Shown here: in pieces, positions 1 through 61,766 of the stretch
Layout: every line of letters starts with the position of its first letter
Position numbering within the stretch: the stretch's first letter is position 1
From: an uncultured bacterium
GTDB lineage: Bacteria > Fidelibacterota > Marinisomatia > SCGC-AAA003-L08 > JACNLC01
Reading direction: 5' to 3'
Assembly (NCBI GenBank): GCA_964607375.1
Contig: CAZSJY010000002.1
Location: 1-61,766, forward strand
Length of the DNA: 61,766 bases
Notes under the pieces: generated by a model
Told to the model about the DNA's origin: nothing
Database searches by the model: none
The model's input: the letters and a program-made list of their open reading frames with translations, nothing else
Translations under genes and position numbers: made by a program

Positions 1-2
1 GT

Positions 3-2414
3 GAAGTTGCCATACCCGTAACACTTACCATACCCAATAACGCACCCATTGCAGACGACATTAATGTAGAGGTGGTAGAAGATGAAACTGTAGATGTTAC
101 TCTAACTGCTACAGATGCTAATAATGATGAACTAACATTTTCTTTGCAAACAAATCCTACCAACGGTATTTTACTTGGTGATGTTCCAAACATAACATAT
201 AGACCAAACCCAGATTGGCACGGCACAGATACATTTACCTACACAGCACACGATGGGGAATTAGAAAGTGAAATTGCTACTGTAACAATTTCAGTTTCTA
301 ATGCAGATGATGAAATAGTTGTTACAGAATTACTTCCATCAGAATTTGAACAAACAATTAATGAAACGGAAACACTCAACTTCAGCATAATAGCAGAAGA
401 CCCTGATGGAAATGAACTTGAATATTTATGGAAATTGGATGATATTGAAGTATCTATCACAAACACTTATGGTTTTGTTACTGATTATGAGTCATCAGGA
501 GTACATATAATAACACTTGATGTTACAGATAATTTTAGAAGAAACTCACTTTATTATGAGTGGAATGTAAATGTTGTGAATGTAGATCAAGATATTGTTA
601 TCATTGAATTGTTACCTGAAGAAACTGATTTAGTAATTGATGAAACGGAAACGGTTCAATTCTCTGTATCAGCAGAGGATCCCGATGGCACTCCAATTTT
701 ATATTCTTGGAAGCAAAACGGAGTTGAAGTATCCAACAATAATTCGTTTGATTTTATAACTGATTATTTTGGTGAAAATTCAGCTGGTGATTATACCATT
801 TCACTTGATATAGCAAATGAAGAACCTCGTTCACCTGAACGAATATTATTCATCGGGAATAGTATAACTTACTACAATGGAGGAGTCAATCAGCATCTAC
901 TGAATTTGGCGTTATCTGCTGATGAAACTGACCCAATTGACATTGATGCTTCAACAATCCCGGGGGCAACACTTATGCAGCATTGGAATAACGGAGATGC
1001 AGTTGCAGAAATCCAAACTGGTAATTGGGATTTGGTTGTATTGCAAGAGAGAACTGCAACTCCTGTAGAAGATCCGGAGTTATTCTATCAATATGTAGCG
1101 ATGTTTGATAGTGTGATAACCTTATACGGTGCTGAAACAATTCTATTCCACTCATGGCCATATCGCGGAACATTTGACACGATGATAGAAGAACAAACTG
1201 AAGCGTTTGATTTTATCAGCAACGAATTGGAGATTGATGTTGTGAATGTTGCTAGAGCTTGGGATTTATGTAGAGATGAACATCAAGAAATTGAGTTGTT
1301 CAATGATGATGGAAATCACCCGAATGTTTATGGCACTTACCTTGCATCGTGTTCGTTTTACAGCTATTTGTGGGAGCAAAGTCCAGTAGGAATTGCGTAT
1401 GTAAATAGTGATGATATTTCTGAATCTGATAAGTTAATTTTGCAGGAAGTTGCTTGGGAATCATCTCTTAACTATCCGTTTATTGATGATTTATCGTTCA
1501 ATTGGAATGTAACTGTGAATAATGTCAATCGTCCACCTGTAGTAGAAGATCGAAACTTTGATACAATTGAGGAATCAGAAATTACAATTACATTATCAGG
1601 CACAGATCCTGACGAGGATGAATTGACATTCTACATAACTGATACAACTCAATATGGGGTTTATTCGGACAATGTTTATACTCCAAATACGAACTATTTT
1701 GGTTCAGATTATTTCAAATACATAGCTTTTGATGGAATTGATTACTCTGATACAGCAATCGTTGTAATAATTGTACATCCAGTTAACGATACACCAATGG
1801 AGTTTAACCTAATTAGCCCAGTAAATGACAGTACAATTGTGATTAATGTTGAGAATATTGAAGACACACTCGAGTTTGTTTGGAGTAGATCTTTTGATCC
1901 AGATTATGATGTGATATCATATTCGTTTACTGGATACGATGACCTAGACTTCATCGAATTTGATTCTACTTCTGATACAACATTTGCTATTGGTTTGAGT
2001 GCAATTGTTGATGAAATGAATTTACAAGATGTTGATATGTTAACTGGTTCATGGAAGATATTTGCAACAGATGGAATTGAAACCATATCCTCAGCAGAAT
2101 ATTTACTAACAATTGATGCAACTGAATTAGCAATAGACGAGATTATTCCACTCGAATATTCATTGCTAAATCCATATCCAAATCCGTTTAATCCGATTAC
2201 AACAGTTAGCTATCAACTTCCTAGTCCAAGCTCCGTGCTAATAACCATTTATAATATCCAAGGTCAGCTAATAGAAACACTTGTTAACTCACAAATTGAA
2301 GCAGGTTATCATTCAGTTATTTGGAATGCACCTAATCAACCAAGTGGGTTGTATTTCATTCAAATGGTATCTGGTGATTATGTGTTTATACAGAAAGTTC
2401 TATTGTTGAAATAA
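3..2414 (+). CDS. 5'-truncated secreted repeat protein with cadherin/Ig-like repeats flanking an SGNH/GDSL-type hydrolase domain and a T9SS C-terminal sorting domain
   Basis: The frame is open from the window edge, so track start 72 is an internal GTG. Adhesin-type repeats are present (DANNDELTF...GTDTFTYTAHDG, DPDEDELTF...GSDYFKYIAFDG). SGNH blocks FIGNSITYY and DGNHPN are present. The C-terminus YPNPFNPITTVSYQL...SGLYFIQM is typical of Por/T9SS CTDs. Confidence 0.7.
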   Translation, partial: EVAIPVTLTIPNNAPIADDINVEVVEDETVDVTLTATDANNDELTFSLQTNPTNGILLGDVPNITYRPNPDWHGTDTFTYTAHDGELESEIATVTISVSNADDEIVVTELLPSEFEQTINETETLNFSIIAEDPDGNELEYLWKLDDIEVSITNTYGFVTDYESSGVHIITLDVTDNFRRNSLYYEWNVNVVNVDQDIVIIELLPEETDLVIDETETVQFSVSAEDPDGTPILYSWKQNGVEVSNNNSFDFITDYFGENSAGDYTISLDIANEEPRSPERILFIGNSITYYNGGVNQHLLNLALSADETDPIDIDASTIPGATLMQHWNNGDAVAEIQTGNWDLVVLQERTATPVEDPELFYQYVAMFDSVITLYGAETILFHSWPYRGTFDTMIEEQTEAFDFISNELEIDVVNVARAWDLCRDEHQEIELFNDDGNHPNVYGTYLASCSFYSYLWEQSPVGIAYVNSDDISESDKLILQEVAWESSLNYPFIDDLSFNWNVTVNNVNRPPVVEDRNFDTIEESEITITLSGTDPDEDELTFYITDTTQYGVYSDNVYTPNTNYFGSDYFKYIAFDGIDYSDTAIVVIIVHPVNDTPMEFNLISPVNDSTIVINVENIEDTLEFVWSRSFDPDYDVISYSFTGYDDLDFIEFDSTSDTTFAIGLSAIVDEMNLQDVDMLTGSWKIFATDGIETISSAEYLLTIDATELAIDEIIPLEYSLLNPYPNPFNPITTVSYQLPSPSSVLITIYNIQGQLIETLVNSQIEAGYHSVIWNAPNQPSGLYFIQMVSGDYVFIQKVLLLK

Positions 2415-2435
2415 GCTATCCTAAAAAAAAATCCC

Positions 2436-2468
2436 AAAACCCCTTAGTGCAATCTGAGGGGTTTTTTT
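2436..2468 (+). terminator. Rho-independent terminator
   Basis: Stem CCCCTTAG/CTGAGGGG (one G-U pair), loop TGCAAT, followed by a T7 run, 20 nt after the stop codon. Confidence 0.8.
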
Positions 2469-2663
2469 ATAATTAAACAGCTATAGCTTATTTCACCTTT
2501 GAATTGCAGTTTTGGAAGTCTTGTATAAACAAGTACAACTTCCAAATGTTTGTAAATTTTGTTACATCCTGTAATATTTTAGAGTAACAAATCACTAATA
2601 TTTTCTGTTAACTTTACACATTGGATTATAGTTACTATTTATCAATTAAAAAGAGGATTAGAA

Positions 2664-4475
2664 ATGAAAATAGATATCAGGAAAGTGTTATTAGTTTTAG
2701 GATTTGGGTTATCGATTACATTTGCCACAGAAATGTTAGTTGTTGGTGAAGTATTTACGGAATCTTGGTGAACTTACTGTCCACAAGCCCGTGCTGGCTT
2801 GTCAGAGTTGAATGATAACTACGAAATTATCCCTATAATGTGGGAGGGTGATCAAAATACCAGTCCTAATTATGCAAACCGAGGAAGCTGGTATAATGTT
2901 CAGGCCTTACCAACAGCTGTATTTGGTGGAGTAGAACCTGATGTAGGTGGTGGTGATACTTATCCTAGATATGTTAGCCATTACAATGCAGTTGCATCAA
3001 ATCAAAGTCCTCTTTCAATAGATCTGGTTATGGATAGAAATGAGCAAGGAGATTTGGTTCTTGAAGCAGATGTTGAGGTTACAGGTGAAATCACTACATC
3101 TGACAATATTCTTGAATTTATTGTAACTTATAATTTTTCAAGTTCATATTTTTGTACTGTACAAAGATATTATGAAGAAGAATTTACTTTAACTTCAATT
3201 GGAGAAACTGCTCACTATACACACGAATTTGCTATTGATTCTGAGTGGGATTTGGCCAAGTTAACTGGAGTTATGCTTGTTCAAACAAATGAAGGTGAGA
3301 TGACTGGAGGAGAATATCCTGTTCATACTAGAGCTGTACTACAAGGAGCTAAATCAGTTTTCCCTCCTAACTCACTTTTAACAGGTGTTGTATCTGATGC
3401 TTATACTTCAGAACCTATAGAGGGAGCGTTAGTTACAGCTGGTTCTTATGAAGTATTAACTTCAAGTAATGGTGGATATACACTTTCAGTAATTAATGGT
3501 AATTATGATGTAGCCTGCAGTGCTGAAGGATATGAAACTATTATTTCCTCTATTACAGCGTTAGAAGATGATGCTGTAGAATTGAATTTTGAGTTATCTG
3601 AACAACTTCTACCACCAATAGATTTAGAGGCTTTTGTTGATGGAGGTTCTGTAACTTTATCTTGGGGTTATCCTGAAATTCAATTTGCTAATGTTGTCGT
3701 AGAAATCGATACAGATAATTATCCTGCTGAAACTTCTTGGGATTTAGTTGATGCTACAGGTACAGTTATTGCTGGTATTAATCCTGCTGATTTATCTTCG
3801 GCAAATACTCTACACACTTGGCAACTTGAAATTCCATTAGGAACTTACACATTTACAATTTATGATTCTTATGGAGATGGTATTTGCTGCGCCCATGGTG
3901 ATGGATATTACAATCTATATTTGAACGGAAATGTAATAACCTCAGGTGGAGAATTTGCTTCATCAGAAAGTTTTACATTTGAAGCAGATTTAAACAGAGA
4001 TAGAGAAATATTCGGATATAATGTTTGGGAAAGATTCACTGAAACTCCACTTAATGGAGAAACTTTAATTACTGACTTAAACTATACAGTTTCCGGTCTA
4101 TCAAATGGAACTTATTTCTTTACTGTTTCAGCTATTTATCATCACGGTGAATCTGAACCTACAAACGCTATTGCAGTAGTCGTAGAAAATGCTTCAAATG
4201 ATGAAATAGTTGTTGATAGTTTTTCATTGAACCAGAATTTCCCAAATCCGTTTAATCCTGTAACTTCTATAAGTTACACTATTCCTGAGTTGGACTTTGT
4301 AACATTGACAGTTTATGATATTATAGGTAGAGAAGTTGCATTACTAGTAAACGAAATGCAAGTAGGATATCAGACTGCAATTTTTGATGCAAGTGAATTT
4401 TCTTCAGGAGTTTATATTTATAGATTAATCTCAAGAAATCAGATTACTGAAAACAAAATGATTTTAATGAAGTAA
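2664..4475 (+). CDS. Candidate selenoprotein: signal peptide, thioredoxin-like domain with a U-x-x-C motif (UGA at 2769-2771), CarboxypepD_reg-like domain, Cys-rich YGDG domain and T9SS CTD
   Basis: ATG 2664 follows AGAGGA and encodes the signal peptide MKIDIRKVLLVLGFGLSITFA. The sequence then reads EVFTESW-TGA-TYCPQARAGL in the same frame as track ORF 2799-4475, with no other stop. A SECIS-like hairpin follows the UGA. The C-terminus FPNPFNPVTSISY...SGVYIYRL is a T9SS CTD. Confidence 0.7.
2771..2809 (+). promoter_or_regulatory. Bacterial SECIS-like hairpin immediately 3' of the in-frame UGA
   Basis: Stems are AACU/AGUU (4 bp), CUG/CAG (3 bp) and ACAAGCC/GGCUUGU (7 bp), with bulges UA and UCC and apical loop CGUGCU. 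The loop G2791 and U2792 are nt 23 and 24 counted from the U of UGA. Confidence 0.65.
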
Positions 4476-4535
4476 ATATTTTGATCTTGGAAAGGGATTT
4501 TCACAATATCAAAATGAATAAGAAGGACAATAGGA

Positions 4536-5249
4536 ATGAATAAAATAACTTTGATGATTAGCATTTTTGTGGTTTTGTTGAGTGGTGTATTTTCTCAAAC
4601 ATTTGAATTTCATATTGAGGACGATTTAATCCAACATATTGAAGTAGATTCCGTTGCAGCATTCGATGGTTTTGTTACAAATACTACCCAAGATATAATT
4701 CAAATAGCATTTGTTCGTACTCAGAATTACTTGCCTGAATCCTGGTCATCTACTATGTGTGTAGGTACTTCTTGTTATCCTTCTTTTATAGATTCAGTTG
4801 CAGTATCATTTAATCCAGGAGAAAGTAAGGATTTTATAGTGGATATTATTGCTTATAGCATTGAGGGAACTGCAAATGTTCAGGTTGCAATTTTTGATTT
4901 AGCGTTTCCCGATGACAAAATCATAACCGATTATCAGGCGACAACAGATCCATTGGACAACCACTACGAATTGGAAATTTCGAATTATGAATTGATGCAG
5001 TGTTATCCGAACCCCTTTAATCCACAAACAACAATTAGTTATCAACTCCCTGCTCCAAGCTCCGTGTTCATTACTATTTATAACATTAATGGACAGCTTG
5101 TTGAGGAGTTAGTAGGCAGTAGTACTGTGCAGGAAGCAGGTTCTCATTTTGTTGTTTGGAATGCGGGACAGCATCCAAGTGGAATATATTTTGGAAAACT
5201 ACAAGCAAATGGTTTTACTTTAACACAGAAATTGTCATTATTGAAATAG
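4536..5249 (+). CDS. Hypothetical secreted protein with a T9SS C-terminal sorting domain
   Basis: It has an N-terminal signal peptide. Its CTD (YPNPFNPQTTISYQLPAPSSVFITIYN...SGIYFGKL) closely parallels the CTD of the first gene. Confidence 0.65.
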   Translation: MNKITLMISIFVVLLSGVFSQTFEFHIEDDLIQHIEVDSVAAFDGFVTNTTQDIIQIAFVRTQNYLPESWSSTMCVGTSCYPSFIDSVAVSFNPGESKDFIVDIIAYSIEGTANVQVAIFDLAFPDDKIITDYQATTDPLDNHYELEISNYELMQCYPNPFNPQTTISYQLPAPSSVFITIYNINGQLVEELVGSSTVQEAGSHFVVWNAGQHPSGIYFGKLQANGFTLTQKLSLLK

Positions 5250-5275
5250 TAGCAATTTATGACTAAAATCCAATT

Positions 5276-5307
5276 AAAGAGCTTCGTTTTACTTCGGAGC
5301 TCTTTTT
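5276..5307 (+). terminator. Rho-independent terminator
   Basis: An 11-bp stem (AAAGAGCTTCG/CGGAGCTCTTT, including one G-U pair) is followed by a T-run. Confidence 0.75.
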
Positions 5308-5318
5308 AATTTATACCA

Positions 5319-5798
5319 ATGATACTAACCGAAGAACAGAAAATATACGGAATGCAATTAGCAATTCGAGAAGCAAACATAGCCCTAAAGGAAGATGAAA
5401 TTCCAATAGGATCTGTTGTTATCAAAAATGGCCAAGTAATTGGTCGAGGTTACAATCAACGCGAACAACTCAAAGATCCAACTGCACACGCAGAAATGAT
5501 TGCGTTGACTTCCGCCTCCAATACTATAGGAAATTGGAGATTAACGGATTGTGAATTGTATGTGACAAAAGAACCTTGCCCAATGTGTGCCGGTGCAATT
5601 ATGAATGCACGGATTTCCTTTGTAGGATTTGGAGTTTATGATGATCAAGCTGGATGTTGTGGATCTTTATATCAATTGTGCAGAGAACCCCGTTTTAATC
5701 ATCAATCAATTGTCCAAGGAGGAATTCTAGAAGATGAGTGCAGGGAATTATTGAATCGATTTTTTGAGAAAAGAAGAAATCAAGAAAATGAAATGTAG
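5319..5798 (+). CDS. tadA: tRNA-specific adenosine deaminase
   Basis: CDA zinc motifs HAEMIAL and PCPMCAGA are present. Size (159 aa) fits. Confidence 0.85.
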   Translation: MILTEEQKIYGMQLAIREANIALKEDEIPIGSVVIKNGQVIGRGYNQREQLKDPTAHAEMIALTSASNTIGNWRLTDCELYVTKEPCPMCAGAIMNARISFVGFGVYDDQAGCCGSLYQLCREPRFNHQSIVQGGILEDECRELLNRFFEKRRNQENEM

Positions 5799-5812
5799 AT
5801 TAACTACATATC

Positions 5813-6121
5813 TCAATGATCTAAATTATGATTATCTAATTTATTTTTAGTAATATTATTTCTTGAAAACAACTTATCTTTCATTTCTCTTTTAAACCAT
5901 TGGACACCCTGCTTACCGATAAGAAGAATAGCTAATCCGAGTAAACCCCAAGACATTGCATAGACTTTTCCACTCCACCATAACCAATTTGAGTTTCCTG
6001 TTTTAGCCGCAAGAAATGCAAAAATTAAAATCAATCCATAAGCTACAGGGAAACTCAATATTAGGAAAAATATACCAGTTTTAAATTGTAAACTCTTTTT
6101 GCTATTTATAGCCTTTTTCAT
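5813..6121 (-). CDS. Small membrane protein of unknown function
   Basis: The 102-aa ORF has two to three hydrophobic helices and no recognised family. Confidence 0.4.
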   Translation of the reverse strand: MKKAINSKKSLQFKTGIFFLILSFPVAYGLILIFAFLAAKTGNSNWLWWSGKVYAMSWGLLGLAILLIGKQGVQWFKREMKDKLFSRNNITKNKLDNHNLDH

Positions 6122-6154
6122 AATATTAACATAAAATTTGATAAAAAAAGAAAG

Positions 6155-6242
6155 CGGAGAGAGGGAGATTTGAACTCCCGGTAGGCTTTTGACCTACACA
6201 CGCTTTCCAAGCGTGCACCTTAAGCCACTCGGACATCTCTCC
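6155..6242 (-). tRNA. tRNA-Ser (anticodon GGA)
   Basis: The reverse complement is GGAGAGAUGUCCGAGUGGCUUAAGGUGCACGCUUGGAAAGCGUG...GGGAGUUCAAAUCUCCCUCUCUCCG. It has a 7-bp acceptor stem, anticodon stem CACGC/GCGUG with loop UUGGAAA, a long variable arm, and T-loop UUCAAAU. Confidence 0.9.
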
Positions 6243-6430
6243 AGCAAATAAGTTGAAAAATCTATTTATTAGGTTTTCCAGTTCAAAAAACTTAAATGCA
6301 CTTATCAATGTTAAGCAAGATTTATCGTCATCAATATCTCTAAATCTTTTCATTTCCATGTTTGTAATAATCAACGAGTACTTTTAACTTTAGGCTATGA
6401 AATTTCATCTAGGTATATTCCATAACTCAA

Positions 6431-7372
6431 ATGAAAATGTTTAAAAACGGATTTAAACTAATTGTTATCCGTGATGGACAGTTTGGTTTAAAGCAGTTCA
6501 GTATATCGCCAACTCATATTGTTATCCTACTTTTAGTTATCATTTTAGGGGTTACTGGTTCATTATTTTTATTTTCAGATTCTTTTGCTGAATGGGCATA
6601 CACTAGAAAGCTTGATAGAATTAAAGAAGATAATTCCAATCTTGTAGATAAAATTAAAGAAAACGAGAAAAGAGTAGAGCTACTAATTGAACAATTAGAA
6701 GTTATCAAAGAACAAGATAGAACTCTAAGGGATCTTGTTAAATTACCTCAGATTCATGATGATATTCGTGAAGTTGGTATTGGAGGAAATACACCTAAAG
6801 ATGAATCTGGTATTTTAGAATATCTACTACCTGTAGATAATGTAAATTTATTAGAAATTGATAAGAGGATTGATTTCTTAAGTCGTTTGTTTAACTTAGA
6901 ATCCTTGAGTTATACAGAAATACTTGATCAAGCTAAGAGTGATGTTGAAAGATATCGCTCGTATCCAGCAATCTATCCTGTAGAACTTTATGACTGTAAA
7001 TTCACTTCAAATTATGGTTACAGACGCGATCCTTTTACTAGGAGATACAAATTTCACGATGGTCATGATTTTTCTGCTAGAACAGGAACACCAGTACATG
7101 TAACCGCAGATGGTGTTGTGAAACTTTCAAAATATTACGGAACTTATGGAAATTATATTGAAATTGATCATGGATACGGGTATTCCACAGTGTATGCACA
7201 TCTAGCTATGCGTAAAGTAAAAGTAGGAGAAAAAGTAATCCGTGGCCAAAACATAGGCACAATCGGGAATACTGGTAGATCAACTGCTCCACATTTACAT
7301 TATGAAATAAAGTACAAAAAGAAAAATGTAGATCCTGGACACTTTTATTTTGAACCTGAAAAAGTCAATTAA
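6431..7372 (+). CDS. M23 family metallopeptidase with N-terminal TM and coiled coil (EnvC/NlpD-like)
   Basis: Motifs HDGHDF and GNTGRSTAPHLHYEI are present. Confidence 0.8.
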   Translation: MKMFKNGFKLIVIRDGQFGLKQFSISPTHIVILLLVIILGVTGSLFLFSDSFAEWAYTRKLDRIKEDNSNLVDKIKENEKRVELLIEQLEVIKEQDRTLRDLVKLPQIHDDIREVGIGGNTPKDESGILEYLLPVDNVNLLEIDKRIDFLSRLFNLESLSYTEILDQAKSDVERYRSYPAIYPVELYDCKFTSNYGYRRDPFTRRYKFHDGHDFSARTGTPVHVTADGVVKLSKYYGTYGNYIEIDHGYGYSTVYAHLAMRKVKVGEKVIRGQNIGTIGNTGRSTAPHLHYEIKYKKKNVDPGHFYFEPEKVN

Positions 7373-7426
7373 TTATTTAGGGAACATTTCAGTTTCTCTT
7401 TGTCTTAATCAACTAAATATTTTGTA

Positions 7427-8740
7427 ATGAAAACTCAAAAATTCCATATTGAGACCTTTGGCTGTCAGATGAATGTTTATGATTCTGAATTGGTTGCGGG
7501 TATTTTAGAAGAATCAGGACTTGAAAATACTGACAAACCAGAACATGCTGATGCCATATTTTTGAATACTTGTTCTGTTCGAGAAAAAGCAGAAGAAACA
7601 GTACATAATCGGCTGAATAATCTCAAATCACTAAAGAAAAGAAATCCATCATTAATATTTGGAGTTTTGGGATGTATGGCTCAAAGTATGAAAAATGATT
7701 TATTAGAATCTCAACCACTCGTTGATATCATATTAGGACCAGATTCTTATAGAAAAATTCCTACAATTATTAAAGAGCGTTCTATCACAAATGGGAGTAT
7801 CGTAGATACCAAACTTTCAAAGTATGAATTTTATGATGATTTATTCCCTTCAAGGAAAGAAGGAGTAAATGCTTGGATTCCAATTATGCGTGGATGTGAT
7901 AAGTTTTGCACTTTTTGCATTGTCCCATTTACTCGCGGTAGAGAGAGAAGTAGAACAATAGATAGTATTGTAAATGAAGTCAAACAATCTGTTGAAAAGG
8001 GTTTTGTTGAAATTACTTTGTTAGGACAAAATGTTAATTCATACAGATCCGACGAAGGGAACTTCCCTGAACTATTAGAAGCTGTTGCAAACATCCGTGG
8101 AGTTTTGCGTATAAGATACACATCACCTCATCCAGCAGACATCAATGATAATTTACTACAAGTTATGAGAGATAATCCCAAAATTTGCAATCATATTCAT
8201 TTACCTCTTCAAGCTGGTTCCACTAGAATATTGAACCGAATGAATCGGACCTATACAAAAGAAGAATTTCTTACTTTAGTCAATAAAATCAGAACCTATT
8301 TACCTAATTGTGCGTTATCTACAGATATTATTGTTGGTTTCCCTGGTGAAACAGAAGAAGAATTCCAAGAAACACTCAAGGTTGTAAGGAATGTTGGTTT
8401 TGATTCAGCATTTATGTTTAAGTATTCACCTAGACGGGGTACAAAAGCATCTGAATATTCGGATCAAGTCCCAGATAATGTGAAACAGGAACGATTAGAA
8501 AGATTGATTAGTATTCAAAAAAAAATGTCATTGCTACTAAATCAGAACCATATTGGGAAAGTGATGGATGTAATGATTGAGAAAGTAAGTAAAAAATCTC
8601 CCCATCAATGGGCTGGTAGAACTGAAGGGAACATTTGGGTTGTATTTGATAAATCTAATGAAGAAGTTAAAGATATTGCAAAAGTGAAAATTGATGATGC
8701 TCAAGGTGTAACACTTTTTGGTCATAAAATAGAAGGATAA
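7427..8740 (+). CDS. miaB: tRNA-i6A37 methylthiotransferase
   Basis: It has an UPF0004 N-domain (FGCQMN, CSVRE), the radical SAM motif CDKFCTFC, and a TRAM C-terminus. Confidence 0.85.
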   Translation: MKTQKFHIETFGCQMNVYDSELVAGILEESGLENTDKPEHADAIFLNTCSVREKAEETVHNRLNNLKSLKKRNPSLIFGVLGCMAQSMKNDLLESQPLVDIILGPDSYRKIPTIIKERSITNGSIVDTKLSKYEFYDDLFPSRKEGVNAWIPIMRGCDKFCTFCIVPFTRGRERSRTIDSIVNEVKQSVEKGFVEITLLGQNVNSYRSDEGNFPELLEAVANIRGVLRIRYTSPHPADINDNLLQVMRDNPKICNHIHLPLQAGSTRILNRMNRTYTKEEFLTLVNKIRTYLPNCALSTDIIVGFPGETEEEFQETLKVVRNVGFDSAFMFKYSPRRGTKASEYSDQVPDNVKQERLERLISIQKKMSLLLNQNHIGKVMDVMIEKVSKKSPHQWAGRTEGNIWVVFDKSNEEVKDIAKVKIDDAQGVTLFGHKIEG

Positions 8741-8744
8741 AGTA

Positions 8745-9104
8745 ATGAAACTGTTAAAATATTTGTTTTTTGTTTTGATTTTAATTGTGAGTGTAATATT
8801 CCTAGTAAAATTAAACGAATTGAACCAAATTGACGGAAATGCGATGTCAATTAAATTACCTAATTTCAAAAATGTTGAAAATCCATTTGTTTTTAATGTA
8901 TGGATTGTTATGATCATTACATTCACGGTTGGAGTTTTAATTGGATTTTTGATGGCTTTGGTTCAACTGATCAGTCAAAAACGCGAAGTGATATCTCTTC
9001 GTTCAAGTGCAAGGCGTTTGCAGGTGGAACTTGACAGCTTGCGCAATCAATCAATTGAGGATGATATAGTAATAAAAGATAGTAGTGAGAGTGTAGAGAT
9101 ATGA
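8745..9104 (+). CDS. LapA-like (DUF1049-type) inner-membrane protein
   Basis: It has two TM helices and then a coiled-coil tail. It overlaps the start of a TPR protein, as in lapA-lapB. Confidence 0.5.
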   Translation: MKLLKYLFFVLILIVSVIFLVKLNELNQIDGNAMSIKLPNFKNVENPFVFNVWIVMIITFTVGVLIGFLMALVQLISQKREVISLRSSARRLQVELDSLRNQSIEDDIVIKDSSESVEI

Positions 9105-10336
9105 TAAATCCGATTATTACAGTTGGGATAATTTGTGCAATTTCCGTTGTTGGATTATATTTTCTTTATGGATGGTTTCGTCCGAGAAGAAAATCCAACA
9201 TCAAAGATTTATATTCAGAAGGATTGGATATGCTTATCACGGGTTACAGAAAAGGAGCCTATCAGAATTTTAAGACAATTATACATAAAGATACTAATAA
9301 TGTAAAAGCATACATCAAATTGGGCCAAGTTACTCGTGAAAGTGGGAATCCTGAACAAGCTCTTAAAATTCATAATAGCTTAACATTAAGAAAAAGAATT
9401 TCTGCTTATGAACAACTTGAACTGTTCAAGAATTTAGCATTGGATTATTACGAACTAAACAATCTTCCATCAGCTATAGAACAAGCAATTAAAATCCTAA
9501 CTACTGAAAAGAAAAATGAGTGGGCTCTATCTCATCTAATCAAGTTTTACAGAGAAAACAATGATTGGAAAAAAGCAGGAGAATATCTGGCTAAATACCA
9601 AAAAGTTACTGAGACAACAGATCCCCATAAAATTGGTTTATATAAGATTCAAGAAGGTAGATATGCTGTTAAAAATGGAGAATTTGATAAAGCTAGAAAT
9701 TTGTTTGAAGAAGCTCAAAAGATTGATGAAAAATTATATATTGTTCATTATTTTCTAGGTAATTCATATTCTTCAGAAAGTGAAATAGCTTATCGTGAAG
9801 CTTCAGTGATTGATGAGAAATCTTCACAAACTACCAGTGAAAAAGAATTGTATCAGGATTTACTTGGAAAAGCAAAAGTCCTTCTATCTAAATGCGTTCC
9901 ACATTGGGCTAGATTAGCAGAACTGATGCCTGAACAAGCCTGGCTTGTAATCCCAAAACTGAAAGATGCTTTGTTTGCCCTTGAACGATTTCACGAAATT
10001 GAAGATGTGTTGCGTCAAGTCCTTAGAAAAGATCCTAATAATATCAATGCATTGGCAAGTTTGGCAGATTTTTATGATCATCGTGGTGAGGCAATGGAGG
10101 CAATGGAACTAATTCAATCTGCTTGTGAAAAAGATGAAAATTCTATACTAGCTCAACTGATTCAGTTCAAATTCAAGGTTAAAAAAGAAGATAAACAGAA
10201 TCTCTCAGTAGAATTAGACAAAATTATTCAATTGATATCATCAAATCAAGATTTATTGAGAATGTACTATAAAACATCTAATGATTTGAAGTGGTTAGAA
10301 GAAACCGGAAGCGATATGGAGTCTATCTCTTTATGA
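9101..10336 (+). CDS. TPR repeat membrane protein, LapB/YciM-like but without the C-terminal rubredoxin Cys motifs
   Basis: It has an N-terminal TM helix and TPR-like repeats. No CxxC pairs occur at the C-terminus. Confidence 0.5.
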   Translation: MINPIITVGIICAISVVGLYFLYGWFRPRRKSNIKDLYSEGLDMLITGYRKGAYQNFKTIIHKDTNNVKAYIKLGQVTRESGNPEQALKIHNSLTLRKRISAYEQLELFKNLALDYYELNNLPSAIEQAIKILTTEKKNEWALSHLIKFYRENNDWKKAGEYLAKYQKVTETTDPHKIGLYKIQEGRYAVKNGEFDKARNLFEEAQKIDEKLYIVHYFLGNSYSSESEIAYREASVIDEKSSQTTSEKELYQDLLGKAKVLLSKCVPHWARLAELMPEQAWLVIPKLKDALFALERFHEIEDVLRQVLRKDPNNINALASLADFYDHRGEAMEAMELIQSACEKDENSILAQLIQFKFKVKKEDKQNLSVELDKIIQLISSNQDLLRMYYKTSNDLKWLEETGSDMESISL

Positions 10337-11145
10337 AATTAAAATTGTTCAAATCAATAACTCTTTTTGCAATTATCTGTTTTAACTTGCTTGTTGTTGC
10401 TCAGGATATTGATTTTTTTGTTCAAAGTACATTGGATGGAAAAACTGAAATTGCACGAAAATCATTCCATGAATTGGAAAATATGTACCCGAATGATCCT
10501 GGAGTGCTGTACTTAAAAGGGCTTTTGGAAAGCGATGGTAGTAAAGCGAAAGACATTTTTACAGATGTTTTTAATCGACATTCTAATAGTAAATATGCAG
10601 ATGATGCTGTTATGAGAGTTGGAGAATACTATTATGTAGCTGGTTTGTACATTCAAGCTTCTAATTGGTTTCAGAAAATGCCGAGGTATTTTTCAAGATC
10701 TGAACATATAGAACGGGCAATCAAATTGTATCTAAATTCTCTTGTTATATCTGGAGATATTGATACAGCTAGGTTCTACTCTAGAGTATTCGAAAGACAA
10801 TTCCCAAAAATGGATCTGCCATCTAATATAATTGAGATAATTCAGCAAGAAGTTTCTGAAAAACCGAGTGTAGAGGTTCATAAACCTACTGAAGTAAGTC
10901 CTAAGATTAGAAATGCATTTTCACTTCAAGTTGGAGCTTTTAGCTCTAAAGAAAATGCACAGAGAATAGTTGATAAGTTAAATTCTCGAGGATTTAGAGC
11001 TAGGATAGAGGAAATCAGTTCTGGTAGCAATATCCTATTTGCCGTTCGAGAGGGTTATTACATCTCAAAAGATAAAGCAAATATAGTAGGAAGTAATATA
11101 AAGTCCCGTTTAGATTTAGATACAATTGTTGTAAAAAACAAGTAA
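10333..11145 (+). CDS. TPR plus SPOR domain protein
   Basis: ATG 10333 overlaps the upstream stop (ATGA) and gives the signal sequence MKLKLFKSITLFAIICF. The C-terminal segment FSLQVGAFSSKENAQRIVDKL...AVREGYY is SPOR-like. Confidence 0.65.
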   Translation: MKLKLFKSITLFAIICFNLLVVAQDIDFFVQSTLDGKTEIARKSFHELENMYPNDPGVLYLKGLLESDGSKAKDIFTDVFNRHSNSKYADDAVMRVGEYYYVAGLYIQASNWFQKMPRYFSRSEHIERAIKLYLNSLVISGDIDTARFYSRVFERQFPKMDLPSNIIEIIQQEVSEKPSVEVHKPTEVSPKIRNAFSLQVGAFSSKENAQRIVDKLNSRGFRARIEEISSGSNILFAVREGYYISKDKANIVGSNIKSRLDLDTIVVKNK

Positions 11146-11156
11146 CCAACAATTTT

Positions 11157-11248
11157 GGAAGCGAACGCGACCCTGGTGGGCGCCGCGGTCTTCAAAGCCG
11201 TTGTGTGGCAGTGATGTCATAGGTGGATTCGATTTCCACACGCTTCCG
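11157..11248 (+). tRNA. selC: tRNA-Sec (anticodon UCA)
   Basis: This is a GC-rich island in AT-rich DNA. The sequence is GGAAGCGAACGCGACCCUGGUGGGCGCCGCGGUCUUCAAAGCCGU...GUGGAUUCGAUUUCCACACGCUUCCG. The anticodon loop is CUUCAAA (UCA at 11192-11194). It has a 6-bp-class D stem with a 4-nt loop UGGU, a long variable arm, T-loop UUCGAUU and discriminator G. Its 5' GGAAG resembles E. coli selC. Confidence 0.85.
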
Positions 11249-11497
11249 CAAATATCGACTAACCAAGTCGTAAAAGCTTGAAATTATCCTAGATTTATCG
11301 AGTGCCAATCCTAGTTCGGAGATTACAAAGAATCACTAACAAAAGTGAAAGCATTTATGATACACATTAATCAAAATCGTATTTGGTAAATAATAATATT
11401 AATATATACAACACAAAAACATAAAATAATAAGGTAATAACATCATATAGCATAAAAATTAATTGCATTATATAGTAAATGAGTAATAATATAAAGT

Positions 11498-11971
11498 ATG
11501 GATAAAAAACATAATTATTTAGAAATAGATTCAACTGACAAACGAATATTAGACATTTTGCAATTAGATGGTAGGGTATCTGCAAGCCATATTGCTGAAA
11601 TAATTGGGATGTCAGTGCCGGCAGTATCCGAACGAATCAAAAAGTTACAGGATATCGGTGTAATAACTGGATTTCAAGCAAAAGTGGATCATAAGAAAAT
11701 CGGATTGGATGTAACTGCATTAATTACAATCATTTCGGAATCATCAGACCATTATGGAGATGTAATTAAAGAAGCAAATGCTAATCGTAATGTGATTCAG
11801 TGTTTCTCAACTACAGGAAATGGTTCCCATGTATTACTGATTAAGACACGGAATACAGATTCACTCGAAAAACTTCTTAGAAGCATCCAAAGGTGGCCTG
11901 GAGTGATGAGGACAGAAACTCAATTGGTTTTGTCATCCTACAAAGAGATGGCACCAATTCCACTTAGTTAA
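11498..11971 (+). CDS. Lrp/AsnC family transcriptional regulator
   Basis: It has an HTH (DKRILDILQLDGRVSASHIAEIIGMSVPAVSERIKKL) plus an RAM/AsnC_trans_reg domain. Confidence 0.85.
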   Translation: MDKKHNYLEIDSTDKRILDILQLDGRVSASHIAEIIGMSVPAVSERIKKLQDIGVITGFQAKVDHKKIGLDVTALITIISESSDHYGDVIKEANANRNVIQCFSTTGNGSHVLLIKTRNTDSLEKLLRSIQRWPGVMRTETQLVLSSYKEMAPIPLS

Positions 11972-12010
11972 ATTCAACTTCTAACTAACCAATTTCAATA
12001 AGGAGATAAA

Positions 12011-13021
12011 ATGGCAAAGATAATAGCAGAATATATTTGGATAGACGGGCATAAACCAACACAAAAAATGCGTGGAAAAACCAAGATATTAGAAGGACCA
12101 ATTACAGATATTTCACAATTACCTGAATGGGGATTTGATGGTTCAAGTACAATGCAAGCGGAAGGTCATAGTAGCGATTGTATTCTTCAGCCTGTTAGGT
12201 TGATTCCTGATCCTATTCGTGGGGGAGATAATATAAAAGTTTTGTGTGAAGTGTTTAACCTAGATGGTTCAGTACACTCTACAAATTTCCGTGCTAAATT
12301 GCGTGAATTAGCAGAGAAAAATGCACATCACGAATTACTTTTTGGTATTGAGCAAGAATATACTTTTATGGACGGAGTAAAACCTTTAGGCTGGCCCAGT
12401 AACGGATTTCCTGCTCCTCAAGGTGGTTACTATTGCGGGGTTGGTTCTGACGAAGTATATGGTCGAGATATTGCGGAAGATCATATGGATGTGTGTATGA
12501 GAGCAGGGATAGAAATCTCAGGGATCAATGCTGAAGTTATGCCTGCTCAATGGGAATTTCAAATTGGACCATTAGGAGCATTGGAAGCATCAGATGAAAC
12601 TTGGTTGGCTAGGTGGCTTTTGTATAGAATTGGTGAAAATTATAGTGTGAGTGCAACTCTGCATCCCAAACCGGTAAAAGGTGATTGGAACGGTGCTGGT
12701 GCTCATACAAATTTCAGCACAAAGGAAATGCGTGAAGAAGGTGGAATCAAGTACATTGAAGATGCCTGTAAAAAATTAGAAGCAAAGCACGTAGAACATA
12801 TAGCTATTTATGGAGCTCACAACGAAGAACGGTTAACCGGTCTTCACGAAACTTGCAGTATGCACGAATTTAGATATGGGGTAAGTGATAGAGGTGCTTC
12901 TGTGAGAATTCCTGCTACTGTGTCAAAGGAACAAAAGGGATATCTTGAGGATAGACGACCATCAGCCAATATGGACCCATATCGCGTTTGTTCGGCACTA
13001 ATTGAAACAATTTGTGAATAA
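12011..13021 (+). CDS. glnII: Glutamine synthetase type II (eukaryote-like GSII)
   Basis: The N-terminus AEYIWIDG and the motifs GSDEVYGRD, QWEFQIGP and NGAGAHTNFS are present. The length is about 336 aa. An AAGGAG RBS precedes it. Confidence 0.85.
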   Translation: MAKIIAEYIWIDGHKPTQKMRGKTKILEGPITDISQLPEWGFDGSSTMQAEGHSSDCILQPVRLIPDPIRGGDNIKVLCEVFNLDGSVHSTNFRAKLRELAEKNAHHELLFGIEQEYTFMDGVKPLGWPSNGFPAPQGGYYCGVGSDEVYGRDIAEDHMDVCMRAGIEISGINAEVMPAQWEFQIGPLGALEASDETWLARWLLYRIGENYSVSATLHPKPVKGDWNGAGAHTNFSTKEMREEGGIKYIEDACKKLEAKHVEHIAIYGAHNEERLTGLHETCSMHEFRYGVSDRGASVRIPATVSKEQKGYLEDRRPSANMDPYRVCSALIETICE

Positions 13022-13043
13022 ATTTCAATAAAAGCACTTAATA

Positions 13044-13070
13044 GGAGTAACCGATGGTTACCCCTATTTT
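13044..13070 (+). terminator. Rho-independent terminator of glnII
   Basis: Hairpin GGAGTAACC-GAT-GGTTACCCC is followed by TATTTT. Confidence 0.65.
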
Positions 13071-13269
13071 ATCACTATAAACATCTATAGTCTTGTGCTA
13101 ATTATTCCAGCTTTTGTTGAGTTTGTAGGAATAAACAATATTGTCTCAAGTATTTGGATGAATCCGATTTTTGAAAAAAGAATACTGATTTACGAATGTT
13201 GAAGAATTTTCAAATCCTTCACTTTAACCTCGTCCTTTGAGGATCGGAAAAACTAAGGGAAACATTTTT

Positions 13270-13935
13270 TTATTCCGGATAGCCGATTCTCTCAAATGGA
13301 TTTACAACGCTTGAAATTAGATTTCTAGAATGAGCAGCAATTCGTTTTAGATATCGGGCATACAAAGCTACAGATGTTGCGATATAGCTATCTAAATCAA
13401 CAATTTTAGCGGAAAGGATATCATTTGTAACCTTATCACATTTGTTAGATATATCTGTTTTGTATGTTTGCATCAATTCTCTGGCAAGCTCAATATCTTG
13501 GTTTTTAAATGCCTTGATTGCTTGCTCAAAAAGTTTTGATACTCGTTTTTCAATTTTAACAATAGTTTTTTCAACACTCCCACATTCTAATTTTTTTTGG
13601 TGTTGCACAGCAAGATCGTAGATGTTTTTTGTGTAATCACCTATACGCTCAATATCAATTACTACACTGACCAAAATTAAACCAGAACCAAGATCTTCTG
13701 AACCACTTATAGCTAGGTGAGTCATAATTTTTCGACGAACATCTCTTTCAAATTCATTGATTTTTCTGTCCATTGCGTATATGTTAATTGGGATATCTGC
13801 AGAATCACTTTTTCTTAATGACTCAATTGATGCATTGAACATTTCTAAGTCAATATCTAGCATTTCGTGGCATTCATCTAGTGCTTGAGAATAAAGACTA
13901 TCTGATTTAAATAAGTTGAATATTTGTTTAAACAT
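13270..13935 (-). CDS. PhoU-family phosphate-uptake regulator-like protein
   Basis: Two PhoU-type repeats are present (IERIGDYTKNIYD and LKRIAAHSRNL). The gene lies 4 nt downstream of a Na/Pi cotransporter gene. Confidence 0.65.
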   Translation of the reverse strand: MFKQIFNLFKSDSLYSQALDECHEMLDIDLEMFNASIESLRKSDSADIPINIYAMDRKINEFERDVRRKIMTHLAISGSEDLGSGLILVSVVIDIERIGDYTKNIYDLAVQHQKKLECGSVEKTIVKIEKRVSKLFEQAIKAFKNQDIELARELMQTYKTDISNKCDKVTNDILSAKIVDLDSYIATSVALYARYLKRIAAHSRNLISSVVNPFERIGYPE

Positions 13936-13939
13936 TATC

Positions 13940-15052
13940 TTAACCTCCGATGAAAATTATTGTAATTGGAATGATAACAAAAAGAATTAATAAATAAATA
14001 AGAGGACTAAACTTGTTTTTAACGGACAAACTTGAAAGAGTTTCTGCACACCAAAGTGGTATTGCTCGTAAAAATGGAATTGTGTAAATAACCAAAATTC
14101 CAAAAATATTGAATAGCAAATGAGCCAATGCAGCATAAAGTGCTGTAACATTTAGGGTTAGTGCCGCAAACAAAGCGGTTACTGTTGTCCCGATATTTGC
14201 TCCCAAAGTGTAAGGGAAAATCTGCCTTAAACTCAACACTCCTGCTCCTGCGAGAGGAACGACTAAAGATGTAGTAACCGATGAACTTTGCACCATAATT
14301 GTTAAAATAACTCCGAAAATCATTCCTCTAATTGCAGTTTTGAAAATGTATCTGTCGAAAAATGATTCAATTTTAGCGAGAACTAAACTTTTCAGAAGTT
14401 TGACAATTGCATATAGCATCAAAAATGTAACTAAAACGCTTAATACTAAATAGAATATATTGTTGTCAAATGAAAATCCTTCAATGAATTTTGCTCCGGC
14501 TTTAACTGCAGTTTTTATAGGCGATTTAAACGATTCACTTGCTGAAGCATGTCCAGATAATATATCTCCTAAAAACACAGCACTTCTTTTTATGAAATGG
14601 AAAGACATTTCCAACGGAAATAGAATAATAACAGCCATTATATTAAAGAAATCGTGAACAGTAGATGCCGAAAACGCCCGTCTAAATTCTGAATTCTGAC
14701 GGATATGTCCAATAGAAACGATAGTGTTTGTAACTGTTGTTCCGATATTAGCGCCCATAATCATCGGAATTGCGTTTGATAATGTTAATCCTGTGCCAGT
14801 TATTGCACTTGCACTAACCATACTCACAATAATAGATGTTGTTGTAGATGAACTTTGAAATAAAGAAGTAGCTAAAATCCCAATAAACAGAGCAGTAAAT
14901 GGATTACTTGTTGTATTCAAGACCTGACTTGCAAAATCACCACCCATATGTTTAATGGCTGATGACATTCCTTTAATACCAACAAGAAATAAGTATAAAA
15001 AGAAAAACAAACCTAAAACTTTAATGATAGTGTTTATTACATTTTTGTTCAT
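13940..15052 (-). CDS. Na+/phosphate cotransporter family protein (NptA-like)
   Basis: It is polytopic and has duplicated GANIGTTVT motifs. Confidence 0.8.
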   Translation of the reverse strand: MNKNVINTIIKVLGLFFFLYLFLVGIKGMSSAIKHMGGDFASQVLNTTSNPFTALFIGILATSLFQSSSTTTSIIVSMVSASAITGTGLTLSNAIPMIMGANIGTTVTNTIVSIGHIRQNSEFRRAFSASTVHDFFNIMAVIILFPLEMSFHFIKRSAVFLGDILSGHASASESFKSPIKTAVKAGAKFIEGFSFDNNIFYLVLSVLVTFLMLYAIVKLLKSLVLAKIESFFDRYIFKTAIRGMIFGVILTIMVQSSSVTTSLVVPLAGAGVLSLRQIFPYTLGANIGTTVTALFAALTLNVTALYAALAHLLFNIFGILVIYTIPFLRAIPLWCAETLSSLSVKNKFSPLIYLLILFVIIPITIIFIGG

Positions 15053-15056
15053 ATTA

Positions 15057-15458
15057 CTAATTTAACTTCTCAAACCAACTATAGATTTCATTTCTAACCT
15101 TTGTATAGGCTTTTAATTTTTGTTCATAGGTTCCCTTAGCGTGATATGGGTCTTCGAAACCGTGATGGATGATTTGTTTACAACTACCGGTGAATACTGG
15201 ACAGTTATCGTGTGCGTGGTCGCAAACAGTTACGACGATTTCAAAATCCATTTGAGTGAATTTATCTATATTCTCTGGTTGATGGTGAGAAATATCAATT
15301 CCAATATCTTGCATTACTTCTACGGCGAAGGCACTTACTTTTTCAGCAGGATTAACTCCAGCACTAAAAGCATTCCACCCTAAATTTCGTGCAATTCCTT
15401 CAGCCATTTGAGAACGGCAAGAATTTCCTGTACATATAAATAAGATTTTCTTTTTCAA
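15057..15458 (-). CDS. arsC: Arsenate reductase, LMW-PTP / thioredoxin-coupled type
   Basis: The P-loop CTGNSCRS and the distal Cys pair VCDHAHDNCP are present. Length is 133 aa. Confidence 0.8.
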   Translation of the reverse strand: MKKKILFICTGNSCRSQMAEGIARNLGWNAFSAGVNPAEKVSAFAVEVMQDIGIDISHHQPENIDKFTQMDFEIVVTVCDHAHDNCPVFTGSCKQIIHHGFEDPYHAKGTYEQKLKAYTKVRNEIYSWFEKLN

Positions 15459-15546
15459 ATTTCTAATATTTATCTTTCATTTGATTAGAAAAATTAACAC
15501 AAAGCTTTTACTATTTTAAAGTGAATTTTAATTACTAAATTTAGAG

Positions 15547-16020
15547 GTGAAAAACAAAATACTAATTAGTGCATGTATACTTGGTGAAAACTGTAGATAT
15601 GATGGAAAAAATTGCAGTCAACAATTTCTTATAAATGCAAATGTAGAATGGCTTCCAGTTTGTCCAGAGGTTCAAGGTAATTTGGAAACTCCACGAGCTC
15701 CAGCAGAATTGCAAGGTAATGCAGAAGAAATTTTGCGTGGAAATTCCAGAATCTTGAACAATGTTGGCGAAGATGTTACAAGTAATTTTATTAACGGAAC
15801 CAAGAAATGTATAGAAATTGCAAATCGAGAGAATATCACTTTTGCTATACTAAAATCTAGAAGTCCATCTTGTGGAGTAGGGGAAGTCTATGACGGATCA
15901 TTTTCTGGAAATCTAACAAAAGGTGATGGCCTCTTTTCACATTTGTGTCAGAAAAATGGAATAAAGATTGTTTCATCAGATGATTATAGTGCAATTCAAA
16001 AAGTAATTGGTAGAAAGTAG
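15547..16020 (+). CDS. DUF523 family protein (2-thiouracil desulfurase-like)
   Basis: The sequence ILISACILGENCRYDG...CPEV...SPSCG is a typical DUF523 Cys pattern. Confidence 0.65.
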   Translation: MKNKILISACILGENCRYDGKNCSQQFLINANVEWLPVCPEVQGNLETPRAPAELQGNAEEILRGNSRILNNVGEDVTSNFINGTKKCIEIANRENITFAILKSRSPSCGVGEVYDGSFSGNLTKGDGLFSHLCQKNGIKIVSSDDYSAIQKVIGRK

Positions 16021-16151
16021 TATTTAGTCCGAAATTTCTTTAGTGTTCAATTCTTACATAATGTTAGATAAGGAAAACAAATATTAATCTTGAGATTGGC
16101 ATATTACTTGTAGTTATCGCTGGTACAGTAATCTTTTTTGTTAAAGAATGG

Positions 16152-17921
16152 TTGCCTATGGAGGTAACTGCCCTTGGGGCAATGGGTCTTTTGTTGTTTG
16201 TGAGCAAAGTATTTCCAGATATAAACATTCTAAATATTGATGAAGCAGTAAGTGGATTTAGCAATAAAGCTGTAATTACAATCGGTGCGATTTTTATTAT
16301 GAGTCGCTCATTAGTAAAAACTGGTTTCTTAGAAGTTTTTGCTGATACTATTTATCAATCAATCGGTAACAGAAAATGGTTGACAATTACTATATTTTTG
16401 GTGACTGTTTCCATAATTTCTGGATTTATTAATAATACCGCCGCAGTTGCAATTTTTATTCCGTTAGCTATAAATCTATGCCAAAAGTTCAAGATTAGCC
16501 CTACAAAAATACTGTTACCATTGTCGTATGCTGCTATTTTCGGTGGAACGCTCACGCTCATTGGAACATCAACAAATTTGGTTGTAAGTTCGTTGATGGA
16601 AGTTGAAGGATTGCAACCTTTCCGTATGTTTGAATTTATGAAGTTAGGAATTATCTTTTTAATTGTCGGAACAATTTACAATATCTTTGTCAGTCGTTGG
16701 ATGTTGCCTTCTCGTTCTATTATTTCATCTTTAACTCGTAAATATCATATGGGTCGATACCTAACTGAGTTTAAAGTTGATGCAGATTCTCCAATGATTG
16801 GAAAATTCTACAGAGAAATTCCACTTGATGAGGATTTCAATTTCAATGTTTTGATGGTAATTCGAGATGATTTCAGATACCGAAACAATATAAGCTCAAT
16901 GACAATAAGAGAGGGGGATGTTTTTCTAGCACGCATCAATGTTGCTGATATTATGCGATTCAAAGATGAGATGAAGTTTTTACTATTATCTGATGTAAAG
17001 ATGACGCAACAAGAATTATCCGGAAAAAACCATGTTGTTGTCGAAGGTATTGTGTCTCAATATTCGTCAATGATTGATAAGACTCTTAGAGAAGTTGATT
17101 TTAGAAATCGTTTTAGTGGATTTGTTTTGGCAGTTAGAAGACAGCGAGAAATCATTCGTGAAAAAATCGCTCACATCAAATTAAAGTTCTCTGATACACT
17201 TCTTATTCTTGTTCCTCGTGATAAACTTGAAGATTTGCGTTCAAACAAAGATATCATCATTCTTGAAGAGTTGAACATTTGTCTAAAATACGAACGATAT
17301 TGGTGGTTGTCAATTTTGGTAATTCCGTTGATAATGATTTTAGCTTCATTCGGAATTATTGATATAATGACAGGTGCTGTTTTGGGAGCAATTTTATTGT
17401 TACTTCTTCGTTCATTATCGGTACAGGAAGCTTATGATTCCATCAATTGGTCTGTAATATTCTTACTAGCTGCACTTATGCCATTCGGAATTGCTTTGAG
17501 AAATACTCAAGCAGATTTACTAATCGGTGATTTGATTTTTCAATTAGGTGAATTCATTGGAGGAGGAGAACACAATTTGTTGATGTATTTATCAATAGTC
17601 TATTTCATTTCATTTTTCTTTACTGCATTTATTTCTAATGTTGCGATTGGTGTCATAATGGTTCCATTTGCGATTACTTTGGCAAGAGTCTTATCAAATG
17701 AAGTAGGTTTTGAAGTTGACCCAAGACCATTTTTGGTCGCAATTGCATTCGGAGCATCTACTTGTTTTATGACTCCAGTGGGATATCAAACAAACCTTAT
17801 GGTATTCGCTCCAGGGCAATATCGCTTTATGGATTTTGTTAAAATTGGACTTCCACTTTCATTAATATTTTGGATCTTAGCTACCATTTTCATTCCTATT
17901 TATTGGCCCTTTTCAGGTTGA
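16152..17921 (+). CDS. DASS/SLC13-type (ArsB/NhaD superfamily) permease with two central TrkA-C domains
   Basis: Polytopic halves flank two RCK_C-like segments. The true start is probably upstream of 16152, because the frame is open from 16068 and encodes a TM helix there. Confidence 0.7.
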   Translation: MPMEVTALGAMGLLLFVSKVFPDINILNIDEAVSGFSNKAVITIGAIFIMSRSLVKTGFLEVFADTIYQSIGNRKWLTITIFLVTVSIISGFINNTAAVAIFIPLAINLCQKFKISPTKILLPLSYAAIFGGTLTLIGTSTNLVVSSLMEVEGLQPFRMFEFMKLGIIFLIVGTIYNIFVSRWMLPSRSIISSLTRKYHMGRYLTEFKVDADSPMIGKFYREIPLDEDFNFNVLMVIRDDFRYRNNISSMTIREGDVFLARINVADIMRFKDEMKFLLLSDVKMTQQELSGKNHVVVEGIVSQYSSMIDKTLREVDFRNRFSGFVLAVRRQREIIREKIAHIKLKFSDTLLILVPRDKLEDLRSNKDIIILEELNICLKYERYWWLSILVIPLIMILASFGIIDIMTGAVLGAILLLLLRSLSVQEAYDSINWSVIFLLAALMPFGIALRNTQADLLIGDLIFQLGEFIGGGEHNLLMYLSIVYFISFFFTAFISNVAIGVIMVPFAITLARVLSNEVGFEVDPRPFLVAIAFGASTCFMTPVGYQTNLMVFAPGQYRFMDFVKIGLPLSLIFWILATIFIPIYWPFSG

Positions 17922-18017
17922 TTATTCGATCAATATAGCAACATCCTATACATTTGCATATATAAAATAAAATATATACTCCTTCTGCCTTATTACTTTT
18001 ATTACTTAAATTACTAT

Positions 18018-18311
18018 ATGGAAAAACAAATAGATATTAATAAAGTAATAACAGCATCCAGAACTCTAAAGGTTTTGGCTCATCCAATTAGGATTAAAAT
18101 CGTAGAGTTTCTTGAAGAGGGTGAAAAAAATGTAGGTAGCATCCAAGACTTTATCGGTTTGGAACAAGCTGTAACTAGTCAACATCTGAAACTGATGTTT
18201 ACTAAAGGATTACTGAAACGCAGAAGAGAAGGTAATTTTATTTTCTACAGTATTCATAATGAAATTCTAGAAGGAATTCTGCATTGTATAAGAGATTGCA
18301 AAAATCCATAA
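18018..18311 (+). CDS. ArsR/SmtB family transcriptional regulator
   Basis: The winged HTH reads LKVLAHPIRIKIVEFLEEGEKNVGSIQDFIGLEQAVTSQHLKLM. Confidence 0.85.
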   Translation: MEKQIDINKVITASRTLKVLAHPIRIKIVEFLEEGEKNVGSIQDFIGLEQAVTSQHLKLMFTKGLLKRRREGNFIFYSIHNEILEGILHCIRDCKNP

Positions 18312-18493
18312 AGAAGTTAGTAAAACCAGTTATAGCAGGAGGTATTGGTGCTTTAATTGGATATTTTTATTTCAAATTAATTGGTTGCCGAAACGGTCAA
18401 TGTGTGTTAACAGGAACAGTATATCGAAGCATGGCATATTTCTTTCTAATTGGATTTGTAACTTTACTCCCATTTTTTTCATCTAAGAAGTGA
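18284..18493 (+). CDS. Small two-TM membrane protein with a GCxxGxC motif (DUF6132-like)
   Basis: The motif IGCRNGQCVLTG lies between two hydrophobic helices. The gene overlaps the end of arsR by 28 nt. Confidence 0.5.
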   Translation: MYKRLQKSIKKLVKPVIAGGIGALIGYFYFKLIGCRNGQCVLTGTVYRSMAYFFLIGFVTLLPFFSSKK

Positions 18494-18529
18494 TATTTAC
18501 AATATTACTTCTTAAGAAGGGAATCTAGA

Positions 18530-18916
18530 ATGAACTACGGTTATTTTCGAAATGTATCACTATCATTTCAAGAATCAGAAGAAAATCTCAAATCAGAACT
18601 AAAAAAACAAGGCTTCGGCCTGATGACTGAAGTTGATGTTCAAAAGACGATAAAAGACAAACTCAATGAGGATTATAAACAATATAAAATACTTGGAGTT
18701 TGCAATCCACCTCTAGCTCACAAAGCATTGCTAACTGAACCGGATATTGGACTTTTACTTCCTTGTAACCTTATTATTGTAGATAATGAAGATGGAACAA
18801 CCAAGATTGGAGCAATTGATACAAATTCTATCGTTAAAATTACCGGTAGAGAAGATATGAATGTGATGGCAAAACAAGTAAATGAACTATTGCAAAATGC
18901 GGTAAATTCAGTATGA
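18530..18916 (+). CDS. DUF302 domain protein
   Basis: The pattern FGLMTEVDVQKTIKDKL...YKILGVCNP...LLPCNLIIV is typical of DUF302. Confidence 0.7.
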   Translation: MNYGYFRNVSLSFQESEENLKSELKKQGFGLMTEVDVQKTIKDKLNEDYKQYKILGVCNPPLAHKALLTEPDIGLLLPCNLIIVDNEDGTTKIGAIDTNSIVKITGREDMNVMAKQVNELLQNAVNSV

Positions 18917-19065
18917 TGGACTGGTTATACCTTGCAATAATATTTGGTTGTTGGTTTCTCTTGAATCGTTGGATGTTGAAGAAAGGCGTTTCAACTTGAG
19001 GAGCACCATTTAACAGCCAGGATGACTGTGAAGAAGATAAATTGGAAGAAAACAATAGGAGTTAG
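18913..19065 (+). CDS. Hypothetical small TM protein. It is either a 28-aa product ending at TGA 18997 or a 50-aa Sec-containing product (…KKGVST-U-GAPFNSQDDCEED…)
   Basis: The start overlaps the DUF302 stop (ATGA). It has one TM helix. An in-frame UGA is followed by 21 open codons containing a Cys, and only a weak hairpin lies downstream. Confidence 0.3.
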
Positions 19066-19072
19066 TTAAACA

Positions 19073-19276
19073 ATGCCTATTTACGACTACAAATGCAAAT
19101 CTTGTGGAAATAAATATTCTGCCTTAGTTCAATCATTTTCAACGAGTGATGATAAAGTAAAATGTCCTGAATGTGATAAATTTGAATCTACTCGAGAACT
19201 ATCACTTAAAACTACAATTGGGTCAACATCCACAAGCGATGGCTGTTCAGCACATCCCGGAAGTGGATTTTCATGA
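19073..19276 (+). CDS. FmdB-family zinc-ribbon protein (CxxC...CxxC), possibly extended by Sec-Gly to 19282
   Basis: The N-terminus MPIYDYKCKSCG...KCPECD and a Ser/Thr-rich tail are present. The stop TGA is followed by GGT TAA and by a SECIS-like hairpin at 19277-19311. Confidence 0.75.
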   Translation: MPIYDYKCKSCGNKYSALVQSFSTSDDKVKCPECDKFESTRELSLKTTIGSTSTSDGCSAHPGSGFS

Positions 19277-19311
19277 GGTTAAAAAATATCACCAAGTTTG
19301 GTGTATTAACC
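19277..19311 (+). promoter_or_regulatory. Hairpin 3' of the zinc-ribbon gene UGA. It is either SECIS-like or a terminator without a U-tract
   Basis: The structure is GGUUAA/UUAACC (6 bp), internal loop AAAAUAU/UA, then CACCAA/UUGGUG with G19296 and U19297 at the apex. These are nt 23 and 24 from the U of UGA. No T-run follows. Confidence 0.45.
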
Positions 19312-19361
19312 GTAAATTACTCACTTGAATTTAACATCAATAATCAAATGAAGGGAAAAAG

Positions 19362-19850
19362 ATGAAAAATCTAGTTAAAATTAGTGTCATTAGTTTAATT
19401 GCAATGTTTGTATTGGTTAGCTGTAAAAGTGAAGTTAAAACTGAAACAGGATCAACAATAATTCCGTTAGAGAAATTTGAAGAAATGGCTCCGAACTTTG
19501 TGAATAAAACTGTTGTAACATCTGGAATTGTAGATCATATTTGTAAACACGGTGGTAAAAAACTACTATTGGTTTCTGATGATTTCAGTTTACATATTTT
19601 TGCTGAAGAAAGATTTAGCGACGACATCGTTGGTCAAATTGTTGAAATTACCGGCACTTTGGGTGAGGATATTATTGATGAAGCAACTTTCCAACAATGG
19701 GAAGACGATGCAAGTACTATGGAAGAACACGACCGCAAAATGGGAATTTTAGACTATGTTTCAATGATGCGTGATTCTCTTCAGGCAAGTGGGAAAGACC
19801 ATTTTTCAGATTATTACATAACTTATATCTCTCATAAAGTAACAGAATAG
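19362..19850 (+). CDS. Hypothetical lipoprotein
   Basis: It has a signal peptide with the lipobox-like sequence LVSC and no recognised domain. Confidence 0.45.
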   Translation: MKNLVKISVISLIAMFVLVSCKSEVKTETGSTIIPLEKFEEMAPNFVNKTVVTSGIVDHICKHGGKKLLLVSDDFSLHIFAEERFSDDIVGQIVEITGTLGEDIIDEATFQQWEDDASTMEEHDRKMGILDYVSMMRDSLQASGKDHFSDYYITYISHKVTE

Positions 19851-19861
19851 TTTTCATAACG

Positions 19862-20413
19862 ATGAAACAAGTCAGAAAGTGGAGCAGAATCCTCCACCGA
19901 GATATTGGATATATTTTTATTGGAACCTCTATCATTTTTGGAATTTCCGGTATTGCTCTCAATCATATGAACGATTGGAATCCGAATTATACTGTAGAAA
20001 ACAAAAAATTCACAACAAGTATCAATTTGACAAAAGGTATTGCAACAAAAGAAGATGTAGTAAATTTAGTTACTGAAATTTCTGGCAGTAAATATATGAG
20101 CCATTATTATCCACAGACTAATTGGATAAAGATATTTCTAAAAGGAGGTTCTTCCATTGTGTTGAATACTACAACCAAAACGGGACATGCTGAATTCCTC
20201 AAAAAACGACCGGTTTTTTACGAGGTGAATTATTTGCATTACAATCCAAATCGTTGGTGGACTTGGTTCTCGGATATATTTTCAGCATCTTTGATTCTGT
20301 TTGCAGTAACATCGTTCTTTATGGTTAGAGGTAAAAAAGGAATCACCGGAAGAGGAGGAATCTATACTTTGATTGGTATTGTAATTCCGATTTTGTTTTT
20401 GATTTATTCTTAA
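19862..20413 (+). CDS. PepSY-associated TM helix-type membrane protein
   Basis: The N-terminus KWSRILHRDIGYIFIGTSIIFGISGIALNH is typical of PepSY_TM proteins. A second TM pair lies at the C-terminus. Confidence 0.5.
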   Translation: MKQVRKWSRILHRDIGYIFIGTSIIFGISGIALNHMNDWNPNYTVENKKFTTSINLTKGIATKEDVVNLVTEISGSKYMSHYYPQTNWIKIFLKGGSSIVLNTTTKTGHAEFLKKRPVFYEVNYLHYNPNRWWTWFSDIFSASLILFAVTSFFMVRGKKGITGRGGIYTLIGIVIPILFLIYS

Positions 20414-20452
20414 CTTTTCACTTTAAAAACTTTAAACTAAAATGGAGAAATT

Positions 20453-23341
20453 TTGAAACGAATAATCTCATTTATCACATTCTTGTCATTATCTTTTGCT
20501 CTAGGTCCGTGGACCTGGACAGGTAGAACTCATTCTGAGTTAGATTGGAAAGTTGTTGAAACAGAACATTTCAATATCTATTATCATCAAGGAATTGAAG
20601 ATATTTCTAAAAAAGGCGCTTTGATTGCTGAGCAAGTATATCAACCGATAATGGATCAAATTGAATGTGAAGATTTCGGGAAAACTGATATTGTCTTTAC
20701 CTCAGAAGATGAAATCCTCAACGGTTATGCGATGCCTACCAATATGATTTTTATATGGGTCAGCCAGAATGATGTTGCTGGCAGATTTGGTGGGACTATG
20801 AAGTGGTTACGATTGGTTGTTGCACACGAATTTCAACATATTGCAATGATGAATGTCCTGAAAAATTGGATGGGAGTTCTTGGAATGTTGGAAATTCCTT
20901 CGTGGTTCATTGAGGGAACTGCAGAATATTATACAGAGAAATGGAGGGTTGGACGAAGTGATATGAAGATGAAAATCCATACTTACAAGAATACAATGGC
21001 TCAACTCAATCCTCACGATGATGGATATGCCAAAGTTCTTTATATGGCAGATAAATATGGAGATTCTACGATTACAAAAATCGTTCATCACAAAGAATAT
21101 TATTTTAATTTTGGCGAGAAGAAATATTTCTCCAAAGCGTATGATTTGGAAAAAGCATTCAAAGAAGTTACAGGTCAACCACTAAAAGATTTTGAAGAAG
21201 AATGGCGACGAGTAATGAACACCTATTATTACAGTTATAAAGGTCAAAAAGAAGGAGTAGATGAAATTGGTGAATCGCTGAAAATAGATGGAGTGAGTGA
21301 AGTTAAATTTGTTTCCATTTCTCATGATAGTTCAAAAATTGCGGTAGTGGGGAAGAAGTCTGATTCAATGTGGGATTATAGCCTATATACTGTAACGACA
21401 GATACAAATCATACAGTAACAGAAATCCATTATGGTTCATTTTGTTCTGCACCTGCTTGGTCGCCAGATGGTAAAATGATTTTAATTGGTGAAAAACACA
21501 GAGGTTCTTACGGTTCGTTGATTAATGACATTCGGATTATGGATGAAGATGGGAATAATTGTCGTTGGTTAACTCAAAATCAACGAGCAAATGACCCACA
21601 ATTTTCACCTGATGGCACACAAATATCTTACATTGCTCATCCGGGAGAAACTACTCAAATATGGTTATGTGATCTTGATGATAATAATTTTAAACAATTG
21701 ACTAATTTTGAAGGTGATATTCAAGTGCAAGACCCTGTATGGTCACCTACCGGAAATATGTTGGCGTTTACGATTCAGGACGAATCCGGTGCTGTAGATA
21801 TTGCTACAATCAATAGAGACGGAACGAGATTCCAAAATATTACGAGAGATATTTATGAAGATTTATCTCCGGTTTGGTCAGCTGATGGAACAGAATTGAT
21901 ATTTACTTCATTCAGAAATTCTACTCCAAATTTATACCGAGTATCTGTTAATGGCGGTAAAATTATACAAATGACAGATGTTGCAGAAGGTGTGTTTACC
22001 GAGCAAACCATTCCAAACAGTGGAAACATCCTAGCTACTACATTGGCAGATGTGGATACAACTCGGATTATCAGTATTGCATTAGATAGAGAAATTGAAG
22101 AATTGTCGCTAAATATCAGAAACAGATATACCAATTGGAGAACAAAATCACCTGATATCCAAATACCTGAAATTGATTACGAGAACTATCCAGAAATGTC
22201 TGAACCAAAAAAATATTCCGCATTAAAAACTACCCGTCCAATATTGTGGTTGATATATCCTGATTATGAATATTTTGGTGGATTTGGTGCGTTTACCGAT
22301 GCAATGGGTAAACACTTATTTCAGGGAATGTTTTACCAGCCATACGATACGCAAGAAGAGGGTGGTGTGATTCTTGGATATATGACTGCAAAATTCAGAC
22401 CGATTTTGTCTTTTGCTTATCTTTACAATTTTGATGGACAGATAAGAGAATACGAAGGCAATTTACTTTTTGAGAGAATAGACGGTTTGCAAGGTGTTGC
22501 AAGTTTCCAAATGAATGCAGGTAATTCGTTATCATCCAATCACAATTTAATGCTAAGTACTAAAATCCAAAACCGGACTTTAGGTTGGATGGGTGATTCA
22601 TTTGAAAGTTATTTTACAAAACCACCAAAATCTCTAAAAGAAGCTTTGTTCGGTATCAAATATGTTTGGAAGAAGCAACGACTTCATAAACAACAATCGT
22701 ATCTTCCAAGGAATGGAACCGGAGCATCTGTATTCATTGAAAAAGGCATATCATCAGTTTATGGAGATTCAGATATCCTCCGTTCTGAAGCAGAGATTTT
22801 TCATCATCAAGGGTTACCGTTCTTCCGAAGTACAATGTTTAGCAGAATCAAATATGCAGGTTTATCTGATAATGTTCTCCCTCAAGATAGAATCGGATTG
22901 GTAACTGATAAAAGTATATATCTTCCAAACAGTTTGATGATGCACCGATATGAAATCTACAATTTGAGAGGAAGTGTGGAGAATCATTTCGGAGAAAGTC
23001 TGATTTTCGGTACAGTAGAATTTAGGACTCCACTAATGCGAAAATTACCAGTTAACATCTTCGGATTGCATTTAAAAAATCTTACAACAGCCACATTTAT
23101 CGATTTTGGGCAAATCTTGACAGGTTACGAAGTTGATTTAGAAAATCCAGGGTTGTTGTCAACTTTCGGATTTGAGATAAAATCTGATGTAATATGGGGA
23201 AGTCATTTGTTTACAATGTCAGTCGGACTTGGAGGTGATGATAGTGCTTGGGAAAATGATATAAAATTATGGGATAATGGAAACTACAAACTGGAAAATG
23301 TTCAACCTTATTTCAGACTGGCGTTGGTAAGTCCGTTTTAA
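20453..23341 (+). CDS. Large outer-membrane protein combining a gluzincin-like HExxH domain, TolB/PD40-type beta-propeller repeats and a C-terminal beta-barrel
   Basis: A TTG start follows GGAG. It has a signal peptide and the motif VAHEFQH with a Glu 18 residues later. Four WSPDG-type repeats are present (PAWSPDGK, PQFSPDGT, PVWSPTGN, PVWSADGT). The terminal residues ...LALVSPF end in Phe. Confidence 0.55.
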   Translation: MKRIISFITFLSLSFALGPWTWTGRTHSELDWKVVETEHFNIYYHQGIEDISKKGALIAEQVYQPIMDQIECEDFGKTDIVFTSEDEILNGYAMPTNMIFIWVSQNDVAGRFGGTMKWLRLVVAHEFQHIAMMNVLKNWMGVLGMLEIPSWFIEGTAEYYTEKWRVGRSDMKMKIHTYKNTMAQLNPHDDGYAKVLYMADKYGDSTITKIVHHKEYYFNFGEKKYFSKAYDLEKAFKEVTGQPLKDFEEEWRRVMNTYYYSYKGQKEGVDEIGESLKIDGVSEVKFVSISHDSSKIAVVGKKSDSMWDYSLYTVTTDTNHTVTEIHYGSFCSAPAWSPDGKMILIGEKHRGSYGSLINDIRIMDEDGNNCRWLTQNQRANDPQFSPDGTQISYIAHPGETTQIWLCDLDDNNFKQLTNFEGDIQVQDPVWSPTGNMLAFTIQDESGAVDIATINRDGTRFQNITRDIYEDLSPVWSADGTELIFTSFRNSTPNLYRVSVNGGKIIQMTDVAEGVFTEQTIPNSGNILATTLADVDTTRIISIALDREIEELSLNIRNRYTNWRTKSPDIQIPEIDYENYPEMSEPKKYSALKTTRPILWLIYPDYEYFGGFGAFTDAMGKHLFQGMFYQPYDTQEEGGVILGYMTAKFRPILSFAYLYNFDGQIREYEGNLLFERIDGLQGVASFQMNAGNSLSSNHNLMLSTKIQNRTLGWMGDSFESYFTKPPKSLKEALFGIKYVWKKQRLHKQQSYLPRNGTGASVFIEKGISSVYGDSDILRSEAEIFHHQGLPFFRSTMFSRIKYAGLSDNVLPQDRIGLVTDKSIYLPNSLMMHRYEIYNLRGSVENHFGESLIFGTVEFRTPLMRKLPVNIFGLHLKNLTTATFIDFGQILTGYEVDLENPGLLSTFGFEIKSDVIWGSHLFTMSVGLGGDDSAWENDIKLWDNGNYKLENVQPYFRLALVSPF

Positions 23342-23362
23342 TGAGTTAAATTAGCTGGTAAG

Positions 23363-24037
23363 ATGAAACGGGTAATTTTCATAATAGTGGTTTTTTTATT
23401 TTTTGGATGTTCTGGTCATCCAACAATCAGCCCAAAACCATTAAGAAAGGGAGAAAGTTACAAATCACTAACATTTTCAGCTGAAACTGGCGTTCCTATT
23501 TATACTTACCGCTTAGGTTTAACAAATATGACAGATATTGGAGTTAGTTTTGGCTTACCTCTCTATGGTTCCGGTATTGATGTTAGTAGGATTTTAACTC
23601 ATTCTTCAAACAAATATCAAATGCTAAATTTATCTTATTCTTTCGCATTAAATCCCACTTTCGATGCAACTTACTACAATATAAAATCACACAAAGTTTT
23701 AACTGGGTTGATAACTTATTGGGGATTAAGAGGAAGTTTTATCCCAAAAGGTGTCTCAGGAGGAGAAAGTATAAGAATGGGAATCCTATTAGGGTATTAT
23801 AGAATGGGAAGTTGGGGATATGAATTTGGATATTTCCACGACTTTGCATCAATGCCTTTAGAAGAAGTATTTAGCACAGAACCTTATAAACCATCTGGTG
23901 GATATTACAATTTAGAACATACATCGTTCAATATTCCAAATGAAAGACATCGTTTGACAGGTTTTTCATTTAGAATTAACATACCAATTGGAGAAGAAAA
24001 AGTAAAAATCCGCAAATCGAGCAAAAAGACTCCGTGA
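23363..24037 (+). CDS. Hypothetical lipoprotein, possibly a small beta-barrel
   Basis: It has the lipobox LFFGCSG and a Gly/Tyr-rich alternating pattern. Confidence 0.4.
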   Translation: MKRVIFIIVVFLFFGCSGHPTISPKPLRKGESYKSLTFSAETGVPIYTYRLGLTNMTDIGVSFGLPLYGSGIDVSRILTHSSNKYQMLNLSYSFALNPTFDATYYNIKSHKVLTGLITYWGLRGSFIPKGVSGGESIRMGILLGYYRMGSWGYEFGYFHDFASMPLEEVFSTEPYKPSGGYYNLEHTSFNIPNERHRLTGFSFRINIPIGEEKVKIRKSSKKTP

Positions 24038-24894
24038 CTAACAAAACCGTACTAAAAGGTCTTACTAGAAATCATATATTATTATTTGTTTCCACTGTGA
24101 TAACAACTTTATCAGCTGGTGCTATTATGGCTGGTTACGATATATTTTCAAACCCACTATTGATAGTATATGGATATCCATTTTCATTCACACTAATGTT
24201 GATTTTGGGATGCCACGAATTTGGTCATTATTATTTTGCAAGAAAACACCATGTTGATGCGACTCTTCCATATTTCATTCCTGTTCCTCCACCTATAACA
24301 ATCATTGGGACATTTGGTGCATTTATAAAAATGCGTGGTATGATTCCAAATCGTAGAGCATTATTGGAAATAGGTGCATCCGGTCCTATTGCTGGATTTA
24401 TTGTTGCAGTTCCAATGTTGTTTATTGGGCTCAATTTATCAACCATAGTGGACTTGGAAATAGTTGAGGTTGGATTTATGTTAGGAGATTCCATTTTACT
24501 TAAGTTAGCTACAACTGCAGTATTTCCTAATCTACCTGAGAACTCAGATATTTTACTTCATCCCATAGCTTTTGCCGGATGGATAGGATTATTTGTTACA
24601 ATGCTAAATTTGATTCCAATCGGGCAATTAGATGGTGGTCATATTGCCTATGCATTACTTGGGAGAAACCACAATAAATTAGCTCAGTCAATGTTTGTTG
24701 CTTTAGTATTAATGGGTATTTTTTTATCGCTAAACTGGTTAATTTGGGCAATCCTAATTTTGTTCTTAATGCGTTCTGTTCAACATCCACCTATTTACGG
24801 GATTGAGAAACCATTGGGAAAGAATGAAAAATTAATAGGTTGGGTTTGCCTTATTATCTTTGTTTTATGTTTTGTACCAACCCCTTTCGGATAG
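24034..24894 (+). CDS. Site-2 protease (M50) family membrane metalloprotease
   Basis: The motif HEFGHYYFAR and the distal NLIPIGQLDGGH are present. The protein is polytopic. Confidence 0.8.
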   Translation: MTNKTVLKGLTRNHILLFVSTVITTLSAGAIMAGYDIFSNPLLIVYGYPFSFTLMLILGCHEFGHYYFARKHHVDATLPYFIPVPPPITIIGTFGAFIKMRGMIPNRRALLEIGASGPIAGFIVAVPMLFIGLNLSTIVDLEIVEVGFMLGDSILLKLATTAVFPNLPENSDILLHPIAFAGWIGLFVTMLNLIPIGQLDGGHIAYALLGRNHNKLAQSMFVALVLMGIFLSLNWLIWAILILFLMRSVQHPPIYGIEKPLGKNEKLIGWVCLIIFVLCFVPTPFG

Positions 24895-25087
24895 AACAAT
24901 ATTTTAGTAATAAAATGTTCTTTAGGGTTATTATTTTCGGAATTTATAAATAGCTGACATTCAAAACGGTCTTTTCGACTCAGAATAATTACAAGTAATA
25001 TCATTTGATAATTTTCTGATTTTACTCTATAAAAAAACTCTGAAATGTTCTAAATTTAAGTTAACAAAAATAAGGATATTGGATTAA

Positions 25088-26602
25088 ATGCTTAAGTTTA
25101 TCCTGATAATTCTCGATGGCTTCGGATTACGAGATGAAAAGGAAGCCAATGCGTATGCTTTAGCAAATACACCTAATTTGGATAAGTTGTTGTCCGAAAA
25201 GCCAATGGCTAATTTGGAAACATCTGGAAATGCTGTAGGTTTACCTGATGGAGTAATGGGGAATTCAGAGGTTGGTCATACAAACATAGGTGCCGGTCGA
25301 GTTGTCAAACAAGATTTAGTAAAAATTAATGATGATATCCAGACTAATTCACTCATTAAAAATACTAAACTCATCCAACTTTTCAACAGAGTAAAGCAAA
25401 ACAATTCAACTCTTCACTTGATGGGTCTATTAAGTGACGGCGGAGTACATAGTCAAACCAATCACCTGAAATATGTTTTGAAATCAGCAAAAGATTTTGG
25501 AGTTCAAGATATAGCAATTCACGCAATTACTGATGGCAGAGATACACCTCCAAAAAGTGGAATTGATTATGTGCACGATTTACAAAACTTCGTTGATGAG
25601 TTAGCTATTGGCAGAATCACTACTATTTGCGGTCGATATTATACAATGGACAGAGATAAAAGGTGGGACAGAGTTGAAAAAGGGTATCGATTGATGGTTT
25701 ATGGTGATGGTGAAGCATTTGATAATCCGATTTCAGCTATTGAACATTCTTATTCAAAAAAAGTTACAGATGAGTTTATTACCCCAAAATTAATTAACAA
25801 ACCAAATCCAATAAAAAATGGAGATGGAGTATTAGCTTTCAATTTTCGTGCAGATAGGATGAGAGAAATATCAATAGCATTTACTGAAAATGAGTTCACT
25901 GAATTTCAAACGAAGAAACTCGATTTGGAATATATGAGTATGACTCAATACAAAGAGTCATTTCAATTTCCGGTTTTATTCCCTCCTGAAGAATTAAACG
26001 ATATATTTCCTGAAGTATTATCAAAATTAGGATTTAGTCAACTCAGAATAGCCGAAACAGAAAAATATGCTCATATAACTTACTTTTTGAATGGAGGAAA
26101 TGAAAAAATATTTCAGGGTGAAGATAGAATATTAGTCCCATCACCAAAAGTAGCTACATACGATTTACAACCAGAAATGAGTGCAATTGAGGTTACTGAG
26201 AAAGTTATTGAAGCTATTCAGTCAGATAAGTATGATGCTATGTTTTTGAATTATGCAAATCCAGATATGGTTGGTCATACTGGAATACTATCTTCTGCAA
26301 TAAAAGCAATAGAAATAGTCGATGAATGTGTGGGACAGGTAATAGGTTTTGTAAGGTCAAAAGGTGCAACTACATTTTTAACAGCTGACCATGGTAACTT
26401 AGAGATGATGGAAAATCCAGACACAGGAGAACCGTTTACCTCACACACACTTTCACCTGTACCTTTTGTAGTAGATTCACCCAATTCAGATATAACGCTT
26501 AGTCGTAATGGAGTTTTAGCTGACATTGCGCCTACAATTTTGGAGTTTTTGGATTTTGAACAACCAAGAGTAATGACTGGCAAGAGTTTGTTAATTAAAT
26601 GA
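25088..26602 (+). CDS. gpmI: 2,3-bisphosphoglycerate-independent phosphoglycerate mutase
   Basis: Motifs LIILDGFG, NSEVGHTNIGAGR, ITDGRDT, NYANPDMVGHTG and TADHGN are present. Confidence 0.9.
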   Translation: MLKFILIILDGFGLRDEKEANAYALANTPNLDKLLSEKPMANLETSGNAVGLPDGVMGNSEVGHTNIGAGRVVKQDLVKINDDIQTNSLIKNTKLIQLFNRVKQNNSTLHLMGLLSDGGVHSQTNHLKYVLKSAKDFGVQDIAIHAITDGRDTPPKSGIDYVHDLQNFVDELAIGRITTICGRYYTMDRDKRWDRVEKGYRLMVYGDGEAFDNPISAIEHSYSKKVTDEFITPKLINKPNPIKNGDGVLAFNFRADRMREISIAFTENEFTEFQTKKLDLEYMSMTQYKESFQFPVLFPPEELNDIFPEVLSKLGFSQLRIAETEKYAHITYFLNGGNEKIFQGEDRILVPSPKVATYDLQPEMSAIEVTEKVIEAIQSDKYDAMFLNYANPDMVGHTGILSSAIKAIEIVDECVGQVIGFVRSKGATTFLTADHGNLEMMENPDTGEPFTSHTLSPVPFVVDSPNSDITLSRNGVLADIAPTILEFLDFEQPRVMTGKSLLIK

Positions 26603-28215
26603 ATAATCGTAAACAAAATAGAATATTAGTATCAGTTTTTATAGTAATTTCGTTATTGTATTCACAGAATTTTATTTATCAAGAAGACGATTGGTATATT
26701 TTATCTCATCCCGGTGCAATAAATGCTATAGCTGAAACTCCTTTCAATATCTACTTTGCCTCAGATAATGGAATTTACAAATTCGACCGAATGACTAAAG
26801 AATTAGTTTATGACCATTTTTCATCTAGACACTTACCTTCTACGAAAGTGTTTCATTTTTACTATGATTCATATACAGATTATTTTTGGGTAGTTCATAA
26901 TGATGGAATTAGTTATAAATCCACTATAGGGTCACATTGGAATGAAATTTATGATCCAAGTTTAAACACAATTCATCCCTGGGATGTAGAAGATATTGGA
27001 AGTAATGGAGAATATATTTGTATAAAAACCTCATCTTTCATTGTACCTATTGATCCATTTTCTGGAGAGATTAAATACCTCGATGAAGACGAAACACTTG
27101 ATATAGATATGATAACTTGGGGACATTCCAGATTTGGACATAGTGGTGAAAATACAACTGAAATTGGTTTTTTGGAAAATCACGATCAAAGTGATATTTT
27201 TTCTCAAAGAAGGTTCAATGCTCTCGAAATAACTGTTTCATTAACTGATTCAAATGGTGATGAGTGGTTTGGTACAATTTCTGGCGACATTTTGAAAAAA
27301 CCTTATTATTCAAATAGATATTCGATGATAAATATTGGTCCTAATCAACAGCATATAACAGAAATCTACGATGATTCAGAAAACGGAATTTGGTGGTTTG
27401 CCGATAGTGAATTTCGAAGAATTGGTAAGGATATCAATAATCACTCAGTGTTTCTAAGTCAATGGATTGAAAATGAAAATGAGTGGATATTTTATTATTC
27501 AGATGAATCTGTGAGTATTCAAAACACGAGCGTTAATTGCTTACTGCGTTTCGGTGATTTTCTATATATAGGAACAATGGATGGGTTGTTGATTTTAGAT
27601 GTAAGAAATAGGGAATGGAAAAATGTCCGTCGAGGTTTATTGGACACCTCAGTATGGGATATGGTTCAATTTGGGAATTCAATTTTTATTGCAACCGCTC
27701 GAGGAATTAACGAATTCTCAATAATCGGAAATGTAATTACTCAACCAGAAAAAGATAGATTTCAAATATTTCGGGATAACGAAATATACGCTTTAGAGAT
27801 TTCAGATGGATTTTTATATATAGCATCGAGGATAGGGTTGTATCGTGAGAATTTGGAAAAACCTAATTTGGAATTGTTATCAGATAAATTCATTAGAGAA
27901 ATTGATGTAAATGAAGTTCACATTCTTGCATCAAATGGTCAGTTATGGGAAATAAAACCAAAGTCTAACAACCATCTTTTAATAGATTCAGTTTATGGTT
28001 TTTCTGTGTTTGGAGATTTTGTTTGGATTAATTGCTACTATCAAGTTATTCTGCAAAATATTAAGAATGGTGGAGAATGGTCATATAGCTACAAAGATGG
28101 AATCCCTGGAAACAAGATTTACACTATTGATTGTGACAGAGATTGGGTTTGGTTTGGGACTGATAATGGAATAGCTTTTTATAATTGGAGTAAATATCAT
28201 CAAAATGAAAAGTAG
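26599..28215 (+). CDS. Hypothetical exported beta-propeller-like repeat protein
   Basis: It has a signal or anchor helix and recurring W/F-G-T...G-hydrophobic repeats resembling two-component-regulator propeller repeats. Confidence 0.35.
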   Translation: MNNRKQNRILVSVFIVISLLYSQNFIYQEDDWYILSHPGAINAIAETPFNIYFASDNGIYKFDRMTKELVYDHFSSRHLPSTKVFHFYYDSYTDYFWVVHNDGISYKSTIGSHWNEIYDPSLNTIHPWDVEDIGSNGEYICIKTSSFIVPIDPFSGEIKYLDEDETLDIDMITWGHSRFGHSGENTTEIGFLENHDQSDIFSQRRFNALEITVSLTDSNGDEWFGTISGDILKKPYYSNRYSMINIGPNQQHITEIYDDSENGIWWFADSEFRRIGKDINNHSVFLSQWIENENEWIFYYSDESVSIQNTSVNCLLRFGDFLYIGTMDGLLILDVRNREWKNVRRGLLDTSVWDMVQFGNSIFIATARGINEFSIIGNVITQPEKDRFQIFRDNEIYALEISDGFLYIASRIGLYRENLEKPNLELLSDKFIREIDVNEVHILASNGQLWEIKPKSNNHLLIDSVYGFSVFGDFVWINCYYQVILQNIKNGGEWSYSYKDGIPGNKIYTIDCDRDWVWFGTDNGIAFYNWSKYHQNEK

Positions 28216-29380
28216 ATTATTTCTAATTAGTTTTATTTTTTTGTGGAGCTGTAATGTTCCAACAAGTTTTAGAAATAAAGAACACTCTGAAATCAAATTG
28301 TATTCTTATGCATTTATGAACGAACAAAAGGAACAATTCGAAGTTTCATTCTATGCATTTATTCCGTATGATTTGTTAGTATTTACAAAAAAGAATAGCA
28401 GATTTTATGCAGAAAGTGAACTCTCATTAACTGTAACTGATTTAACTTCAAACAAACAAGTATTCAATTATAGTTGGATCGAAAAAGTTGATGAGAAATT
28501 CTATTCAAATACCAGGAATAGCAAAAAGTCAGTTATTACAGGTAGATCATTTTATCAACCTGAAGGTGAATATCTATTAGCACTTAATGTTACAGATTTA
28601 GATAGTAGACACCAATGGAATGTTCAACAAAAAATTAATGTTGCCAGATTTGAACTTTGTAGTGATATTGTACCGATGATAAAAAAGGATGATTCCTTGC
28701 AATTTGTTGGGCATCATATTTCTGGAGAAGTAGATACATTATTTTGCAAATTTCAAGTTTCTGAAGAGAATACAGATGAAGAGATTGCATATTCAATATT
28801 GTTTGCTGATGAGGTGCTGGCTTCAGACACGCTTTTGATTGGTGACATTTCTACAAACAAAACTTGCTTAATTGCAATTCCACTAGAAGAAAATTGGAGT
28901 GGACGACTACAAATTCAACTGCAATTAATAGAAATAACTAAAGAAGTATCAGTCTATGTCAAACGCTCAGTAATGGATAAATATTTATCTGATATAGATG
29001 AAGCTGTAGAAATTATCTCCATTATATTATCCGATAAAGAGATAATTGAATTGGGAAAGTTAAATTCAATGGATAAGAAATTATTCATAGTTGATTTTTG
29101 GAAGAAGAAAGATCCATCAGTTGATTCGGATACAAACGAGTTAATGGAAGAATTTTATAACCGTGTGGAAGAAGCAAATCAGCAATTTTCAACTTATGGA
29201 ACTGGCTGGAGAACTGATAGAGGAAAAGTATATGTTGTTCAGGGTGCACCTGATAATGTAGAAACTACAAGAAGAGGAAGTACAGCTATTTATCAAATTT
29301 GGACATATTCGGATGGTCGTCAATTTATATTTAAGGACAATGGATTCGGAGAATTTAAGTTAATACAAGGAATATGGTGA
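28205..29380 (+). CDS. GWxTD domain protein
   Basis: The C-terminal sequence is GTGWRTDRGKVYVVQGAPDNVE. A lipobox-like LWSC lies at the N-terminus. Confidence 0.7.
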   Translation: MKSRLFLISFIFLWSCNVPTSFRNKEHSEIKLYSYAFMNEQKEQFEVSFYAFIPYDLLVFTKKNSRFYAESELSLTVTDLTSNKQVFNYSWIEKVDEKFYSNTRNSKKSVITGRSFYQPEGEYLLALNVTDLDSRHQWNVQQKINVARFELCSDIVPMIKKDDSLQFVGHHISGEVDTLFCKFQVSEENTDEEIAYSILFADEVLASDTLLIGDISTNKTCLIAIPLEENWSGRLQIQLQLIEITKEVSVYVKRSVMDKYLSDIDEAVEIISIILSDKEIIELGKLNSMDKKLFIVDFWKKKDPSVDSDTNELMEEFYNRVEEANQQFSTYGTGWRTDRGKVYVVQGAPDNVETTRRGSTAIYQIWTYSDGRQFIFKDNGFGEFKLIQGIW

Positions 29381-29381
29381 T

Positions 29382-30203
29382 ATGTGTAAAAAATCTCCGA
29401 TCACAATAGATGATCATTTTTCATTTTCAGGACTAAGTACATTCAAAACATGCAAAGAACAATTTAGAATTGTATATATTGATGGATTAAGAAAAGTGAA
29501 CGAGAGTATAGAAGCGTATATGGGGAAGTGTGTTCACGGAACACTTGAATGGCTATACAACCCAAAAAATCTTACCAAACCTTATATCACTTTTGACAGA
29601 ATATGTAAAGTTTATGATGAAATATGGCTAAAGAATTGGCACGATGAAATTTATATACCAAATCGTCGTTGCACTACTGATGAGTTATATACAACTGGGA
29701 AAAGATGTTTATCAAACTATTACAATAAATATGGACCTATTTTTTCCGAGAAAGTGGTTGGAACTGAATTGTTACTTGAGTTTACAGTTGATGAAAAATA
29801 CTTATTTAGAGGAGTGATTGATCGGTTAGATCAACCTGTTCCAGGAAAATTTGTAATACACGATTACAAAACAGGTAAAAGAACAAAAATGCAGAAGTCG
29901 GCTCAGAAGGATTTACAACTTGCAATGTATCAGATTGCCATTGAACAACATTATGGTCCTGTAAATGAAATTGTATTAAATTGGCATTATCTTAGGAAAG
30001 GAATTGAAGTGTTTGTCAGACATTCAGAGGAGGATATCCAAGAAATTAAAAGTGAATTGATAAAGAAAGTTGATGAAATAATAAAATTATCTGAAGACCT
30101 TAGCAATTTTTATCCTAGAGAATCAAGGTTATGTGATTGGTGCTTTCTGTGGGAAGAATGTTCAGCAAAAGCTGGCCCTAACCCATCAATAAAAGCAATA
30201 TAA
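29382..30203 (+). CDS. PD-(D/E)XK nuclease family protein with a Cas4/AddB-type four-Cys cluster
   Basis: The nuclease motif reads GVIDRLD...VIHDYKTGKR...QLAMY. The Cys pattern is one N-terminal C (FKTC) plus CDWCFLWEEC. Confidence 0.65.
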   Translation: MCKKSPITIDDHFSFSGLSTFKTCKEQFRIVYIDGLRKVNESIEAYMGKCVHGTLEWLYNPKNLTKPYITFDRICKVYDEIWLKNWHDEIYIPNRRCTTDELYTTGKRCLSNYYNKYGPIFSEKVVGTELLLEFTVDEKYLFRGVIDRLDQPVPGKFVIHDYKTGKRTKMQKSAQKDLQLAMYQIAIEQHYGPVNEIVLNWHYLRKGIEVFVRHSEEDIQEIKSELIKKVDEIIKLSEDLSNFYPRESRLCDWCFLWEECSAKAGPNPSIKAI

Positions 30204-30204
30204 A

Positions 30205-31764
30205 ATGATAAATAAAAATAATTTCCTTTTCGTTGTAATAGTATTTTCATTGGTGTTACTCTGTTATATAAATACTTACCCTAAAGATGTAAGAAAAAAT
30301 CTGATAAAAGCTAAAGGCAATAGATCGGAATTATTGAACGCAATTCACTATTTTAAAAGCAAAGGAGATTCTATGCAACTCGATGCTTTGTATTATCTGA
30401 TTAGAAATATGGAAGATCATTGTTATTCAGAATTTTGTTTATTTGATTCAACCAATACCGAAGTACAGTTTAATGTTTTAGATTATGAGAATTATGATTC
30501 TATTATTGTCGGAATTGATGAGATTGAATCTAAGCAAGGGGAATTACACTATGGACGCAAACAACTTGTTTCTGATTTAGAAACGATTACTTGTGATCTA
30601 CTTGTTGAAAATATCGAATTAGCATTTAAGTCTTGGAATGAAAATCCCTGGTCATCTAAAATATCTTATGATGTATTCAAAGAATATATTTTACCCTATC
30701 GAGGTAGTAATGAACCCATTGAACATTGGCGGAATGAGTTAGTTAGTAAATTTTCTGAATTAAAAAATGATGTACTTGATTCTACAAATCTGATAGAGGT
30801 TGCTAAGTTTATAAATAAAGATATCAAATCCTGGTTTACATTCGACCCACGATTTTATTTGCATCCTACAGATCAAGGTTACGCTGAGATGTGCAAAACT
30901 GGTTTAGGGCGATGTGAGGATATGACGAATTTAGCTATCTATGCGATGAGAGCGAACGCAGTACCCGTGACTAGTGATTACACCCCTCATTGGGCAGATA
31001 CTGGTAACAATCACGCTTGGAATGCAATTTTAACACCAAATGGTGAAGCAATACCATTTATGGGTTGTGAGAGTGATCCAACTGATTATACTCTACGAAA
31101 CAAAATGGCGAAAGCTTATCGCAAAACTTTTTCAAAACAATACGATAATCTTGCGTTTAAATTGAAAGATTGGGAAAAAGCTCCAGGTTGGTTATCAGGT
31201 AAATACTATATTGATGTTACAAAACAATATACAGAAGTTGCGGATGTCAAAATTGAATTATCAGAATTTCCTGATAGTGTAAGATTTGCATACCTTTGTG
31301 TTTTTAACTCTGGTGATTGGAAAGCTATTCATTGGTCTGAGATTAAGAATAAATCAGCTGTTTTCACTGATATGGGTATAGGTATAGTTTATCTACCAAT
31401 GTTTTATATTGAAGAGGAATTAGTACCCTGTGAAGTTCCATTTATTCTCAAAAAAGACGGTTCAATCAGAGAATTGTATGAAGTAGATGATAATCTTACC
31501 ACAGTTAAACTTATCTCTACAACAAAAACAACTATTGAAGATGCAACGGAAGGAAAGATAATTACATTTTTAGAAAATGGCGTAGATTATGAATTTTTCT
31601 ATTGGGATGATGAGTGGAAACAAATTGGAACAAAAACTGCAAGTGATGAACCTTTGAGTTTTTCAGATGTCCCATCTAAGTGTTTATATTGGCTTGTTAA
31701 AAAAGATTCAAGAAAAGAAGAGCGAATTTTCACTCTGAAAAATGGGAATCAAATTTGGTGGTAG
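30205..31764 (+). CDS. Transglutaminase-like cysteine protease-fold protein, membrane-anchored
   Basis: It has an N-terminal TM helix. The core reads GLGRCEDMTNLAIYAMRANAVPV...HAWN. Confidence 0.6.
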   Translation: MINKNNFLFVVIVFSLVLLCYINTYPKDVRKNLIKAKGNRSELLNAIHYFKSKGDSMQLDALYYLIRNMEDHCYSEFCLFDSTNTEVQFNVLDYENYDSIIVGIDEIESKQGELHYGRKQLVSDLETITCDLLVENIELAFKSWNENPWSSKISYDVFKEYILPYRGSNEPIEHWRNELVSKFSELKNDVLDSTNLIEVAKFINKDIKSWFTFDPRFYLHPTDQGYAEMCKTGLGRCEDMTNLAIYAMRANAVPVTSDYTPHWADTGNNHAWNAILTPNGEAIPFMGCESDPTDYTLRNKMAKAYRKTFSKQYDNLAFKLKDWEKAPGWLSGKYYIDVTKQYTEVADVKIELSEFPDSVRFAYLCVFNSGDWKAIHWSEIKNKSAVFTDMGIGIVYLPMFYIEEELVPCEVPFILKKDGSIRELYEVDDNLTTVKLISTTKTTIEDATEGKIITFLENGVDYEFFYWDDEWKQIGTKTASDEPLSFSDVPSKCLYWLVKKDSRKEERIFTLKNGNQIWW

Positions 31765-32212
31765 TTTCAGAGTGAAGATAGTTTCACCAAAGACTAAGCT
31801 ACAATTTGAAGAATATTATGATCTTAGATGGAGAATTCTCAGAAAACCTTTGAAACAACCTCGTGGTAGTGAAATTGATGATGATGAATCTAAGTGTATT
31901 CATCGAATGATTGTAGATGAAAATGGTAATGTTATTGGAATCGGTAGATTACAATTCAATTCAAAAACTGAGGCTCAAATCAGATGGATGGCAATTGAAG
32001 AGAAATTTCAAAATATTAGTTTGGGCACAAAATTAATAAGGGATTTAGAGACAATAGCTAAGGAAAGAGGAGCGAAAACAATGGTCTTACAAGCTCGTGA
32101 GATTGCATTAGAGTTTTACTATAAGTTAGGATATTCTTTAATAGAGAAATCGCATCTTATTTTTGATTCTGTTCAGCATTACAAACTTCAGAAAAAACTA
32201 ATTAATTGCTGA
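31742..32212 (+). CDS. GNAT family N-acetyltransferase
   Basis: The motif-A region reads IRWMAIEEKFQNISLGTKLIRDLETIAKERGAK. The start is uncertain, and GTG 31772 is an alternative. Confidence 0.7.
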   Translation: MGIKFGGSFRVKIVSPKTKLQFEEYYDLRWRILRKPLKQPRGSEIDDDESKCIHRMIVDENGNVIGIGRLQFNSKTEAQIRWMAIEEKFQNISLGTKLIRDLETIAKERGAKTMVLQAREIALEFYYKLGYSLIEKSHLIFDSVQHYKLQKKLINC

Positions 32213-32263
32213 ATGACAAATAATATCTTGCACTATTCAAGATTACTATTTAACTTACGAACG

Positions 32264-32338
32264 ATGAAATTGATGAAAATACAAACTATACATAACTGTT
32301 GTTGTTGCAGACAATCCGGGAGATCTATGCAAGAGTAG
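32264..32338 (+). CDS. Candidate cysteine leader peptide MKLMKIQTIHNCCCCRQSGRSMQE
   Basis: Four consecutive Cys codons, TGT TGT TGT TGC, lie at 32297-32308. The ORF ends 24 nt before a strong terminator upstream of cysE-cysK. The frame is also open from ATG 32213. Confidence 0.5.
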   Translation: MKLMKIQTIHNCCCCRQSGRSMQE

Positions 32339-32361
32339 GCGTATTAATCATTTATAATTCG

Positions 32362-32400
32362 AAACCCTTCATCTTGTTTAGATTGAAGGGTTTTTTATTT
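32362..32400 (+). terminator. Intrinsic terminator in the 5' leader of the DUF4395-cysE-cysK operon (attenuator terminator)
   Basis: A 13-bp stem AAACCCTTCATCT/AGATTGAAGGGTTT with one bulged T and loop TGTTT is followed by TTTTTTATTTT. It ends 1 nt before ATG 32402. Confidence 0.8.
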
Positions 32401-32401
32401 T

Positions 32402-32911
32402 ATGGAAAGAGATAGAGTGATGAAGATTAATAAATTATTAGGAAAATTGAAATCAACTAAATACCCGAAAACAGTCAATAATTATATTGTGCGTTCTAAT
32501 GCATTGTTAGTTTTAGTATTAATAACTGTATTTTTGATTACAAAATCAGTTTTTATACTAATATTTATTTGCTATGGATTTTGGATTAGAGTATTGATCG
32601 GACCAAAATTATGTTTACTTACATTTATCTCAAAAAGATTTATACTACCATTGTTTGATAATCCATCCTTGAAGCAATCCGCTTCACCAAAAAGATTTGC
32701 ACAAGGGATTGGTACATTTCTAACAACGATTTCTTTAGGTATTCATTCTTTTGGATACTTACCACTGGCGAATGTAATTATATTGATTTTATTATTTTTT
32801 GTTTTTCTTGAATCAACAATAGGATTCTGCGCAGGATGCTGGACATATAATCAACTTGTAAAGTTAAATGCTATAAGAAGTGAATTTTGTGGAGATTGTA
32901 ACAAAGCTTAA
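32402..32911 (+). CDS. DUF4395 family membrane protein
   Basis: The segments FAQGIGTFLTT and ESTIGFCAGCWTY are typical of DUF4395. Confidence 0.6.
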   Translation: MERDRVMKINKLLGKLKSTKYPKTVNNYIVRSNALLVLVLITVFLITKSVFILIFICYGFWIRVLIGPKLCLLTFISKRFILPLFDNPSLKQSASPKRFAQGIGTFLTTISLGIHSFGYLPLANVIILILLFFVFLESTIGFCAGCWTYNQLVKLNAIRSEFCGDCNKA

Positions 32912-33003
32912 ACCTCAAGAAATTGAAATAAATTCAGTTGTTTTAGTAGGAATTTAGTCTTACTTTAAAAATGTGAAAATTAAAAGAATAACTAAATCAT
33001 AAA

Positions 33004-33888
33004 ATGAAACACCATAAAAACAAAACACTAGTTGCGAAAAGACTATTAAAATCTTACTCAATGGATGAAATTCCATTTTTGTTAGATACTGATGTTAATT
33101 TCCCAAAACGAGAACCTCGTTTTACTGAGTTAGAGTTTCTAAAAGAACTTCTTTTCCCAAATTACTGGAACTGTGGATATTTGAGTATCATCCAAAATCA
33201 ATCTGAACTTGAAAGTAAGCTGAACGAATTTGGGTCTTCATTATGTTTGGGATTAAATCCATATATAAACGATGATAACAAAGTAACTTCTATAATTAAT
33301 AACGTTCTCAATACACTTCCAGATATTAGAGAAAAATTGAAGAAAGATATTCAAGCGGCTTACAATGGGGATCCTTCAGCAACTAGTTATACTGAAATCA
33401 TCCGTTCTTATCCAACAACTTGTGCAGTTATGGTGCAGAGATTCACTCATCAGATCTATAAAAATGGAGCTCCATCTTATGCAAGAGAATTAAATGAACA
33501 TATACATAAAATGACAGGTATTGATATCCATTCAGGTGCTGAAATTGGAGATTACTTTTTTATTGATCACGGAACTGGTGTTGTAATTGGTGAATCTTGT
33601 ATTATTGGTGATCATGTTCGTCTCTATCAGGGAGTAACTTTGGGTGCTCTCCACTTCGAGAAAGAAGAGAATGAGACTGAAATACTCAAGAAAGGGTATA
33701 AACGACATCCAAACATAGGAAATCATGTCGTTATTGGAGCAGGATCAAAAATATTAGGTCCTGTAAGAATCGGTAATAATGTCAATATTGGTGCAAATTC
33801 TTGGATTGAAGAAGATATTCCAGATCATACTGTAGTATTCATTTCAGAACATCCTAAACTCATAAAGAAAAAACGGACAAACAAGTGA
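33004..33888 (+). CDS. cysE: Serine O-acetyltransferase
   Basis: The left-handed beta-helix hexapeptide region reads IHSGAEIGDYFFIDHGTGVVIGESCIIGDHVRLYQGVTLG...IGAGSKILG. Confidence 0.85.
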   Translation: MKHHKNKTLVAKRLLKSYSMDEIPFLLDTDVNFPKREPRFTELEFLKELLFPNYWNCGYLSIIQNQSELESKLNEFGSSLCLGLNPYINDDNKVTSIINNVLNTLPDIREKLKKDIQAAYNGDPSATSYTEIIRSYPTTCAVMVQRFTHQIYKNGAPSYARELNEHIHKMTGIDIHSGAEIGDYFFIDHGTGVVIGESCIIGDHVRLYQGVTLGALHFEKEENETEILKKGYKRHPNIGNHVVIGAGSKILGPVRIGNNVNIGANSWIEEDIPDHTVVFISEHPKLIKKKRTNK

Positions 33889-34808
33889 AGAAATACAATA
33901 ACATTACGGACTTAGTTGGGAATACACCGATAGTTAAATTGAGGAAAGTTGCAGAAGATTGTTTGGGAAGTATTTGGGGAAAACTTGAATCGTTTAATCC
34001 AATGAGTAGTGTAAAAGACCGCATTGGCTTAAGCATGATTTTGGATGCTGAAGAAAAAGGATTTATTGAACCAGGCGATACGATTATTGAACCAACTTCA
34101 GGAAATACAGGTATAGCTTTGGCTTATATATCTGCACAAAAAGGATATACTTTGATTTTGACAATGCCTGAAACAGTATCAAAGGAAAGAGTAGCGATTC
34201 TGAAGGCGTTTGGTGCTGAAGTAATTCTGATAAAACCAGAAGCTGGTCCTGGAATGACTGGAGCAATTGCAAAAGCTGAAGAATTACAAGAAAAGCATGG
34301 TTATTTTATGCCTATGCAGTTTTCAAATCCTGCAAATCCAGAAATTCATAGAAAAACCACTGGTCCTGAAATTGTCGAAGCTTTTAAGGAAATAGGACTG
34401 GATTATTTTGTAGCAGGAATTGGAACTGGTGGAACAATTACTGGTGTTGGGGAAGTTTTACGCAAACATTTTCCGAACATTAATATTATTGCAGTTGAAC
34501 CAAAGAAATCTCCATTGTTAACAGGAGGTTCACCTGGAAAACATACTATTCAAGGAATCGGTGCTGGTTTCATACCAGAAATATTGGATACATCTATCTA
34601 CGACACAGTAATTAAAGTTGATGATGAAGATGCAAAATCAACAACTCAATTGATTGCTAAAACCGAGGGAATATTTGCCGGTATATCAACAGGGGCTGCC
34701 GTGTGGTCTGCTACACAAGTTGCTAAGAGAATGAAGAAAAATGAAAATCTATTAGTTGTTTGCCCTGACACAGGTGAACGATACATAAGTACTGGATTAT
34801 TTGAGTGA
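33885..34808 (+). CDS. cysK: Cysteine synthase A (O-acetylserine sulfhydrylase)
   Basis: The PLP lysine motif NPMSSVKDR and the motifs TSGNTGIALA and GIGTGGTITG are present. Confidence 0.9.
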   Translation: MKKYNNITDLVGNTPIVKLRKVAEDCLGSIWGKLESFNPMSSVKDRIGLSMILDAEEKGFIEPGDTIIEPTSGNTGIALAYISAQKGYTLILTMPETVSKERVAILKAFGAEVILIKPEAGPGMTGAIAKAEELQEKHGYFMPMQFSNPANPEIHRKTTGPEIVEAFKEIGLDYFVAGIGTGGTITGVGEVLRKHFPNINIIAVEPKKSPLLTGGSPGKHTIQGIGAGFIPEILDTSIYDTVIKVDDEDAKSTTQLIAKTEGIFAGISTGAAVWSATQVAKRMKKNENLLVVCPDTGERYISTGLFE

Positions 34809-35178
34809 GAAATTAGTCAAAAGTTGAAGTAAGAAACTGTTAAAATCCATCATCCATAGGTGGAAGAAACACTGAGGTGTTTCAGACAACAAAGTATCAC
34901 CTGCAATAAACTATTTCTTATCAAATTTCTATCTACTTCTAGGCAACTTTTTAGATTAATTCCTTGAGTACAACTACTTTTCTGTGCTGTTATTTTATCC
35001 TTTAAGGAGGAACTCATGTCTATCCAGCAACAGGCAAAAAGAAAGTATAGAAAAAAGTCAAACAAACAAAATTCTTAGGCAATTCTGTTAAACAACTTAA
35101 TATTAAATTCTCCAGTTATGATTGGAAAGAAATAGCTGGATTATCTAAATTTAAGTACATTATTTAGAGCAAATATTA

Positions 35179-36186
35179 GTGGAAAAATCAAAAGAAATTC
35201 TAATTGAAGTAAATGATTTGAAAAAGTACTTTCCTATTCGGAAGGGTTTCTTTTCTCAAATACAAGGTAATGTAAAAGCGGTTGATGGGGTATCCTTCAA
35301 TCTATATAAAGGGGAAACTCTTGGTTTGGTAGGCGAATCCGGTTGTGGTAAAACTACAACTGGGCGACTTATCCTGCGTTTACTCGAACCAACTGCTGGT
35401 TCAGTAAAATTTAAGGGTCAAGAATTAGTAGGATTAACCGAAAGAGAGTTGCGTTCACTTCGTCCTAAAATGCAGATAATATTCCAAGATCCCTTTAGCT
35501 CACTTAATCCAAGAATGACAGTTGGTAATATGCTAGCTGAAGCATTACGAGTCCACAAGATTGTTAATAGAGATCAAATCGAAAAAGAAGTTTTCAGATT
35601 ATTAGATTTGGTTGGATTACCTAAAGCTCATTCAAATCGTTATCCACATGAATTCTCCGGTGGCCAACGACAGAGAATTGGAATTGCTCGAGCATTATCA
35701 GTCAGACCGGAACTAATTATTTGCGATGAACCTGTTTCTGCATTGGATGTATCTATTCAAGCTCAGATTATCAACCTATTAAAAGAACTCCAAACTGAAT
35801 TTAATCTAACTTATTTATTTATTGCACACGATTTATCAGTTGTTGAATATATTTCCGATAGAGTGGCTGTAATGTATTTAGGTAAAATAACTGAATTAGC
35901 GGAATCTAAAGAGTTATACAGAAATACTCAACATCCTTATTCTAAAGCGTTATTATCGGCTGTTCCAGTACCCGATCCTAACAATAAATCTCGTAGAATC
36001 ATCTTGATGGGAGATGTTCCTAGTCCAGCAAATCCTCCTTCGGGGTGTCATTTTCACCCTCGATGTCCATTAGCAAACAATAATGGTGAGACTTTACTAG
36101 ATTGCACTCAAATTATACCCGAATTATTGGAGAAAATCGACAATCACTTTATCTCGTGCCACCAAGTAGAATCTAAAAAACCATAG
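35179..36186 (+). CDS. Oligopeptide/dipeptide-type ABC transporter ATP-binding protein (OppF/DppF-like), without adjacent permease genes
   Basis: Walker [10 protein letters not shown], signature FSGGQRQR and Walker B LIICDE are present. The C-terminal oligopeptide-type extension carries CHFHPRC. Confidence 0.8.
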
Positions 36187-36266
36187 ATAGAGAATGCACA
36201 GGATATAGGAATAGCAGATTGACGAAAAGACAAAAAGACTAAATTCGTTTATTAGGTGCTTTCTTT

Positions 36267-37586
36267 GTGATAAATAAAAATTACAAAATTCAAACAGTTA
36301 GTTTTTATACTTTAGGATGTAAATTAAATCAAGCCGAAACGAATTCCCTTAGAACTCGATTTGTAGAGAAAGGTTATAAAGTAGTTCAATTTAAAACTCC
36401 AGCAGATTTAACCATTATCAATACTTGCACAGTTACCAATTCTGCAGATAGTAAAAGTCGGCAAATCATCCGAAATGCTATTAAATCTTCTCCTAGCGGA
36501 AGGATTATCGTAGTAGGTTGTTATTCTCAAGTCAACCCGAAAGAGCTGAGAAATATCGAAGGTGTTGATATGATTTTAGGAACTCACGAAAAGTACAAAA
36601 TATTCGATTTCCTAAACGAATTAGATGAAGGGAAATTGAATGAACCTTTAATTTATGTTGGTGATTCAGATGAGATTGAATCATACGATGAAACTCCGTT
36701 TATTTCGTCAACGGGGAGAACTCGAGCTTTCCTAAAAGTCCAAGAAGGATGTGATTACTTTTGTAGCTATTGCATCATTCCGTTTGCTCGAGGAAGAGCA
36801 AGAAGCAGAAAATTGAATGATTGTGTTAACGAATCTAAAAAGTTTGTTGACCAGGGATACAAAGAGGTTATTCTTACAGGAATTAATATCGGAACTTGGA
36901 ATGAAAATTCTCTGCGAATTAGTGATTTACTTGACAAGTTAAGCCAAATCAATGGACTCAGCAGAATTAGAGTTAGCTCCATTGAACCAAATACGGTTAC
37001 TACTGATTTACTCCATTTAGTTAATGAAAGGAAGAATATCTGTAATCATCTCCATATTCCTTTGCAAAGTGGATCAAACACTGTTTTAGAACGAATGGGG
37101 AGGAAATATAGAATTGATGAGTACATCCAGCTTTGTGATAGAATACAAAACATAGTTCCAAATATTGGATTGGGTACAGATATAATAACTGGTTTTCCTG
37201 GTGAGTCTGATAAAGAATTCCAGGAAACTATGGATTTTATTTCAAAATTCCCATTTTCATATCTTCATATTTTTAGGTATTCTGAGCGAAATGGAACTGT
37301 TGCATCTAAAATGCCATTCAAAATCGACCAAGAGTTAAAAAAGAAAAGAAGTAAGATCTTACATGAAATAGGGAAGAAGAAAAAGACTTCTTATGCTGAT
37401 AAATTCCAAAACTCTACACAAGAAGTTTTATTCGAAATGAGTAAAAATGGTTTTTCAACGGGAATGACTTCAAATTATATTCGTATTGGAGTATCATCAA
37501 GTCGTAACTTTACCAACACAATTCAATCAGTAAAATTGATTGAAAATTCGGAGTCATTCATAAAAGGGGAGATTATTTCAAAATGA
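36267..37586 (+). CDS. mtaB: tRNA ms2t6A37 methylthiotransferase (MiaB-like)
   Basis: It has the UPF0004 domain (LGCKLNQ, CTVT), the radical SAM motif CDYFCSYC, and a TRAM-like C-terminus. It starts at GTG. Confidence 0.75.
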   Translation: MINKNYKIQTVSFYTLGCKLNQAETNSLRTRFVEKGYKVVQFKTPADLTIINTCTVTNSADSKSRQIIRNAIKSSPSGRIIVVGCYSQVNPKELRNIEGVDMILGTHEKYKIFDFLNELDEGKLNEPLIYVGDSDEIESYDETPFISSTGRTRAFLKVQEGCDYFCSYCIIPFARGRARSRKLNDCVNESKKFVDQGYKEVILTGINIGTWNENSLRISDLLDKLSQINGLSRIRVSSIEPNTVTTDLLHLVNERKNICNHLHIPLQSGSNTVLERMGRKYRIDEYIQLCDRIQNIVPNIGLGTDIITGFPGESDKEFQETMDFISKFPFSYLHIFRYSERNGTVASKMPFKIDQELKKKRSKILHEIGKKKKTSYADKFQNSTQEVLFEMSKNGFSTGMTSNYIRIGVSSSRNFTNTIQSVKLIENSESFIKGEIISK

Positions 37587-38236
37587 GTGAATATTTCACT
37601 CGAAAAAATAAGAAACGAATCGTAATTTTTGCATCCGGTGGAGGGTCAAATTTCAAGTCCATCCACGCAAAAATTAAAGAAGGATTTATACAAGCTGAAG
37701 TAGTTTTAGTTGTCAGTAATAATCCGAAATGTGGTGCAATCGAGTATGCCAAATTGAACGGGATAACAACATTGATTTTGAATTCAATTAGATATCCCGA
37801 AAACAAAACGCGTAAAGAAATTTTATCTAGAGGATTGCTGAAATCGAAATGTGATTTGATTGTATTAGCCGGATATATGAAATTGATCCCAAAAGAAATC
37901 GTGAGAGAATATTCAGGTAAAATTATCAATATTCATCCTGCATTATTACCTGCTTTCGGTGGTAAAGGATTTTACGGGATGAATGTGCATAAAGCAGTAA
38001 TAAAATCTGGAGCTAAGTATTCTGGACCTACAGTTCATTTTGTCGATGAAGAATATGATAAAGGTTCGATAATAGCTCAGAAAATTGTTTCGGTTAATTC
38101 CGATGATACTCCTGAGGATTTAGCAAAACGAGTTCTTGTAGAAGAACATCAGATATATCCTGAAGTAGTTAAGGCATATTGTGAAAACAGAATTATGTTT
38201 AGTAAAAGTAAAACACCATGGATTGAGGAAATTTAA
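37583..38236 (+). CDS. purN: Phosphoribosylglycinamide formyltransferase
   Basis: Motifs FASGGGSN, VLAGYMKL, NIHPALLP and GPTVHFVDEEYDKG are present. Confidence 0.85.
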   Translation: MSEYFTRKNKKRIVIFASGGGSNFKSIHAKIKEGFIQAEVVLVVSNNPKCGAIEYAKLNGITTLILNSIRYPENKTRKEILSRGLLKSKCDLIVLAGYMKLIPKEIVREYSGKIINIHPALLPAFGGKGFYGMNVHKAVIKSGAKYSGPTVHFVDEEYDKGSIIAQKIVSVNSDDTPEDLAKRVLVEEHQIYPEVVKAYCENRIMFSKSKTPWIEEI

Positions 38237-39766
38237 GTGATAAAAAGAGCATTATTAAGTGTTTGGTTTAAAGATGGGATTGTTGAATTAGGAGAATTTC
38301 TTTCCAACTATGGAGTGGAATTGATTTCAACTGGAGGTACAAAAAAAGCACTAGAAGATGCAGGTTTGGATGTTACTCCAGTTTCTGACCTAACTGGTGC
38401 AGATTCTGTGATGGATGGTCGGGTTAAAACACTCGATCCCAAAATATTTGGTGGAATTTTAGCAGATAGAGAAAATGAATCTCATCTGTTTGATTTGAAA
38501 AATATTGGAGGTGAACAAATTGATTTAGTTGTTGTCAATTTTTATCCGTTTGTTCAAGAAGCTGTTGAGAAAGGTTTGGATTTCAGAAAAGCCATTGAGT
38601 TTATTGATATTGGTGGTCCATCGATGATTCGTGCTGCTGCTAAAAATTACCATTCAGTTATTCCATTGTGTGATCCGAAACTCTATAATGAGTTTATGAA
38701 AGACTATTCGGAAAATAACGGTCAAATTCCATTAAATATAAGACGGAATTATGCGATGTCTGTATTTTCCTTAACTTCAAAGTATGAAGCTGATATTTTT
38801 AATTATTTTGCACAAGATAATCAAAATTTATCTCAAGATGTAAGTATAAATTTGCAAAAATCTTTAGAATTGAGATACGGAGAAAATCCTCATCAAAAAG
38901 CTGCTTTTTATCTACCCCTTGGGAGTAAAGTACCTTGGGTTCAACATCATGGTAAAGTGCTTTCATTCAATAATTATGCTGATATGGAATCTGCAATAGC
39001 AATTGCGTTAGAATTTGATCAACCAGCTTGTAGTATTATCAAACATGCAAATCCTTGTGGGTTTGGAATCGGTGTATCACTTAAGGAAGCATATCTTAGG
39101 GCAGTTACTACGGATCCGGTTAGTTATTTTGGCGGAATCGTAGGGTTCAATTCTGAAGTTGATGAGGAAACTGCAATAGAATTAGCTAAACCATTTTTAG
39201 AATGTATTGTAGCACCATCTTTTTCTGAGGAAGCAAAGAATATTCTTCAGAAGAAAAAAAATCTTAGAATAATCACTATCACTCCAAATTATCAACCGGA
39301 CAAGTTTCGAATTAAATCTGTCGCAGGTGGATATTTATATCAGCAACAAGACTCAGATCAGAGTGAGTTAGGTAACCTTTCACCTGTAACTAATCGTAAA
39401 CCAACAAACTCAGAATTGACTGCAATGAAATTAGGCTGGTCATTGGTTAGATTTGTTAAGTCAAATGCGATTGTATTTGCAAATGAACATCAGCTTCTCG
39501 GAGTTGGAGCAGGTCAGATGTCAAGAGTGGATTCAGTCAAAATAGCAATTAGAAAAGCGAAAGAAGCAAGATTAAGTTTAGAAAATGCAATTGTAGCATC
39601 GGATGCTTTTTTTCCTTTTTCAGATAGTCTTGAACTCGTAAGTGAAGTTGGAATATCAGCAGTTATCCAACCAGGTGGCTCCATCAAGGATGCTGATGTA
39701 ATTAAAAAAGCCGATGAATTGAATTTATCGATGTGTTTTACTGGAATTAGACATTTTTATCATTAG
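38237..39766 (+). CDS. purH: Bifunctional AICAR transformylase / IMP cyclohydrolase
   Basis: The MGS-like N-domain reads ALLSVWFKDG...STGGT. The motifs IDIGGPSMIRAAAKN, KHANPCG and RHFYH are present. Confidence 0.9.
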   Translation: MIKRALLSVWFKDGIVELGEFLSNYGVELISTGGTKKALEDAGLDVTPVSDLTGADSVMDGRVKTLDPKIFGGILADRENESHLFDLKNIGGEQIDLVVVNFYPFVQEAVEKGLDFRKAIEFIDIGGPSMIRAAAKNYHSVIPLCDPKLYNEFMKDYSENNGQIPLNIRRNYAMSVFSLTSKYEADIFNYFAQDNQNLSQDVSINLQKSLELRYGENPHQKAAFYLPLGSKVPWVQHHGKVLSFNNYADMESAIAIALEFDQPACSIIKHANPCGFGIGVSLKEAYLRAVTTDPVSYFGGIVGFNSEVDEETAIELAKPFLECIVAPSFSEEAKNILQKKKNLRIITITPNYQPDKFRIKSVAGGYLYQQQDSDQSELGNLSPVTNRKPTNSELTAMKLGWSLVRFVKSNAIVFANEHQLLGVGAGQMSRVDSVKIAIRKAKEARLSLENAIVASDAFFPFSDSLELVSEVGISAVIQPGGSIKDADVIKKADELNLSMCFTGIRHFYH

Positions 39767-39774
39767 GAAAAATT

Positions 39775-40794
39775 ATGGCAAATATATCTCCAATCTCAAA
39801 ATTAACAAGTACTGATATCGCAATTGATCTTGGGACTGCGAATACTTTAATTTGGGTTAAAGACAGAGGTATCGTTATTGACGAGCCATCAATTGTAGCT
39901 AAAAGTGTAATTGATGGCAAAGTGTTTACCGTAGGAAACGAAGCTAATGCAATGGTTGGGAAAACTCACCACGATATTCAAACTGTAAGACCCCTTAAAG
40001 ATGGTGTAATTGCTGATTTCAAAATGGCAGATGGAATGTTGCACGGATTTATTCGTAAAATGAAACTGAGTAGAATATCTCGACCTAGAATGGTGATTTG
40101 CATACCGTCTGGTGTAACAGATGTTGAACGACGAGCTGTTCGGGATTCTGCTGAAAGAGCAAATGCAAGTGAAGTATATTTAATAGAAGAACCAATGGCA
40201 GCAGCAGTTGGAATTGGTATTGATATCAGTAAACCTGTAGGAAATATGATTGTTGATATAGGAGGTGGAACAACAGAAATTGCAGTTATTTCACTAAATG
40301 GTATAGTGGTAAAAGAAGCTGTTAGAATTGCTGGAGACGAGCAAGACGAAGCAATTATTGATTGGTTCAAAAATGAACACAAACTAGAAATAGGTCAAAG
40401 AACTGCGGAAACTATTAAGTGCAAAGTTGGATCTGCTATTAGAGAGAAAGGAACAAAAATTGCAGTAAAAGGTCGCGATATGGTTTCTGGAATCCCAAAA
40501 ACAATTGAGATTTCTTCAGATGAAATTCGGCAAGCTCTAACTGATACGATTTTCCAAATAACAACAGCTATTAAACACGCATTGGAGCGAACACCACCTG
40601 AATTATCTTCAGATATTATAGATTTTGGAATTATCTTGACTGGCGGTGGAGCTTTGTTAAGTGGTTTGGATCAGCATATCAGAAATAAAACCGGATTACC
40701 AGTTCATGTAGCAGAAGAACCACTACATTCTGTAGTTAAAGGGACGGGGAAAGTTTTAGAAGATATTAAGCGGTATAAAGGAATTCTAATTTAA
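39775..40794 (+). CDS. mreB: Rod shape-determining protein MreB
   Basis: The actin-fold motifs DLGTANT, EPMAAAVG and DIGGGTTE are present, and mreC and mreD lie downstream. Confidence 0.92.
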   Translation: MANISPISKLTSTDIAIDLGTANTLIWVKDRGIVIDEPSIVAKSVIDGKVFTVGNEANAMVGKTHHDIQTVRPLKDGVIADFKMADGMLHGFIRKMKLSRISRPRMVICIPSGVTDVERRAVRDSAERANASEVYLIEEPMAAAVGIGIDISKPVGNMIVDIGGGTTEIAVISLNGIVVKEAVRIAGDEQDEAIIDWFKNEHKLEIGQRTAETIKCKVGSAIREKGTKIAVKGRDMVSGIPKTIEISSDEIRQALTDTIFQITTAIKHALERTPPELSSDIIDFGIILTGGGALLSGLDQHIRNKTGLPVHVAEEPLHSVVKGTGKVLEDIKRYKGILI

Positions 40795-40798
40795 CAGA

Positions 40799-41575
40799 AT
40801 GAAACTTTCAAGTTTCGGTTACCCTCATAAAGACAGTATCGTTTTGTTTATTGCGATAATTGTTTCACTAATTTTATTTTTTTCAAATTCTTCATCAGGT
40901 GTTCGAGAAGTTCAAGCTGATATTTCCGACATAGTAGAAATAGCACTAAGTCCCCAAAAGTGGTATAAAGATATTTTAAAAGTTAAGAAGCAAAACCAAG
41001 TTCTCGCAGAACAAGTAACACAATTAACTTTACTCAATCAACGACTACTGCACTTTGAATTTGAGAATAACCATTTAAGAAATATGCTTGCCTTTGCAAA
41101 ATCATTACCTTTAAGCTTGAAACCTGCAAATGTAGTAAATCATCGTTTCGCTTCTTCTGTTCAAACTATAACTATTGATATTGGAAAGTTAGATCAACTT
41201 GTGCCAAACTTGGCTGTTATTGATATGAATGGATTACTAGGTAAAACGATTTCCATTGGAGAAAGTGCTTCAAATGTTCAGTTAATATCAGACAAAAATT
41301 TTAGAGTTTCAATTAGAGTTGGGGAAAATAGAACTTTAGGAATATTCCATCCAACACAAGGAAACTATGGAGTACTTTCAGGAATACCTAAGAGTACTAA
41401 TATCAAAATTGGGGATGATGTGGTTACATCAGGAATTTCTGATATTTACCCTCCAAATATTCCGGTAGCAAAAGTCATTTCTGTCAGTATTGAGGAAATT
41501 GAAGTATTTCTGAATGTTATTGTTAAATTAAATACAACTTTAAACAAGTTAGGTTATGTTTTTGTAATTCAATGA
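40799..41575 (+). CDS. mreC: Rod shape-determining protein MreC
   Basis: It has an N-terminal TM helix, a coiled coil and then beta domains. It sits between mreB and mreD. Confidence 0.8.
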   Translation: MKLSSFGYPHKDSIVLFIAIIVSLILFFSNSSSGVREVQADISDIVEIALSPQKWYKDILKVKKQNQVLAEQVTQLTLLNQRLLHFEFENNHLRNMLAFAKSLPLSLKPANVVNHRFASSVQTITIDIGKLDQLVPNLAVIDMNGLLGKTISIGESASNVQLISDKNFRVSIRVGENRTLGIFHPTQGNYGVLSGIPKSTNIKIGDDVVTSGISDIYPPNIPVAKVISVSIEEIEVFLNVIVKLNTTLNKLGYVFVIQ

Positions 41576-42057
41576 AATTAAAATCATATTTTAGATTATT
41601 TATACTTTTGATTATCACTACAGTTCTACAAGGGATATTTCCTGCTTTTTCGATAAGTGGAACTCTGATTACTCCGGATCTATTTCTTCTATTTTTGACT
41701 TATATAGCACTCAAACATGGAAGGTTTAGCTCAGTAACATTCGGGTTCAGCTTAGGATTAATTCAGGATTTCACTACTCAAATTGAGTTATTAGGAACAT
41801 TTAGTTTTGTTAAATCTATTGCTGGTTATGTATTGGGGACAATCTATAATTATGAAAGGATTTGGTCAAAACAAATTAGATGGTTAATAATAGTGTCTGC
41901 ATATTTCATGCACTTTTCAATATTGTACTTTGTAAAATTGAATGGAAGTTCAGTAACTGTTTTCCAAGGAGTATTATTGGTTTCTATACATTCTACAATT
42001 AATCTAATTTTGTTGTATTTATTGAACAAAATTCTGTTTGATTCAAAATTAGTATAG
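41572..42057 (+). CDS. mreD: Rod shape-determining protein MreD
   Basis: It is a polytopic 161-aa protein in the conserved operon position. Confidence 0.7.
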   Translation: MKLKSYFRLFILLIITTVLQGIFPAFSISGTLITPDLFLLFLTYIALKHGRFSSVTFGFSLGLIQDFTTQIELLGTFSFVKSIAGYVLGTIYNYERIWSKQIRWLIIVSAYFMHFSILYFVKLNGSSVTVFQGVLLVSIHSTINLILLYLLNKILFDSKLV

Positions 42058-42058
42058 T

Positions 42059-43831
42059 ATGGTTCGTAGTTATACTCAGGTTCCTCGAAGGAGAAAGACC
42101 GCGCTATTGACTATAGTTGCTATATCTTTTATCATTTTGTTTTATCGTTTTTACGATCTTCAAGTAAGACAATTTGATGAGAATTTTAACAGAGCTAGAG
42201 CAAATAGTATTCGTGAAATTAGCATAACTGCTCCTCGTGGGATAATTTACGATAGGAATGGAATTCCATTAGTTGATAATCGACCAACTTTTGATTTAAA
42301 AGTAATTCCAGTTGATGTAACAGATACTTTTGATTACAGCTTGTTATCGAAATCTATTAATTTCACTAAAGAGGAATTGCAGGCTAAGATAGCAGAAGCA
42401 AAACGAACAATAGCTAGTTTTCATCCAATGTTACTTAAACGACATGTAGATTTTGAAACAATGTCAATACTTGAAGAAAATAGACTCAAATTACCCGGAT
42501 TAATGTTTTCAAGGTTGCCTGCTCGAATTTATCCAAGTGAAGTAAGAATGACTCATGCTCTTGGTTATTTACGAACTGTTACAGAAAATATTATTTCAAA
42601 ATCTGATAAACATCTAAACTATAAATTGGATGATGTTTATGGAGCTTCAGGGCTGGAAAAGATTTACGAAAATAGTTTACGAGGGAAAGACGGATTGGAA
42701 TACCATTTAGTAGATAGTTATGGTCGTGATAGAGGATTAACTTCATACGAAAATAATCAATCAATCATTCCAGGTCATGAATTACACTTGACAATTGATG
42801 CTAGGATACAACTTCTATCCGAAAATCTACTTAGGGGGAAAAAAGGCGGAATAATATGTTGCGATCCTATAAGCGGAGAAGTTCTCTCTTTTGTCAGTAT
42901 GCCAGATTACGACTTAACATCATTTGTTGGACCTATACCAAATGAGCTTTGGAATGATTGGAATGCAAATCCTGAAATACCGTTGATGAATCGAATACTA
43001 AACGGTACATATCCTCCGGGTTCTTCATTCAAATTACTGTCATCAATCTATGCACTGGAAACAGAATTGGTGGATAAAAATTGGAAAGTAAATTGTACAG
43101 GAGCATATCGATTTGGTAACAGATATTATCATTGTTGGAATCCAGCAGGTCATGGTGCAGTAAATTTAAAAGAAGCAATTAAATATTCTTGCAATATCTA
43201 CTTTTATCAATTGATACAGCAGATATCATTTGAAAATTGGTCATCTACTATCAAACAATTTGGATTTGGTAACCGTACAAACATTGATTTACCTTCTGAA
43301 GCAAAAGGTATTGTTCCAACTAAGGAATATATGGACAATAAATACACAAGCAGAGGTTGGGCGTTTGGAAATTTGTTAAGTTTTGTTATTGGACAGGGTG
43401 ATGTGTTAGTAACTCCTGTTCAAATGGTACAAATGATCAATCTTATTGCAACAAGTGGCCAAACTTATTCACCTCATCTAAATAGAAGTTGTCAAAAGAA
43501 ACCAGTTGCTCTTTCTTATAAATCTTCGACTTGGAAATATATTAAAGAAGCAATGTACGATGTTGTAAATGGAGAAAATGGAACAGGAAAGAATGCTAGA
43601 ATTACAGAAAATGGTATTGCATTTGGAAAAACAGGAACTGCTCAAAATCCACATGGTGAAGATCACTCGTGGTTTACAGGATATGTAAAAGCATATAACG
43701 GTAAAATGATGAGTTTAGCTATTCTTGTAGAAAACGGAGGAAAAGGTTCTAAAACTGCTGCTCCTATTGCGAAGGAGTTGTTTCAGTTATTTGCAGATAT
43801 CCAAAAGAATAGTGAATTAAATGTTCAGTAA
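42059..43831 (+). CDS. mrdA: Penicillin-binding protein 2 (elongasome transpeptidase)
   Basis: The motifs SSFK, KYSCN (SxN) and KTGTA are present, and the gene is followed by rodA. Confidence 0.85.
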   Translation: MVRSYTQVPRRRKTALLTIVAISFIILFYRFYDLQVRQFDENFNRARANSIREISITAPRGIIYDRNGIPLVDNRPTFDLKVIPVDVTDTFDYSLLSKSINFTKEELQAKIAEAKRTIASFHPMLLKRHVDFETMSILEENRLKLPGLMFSRLPARIYPSEVRMTHALGYLRTVTENIISKSDKHLNYKLDDVYGASGLEKIYENSLRGKDGLEYHLVDSYGRDRGLTSYENNQSIIPGHELHLTIDARIQLLSENLLRGKKGGIICCDPISGEVLSFVSMPDYDLTSFVGPIPNELWNDWNANPEIPLMNRILNGTYPPGSSFKLLSSIYALETELVDKNWKVNCTGAYRFGNRYYHCWNPAGHGAVNLKEAIKYSCNIYFYQLIQQISFENWSSTIKQFGFGNRTNIDLPSEAKGIVPTKEYMDNKYTSRGWAFGNLLSFVIGQGDVLVTPVQMVQMINLIATSGQTYSPHLNRSCQKKPVALSYKSSTWKYIKEAMYDVVNGENGTGKNARITENGIAFGKTGTAQNPHGEDHSWFTGYVKAYNGKMMSLAILVENGGKGSKTAAPIAKELFQLFADIQKNSELNVQ

Positions 43832-45044
43832 GTTTTTTCATAATCAACCTAATTTTAGTATCAAATGGCGAATAGTATTTCCTGTAATTTTGTTATGTAG
43901 TATCAGTTTATTACTTCTGAATAGCACTAGTCAAAACCAAATGTTTCTTGGATCAACTCTATCTAAACAACTTGTTTGGCTTGGAATAGGAATACTGTTA
44001 TTTTTTGCTATACAAACTTTAAAAACTCAGATATTCTATGAGTACGCATACATTTTCTTTGGATTATTGATAATTGCATTGGCTGTAACTTATTTTATGC
44101 CGGTAGTTGGTGGCGCATCCAGATGGATTGTTCTTGGTCCAATTCGATTTCAACCATCTGAAATGGGTAAATTGATTGTTGTATTTGCTGTATCTAAGTT
44201 TCTATCTGATCAGCATGAGCATTTAAATCCACTAAAAGTTATCCCTATTTCAATAGGAATTGCGATTCTTCCTGCAATAATGGTATTTCGCCAACCGGAT
44301 TTAGGTACAGCAATTATTTACCTAGCAACTGTTATTCCTTTATTGTTTTGGGCTGGGATTCGACCTTATTATTTGTTTATTGTGTTTGCTCCAGTTGTTA
44401 GTATTTTAGCGGCATTTCATTTAGTTTCATTTTATCTTTGGATGGGAGTAGTTATAATTGTTTTGGTTGCAAGTCAACCAAAATTATGGATTGGTGTTGG
44501 AAATTTCTTGCTAAATATTGCATTTGGTACATTGTCAACAATAATTTGGAATAAACTGTATGACCATCAACAAGATAGAATTCTCACATTTCTTGATCCG
44601 TTTAGAGATCCCAGAGGAGCAGGATATCAGATTATACAATCAATAACTGCAATTGGTTCAGGTGGTATATTTGGCAAAGGATATGGAGAAGGTACTCAGA
44701 CTCATCTACGTTTCTTGCCTGTAAGTGATACAGATTTTATAATGTCTGTAGCAGGTGAAGAATTTGGTTTATTTGGGATTTTATTTGTCCTGATACTTTT
44801 TTTTGTTTTAATCTATTGGTTGGTGGTTTCAGCTCGTAGAGTTCATAATCGTTTTGCCAGTTTATCAATTATAGGATTTACTTCCATCCTTTTTGTTCAC
44901 ACTATAGTTAATATTGGTATGACGATTGGATTAGTTCCTGTTACAGGTTTGCCTGTCCCATTTATTAGTTATGGTGGTTCTTTTCTGCTAACAACAGTAG
45001 CTATCATTGCTTTGTCAAATAACATTCTAAATTACGATATTTAA
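43821..45044 (+). CDS. rodA: Rod shape-determining SEDS protein RodA
   Basis: The SEDS/FtsW-RodA family pattern is present (RFQPSEMGKL, QPDLGTA, TDFIMSV, GLPVPFISYGGS). Confidence 0.85.
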   Translation: MFSKFFHNQPNFSIKWRIVFPVILLCSISLLLLNSTSQNQMFLGSTLSKQLVWLGIGILLFFAIQTLKTQIFYEYAYIFFGLLIIALAVTYFMPVVGGASRWIVLGPIRFQPSEMGKLIVVFAVSKFLSDQHEHLNPLKVIPISIGIAILPAIMVFRQPDLGTAIIYLATVIPLLFWAGIRPYYLFIVFAPVVSILAAFHLVSFYLWMGVVIIVLVASQPKLWIGVGNFLLNIAFGTLSTIIWNKLYDHQQDRILTFLDPFRDPRGAGYQIIQSITAIGSGGIFGKGYGEGTQTHLRFLPVSDTDFIMSVAGEEFGLFGILFVLILFFVLIYWLVVSARRVHNRFASLSIIGFTSILFVHTIVNIGMTIGLVPVTGLPVPFISYGGSFLLTTVAIIALSNNILNYDI

Positions 45045-45146
45045 TAGTTGTAATTCCCTATCATTTCAAAATTACTAAATTACTTTGTAACGATATGCTT
45101 TTTGGGGTAAATTTCTAGGCTAATTATTGAGGTATATTTAGAAGAG

Positions 45147-45803
45147 ATGATTATTGCAATCGATGGTCCAGCTGCGTCTGGGAAAAGTACAACTGCAAAA
45201 AAAATAGCTGACCAATTGAATTTTGTTCATATTGATACAGGTGCTATGTATCGAGCAGTAACTCTATATTTTTTATCTCATAATGTTGAATTAGGAAATC
45301 AATCAGATGTTAGTATGCATTTGCAAAAGTTAAATCTGAACATTGATTCAGATAAAAGAATTTTTGTTAACAGTATAGATGTAACTGGTGACATTAGAAA
45401 AAATGTAGTTAATAGTTATGTTAGTCAAGTGAGTTCAATTTTCGAGGTTCGCGAAAAGATGGTTGAGATTCAAAGAAGAATGGCTGAAGATCAAGATGTA
45501 GTAATGGAAGGTAGGGATATCGGAACTCGGGTATTCCCAAGTGCAGATTTTAAATTTTTCATTATTGCTGATGCAAAAGAAAGAGGAATCAGAAGGTTAA
45601 AAGAACTTGAAAATCAAGGTGAAACTATTGATTTAGAATCAGTTATTTCTGGAATTGAAAAACGGGATAGAATAGATTCTTCGCGGGAATATTCACCGCT
45701 ACTAAAAGCAGATGATGCAATAGTTATTGATACAACAAATTTGTCAATCGATGAGCAGGTTAAGGAAATCATCGATATTATAAAAACACAAAACAAGGAG
45801 TAA
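45147..45803 (+). CDS. cmk: Cytidylate kinase
   Basis: The motifs IAIDGPAASGKST, DTGAMYR and GRDIGT are present. The cmk-rpsA synteny is conserved. Confidence 0.88.
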   Translation: MIIAIDGPAASGKSTTAKKIADQLNFVHIDTGAMYRAVTLYFLSHNVELGNQSDVSMHLQKLNLNIDSDKRIFVNSIDVTGDIRKNVVNSYVSQVSSIFEVREKMVEIQRRMAEDQDVVMEGRDIGTRVFPSADFKFFIIADAKERGIRRLKELENQGETIDLESVISGIEKRDRIDSSREYSPLLKADDAIVIDTTNLSIDEQVKEIIDIIKTQNKE

Positions 45804-45813
45804 AACTCAGAAA

Positions 45814-48213
45814 ATGGTAGATAAAAAAGTTAACCAGGAAGTTGAAAAAGAAAAAAAGACAAGTCAAACTTCCGTAACCCCCTCAGCTATACAGGAAAAG
45901 GCTTCACTTACAGCAGAGGAAACTAAACCAAAAACAAAGAAAGCCGTAGTTAAAAAGACTGCAACAAAGAAGAAAACAACAAAATCTTCTTCAAGCACAA
46001 AAAAAGCTACAACAAAAAAAACAACAGCAACAAAAAAGAAAACTGAAACAAAAACAGTAAAAAAAGCCTCAACAACTAAGAAGAAAACTGATACTTCTAA
46101 AAGTACTAAGAAGGCTACTACTAAGAAAACTACAAAAAAAGAATCACCAACAAAACCTAAAAAGGTTGAGGTTGAAAAAGTGATAAAAGAAGAAACAAAA
46201 TCTATTGAGGAAGAAGTTCCTGAAACAGTCGAGGTAGATACTAAACGTGAAGTTAAAGTTGAAGACGTTAAGGAAATTGTAAAAGCTGAAGAAGTTAAGG
46301 TAGAAGCAATTCCAAAAACTTCAGAAGAAGATAAAGCAGAAGTAATTGAAGAAATTGCAGAAATAAAAGAAGAAACAAAAATTTCTCAACCTCTTCCTGA
46401 ACCTGAATTAATTGATTATCTTGATTCTGATGTACTTAAAATTAAAGAAGTTACTGCAGAAGAATTAGAACAATATAGTGAAGAAGATGAAATCACTATT
46501 GATTCTGAATTGGAACAACAATATAGTGACACACTTTCACAAGTAAAAGAAAATGAGATTTGTGTTGGTCGTGTTGTAAATATTACTGATAGAGACATTT
46601 TTATTGATATCAATTTTAAATCTGAAGGTATTGTAAGTAAATCAGAGTTTTCTGAATTACCAGAAATTGGAGACGAAGTGGATGTCTATGTTGTTAACTT
46701 TGAGAACAACAGAGGGCAATTTATTCTATCTAAAGAAAAAGCAGATTTCATAAAAAGATGGAATGAAATTAAAATTTCTTATGAAAATGGCGAAATAATT
46801 ACAGGTGTTATTCAAAGACGAATCAAAGGTGGCATGGTAGTAGATCTTGGGGATATATTTGCTTTCCTCCCTGGTTCTCAGATTGATGTAAGACCTGTTT
46901 CCGATTTTGATGAACATGTTGGACAGGAGTATGAATTTAAAGTAGTAAAGTTTAATGAGCTTCGCAGAAATATTGTATTGTCACGAAAAGCACTACTTGA
47001 AACTGATCTTAAAGAAAAACGACAAGATATTATTTCTCAACTTGAAGTAGGAATGATTTTGGAAGGTACTGTAAAAAATCTTACAGATTTTGGTGCTTTT
47101 GTAGATCTTGGTGGTATTGATGGGCTTCTTCATATAACAGATATTACTTGGGGAAGAATTAATCATCCATCTGAAGCAATTACTATTGATGAAGTAGTCA
47201 AAGTCAAAGTTATTGATTTTGATGTTGAAAAAACACGAGTTTCACTCGGTATGAAACAATTAGAACCTGAACCTTGGGAAAATGCTGAAGAGAAATATCC
47301 TATCGGGCAGACAGTTTCAGGCAAAATTGTTAATATGATGAACTACGGTGTTTTCATTGAGTTGGAGAAAGGTGTTGAAGGACTAATACATGTTTCTGAA
47401 ATGTCTTGGACTCGACATATAAAACATCCTAATGAACTTTTCAAATTGGGTGATTCAGTTGAAGCTAAAATATTAGATATTGATATCACAGAAAGAAAAA
47501 TTTCATTGGGTATCAAACAACTTCAAGAAAATCCGTGGGAAAATATAGAAACTAAATACCCTATTGGTTCAATCCATAAAGGTATAGTTCGTAATTTAAC
47601 TCAGTTTGGAGCTTTTGTTGAGTTAGAAGAAGGTGTTGATGGATTAGTGCATATTTCTGACATGTCTTGGATTTTGAATGTGTATCATCCAAAAGAGGTT
47701 GTTAAACGTGGGCAGGAAATTGATGTAAAGGTGTTAGATGCATCTGGTGAAAATCGTCGTTTAGCATTAGGGATAAAGCAAGTGCAAGAAGATCCATGGC
47801 CTGAATTAAAAACTATTTACACTTCTGGCAAAACCGTATCTGGTGAAATTATTCGTGTTCTTGACAAAGGAATTATATTTAAATTGGAAAATGATCTTGA
47901 GGGTATCGTTCCGATGAAGAATCTTGCTAAACACGAACGTAGAAAACAGAAAGATAAATTCAAACAAGGAACTGTTCAAGAGGCAATTGTTCAAGAAATC
48001 GATCGTGAAGCTAAGAAAGTAATTTTGATGATGGATTGGGGCGAAGATGTTGAAAATACTACAATAGAAGAGAAAAAACAACGAAAAAAGAAAAAAGAGA
48101 AAGTTCCAGTAAAACAAACTTCAACCAGCGATAAACTGGAGATTCCACAACAGATTATTGAGAGTATTGCAAAAAGCGAAGCGGAAAGCAAATCTCCTGA
48201 AACAGGAGAGTAA
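45814..48213 (+). CDS. rpsA: 30S ribosomal protein S1 with a roughly 235-aa Lys/Thr-rich then acidic N-terminal extension
   Basis: Six S1 (OB) repeats follow residue about 240 (for example GMILEGTVKNLTDFGAFVDLGGIDGLLHITD). The N-terminus is KKTT low-complexity sequence. Confidence 0.85.
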   Translation: MVDKKVNQEVEKEKKTSQTSVTPSAIQEKASLTAEETKPKTKKAVVKKTATKKKTTKSSSSTKKATTKKTTATKKKTETKTVKKASTTKKKTDTSKSTKKATTKKTTKKESPTKPKKVEVEKVIKEETKSIEEEVPETVEVDTKREVKVEDVKEIVKAEEVKVEAIPKTSEEDKAEVIEEIAEIKEETKISQPLPEPELIDYLDSDVLKIKEVTAEELEQYSEEDEITIDSELEQQYSDTLSQVKENEICVGRVVNITDRDIFIDINFKSEGIVSKSEFSELPEIGDEVDVYVVNFENNRGQFILSKEKADFIKRWNEIKISYENGEIITGVIQRRIKGGMVVDLGDIFAFLPGSQIDVRPVSDFDEHVGQEYEFKVVKFNELRRNIVLSRKALLETDLKEKRQDIISQLEVGMILEGTVKNLTDFGAFVDLGGIDGLLHITDITWGRINHPSEAITIDEVVKVKVIDFDVEKTRVSLGMKQLEPEPWENAEEKYPIGQTVSGKIVNMMNYGVFIELEKGVEGLIHVSEMSWTRHIKHPNELFKLGDSVEAKILDIDITERKISLGIKQLQENPWENIETKYPIGSIHKGIVRNLTQFGAFVELEEGVDGLVHISDMSWILNVYHPKEVVKRGQEIDVKVLDASGENRRLALGIKQVQEDPWPELKTIYTSGKTVSGEIIRVLDKGIIFKLENDLEGIVPMKNLAKHERRKQKDKFKQGTVQEAIVQEIDREAKKVILMMDWGEDVENTTIEEKKQRKKKKEKVPVKQTSTSDKLEIPQQIIESIAKSEAESKSPETGE

Positions 48214-48232
48214 ATAGTAGGAATGACAATAG

Positions 48233-48272
48233 AAAATGGGGTCGGAAATTCAATTTTCGATCCCATTTTGTT
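48233..48272 (+). terminator. Rho-independent terminator of rpsA
   Basis: A long hairpin AAAATGGGGTCGGAAAT-TCA-ATTTTCGATCCCATTTT (with G-U pairs) is followed by a T-rich run. Confidence 0.75.
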
Positions 48273-48290
48273 ATTGAGAACAACAATATC

Positions 48291-49304
48291 ATGACTGTAC
48301 TAGGAATTGAAACATCATGCGATGAAACTTCAGCTGCCATAATTCAGGATGGTAGATTGTTGAGTAATGTTGTTCTTACACAAGAAATTCATAGGAAATA
48401 TGGTGGTGTCGTTCCTGAATTAGCTTCTCGGGAACATGAACAACAAGTTATTTCAATTATCGATATTGCAATTAACCGAGCTGAAATAACAAAAACAGAT
48501 TTAGAAGCTGTTGCAGTTACTTATGGGGCAGGATTGTTTGGAGCATTACTAGTTGGACTAAATGTAGCCAAAGGAATTGCAATAGGACTAGGAATTCCAT
48601 TTTTAGGAGTTAATCATATGGAAGGTCATCTATTTGCAAATCTTATAGATAATCCAGATTTCGATTATCCGTTTCTTTGCTTGTTAGTATCCGGTGGGCA
48701 TACACAAATTTGGAAAGTTGAAAAGTTTGGAGATTATGATCTAATCGGGCAAACAAGAGATGATGCTGCTGGTGAAGCTTTTGACAAAGGTGCTAGAATT
48801 TTAGGATTAAATTATCCGGGTGGTCCTGAAATTGAAAAAAAAGCTCTTAACGGAGATCCTGATTCATATAAGTTTACAATTCCTAATGTGAAAGCGTCTG
48901 AGTTTGATTTTTCATTTAGTGGACTCAAAACAGCCTTGTTATATACAGTTAGAAAAATACAAGAAAATAAATTGGAAAACCAAATTTCTAACTTATGTGC
49001 AAGTTTTCAAGAAATAATTGTTGATACTTTACTCAATAAATTAGAAAAATCTATAAGCTATACAGGATTATCAAAAATAGCTGTTGCTGGAGGTGTTGCT
49101 GCTAATAAAAGATTTAGAAAAAAAGCTCAAATTCTGGAACAAAAACTTGATGTAAACATTTACTTCCCTGATTTAAAATTTTGTACGGATAACGCAGCTA
49201 TGATTGCAATGGCAGGATATGAAAGATTGAAAAAGGGGGAAATATCTTCTCTAGATTTGCTTGCAGTTCCAAATCTTATGCTGGATTCAATTCAAAATGA
49301 CTAA
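48291..49304 (+). CDS. tsaD: tRNA N6-adenosine threonylcarbamoyltransferase
   Basis: The motifs LGIETSCDETS, VNHMEGH, LLVSGGHT and GLNYPGGP are present. Confidence 0.9.
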   Translation: MTVLGIETSCDETSAAIIQDGRLLSNVVLTQEIHRKYGGVVPELASREHEQQVISIIDIAINRAEITKTDLEAVAVTYGAGLFGALLVGLNVAKGIAIGLGIPFLGVNHMEGHLFANLIDNPDFDYPFLCLLVSGGHTQIWKVEKFGDYDLIGQTRDDAAGEAFDKGARILGLNYPGGPEIEKKALNGDPDSYKFTIPNVKASEFDFSFSGLKTALLYTVRKIQENKLENQISNLCASFQEIIVDTLLNKLEKSISYTGLSKIAVAGGVAANKRFRKKAQILEQKLDVNIYFPDLKFCTDNAAMIAMAGYERLKKGEISSLDLLAVPNLMLDSIQND

Positions 49305-51375
49305 TTTCAGATTATTAGGTTCACCTGTTGTTGCTATTTTTTGTGTAATTATTTTCATTATTTTAATTGTTCGGTACTGGAAATCAGTAAAGCAAAAACC
49401 TAATACCTGGAGAAATTTACTCGTATTCTTAAGAAGCACTACACTTCTCGGACTTCTAATTTTAGTTCTCGATCCTTTACTAAGTTTGGAATCATCTAAA
49501 CTCGAGTTACCTTCAGTATCAGTATTTTATGATGTTTCACAGAGTATGAAACATCACTTAAAAGAAAATAATATCAATTATTCAAAAGTTCAACAAAATG
49601 TTTCCAATTGGATTAATGAAAATAATCTGAATGCTAAATATTATTATTTTGGAGAGGAAATTCGTAAGAACTCATCTGAGCCGGACTTTTCTGTAAATGA
49701 CAAATATAGTGATTTTACTGAATTACCAGATATTGTTTCACTAAATAATGCTAAAATTAATTTATTATTTTCTGATGGTATTTCTACTAATGGTATTGAT
49801 TTAAATTCGATTAATTTTAGTAAACAATATCCAATTTATACAATTGGTTTTGGAAGTTTAGTAGCAGAGAATGATGTTAGTATTGAAAATGTTGAATATC
49901 CTCGTTCAATTATGAAGGGTGATTCAGTATCTTTTACCATTTCCATAAAAGCAACAATAGAGGAAGAGTTACCAATTCAAATATTACTTTTCAATAATGA
50001 AGATAAAATTATTCACTCAACTCAAAAAACTATTCTCAAAGGAAGTAGCTATGTAGATGTAACATTGGATCTAAACTCAATAAATTTAACAGAACAAATG
50101 AGGTTTAAAATCATCTCTAATCTAAAAGAAAATATGAGTGAAAGTAAAGATTGGTCTATAAATTTGAATATTCTCTCAAGTAAAAATACTGTATTTTTAG
50201 TTTCTGGTTCATTATCACCCAATACAACCTTTATTAAAGATGTTCTCAAACATCTTCCACAAACTGAGATAAACCATGCATACAGGAAAAATACTGGAAA
50301 TTGGGATGCTAATCTAACAGAGATGCTCAAACAGAATCCCGAGTTTATTGTATTAGATGATTTTCCAAATCGATATCTTGATAATACTAAATTTGATGAA
50401 ATAATGTCGTACTCGGAACACAATGGAATTTCAGTTTTGTATTTTGAAGGTCCTAATTCAAATTCTCAATCTGCAACATTGATTTCTGGATATTTAGGAA
50501 CCTTAGCAACTACACAAAGAAAGCCAGTTTTACTACCATTGGAAGCTGGTGATACTCCACCAACTCTATTATCAAACTTATCAGAAGTTGCATTATTCCC
50601 ACCACAGCGAAAAATTCACAACTGGACTGCTCAGAAAAATGTTGGATATCCTATTATTCAATATTCTGATTTGAGTTTAGCAGTTTATCAAATCCAAGAT
50701 AAGACTCATTTTATCACAGGAATATTTATGCCAGAATTGGCTGCAACTCATTTCAAACTTAGTTCAACAAAGCAAGAGAATAAACTATATGAATTATGTT
50801 ATGATATATTTTTATCCGAGTTAATTTCTGAAGATAAATACACAAATTTCACTACTAATAAACCATATTATTTTTTGGGAGATCCAATTGAAATTGATGC
50901 TTTACTAAATCCACATTTATCTAAAGAACCAAAAGAGATGAACATCGTAGTATCTCACAGCAGTGATACAAAAAAAACACGCATTCCACTTCTATATAAT
51001 AATGAAACTAAATCTTTCACTTGTGAATTTATACCTACGAAACCAGGAAATTTAGAATTTTTCACAGAAACAAAATGGGAGAATAATCTAACTTCAAATA
51101 GCAAAACTCAAGAGATTATCGTTCAAACTATTCATACTGAATTGAGGAATTTAGTACAAAATAAAACTGGTTTGCTAAGAATTGCTGAAACAACAGGTGG
51201 AGAGTATAATAACATTAATGAATTGGATTCTTTCTTAAATCATCTTAAAATATCACCTTTGGAAAAACATAACGATTATCATTTAAGCTCTATTTCCTTT
51301 TATCGTTATTGGTGGATATTTATTGTGTTGTTTACTGCTGAATGGATAATTAGAAAAAAAATAGGATTACTCTAA
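49297..51375 (+). CDS. Hypothetical membrane-anchored protein with N- and C-terminal TM helices and a possible vWA-like DxSxS motif
   Basis: ATG 49297 overlaps the tsaD stop. It has TM helices at both ends and the motif FYDVSQSM. No firm family was recognised. Confidence 0.4.
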   Translation: MTNFRLLGSPVVAIFCVIIFIILIVRYWKSVKQKPNTWRNLLVFLRSTTLLGLLILVLDPLLSLESSKLELPSVSVFYDVSQSMKHHLKENNINYSKVQQNVSNWINENNLNAKYYYFGEEIRKNSSEPDFSVNDKYSDFTELPDIVSLNNAKINLLFSDGISTNGIDLNSINFSKQYPIYTIGFGSLVAENDVSIENVEYPRSIMKGDSVSFTISIKATIEEELPIQILLFNNEDKIIHSTQKTILKGSSYVDVTLDLNSINLTEQMRFKIISNLKENMSESKDWSINLNILSSKNTVFLVSGSLSPNTTFIKDVLKHLPQTEINHAYRKNTGNWDANLTEMLKQNPEFIVLDDFPNRYLDNTKFDEIMSYSEHNGISVLYFEGPNSNSQSATLISGYLGTLATTQRKPVLLPLEAGDTPPTLLSNLSEVALFPPQRKIHNWTAQKNVGYPIIQYSDLSLAVYQIQDKTHFITGIFMPELAATHFKLSSTKQENKLYELCYDIFLSELISEDKYTNFTTNKPYYFLGDPIEIDALLNPHLSKEPKEMNIVVSHSSDTKKTRIPLLYNNETKSFTCEFIPTKPGNLEFFTETKWENNLTSNSKTQEIIVQTIHTELRNLVQNKTGLLRIAETTGGEYNNINELDSFLNHLKISPLEKHNDYHLSSISFYRYWWIFIVLFTAEWIIRKKIGLL

Positions 51376-51376
51376 A

Positions 51377-52687
51377 GTGAAACATATTACAGTAATTGGA
51401 ACAGGTTATGTCGGACTCGTTGCAGGTACTTGTTTAGCGGATTTTGGTCATCAAGTAAGATGTGTTGATATTGATCAAATCAAAATTGACATGCTAAATT
51501 TAGGGAAAGTTCCAATTTATGAACCGGGATTAGAAGAATTAATCAAAAGAAATCAGAAATCTGAGAGATTACTATTTTCTACAGAAATCGAAAGTTCTGT
51601 AAAAAACGCAGAAGTAATTTTTATTGGAGTTGGAACACCGTCTGATGGTAATGGTGAAGTTGACATGTCACATATTCATTCAGTTGTTGACACTATAGCC
51701 AAAAATCATAATGGATATAAGGTGATAGTTACAAAATCCACAGTTCCACCTGGGACTGCAAAAATGATTCGAGAAAAGCTCTTGAGTTTTGGATGTTCGG
51801 ATGAAAAATTCGATATTGTATCAAATCCGGAATTTTTACGCGAAGGATCTGCAATTGGTGATTTTATGATTCCAGATAGAATTGTAATTGGCGCAAATTC
51901 CGATAAAGCATTCAAAGTGATGCGAGAAGTTTACGGACCATTATTTTTGAGAGAAACTCCAATAGTAGAGACAAATCCAGAAACTGCAGAACTTATTAAA
52001 TATGCTTCTAACGGATTTTTAGCAACTAAAATTTCATTTATCAATGAAATCTCATTAATTTGTGATAAAATTGGTGCAGATATTTACACAGTTTCAAAAG
52101 CAATGGGTTTAGATGGAAGAATTAGTCCAAAATTTCTACACGCAGGACCGGGTTTTGGTGGATCGTGTTTCCCGAAAGATATAGAAGGACTTTATAGCGT
52201 TGCTAAAAAAGCCGGAGTAGAATCTTTGATGACAAAAGCTACAATGGAAACTAATGAACGCCAAAAATTATTAATGGTAGATAAATTTAGAAAATTGATG
52301 GATGGAAATATAAAAGGCAAAAAAGTTGCCGTGCTTGGGCTAACATTTAAACCTAAAACTGATGATATTAGAGAAACACCAGCTCTTGTTATTTTAGAAG
52401 AATTGTTGAAAGATAAGGCAGAAATTATTGCTTATGATCCTGAGGGAATTCCAAATATGAGACAAGAATATCCTAATATAAGTTACAGTTTGTCAATTGA
52501 AGAGACATTGGCAGACGCAGAAGGTGCATTATTAGTAACTGAATGGCATGAATTGCGTTCACTTAATCCTGAACAAGTAAAGCAGTGGATGAAAACACCA
52601 GTATTTTTGGATTGCAGAAATATTTATAGTCCAACAGAGTGGATTGATGCTGGATTTAAATTTGATAATGTTGGGAAACTGAAATGA
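51377..52687 (+). CDS. ugd: UDP-glucose 6-dehydrogenase
   Basis: The Rossmann motif IGTGYVGL, the motif NPEFLREG and the catalytic [10 protein letters not shown] are present. It starts at GTG. Confidence 0.88.
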
Positions 52688-53739
52688 AAATTTTAGTTAC
52701 AGGTGGTGCTGGATTTATTGGGGGGAATTTTGTTATCCAGCAGATTATTGAAAAAAATAATACTGTTTTAAATTTTGATAAATTGACTTATGCAGGAAAT
52801 TTAGAAACACTAACTAACATAGAAAATCACGAAAATTATAAGTTTATAAATGGAGATATTTGTGATAAAGATATTGTAAATAAAACAATATCTTCTTTCA
52901 AGCCTGACTCTATTGTACATTTTGCCGCAGAGTCCCATGTTGACCGCTCGATAGATGGACCTTCTGAATTTATTCACACGAATATTGTAGGAACTTCGGT
53001 TTTGTTAGAAGAATCCCTAAATTATCTCCGTTCACTTTCCGATGAGAAAAAGAGGAAATTCCGATTTTTACATGTTTCAACCGATGAGGTATTTGGTTCA
53101 TTGAACAATATTGGATATTTTACTGAAACTACTCCTTATGATCCAAGTTCACCATATTCTGCATCTAAAGCATCCTCTGACCATCTTGTAAGAGCGTGGA
53201 ACAGAACTTATGGATTACCGGTTTTAATTACAAATTGTTCAAACAATTACGGTCCATTTCAATTTCCAGAAAAATTGATACCCTTGATGATTTTAAATTG
53301 TTTAGAAAATAAATCTCTACCAGTTTATGGTACAGGTTCAAATGTTCGTGACTGGTTATTTGTTGAAGATCATTGTGATGCGATTTATTCTGTATTACAA
53401 AATGGAAAAATCGGAGAAACTTATAACATTGGGGGAAATACAGAAAAAACAAATTTGGAAGTTGTTGAAACAATATGTAGAATATTAGATAATATTAAAC
53501 CATCAACTGTAGGCAACTCATACCTTGAATTGATTACATTTGTTTTAGATAGACCTGGTCACGATTTCCGTTATGCAATTGACGCATCTAAAATCAAAAG
53601 AGAATTAGGATGGCAACCAAAAGAATCATTTGATTCTGGCATAAAGAAAACTATTCAATGGTACTTGAAAAATAAAATCTGGTGGCAAAATATACAATCT
53701 AACAAATATAAGCAAGAAAGATTGGGAGTAGATAAATAA
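52684..53739 (+). CDS. rfbB: dTDP-glucose 4,6-dehydratase
   Basis: The motifs [27 protein letters not shown] and YSASKASSD are present. Confidence 0.9.
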
Positions 53740-54605
53740 TGAAAGGAATTATTTTAGCAGGTGGAGCTGGTACTCGATTGTACCCATTGTCGCTTGTTGC
53801 TAGCAAACAGTTAATGCCGGTATATGACAAACCTATGATTTACTATCCACTCTCTACATTGATGTTGATGGGAATCAAAGAAGTTTTAATCATTTCGACT
53901 CCTGAAGATACTCCAAGATTTAAACAATTACTTGGCGACGGAGTGCGACTTGGAATGAATTTTCAATATGCAATCCAACCTGAACCCAAAGGGATTGCAC
54001 AAGCTTTCATTATCGGTGAAGAGTTTATTGGAGATGATTCAGTTACTTTGATTTTAGGTGATAATCTGTTTTATGGACACGGATATTTAGACAGACTAAA
54101 ATCGAAATTAAACAATTTTGATGGAGCAACTGTTTTTGGATATTGGGTAAATGATCCTGAAAGATATGGTGTAGTAGAATTCGATTCTGAAGGAAAAGTG
54201 ATAAGTATCGAAGAGAAGCCTAACTCGCCGAAGTCCAATTATGCTGTTCCAGGACTGTATATTTACGATAACAAAGTTGTTAGTGTTGCAAAGAGTATTT
54301 CTCCTTCTTCAAGAGGAGAGTTGGAAATTACAGATGTAAATTCCGAATATTTGAATAATGGTAAACTTAATGTTGAAATATTAGGTCGTGGAGTAGCGTG
54401 GTTAGATACTGGAACACATAAGAGTTTAATGGAAGCAGGAGCGTTTATCGAAACAATTGAAGCGCGTCAAGGACTGAAAATTGGCTGTATCGAAGAAATT
54501 GCTCTCTTCCAAAATTTTATTTCCAAAGACGAATTTATTGATTTACTTGAAAATACTCCTGAAAATACTTATAAAGATTATCTTAACAATTTGATGAAAC
54601 GATGA
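53739..54605 (+). CDS. rfbA: Glucose-1-phosphate thymidylyltransferase
   Basis: The motifs [26 protein letters not shown] and ERYGVVEF are present. Confidence 0.9.
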
Positions 54606-55102
54606 AATTTACACCAACTTCAATTTCAGATGTGATTATCATCGAACCGGTTGTTCATAAAGATTCTAGGGGATATTTCATGGAAACCTATCGAAAAGAT
54701 AAATTTCTTGAAGGTGGGATTTCTACTAGATTTGTACAGAATAATCAAGCAATGTCAACTTATGGGGTTTTGAGGGGATTACATTATCAATTAAATTTTC
54801 CTCAGGGCAAACTTATAAGAGTTTTGAAGGGTAAGATTTTTGATGTAGCAGTTGATATTCGAAAAAGCTCTCCGAATTTTGGAAAATGGGTTGGTGAAAT
54901 TCTATCAGATGAAAACAAAAAACAACTGTATATTCCACCTGGTTTTGCACACGGATACTGTGTATTATCTGATCAAACAGAGATTACATATAATTGTTCA
55001 GAAGTATATCGTTCTGAATTTGATAGAGGTATTATTTGGAATGAACAAGAAATTGGGATTAATTGGCCAATTGAAAATCCGATATATCGGACAGAGATTT
55101 GA
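54602..55102 (+). CDS. rfbC: dTDP-4-dehydrorhamnose 3,5-epimerase
   Basis: The motifs [34 protein letters not shown] and GFAHGY are present. Confidence 0.85.
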
Positions 55103-55151
55103 ATCTACCAAATTTGAGAGATGCTGAAGTATATAAGAAAAAAAGGAAAAA

Positions 55152-56480
55152 ATGATAAATACTATTGAAAAGAAATTTGAATCAAAAAGAGCGATAATAG
55201 GAATTATCGGCTTAGGATATGTTGGATTACCTTTTGCAACAACCTTCACCCAAAAAGGATTTAAAGTGATTGGTTATGATGTTAGTGTGGAAAAAGTTAA
55301 CTCTATAAATAGTGGTGAAAATTATATTGGTGATGTTAATGATGATGTGTTGAAAAATGCAGTGGATGAAGGATTGTTAACTGCTACAACAAAGAAAAAA
55401 GACCTAATCAAGACAGATGTAATTTTTATTTGCGTACCCACACCGATAACAAAAAACAGAGCTCCTAACACACAATATATGATTTCTGCAACAGAGACTG
55501 TCGTTGAGGCGATGAGAAAAGGAAAAATCATAATTTTGAGAAGCACAACATATCCTGGTACAACAGAAGAGTTAGTTTTACCTATTTTAGAGTCAGCAGG
55601 TTATGAGTTGGATAAAGATTTCTATTTAGCCTTTTCTCCTGAAAGAATTGATCCAGGTAATACTACTTGGACTTCTGATACAACTCCAATTGTAGTCGGT
55701 GGAGTATCAAAACAATCGGGTGATTTAGCAGAAATTGTTCTTAAACAAGCATTACCAAATGTTTACAAAGTTTCTAATGCAAAAGTAGCTGAGATGGAAA
55801 AACTTCTCGAAAATATTTTCAGAAGTGTCAATATTGCTCTGATAAATGAAATGGCTCAAATGTGTGACAGAATGGGTGATATTGATATTTGGGAGGTTGT
55901 TGACGCGGCTGCATCAAAACCATTTGGATTTATGCCTTTTAAACCTGGACCAGGAATTGGTGGACATTGTATTTTGGTGGATCCATATTATCTGTCTTGG
56001 CGTGCTAAAGGATTTGATTTCCATTCACAATTCATTGAATTGGCAGCAAAAACTAACGAAGACATGCCTCATTATGTACGTGATTTGATATTGAGGGCTT
56101 TGTCTGAAAATGGGAAAGCAGTAAAAGAAAGTAAAATATTGTTCTTAGGGGTGGCTTTCAAAAAAGGCGTAGATGATATCAGAAATTCTCCTGCAATTAG
56201 AGTAATGGAGTTATTATCAGAAATAGGAGAACCTGAAATAGAATATTCAGATCCATTCGTAGATAAAATTCAATTTAACGGCACACAATTAGTAAACAGA
56301 AGTATTGATTCAAATTCAATATCAGAATATGATTGTGTTGTGATCACTACAGATCACGATGAATTTGATAGAACAATGATTGCTAAGAATGCAAATGTTA
56401 TAGTTGATACAAGAAATACTCTAAGAAATTACAAAATTTTAGGAAGTTATTACATTTTAGGTGGAGGAAAAACAAATTGA
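55152..56480 (+). CDS. Nucleotide-sugar dehydrogenase (UDP-N-acetyl-D-glucosamine / mannosamine dehydrogenase class)
   Basis: The Rossmann motif IGLGYVGLP, the motif SPERIDPG and the catalytic GIGGHCI are present. Confidence 0.75.
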   Translation: MINTIEKKFESKRAIIGIIGLGYVGLPFATTFTQKGFKVIGYDVSVEKVNSINSGENYIGDVNDDVLKNAVDEGLLTATTKKKDLIKTDVIFICVPTPITKNRAPNTQYMISATETVVEAMRKGKIIILRSTTYPGTTEELVLPILESAGYELDKDFYLAFSPERIDPGNTTWTSDTTPIVVGGVSKQSGDLAEIVLKQALPNVYKVSNAKVAEMEKLLENIFRSVNIALINEMAQMCDRMGDIDIWEVVDAAASKPFGFMPFKPGPGIGGHCILVDPYYLSWRAKGFDFHSQFIELAAKTNEDMPHYVRDLILRALSENGKAVKESKILFLGVAFKKGVDDIRNSPAIRVMELLSEIGEPEIEYSDPFVDKIQFNGTQLVNRSIDSNSISEYDCVVITTDHDEFDRTMIAKNANVIVDTRNTLRNYKILGSYYILGGGKTN

Positions 56481-58078
56481 AATCCAAATATTTATTACTG
56501 TTTCTAGTTCCTATGTTTGTTTATGGGCAATATCAAGGATTTAATGTAAAACCAGAAATATCTACTGAAACTCCTGTGTTATTATCACAAAATACATTTC
56601 CACGAGATACAAAAGATGATAATATTTATCTTGATAGAACAATTAATCCTGATACTTATATTGTAGGACCTGGTGATGAATTGTTGTTTAATATGGTTGC
56701 TTCTGATGGTGTAGTTACTAAAGCGTTAACCATCTCTCCAGTAGGGGAAGTACTGATTCCTGCGGTAGGCACAATTAATGTTGACAAGCTAACTTTGAAA
56801 AATGCCATCAAGAAAATCAAAACTACATGTTTAGAAAAATACAAAAGTGCATCAATATATTTGACTCTTACAAATATCCGTCGTTTTAAGGTGTTAGTCA
56901 TTGGTACTATTGAATCACCAGGATTCTATGTTGTTAATCCTTTATCGAGAGTTTCTGACATATTAGAAGAGATTGGAACAGATTCTGTAACAATATCAGC
57001 TGAGGATAGTCTAAAAATACCGATATCTAGAAGAAATATTATTTTACATAGAAAAACTGAAAAATACCTTATTGATCTTGTAAAATATAATATGCTTGGC
57101 TTAGAAGAGTTAAATCCAAATGTACTCGAAGGTGATGTAATAGAAATACAATTATTAAACGAAACAATAGGATTGTTTGGTGGTGTTGGAATTCCAGGAC
57201 AATATGAATATGTTGATGATGAAACTGTATACGATTTGATTCAATTAGCAGGTGGTTTTACTGTTGATGCTGACTCTAACAAAACAGAAATCACACGATT
57301 TGTTGACGATATACTCAAAGAAACTATTCTTATCAACAGTGTTTTGGATTCTAAGCAAATCATTACTAATCCTTCTGACCATATAATTATCAGAAAGAAA
57401 AAAGACTATAAACGACAAGATATTGTTACAATTGTCGGGGAAGTTAAATATCCAGGTGATTATAGTATTGAACCTGGAAAGATAACAATAAGAGAAATTT
57501 TGGATAAATGTGGTGGTTATGCCCTAAAAGCAGATATAAATAAGGTGATTGTTAATAATGAAGAAATTGCAAAGATATCTGATCCGGAACTCAACAGGAT
57601 ATTACTAATTTTAGATGAGAATAGAAGTGATGCTGAAAAAGCGTATATTAAAGCTAGATCAGGTATTACAAAAGGATTGATAAGTTCTTCAAGTTTAGAT
57701 TACACTCAATCGATTTTGGATTTTGTGATTAACGCTGGTGATGTTATTACAATTCCTCGAATCGTTGAATATATTGAAGTTTTGGGTGCAGTACTTCATC
57801 CTGGAAGATATCCCTACTACAATAACCTTTCCGTAGATGATTATATTACATTAGCTGGGGGTTTAACACAAAACTCTACTAGAGATAGATACATTATAAA
57901 GGTAAGTTCAGGCCAAAGGGTTCCAATTTCGAAAAATGTACAAATTGAAAACGGAGATATTATTTTTATTGCTGAAAAATTAGAATATAACAAATGGACA
58001 CGATTTAAAGAAATCACAAGTGTTGTAGGGCAAATTGCTACAATCTATTTAGTTATACAAAGCGCGATTGGGAAATAG
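56477..58078 (+). CDS. Polysaccharide export protein (Wza-like, with multiple SLBB-type repeats)
   Basis: It has a signal peptide, the Poly_export motif YIVGPGDEL, and repeated GxVxxPGxY segments. Confidence 0.7.
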   Translation: MKSKYLLLFLVPMFVYGQYQGFNVKPEISTETPVLLSQNTFPRDTKDDNIYLDRTINPDTYIVGPGDELLFNMVASDGVVTKALTISPVGEVLIPAVGTINVDKLTLKNAIKKIKTTCLEKYKSASIYLTLTNIRRFKVLVIGTIESPGFYVVNPLSRVSDILEEIGTDSVTISAEDSLKIPISRRNIILHRKTEKYLIDLVKYNMLGLEELNPNVLEGDVIEIQLLNETIGLFGGVGIPGQYEYVDDETVYDLIQLAGGFTVDADSNKTEITRFVDDILKETILINSVLDSKQIITNPSDHIIIRKKKDYKRQDIVTIVGEVKYPGDYSIEPGKITIREILDKCGGYALKADINKVIVNNEEIAKISDPELNRILLILDENRSDAEKAYIKARSGITKGLISSSSLDYTQSILDFVINAGDVITIPRIVEYIEVLGAVLHPGRYPYYNNLSVDDYITLAGGLTQNSTRDRYIIKVSSGQRVPISKNVQIENGDIIFIAEKLEYNKWTRFKEITSVVGQIATIYLVIQSAIGK

Positions 58079-58140
58079 CACTAGATAAGACATTAAGACT
58101 GGAATACGAAACCAAAATAACAAAAAAATATGGGATTATT

Positions 58141-59160
58141 ATGAGCGAAATTAAAAAAACTCAAACTAGTGAAATTGATTTATATGATATTTTTCAATTA
58201 CTTTGGAAAAAGAAAAAGTTTGTCATTTCTTTTTCAGCAATATTTACAATCCTTGCAATTATTTATAGTTTATTGGCTACACCATTCTATAGTTCGTATG
58301 TATCAATATATCCAATAGTTGAAGGAAATAATAATAGTTCTATTGGAGATCTACAAGGTATTGCATCTACATTTGGGATTAACATTGGAGGGCAGAACCA
58401 AACTTCGTTTAATATTCCTGATATTGTAAATAGTAGAGTTTTGAAAAAAGCTGTAATTCTAAACAAATGGAATTCTCAAAAATTTGATGATTCTGTAAAT
58501 TTGATTACTTACTGGGAAATTGATGATACAACAGGATTTAGTTTAAGAGGATTTCTTTCAGGTTTATTTACACCCTCAGAGAAAACTGATCCTCATCAAG
58601 CTTACTTAGAGTCAGCTATAGAAACTATTGGCGAATTGATTTCAGTTAAAGAAGAGGATTCCGGATTAATTGTTATATCCGTTTTATCAGAGGAACCTCA
58701 GTTATCTGCAGATATAGTGAACTTTATTGCTGAATATATTAAGAATTATGTCAGTGAAGAAATGTTTGCAAAATCAACGGAACATCGACAGTTTATTGAG
58801 AATCGTATGGTAAGCTCAAAAGGTGAGTTATCTGATTCAGAAGTAGCCTTGACTGAGTTTAGAAAGAAACATCCAATGGCTTTGGATACACCTGATTTAC
58901 AACTCGACAGAGGACGACTTATGAGAAATGTTGAAGTGAACCAACAGGTATACATAACTCTTCGACAGCAACATGAATTAGCAAAAATAGAAGAGTTAAA
59001 AGAAGCACCTGTGATCAATATTCTTGACAAAGGAGAAGCAGCTGTTGAGAAAACTAAACCGAGAAGAAGTTTTATTGTCTTTATATCTCTTCTCTGCTCT
59101 ATATTCATTTCAGTTGCAATTGTATTATTCAAAAACAAAATTGATTTGCTTACAAATTAA
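58141..59160 (+). CDS. Chain-length determinant (Wzz-like) protein
   Basis: The N-terminus IDLYDIFQLLWKKKKF is followed by a TM helix, a coiled-coil periplasmic region and a C-terminal TM helix. Confidence 0.7.
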   Translation: MSEIKKTQTSEIDLYDIFQLLWKKKKFVISFSAIFTILAIIYSLLATPFYSSYVSIYPIVEGNNNSSIGDLQGIASTFGINIGGQNQTSFNIPDIVNSRVLKKAVILNKWNSQKFDDSVNLITYWEIDDTTGFSLRGFLSGLFTPSEKTDPHQAYLESAIETIGELISVKEEDSGLIVISVLSEEPQLSADIVNFIAEYIKNYVSEEMFAKSTEHRQFIENRMVSSKGELSDSEVALTEFRKKHPMALDTPDLQLDRGRLMRNVEVNQQVYITLRQQHELAKIEELKEAPVINILDKGEAAVEKTKPRRSFIVFISLLCSIFISVAIVLFKNKIDLLTN

Positions 59161-59197
59161 ATATTGCATAAAATTCCATATTTATTGATTCAATAGA

Positions 59198-60436
59198 ATG
59201 TTAGAACAATATTATTTTCTAATTCTTCCATTGTACATTTTGATTTGTTTATCATTTCCTGAATTGAATGTAATTTTATTCTTATTCATTGGTAGGCTTC
59301 ATTTTGAACCTAGGTTAGGTTTATTCGATTGTTTTAGTCTAAATCAAATTAATTTTGCAATACTATTATTTCACTTTTTTTGGGCAGTTAAATTTCACAA
59401 GGGTTTTAACCAAGTTAAATTTTCTGGAGTATCAGTTTATATTTTGTTGATTATTTGGTTATGCTACAGCTTCCTGTTTCATTCCAACAATATAGAATAC
59501 GCTTTTGATAAAATAATCTCGATAGTATTTATATCACTAACAAGTGCTATGTTTCTAGTTATTAGATTTCAATATTATGGCACGATTATTATTAGAAATT
59601 TCATTCTTTTTTTTGCATTGATTGGTACGGGAATGGCATTCATAGGTTTGTTTTCTTTAACCCAAGGGCTACCTGATCAACGACTTGCAGTATTGGGAGG
59701 GGGACCAAATGTATTTGCAAGGATAATTGGCTCAACTATTCTGATTGTATCTGTATTTTATAGAAACATTAAAGAAAAATTACCGAGGATAGTAATCATC
59801 TTATTATTTTTCGGATTATTTGTTGCTCAAATTAGCACATTATCAAAAGGACCATTATTAAGTTTAATTTTAGTATTTGGTTTACTTCTAATTGTATTTA
59901 ATCAAAAAAGATCATTTGTAAAAAACCTATCAGTTACAATTATTGTATTTGCTTTAGTAATTTCAATAATGATATTATTTAATTTATCCGAGAGATATTT
60001 TCTGAATCCTTTTGATGATGTCTCTTATGGAAGTTACGGTACACGCTTTCAACATTTTAGAGATTCAGTTGAGATATTTCACGCGAGTCCTTTAATAGGG
60101 ATTGGTTTGGGTGATTTTGTTGAAGTAAGTAGTAGGTTTACATACCCACACAACATATTTCTTGAGATATTATCTGAATTAGGACTTATCGGAATATTGT
60201 TATTTTGTAGTGGATTATTTTTCTTTGCTAGATCAATTAGAACTTTCCTAAAGTACGGAATAACTGGTTCTAACAATATGATTAACTATAATAAAATACT
60301 AATTTCATTGTCTCTTTTTATGTTTTTGAATCAGTTAGTAAGTGGAGATTTGATGGATGCTAGATTTATGTTTGTTTTCATCATTTTAAGTACTATTTTA
60401 GGAAAAGAACTAAATAATAGAATCGTTAATGAATAA
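59198..60436 (+). CDS. O-antigen polymerase/ligase family membrane protein (Wzy-like)
   Basis: It is polytopic, has a late large loop (YGTRFQHFRDS...GIGLGDF...YPHNIFLE), and sits in a polysaccharide locus. Confidence 0.6.
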   Translation: MLEQYYFLILPLYILICLSFPELNVILFLFIGRLHFEPRLGLFDCFSLNQINFAILLFHFFWAVKFHKGFNQVKFSGVSVYILLIIWLCYSFLFHSNNIEYAFDKIISIVFISLTSAMFLVIRFQYYGTIIIRNFILFFALIGTGMAFIGLFSLTQGLPDQRLAVLGGGPNVFARIIGSTILIVSVFYRNIKEKLPRIVIILLFFGLFVAQISTLSKGPLLSLILVFGLLLIVFNQKRSFVKNLSVTIIVFALVISIMILFNLSERYFLNPFDDVSYGSYGTRFQHFRDSVEIFHASPLIGIGLGDFVEVSSRFTYPHNIFLEILSELGLIGILLFCSGLFFFARSIRTFLKYGITGSNNMINYNKILISLSLFMFLNQLVSGDLMDARFMFVFIILSTILGKELNNRIVNE

Positions 60437-61649
60437 AGTTGTAAGCAATATTAATTATGTTTTTGGAAGTCGGGTAACTGTGATACTTGCTCGATTATTC
60501 ACGATTTATATTTTATCAAATTCACTTGGGATATCTAACTATGGAATCTATTCGTTTCTGATTTCCATTCTACTAATTACAGCTCTTATTGGTAATTTAG
60601 GCGTTGGGTATTCTAATATTTACCATCTTGCCAAAGAAGAGATAGAGTTATCAAAAATAATCGGTAGCTCAATATTAATATCAGGTGTTTTAGGGTTATT
60701 TATTGGAATCATTATTCAGTTTATACCTTCATTATTTAATACAATGTTTCAAGATGTATCCAACATATTGATGATAATAGTAGGATTTACAATACCAATT
60801 TTAATTTTGCATCGTTTTCTAACAGATATAGTTAATGGACTAGAGAATTTTCGGTTATACTATTTATCTTTTTCCTTTGGATGGGTTATAAATAGTATAT
60901 TAATTGGGATATTGTATACTTTTCAAAAATTAACAATCACAACTGCTGTGATTTCATTATCCTTGTCAAAATTATTTATTCTAATTTTTGTTTTAGTTCA
61001 TCTTTTAAACAAAAACAAGTGGAAAATTCGAATTTCTATTTCTGACTTGTTGAGTCAAATAAGATATGGTATTCCACTGTACATTAGAGATTTTTTTAAT
61101 CAAATAAACTTCCGCTTCGTTTATTTATTAATTAAACACTATTATAGTTCATCAGCATTGGGTGCTTTCGCTTTAGCAGTACAATCTGCTGAAGTATTGC
61201 TTTATATTCCTCGTTCGGGATTTACATTATTATTTCCTAAATTTTCTGGTTACAAAGGAGACAAAAGGGAATTATTCAGTAATATTATACCAAAGTTCTT
61301 GATAGTGTTTTTGGTTGTTGTGATTATTAGTTACTTTGTTTATCCTATCGTAATTAGCAAGTTTTTTGATAACAGTTATTTAGGGGCAGTACCCCTTTTT
61401 AGAATTCTCTTATTTGGTGTGTTGTGTTTGGGAATATTGAATATTGTAGAATCGTATATTCTCGGGAATCAATTACAAAGATTAACGATGATATCTTCTG
61501 TAATAAGTGCTGTTTTATTAGTCATCCTTTCGTTCGTATTTATACCAATATATGGTGATTTCAGTGCTGCGATAATTTCATCCTCAGTTTACTTATTTTA
61601 CTTGTTGTTGATACTAATAATGCTAAAAAATGTAGAGTATAATAAATAA
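60429..61649 (+). CDS. Oligosaccharide flippase (Wzx / MOP family)
   Basis: It is a roughly 12-TM protein of 406 aa in a polysaccharide locus. Confidence 0.6.
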   Translation: MNKVVSNINYVFGSRVTVILARLFTIYILSNSLGISNYGIYSFLISILLITALIGNLGVGYSNIYHLAKEEIELSKIIGSSILISGVLGLFIGIIIQFIPSLFNTMFQDVSNILMIIVGFTIPILILHRFLTDIVNGLENFRLYYLSFSFGWVINSILIGILYTFQKLTITTAVISLSLSKLFILIFVLVHLLNKNKWKIRISISDLLSQIRYGIPLYIRDFFNQINFRFVYLLIKHYYSSSALGAFALAVQSAEVLLYIPRSGFTLLFPKFSGYKGDKRELFSNIIPKFLIVFLVVVIISYFVYPIVISKFFDNSYLGAVPLFRILLFGVLCLGILNIVESYILGNQLQRLTMISSVISAVLLVILSFVFIPIYGDFSAAIISSSVYLFYLLLILIMLKNVEYNK

Positions 61650-61653
61650 AATT

Positions 61654-61766
61654 ATGAAAATACTCTACCTCCATCAATATTTTAATACTCCAAACGAACC
61701 AGGTGGCACTCGTTCTTATTATTTGTCAAAAGCTCTAGTAGAAAGTGGTCACAAAGTAGTTATGAT
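61654..61766 (+). CDS. Glycosyltransferase (GT4-like), 3'-truncated by the window edge
   Basis: The N-terminus MKILYLHQYFNTPNEPGGTRSYYLSKALVESGHKV is a typical GT4 start. Confidence 0.6.
   Translation, partial: MKILYLHQYFNTPNEPGGTRSYYLSKALVESGHKVVM

Follow-up and report, generated by a model that had tools for sequence, protein, structure and literature searches.

A candidate cysteine-responsive leader-peptide attenuator upstream of DUF4395-cysE-cysK in Marinimicrobia

The classical leader-peptide attenuators are those of the enterobacterial trp, his, leu, thr and pheA operons, and the leu leader carries four consecutive Leu codons followed by further codons. [quoted passage not shown] 2020, 10.1101/834739). 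Upstream of cysS in Rhodobacterales, the uORFC-8-2 motif is a predicted ribosome-mediated attenuator that combines tandem Cys codons with a terminator stem and U-run (PMC8632094). In Deinococcus deserti, cysS is predicted to be preceded by a leaderless Cys-containing leader peptide, whose start codon is the transcription start (PMC4007540). An initial annotation of the locus described here called a ribosome-mediated Cys attenuator unusual; with Cys leader ORFs known or predicted in Actinobacteria, Rhodobacterales and Deinococcus, that description was overstated.

The locus lies in a 61,766-nt stretch of DNA (the window; 33% G+C) from a lineage that is, judged from its sequence, Marinimicrobia; its CysK is 80% identical to the NCBI entry 'cysteine synthase A [Candidatus Marinimicrobia bacterium]'. 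A Cys-codon sORF followed by a terminator had been proposed as a cysteine attenuator of the DUF4395-cysE-cysK operon, and the proposal is supported by related loci and by the link of the element to cysteine genes. We favor, at a probability of roughly 0.8, the reading that this element is a Cys-responsive leader-peptide attenuator that acts on termination and controls DUF4395-cysE-cysK.

The leader ORF and terminator of the window

The candidate leader and the genes that flank it are arranged as follows.

31742-32212, + strand: GNAT acetyltransferase gene, upstream of the gap
32213-32401: gap of 189 nt between the GNAT gene and DUF4395-cysE-cysK, which holds the leader
32226-32258, + strand: promoter-like block, TCTTGCAC (TTG at 32228-32230), a 20-nt spacer and TAACTTAC (32251-32258)
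32264-32338, + strand: leader sORF MKLMKIQTIHNCCCCRQSGRSMQE, 24 codons plus stop (ATG at 32264, TAG at 32336-32338)
32297-32308, + strand: Cys run TGT TGT TGT TGC, the presumed ribosome stall site
32361-32401, + strand: intrinsic terminator (5' arm 32361-32374, loop, 3' arm 32380-32394, U-tract 32391-32401)
32420-32911, + strand: DUF4395 membrane protein, first gene of the operon (Pfam PF14340, E = 5e-29)
33004-33888, + strand: cysE, serine O-acetyltransferase (Pfam Hexapep and SATase_N; 81% identical to its orthologue in the related locus L087)
33885-34808, + strand: cysK, O-acetylserine sulfhydrylase / cysteine synthase A (Pfam PALP, E = 2e-75)

Re-reading the sequence confirmed the coordinates first given for the sORF, its four Cys codons, its stop codon and the downstream hairpin with its U-tract. 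The first operon gene had been placed at 32402, 1 nt past the terminator. That frame is open from 32402, and the likely start is the ATG at 32420, because the database copy of the protein (P0001) begins there and the L087 orthologue aligns from there; the U-tract then lies about 18 nt from the DUF4395 start codon. A longer sORF frame, open from an ATG at 32213, had also been noted. It is not conserved, as in L087 the frame is closed by a stop 10 codons ahead of the ATG, and the extension would cross the conserved promoter-like block.

Runs of at least four TGY codons are expected 0.06 times per composition-shuffled window (both strands), 0.005 times across the 5 kb of intergenic DNA in the window and 0.0002 times in the 189-nt gap. 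A chance origin of the Cys run is excluded. Several further frames with at least three Cys codons in a row occur in the window, every one of them out of frame within a long ORF, which leaves the leader sORF as the sole intergenic Cys-run ORF.

The terminator hairpin (32361-32394) has a predicted free energy of -15.9 kcal/mol in isolation (RNAfold). Of its 14 pairs one is a closing G-U pair, and a single U is bulged out; a simple consensus terminator scan missed it because of that bulge. Its base lies 22 nt beyond the sORF stop, and the U-tract reads TTTTTTATTTT (32391-32401). The minimum free energy (MFE) structure of the entire gap contains the hairpin, as do the folds computed with each ribosome mask, and L087 keeps a terminator in the same register, also with a bulge. 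Real gene ends in this genome carry canonical intrinsic terminators; a custom scan for clean A-tract/stem/U-tract terminators in the plus-strand intergenic DNA of the window returned three, with U-tracts at 2462, 5303 and 32391. Rfam searches of the window region at permissive thresholds gave PyrG_leader as the best match, a hit driven by the terminator only that scores 23.7 bits where the gathering threshold is 65. At gathering thresholds, ten related loci yielded no family for the leaders.

Leaders in related genomes

We surveyed relatives around their cysteine genes. A metagenome scan with CysE recovered one close relative (L087) and five at 57-63% identity (L088-L092). L087 is syntenic with the window, with a transglutaminase-like gene, GNAT, gap, DUF4395, cysE and cysK in the same order, and it has a Cys-run leader that is identical in L094-L097. 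Upstream sequence was read for four of the five more distant loci (L092 has almost none); these four, L088-L091, lack a Cys leader, and L089 has a SAM-I/IV riboswitch in its place.

The nearest DUF4395 homologue outside the species of the window is 44% identical and closes a different operon (L001), which encodes a CysM-like PALP enzyme, a JAB/Mec-like protein, a ThiS-ThiF-rhodanese fusion and DUF4395. We take this CysM-like/Mec-like/ThiS-ThiF operon to be the protein-thiocarboxylate route of M. tuberculosis. It too is preceded by a Cys-run leader with a terminator, and relatives of its CysM led to more. The comparison that the initial annotation had suggested thus returned Cys-run ORFs in L087 and, in front of the cysM-type operon, in six further Marinimicrobia leaders:

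L087: ATG-MKKLQISTFSNCCCCQQCGRSMQE, stop, then AACCCTTCATCGTGTATAGATAGAAGGGTTTTTTGTTTT
L001: leader peptide ending in TKTAHFTCCCCCCMFGGGDLPR, stop; upstream of the cysM-type operon, with terminator
L007: leader peptide ending in DHSCCCCCSMFGGGDLPR, stop
L113: leader peptide ending in YNSRLCCCCFYGGGNLPA, stop
L114: leader peptide MKKNYSNQLVDLQVSSLCCCCCCIVGGGPLPV, stop
L130: leader peptide MKQNFSNQLVNSQASNLCCCCCCILGGGPLPV, stop
L126: leader peptide MKSFVNITLNPAACCCCCTNYVTTVPV, stop

Including the window, eight distinct Marinimicrobia leaders were found; they fall into at least three families of unrelated sequence and head two cysteine operons, DUF4395-cysE-cysK and cysM-mec-ThiS/ThiF/rhodanese. 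Within the surveyed 5-12 kb loci, intergenic Cys-run sORFs occur at the leader position only. The cysM operons of L119 and L123 have no leader, and neither does a standalone DUF4395 locus (L102). A DUF4395 profile search of genome contigs returned mostly Actinomycetota, Chloroflexota and Leptospira, with L007 as the only informative hit; the Cys-run frames in those contigs were all located within coding sequence or were antisense artefacts of high GC content.

Ahead of the element the loci carry different genes (GNAT, 4HBT, a zinc alcohol dehydrogenase (Zn-ADH) or OsmC), so what the element accompanies is the set of cysteine genes downstream. This variation bears on a refuting condition that the initial annotation had itself named, a hairpin that merely terminates GNAT; in such a reading the Cys-run ORF would be there by chance. 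GNAT is indeed the last gene of a tightly packed plus-strand string with no other terminator before 32361, and the hairpin may well stop readthrough from GNAT too. However, the sORF and hairpin are kept with downstream cysteine operons behind four different upstream genes, the Cys run has the very low expectation (0.0002) given above, and the hairpin lies ~150 nt past the GNAT stop, beyond the sORF, compared with ~20-25 nt past the gene ends for the terminators at 2462 and 5303. We would be greatly surprised if the element were simply the end of the GNAT operon.

The eight leaders share a strict geometry. Each has a run of 4-6 Cys codons, and the distance from the end of the run to the stop codon is exactly 27 nt (9 codons) in 8/8 if the sixth run position of L007, where Ser replaces Cys, is counted in. 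The terminator base follows 17-24 nt after the stop codon (22 nt in the window, L001, L007 and L113), and all eight terminators, at -12 to -20 kcal/mol, have a U-tract. The nine codons past the run are unrelated between families (RQSGRSMQE, MFGGGDLPR, TNYVTTVPV), so the constraint is on distance and not on peptide. Together with the varying number of Cys codons and the Cys-to-Ser change, these unrelated peptides point to selection on codons rather than on a folded product.

The same comparison argues against a Cys-rich micropeptide with a function of its own, such as metal or sulfur binding, whose gene would sit next to the cysteine genes and whose transcript the hairpin would simply end. Some peptide conservation fits such a product: the C-terminal GRSMQE is identical in the window and L087 sORFs, and a GGGxLP motif is common to the L001 family. 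These stretches are nevertheless also conserved as nucleotides and fall within pairing segments, members of different families have nothing but the Cys run and the spacings in common, and the Cys number varies from 4 to 6. Moreover, no second promoter is evident in the ~18-60 nt between the terminator and the first gene, and a hairpin with no regulatory role would presumably leave the operon unexpressed. We consider a micropeptide very improbable.

Upstream of the start codon, all eight leaders have TTG (usually TCTTG) at -36 to -38, a spacer of 20-21 nt and TAnnTT(T)(G/T), which ends 5-6 nt ahead of the sORF start codon (5 nt in the window). Bacteroidetes promoters have the form -33 TTTG / -7 TAnnTTTG. 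The geometry of the block resembles this promoter, and it is only its positional conservation that suggests a promoter role. The pattern TTG-N19-21-TAnnTTT[GT] showed no intergenic enrichment in the window; so simple a motif cannot, in DNA this rich in A+T, be used as independent promoter evidence. The geometry would place the transcription start at or next to the sORF start codon, which is itself in a conserved position at a fixed distance from the block in 8/8 leaders. The sORF is therefore probably leaderless, with a start codon at or a few nucleotides from the 5' end of the transcript and no room for a Shine-Dalgarno element.

Alternative RNA structures and a proposed mechanism

From the arrangement of these elements we infer the following response to cysteine. 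Transcription would begin at the putative promoter just upstream of the sORF. When cysteine is plentiful, a ribosome would pass the four Cys codons, reach the stop codon at 32336-32338 and cover a segment around it (segment 2); the hairpin and U-tract (32361-32401) would then form, and transcription would stop before the operon. When Cys-tRNA is scarce, the ribosome would stall on 32297-32308 and cover or destabilize segment 1, with its leading edge upstream of ~32323; the free part of segment 2 (32328-32343) could then pair with the 5' arm of the terminator and allow RNA polymerase to read through. In the absence of translation, pairings 1:2 and 3:4 would both form and lead to termination. 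The 27-nt spacer would fit such footprint logic: a ribosome with a Cys codon in its A site should reach ~13-15 nt downstream and leave the stop-codon region free, and a ribosome at the stop codon should cover that region. The two segments ahead of the terminator are these.

32271-32290, + strand: segment 1, in the 5' portion of the sORF, partner of segment 2 in a 'protector' helix
32328-32353, + strand: segment 2, which overlaps the stop codon; 32334-32353 pairs with segment 1 and 32328-32343 with 32363-32378

Pairing of the sORF's 5' portion with sequence at the stop codon or immediately past it recurs among the leaders, in a helix built from a different sequence in each family. Energies and shuffle counts below refer to the full duplexes, and the sequences shown are the core helices.

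L001/L007: AAUAUUCAAAUCU with GGAUUUGAAUAUU, -19.5 kcal/mol, 0/500 shuffles as good
L087: AAAUAUCUACUU with GAGUAGGUAUUU, -15.5 kcal/mol, 4/500
L113: UAUUCAAAC with GUUUGAAUA, -16.1 kcal/mol, 16/500
L126: AUCACCU with AGGUGAU, -15.5 kcal/mol, 30/500
L130: UCAAACCAA with UUGGUUUGA, -16.1 kcal/mol, 38/500
window: a weak, interrupted helix, -8.5 kcal/mol, 51/500

The same architecture made from family-specific sequences argues for a function of this helix, and since it overlaps the candidate antiterminator strand, it would take the part of the 1:2 'protector' known from classical attenuators. The longer leaders of the L001 type place segment 1 ~38 nt ahead of the Cys run, where a single stalled ribosome would not cover it; there, a queued second ribosome has to be assumed. 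The block GGGAGATCTATGCAAGAGTAGG in segment 2 is 100% identical in L087, with diverged flanks. An alignment of the window and L087 leaders (MAFFT/RNAalifold) contained no compensatory changes, two sequences being too few for this purpose.

The initial annotation had proposed GCAAGAGUAGG, which overlaps the sORF stop, as an antiterminator strand that pairs with the terminator 5' arm. It is the top partner of that arm in the window. The pairing is no better than in shuffled sequences, though, and it is weakened in L087. The full strand (32328-32343, UGCAAGAGUAGGCGUA) contains the stop codon, and its duplex with 32363-32378 is worth -8.6 to, when extended, -10.9 kcal/mol, a value equalled in 61/500 shuffles (p about 0.12). 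In L087, a U-to-G change reduces the same strand to -3.8 kcal/mol, and the best duplex reaches -8.5 kcal/mol (211/500 shuffles). Arm partners of similar strength that overlap the stop codon are present in L001/L007 (-8.9 and -13.2 kcal/mol) and L126 (-10.0 kcal/mol). We therefore hold only tentatively, at a little under even odds, that 32328-32343 with 32363-32378 is the specific antiterminator. Clearly non-random antiterminators are found in L114 and L130 only, where CUUCCUC in the terminator arm is the partner of GGAGGAGG, just past the Cys run, at -15.0 and -18.6 kcal/mol, respectively (6/500 and 3/500 shuffles).

Other pairings in the window were considered. By analogy with GGAGGAGG in the L001 family, GGGAG after the Cys run was tried as an antiterminator and set aside, as it forms only GGG:CCC pairs (-5.0 kcal/mol). 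A second pairing in the initial annotation, UUGCAGA at the Cys codons with UCU..GCAA, survives in part, as a 4-bp UGCA:UGCA helix in the MFE structure only; L087 does not preserve it. Local pairing engages the Cys codons in both the window and L087, through GUUGUU with GACAAU or AGCAAU. Finally, CUUCAUC in the terminator 5' arm (32367-32373) is complementary over 7 nt to GAUGAAG at the DUF4395 start (32419-32425), and a 6-bp core (GAUGAA with UUCAUC) is also available in L087. A long-range antiterminator at the DUF4395 start is hypothetical, and RNAfold gave no structure that pairs the sORF region with the start region of DUF4395.

No ribosome mask eliminated the terminator from the equilibrium fold, and a purely thermodynamic switch was therefore rejected. 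The full transcript, folded with a mask over the Cys codons, reaches -21.2 kcal/mol and retains the terminator; with the same mask, the MFE structure of a transcript that lacks the terminator 3' arm holds the antiterminator (-8.5 kcal/mol). Because the terminator wins at equilibrium, antitermination would have to be kinetic. In the trp attenuator the terminator is likewise the more stable helix, and the choice is kinetic.

These results leave some room for a different output, in which stalling senses cysteine and acts through translation or RNA stability of DUF4395, or through Rho or ribosome-RNAP coupling, and not through a classical antiterminator. The statistical weakness of the antiterminator in the window and L087, the dominance of the terminator at equilibrium, the complementarity between the terminator arm and the DUF4395 start, and the translational, terminator-independent action of the experimentally studied mycobacterial Cys sORF would all fit such an output. 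Set against these are the strong hairpin and U-tract conserved at a fixed distance from the stop codon in 8/8 leaders, which are hard to explain unless termination is regulated, the 27-nt spacer with its fit to classical footprint logic, and the clear antiterminators of L114 and L130. We regard a non-classical output as unlikely, though the most credible of the alternatives, and retain regulated termination as our reading.

Archaeal look-alikes and known cysteine leaders

The next-closest CysK proteins, which are the nearest relatives outside Marinimicrobia, are ~70% identical to that of the window and are encoded in cysE-cysK pairs on contigs with archaeal neighbors (RpoL-type RNA_pol_L_2, TrmB). 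P0036 and P0041 bear the NCBI name 'Candidatus Woesearchaeota archaeon', and P0054 carries none. Poly-Cys sORFs lie directly upstream of cysE in L107 (MDLTKSTKSFFCCCCCNC, stop) and L111 (MVIKQQSKKNFCRCCCVCCC, stop), and in both a TTTAAATA box precedes the ATG by 22-23 nt and a T6-7 tract follows the stop at 15-17 nt. Neither the L107 leader nor the L111 leader folds better than shuffled sequences. Archaeal transcription can terminate at oligo-T tracts independently of a hairpin, and such leaders with a T-tract would fit this mode of termination. If real, the look-alikes would raise the question of ribosome-mediated attenuation in archaea; they would represent leader-peptide attenuation in that domain, possibly exchanged together with the operon. 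A broader scenario, which we offer as speculation and consider rather doubtful, is a Marinimicrobia 'cysteine ribulon' in which leaderless poly-Cys sORFs with a 27-nt plus ~22-nt ruler gate cysE-cysK and cysM-mec-CysO-like operons independently, the idea perhaps crossing to archaea.

SAR406 (Marinimicrobia) is an abundant uncultured phylum of the ocean and its oxygen-minimum zones whose gene regulation is essentially unknown, and the element provides a concrete, testable candidate for the regulation of its sulfur and cysteine metabolism. With it, the range of leader ORFs that sense Cys-tRNA would come to include the FCB group and an output based on a terminator. The spacer, strictly 27 nt, may serve as a natural ruler for ribosome-footprint logic in attenuation, and the shared leader suggests a functional link between DUF4395 and cysteine biosynthesis.

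Like the enterobacterial attenuators, the leaders combine a short ORF that carries a run of codons for the end product with an intrinsic terminator before the first structural gene, and they offer candidate 1:2, 2:3 and 3:4 pairings with the stop codon inside segment 2. They differ in the amino acid, cysteine, in their host, Marinimicrobia of the FCB group, and in a start codon that is probably at the 5' end of the transcript with no room for a Shine-Dalgarno element; in addition, the antiterminator of the window is weak or not demonstrable, and there is no sequence or Rfam relationship.

The closer resemblance in input is to the polycysteine sORFs of the mycobacterial 'Cys ribulon', which also have Cys runs, are leaderless (here probably so) and head cysteine-metabolism operons, with several operons of one pathway each having its own copy of the sORF. 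Their output differs: the mycobacterial type has no terminator, whereas the conserved output element in Marinimicrobia is a strong intrinsic terminator. The uORFC-8-2 motif has two Cys codons, targets cysteinyl-tRNA synthetase instead of biosynthesis and belongs to alpha-proteobacteria; it has no sequence similarity to the Marinimicrobia leaders, and the Rfam scans gave no matching family. The D. deserti leader is 10 aa long with two Cys, precedes a tRNA synthetase gene and has an experimentally mapped transcription start, a position that we could only infer here. New in the present case are the phylum, both routes of cysteine synthesis as targets, the fixed 27-nt ruler, and the combination of a canonical terminator with a probably leaderless poly-Cys sORF.

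Putative promoter of the Cys-run leader, and terminators of the window

The small ORF (sORF) with consecutive Cys codons is preceded in the window by a promoter-like block, which recurs at equivalent positions in the closest syntenic relative, L087, and in the other leader-bearing loci L001, L007, L113, L114, L130 and L126.

32226-32258, plus strand: conserved TCTTG...TAnnTT promoter-like block, whose spacing to the sORF ATG is constant

We take the spacing within this block to be the -33/-7 geometry of Bacteroidetes-type promoters, and its fixed distance from the ATG suggests that these sORFs are leaderless, with the block as their putative promoter. The motif was not enriched elsewhere in the intergenic DNA of the window. 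A terminator scan of intergenic DNA found only two other canonical intrinsic terminators on the plus strand, each directly 3' of a gene end. The window's lineage evidently makes sparing use of hairpin-plus-U terminators.

U-tract from 2462, plus strand: hairpin AAACCCCUUAG...CUGAGGGGUUUUU
U-tract from 5303, plus strand: hairpin AAAGAGCUUCG...CGGAGCUCUUUUU

Within the 5' arm of the leader terminator, CUUCAUC (32367-32373) is perfectly complementary to GAUGAAG (32419-32425), a stretch that includes the probable start codon of DUF4395; the equivalents in L087 are CUUCAU and AUGAAG. The same arm can also pair with the sORF start region (GAUGAA at 32272-32277 in the window, AUGAAG in L087). This complementarity could be chance, or it could be a second layer of control, translational or long-range.

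Genes behind the leader

Marinimicrobia DUF4395 genes were found either at the start of the cysE-cysK operon or at the end of the cysM-JAB-ThiS/ThiF/rhodanese operon, with a Cys leader ahead in each.

Window 32420-32911, plus strand: DUF4395, first gene of the cysE-cysK operon
L001 4001-4519: DUF4395, last gene of the cysM-JAB-ThiS/ThiF/rhodanese operon
L114, L115 and L130, ~5203-5721: DUF4395, last gene of the cysM-JAB-ThiS/ThiF/rhodanese operon

The encoded membrane protein carries an invariant GFCAGC...C..C motif. The motif and the placement in both Cys-leader operons suggest that this uncharacterised family acts in sulfur or cysteine metabolism.

An expanded operon follows the leader in L126.

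L126 (GCA_900089805.1, FLOH01000047.1) 2501-5990: cysM-JAB-TusA-DsrE-ThiS/ThiF/rhodanese

The reading frame of its CysM as called (329 aa) passes through the terminator. The called start appears to be too far upstream, and the true start is likely the ATG 3' of the U-tract (ATGAGCATTTTAGAC).

Related operons with and without the leader

Two Marinimicrobia-like cysM-JAB-ThiF operons had no Cys-run leader before them (L119 2240-2510; L123 2303-2510). In one, DUF4920 replaces DUF4395; downstream of the other lie AA_kinase and Cys_Met_Meta_PP genes. Within the phylum, the Cys leader has been gained or lost.

Two further contigs also carry poly-Cys sORFs before a cysE-cysK pair.

L107 2552-2608: MDLTKSTKSFFCCCCCNC and stop, 5' of cysE at 2657
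L111 ~2452-2515: MVIKQQSKKNFCRCCCVCCC and stop, 5' of cysE at 2626

Their CysK proteins share ~70% identity with that of the window. The neighbouring genes are archaeal (RNA_pol_L_2, TrmB), and NCBI names the L111 CysK (P0036) 'Candidatus Woesearchaeota archaeon'. On both contigs a TTTAAATA box lies 22-23 nt 5' of the sORF ATG, and the sORF stop is followed after 15-17 nt by a T6-7 tract; RNA folding of the two leader regions gave no significant structure. These sORFs may represent leader-peptide attenuation in archaea, or an operon and leader transferred together.

At the more distant locus L089, a SAM-I/IV riboswitch (697-813; 51 bits, above the gathering score of 41.1) and a terminator precede a cysE homologue (63% identity) in place of the Cys leader; the RNA sensor ahead of this gene thus differs between lineages.
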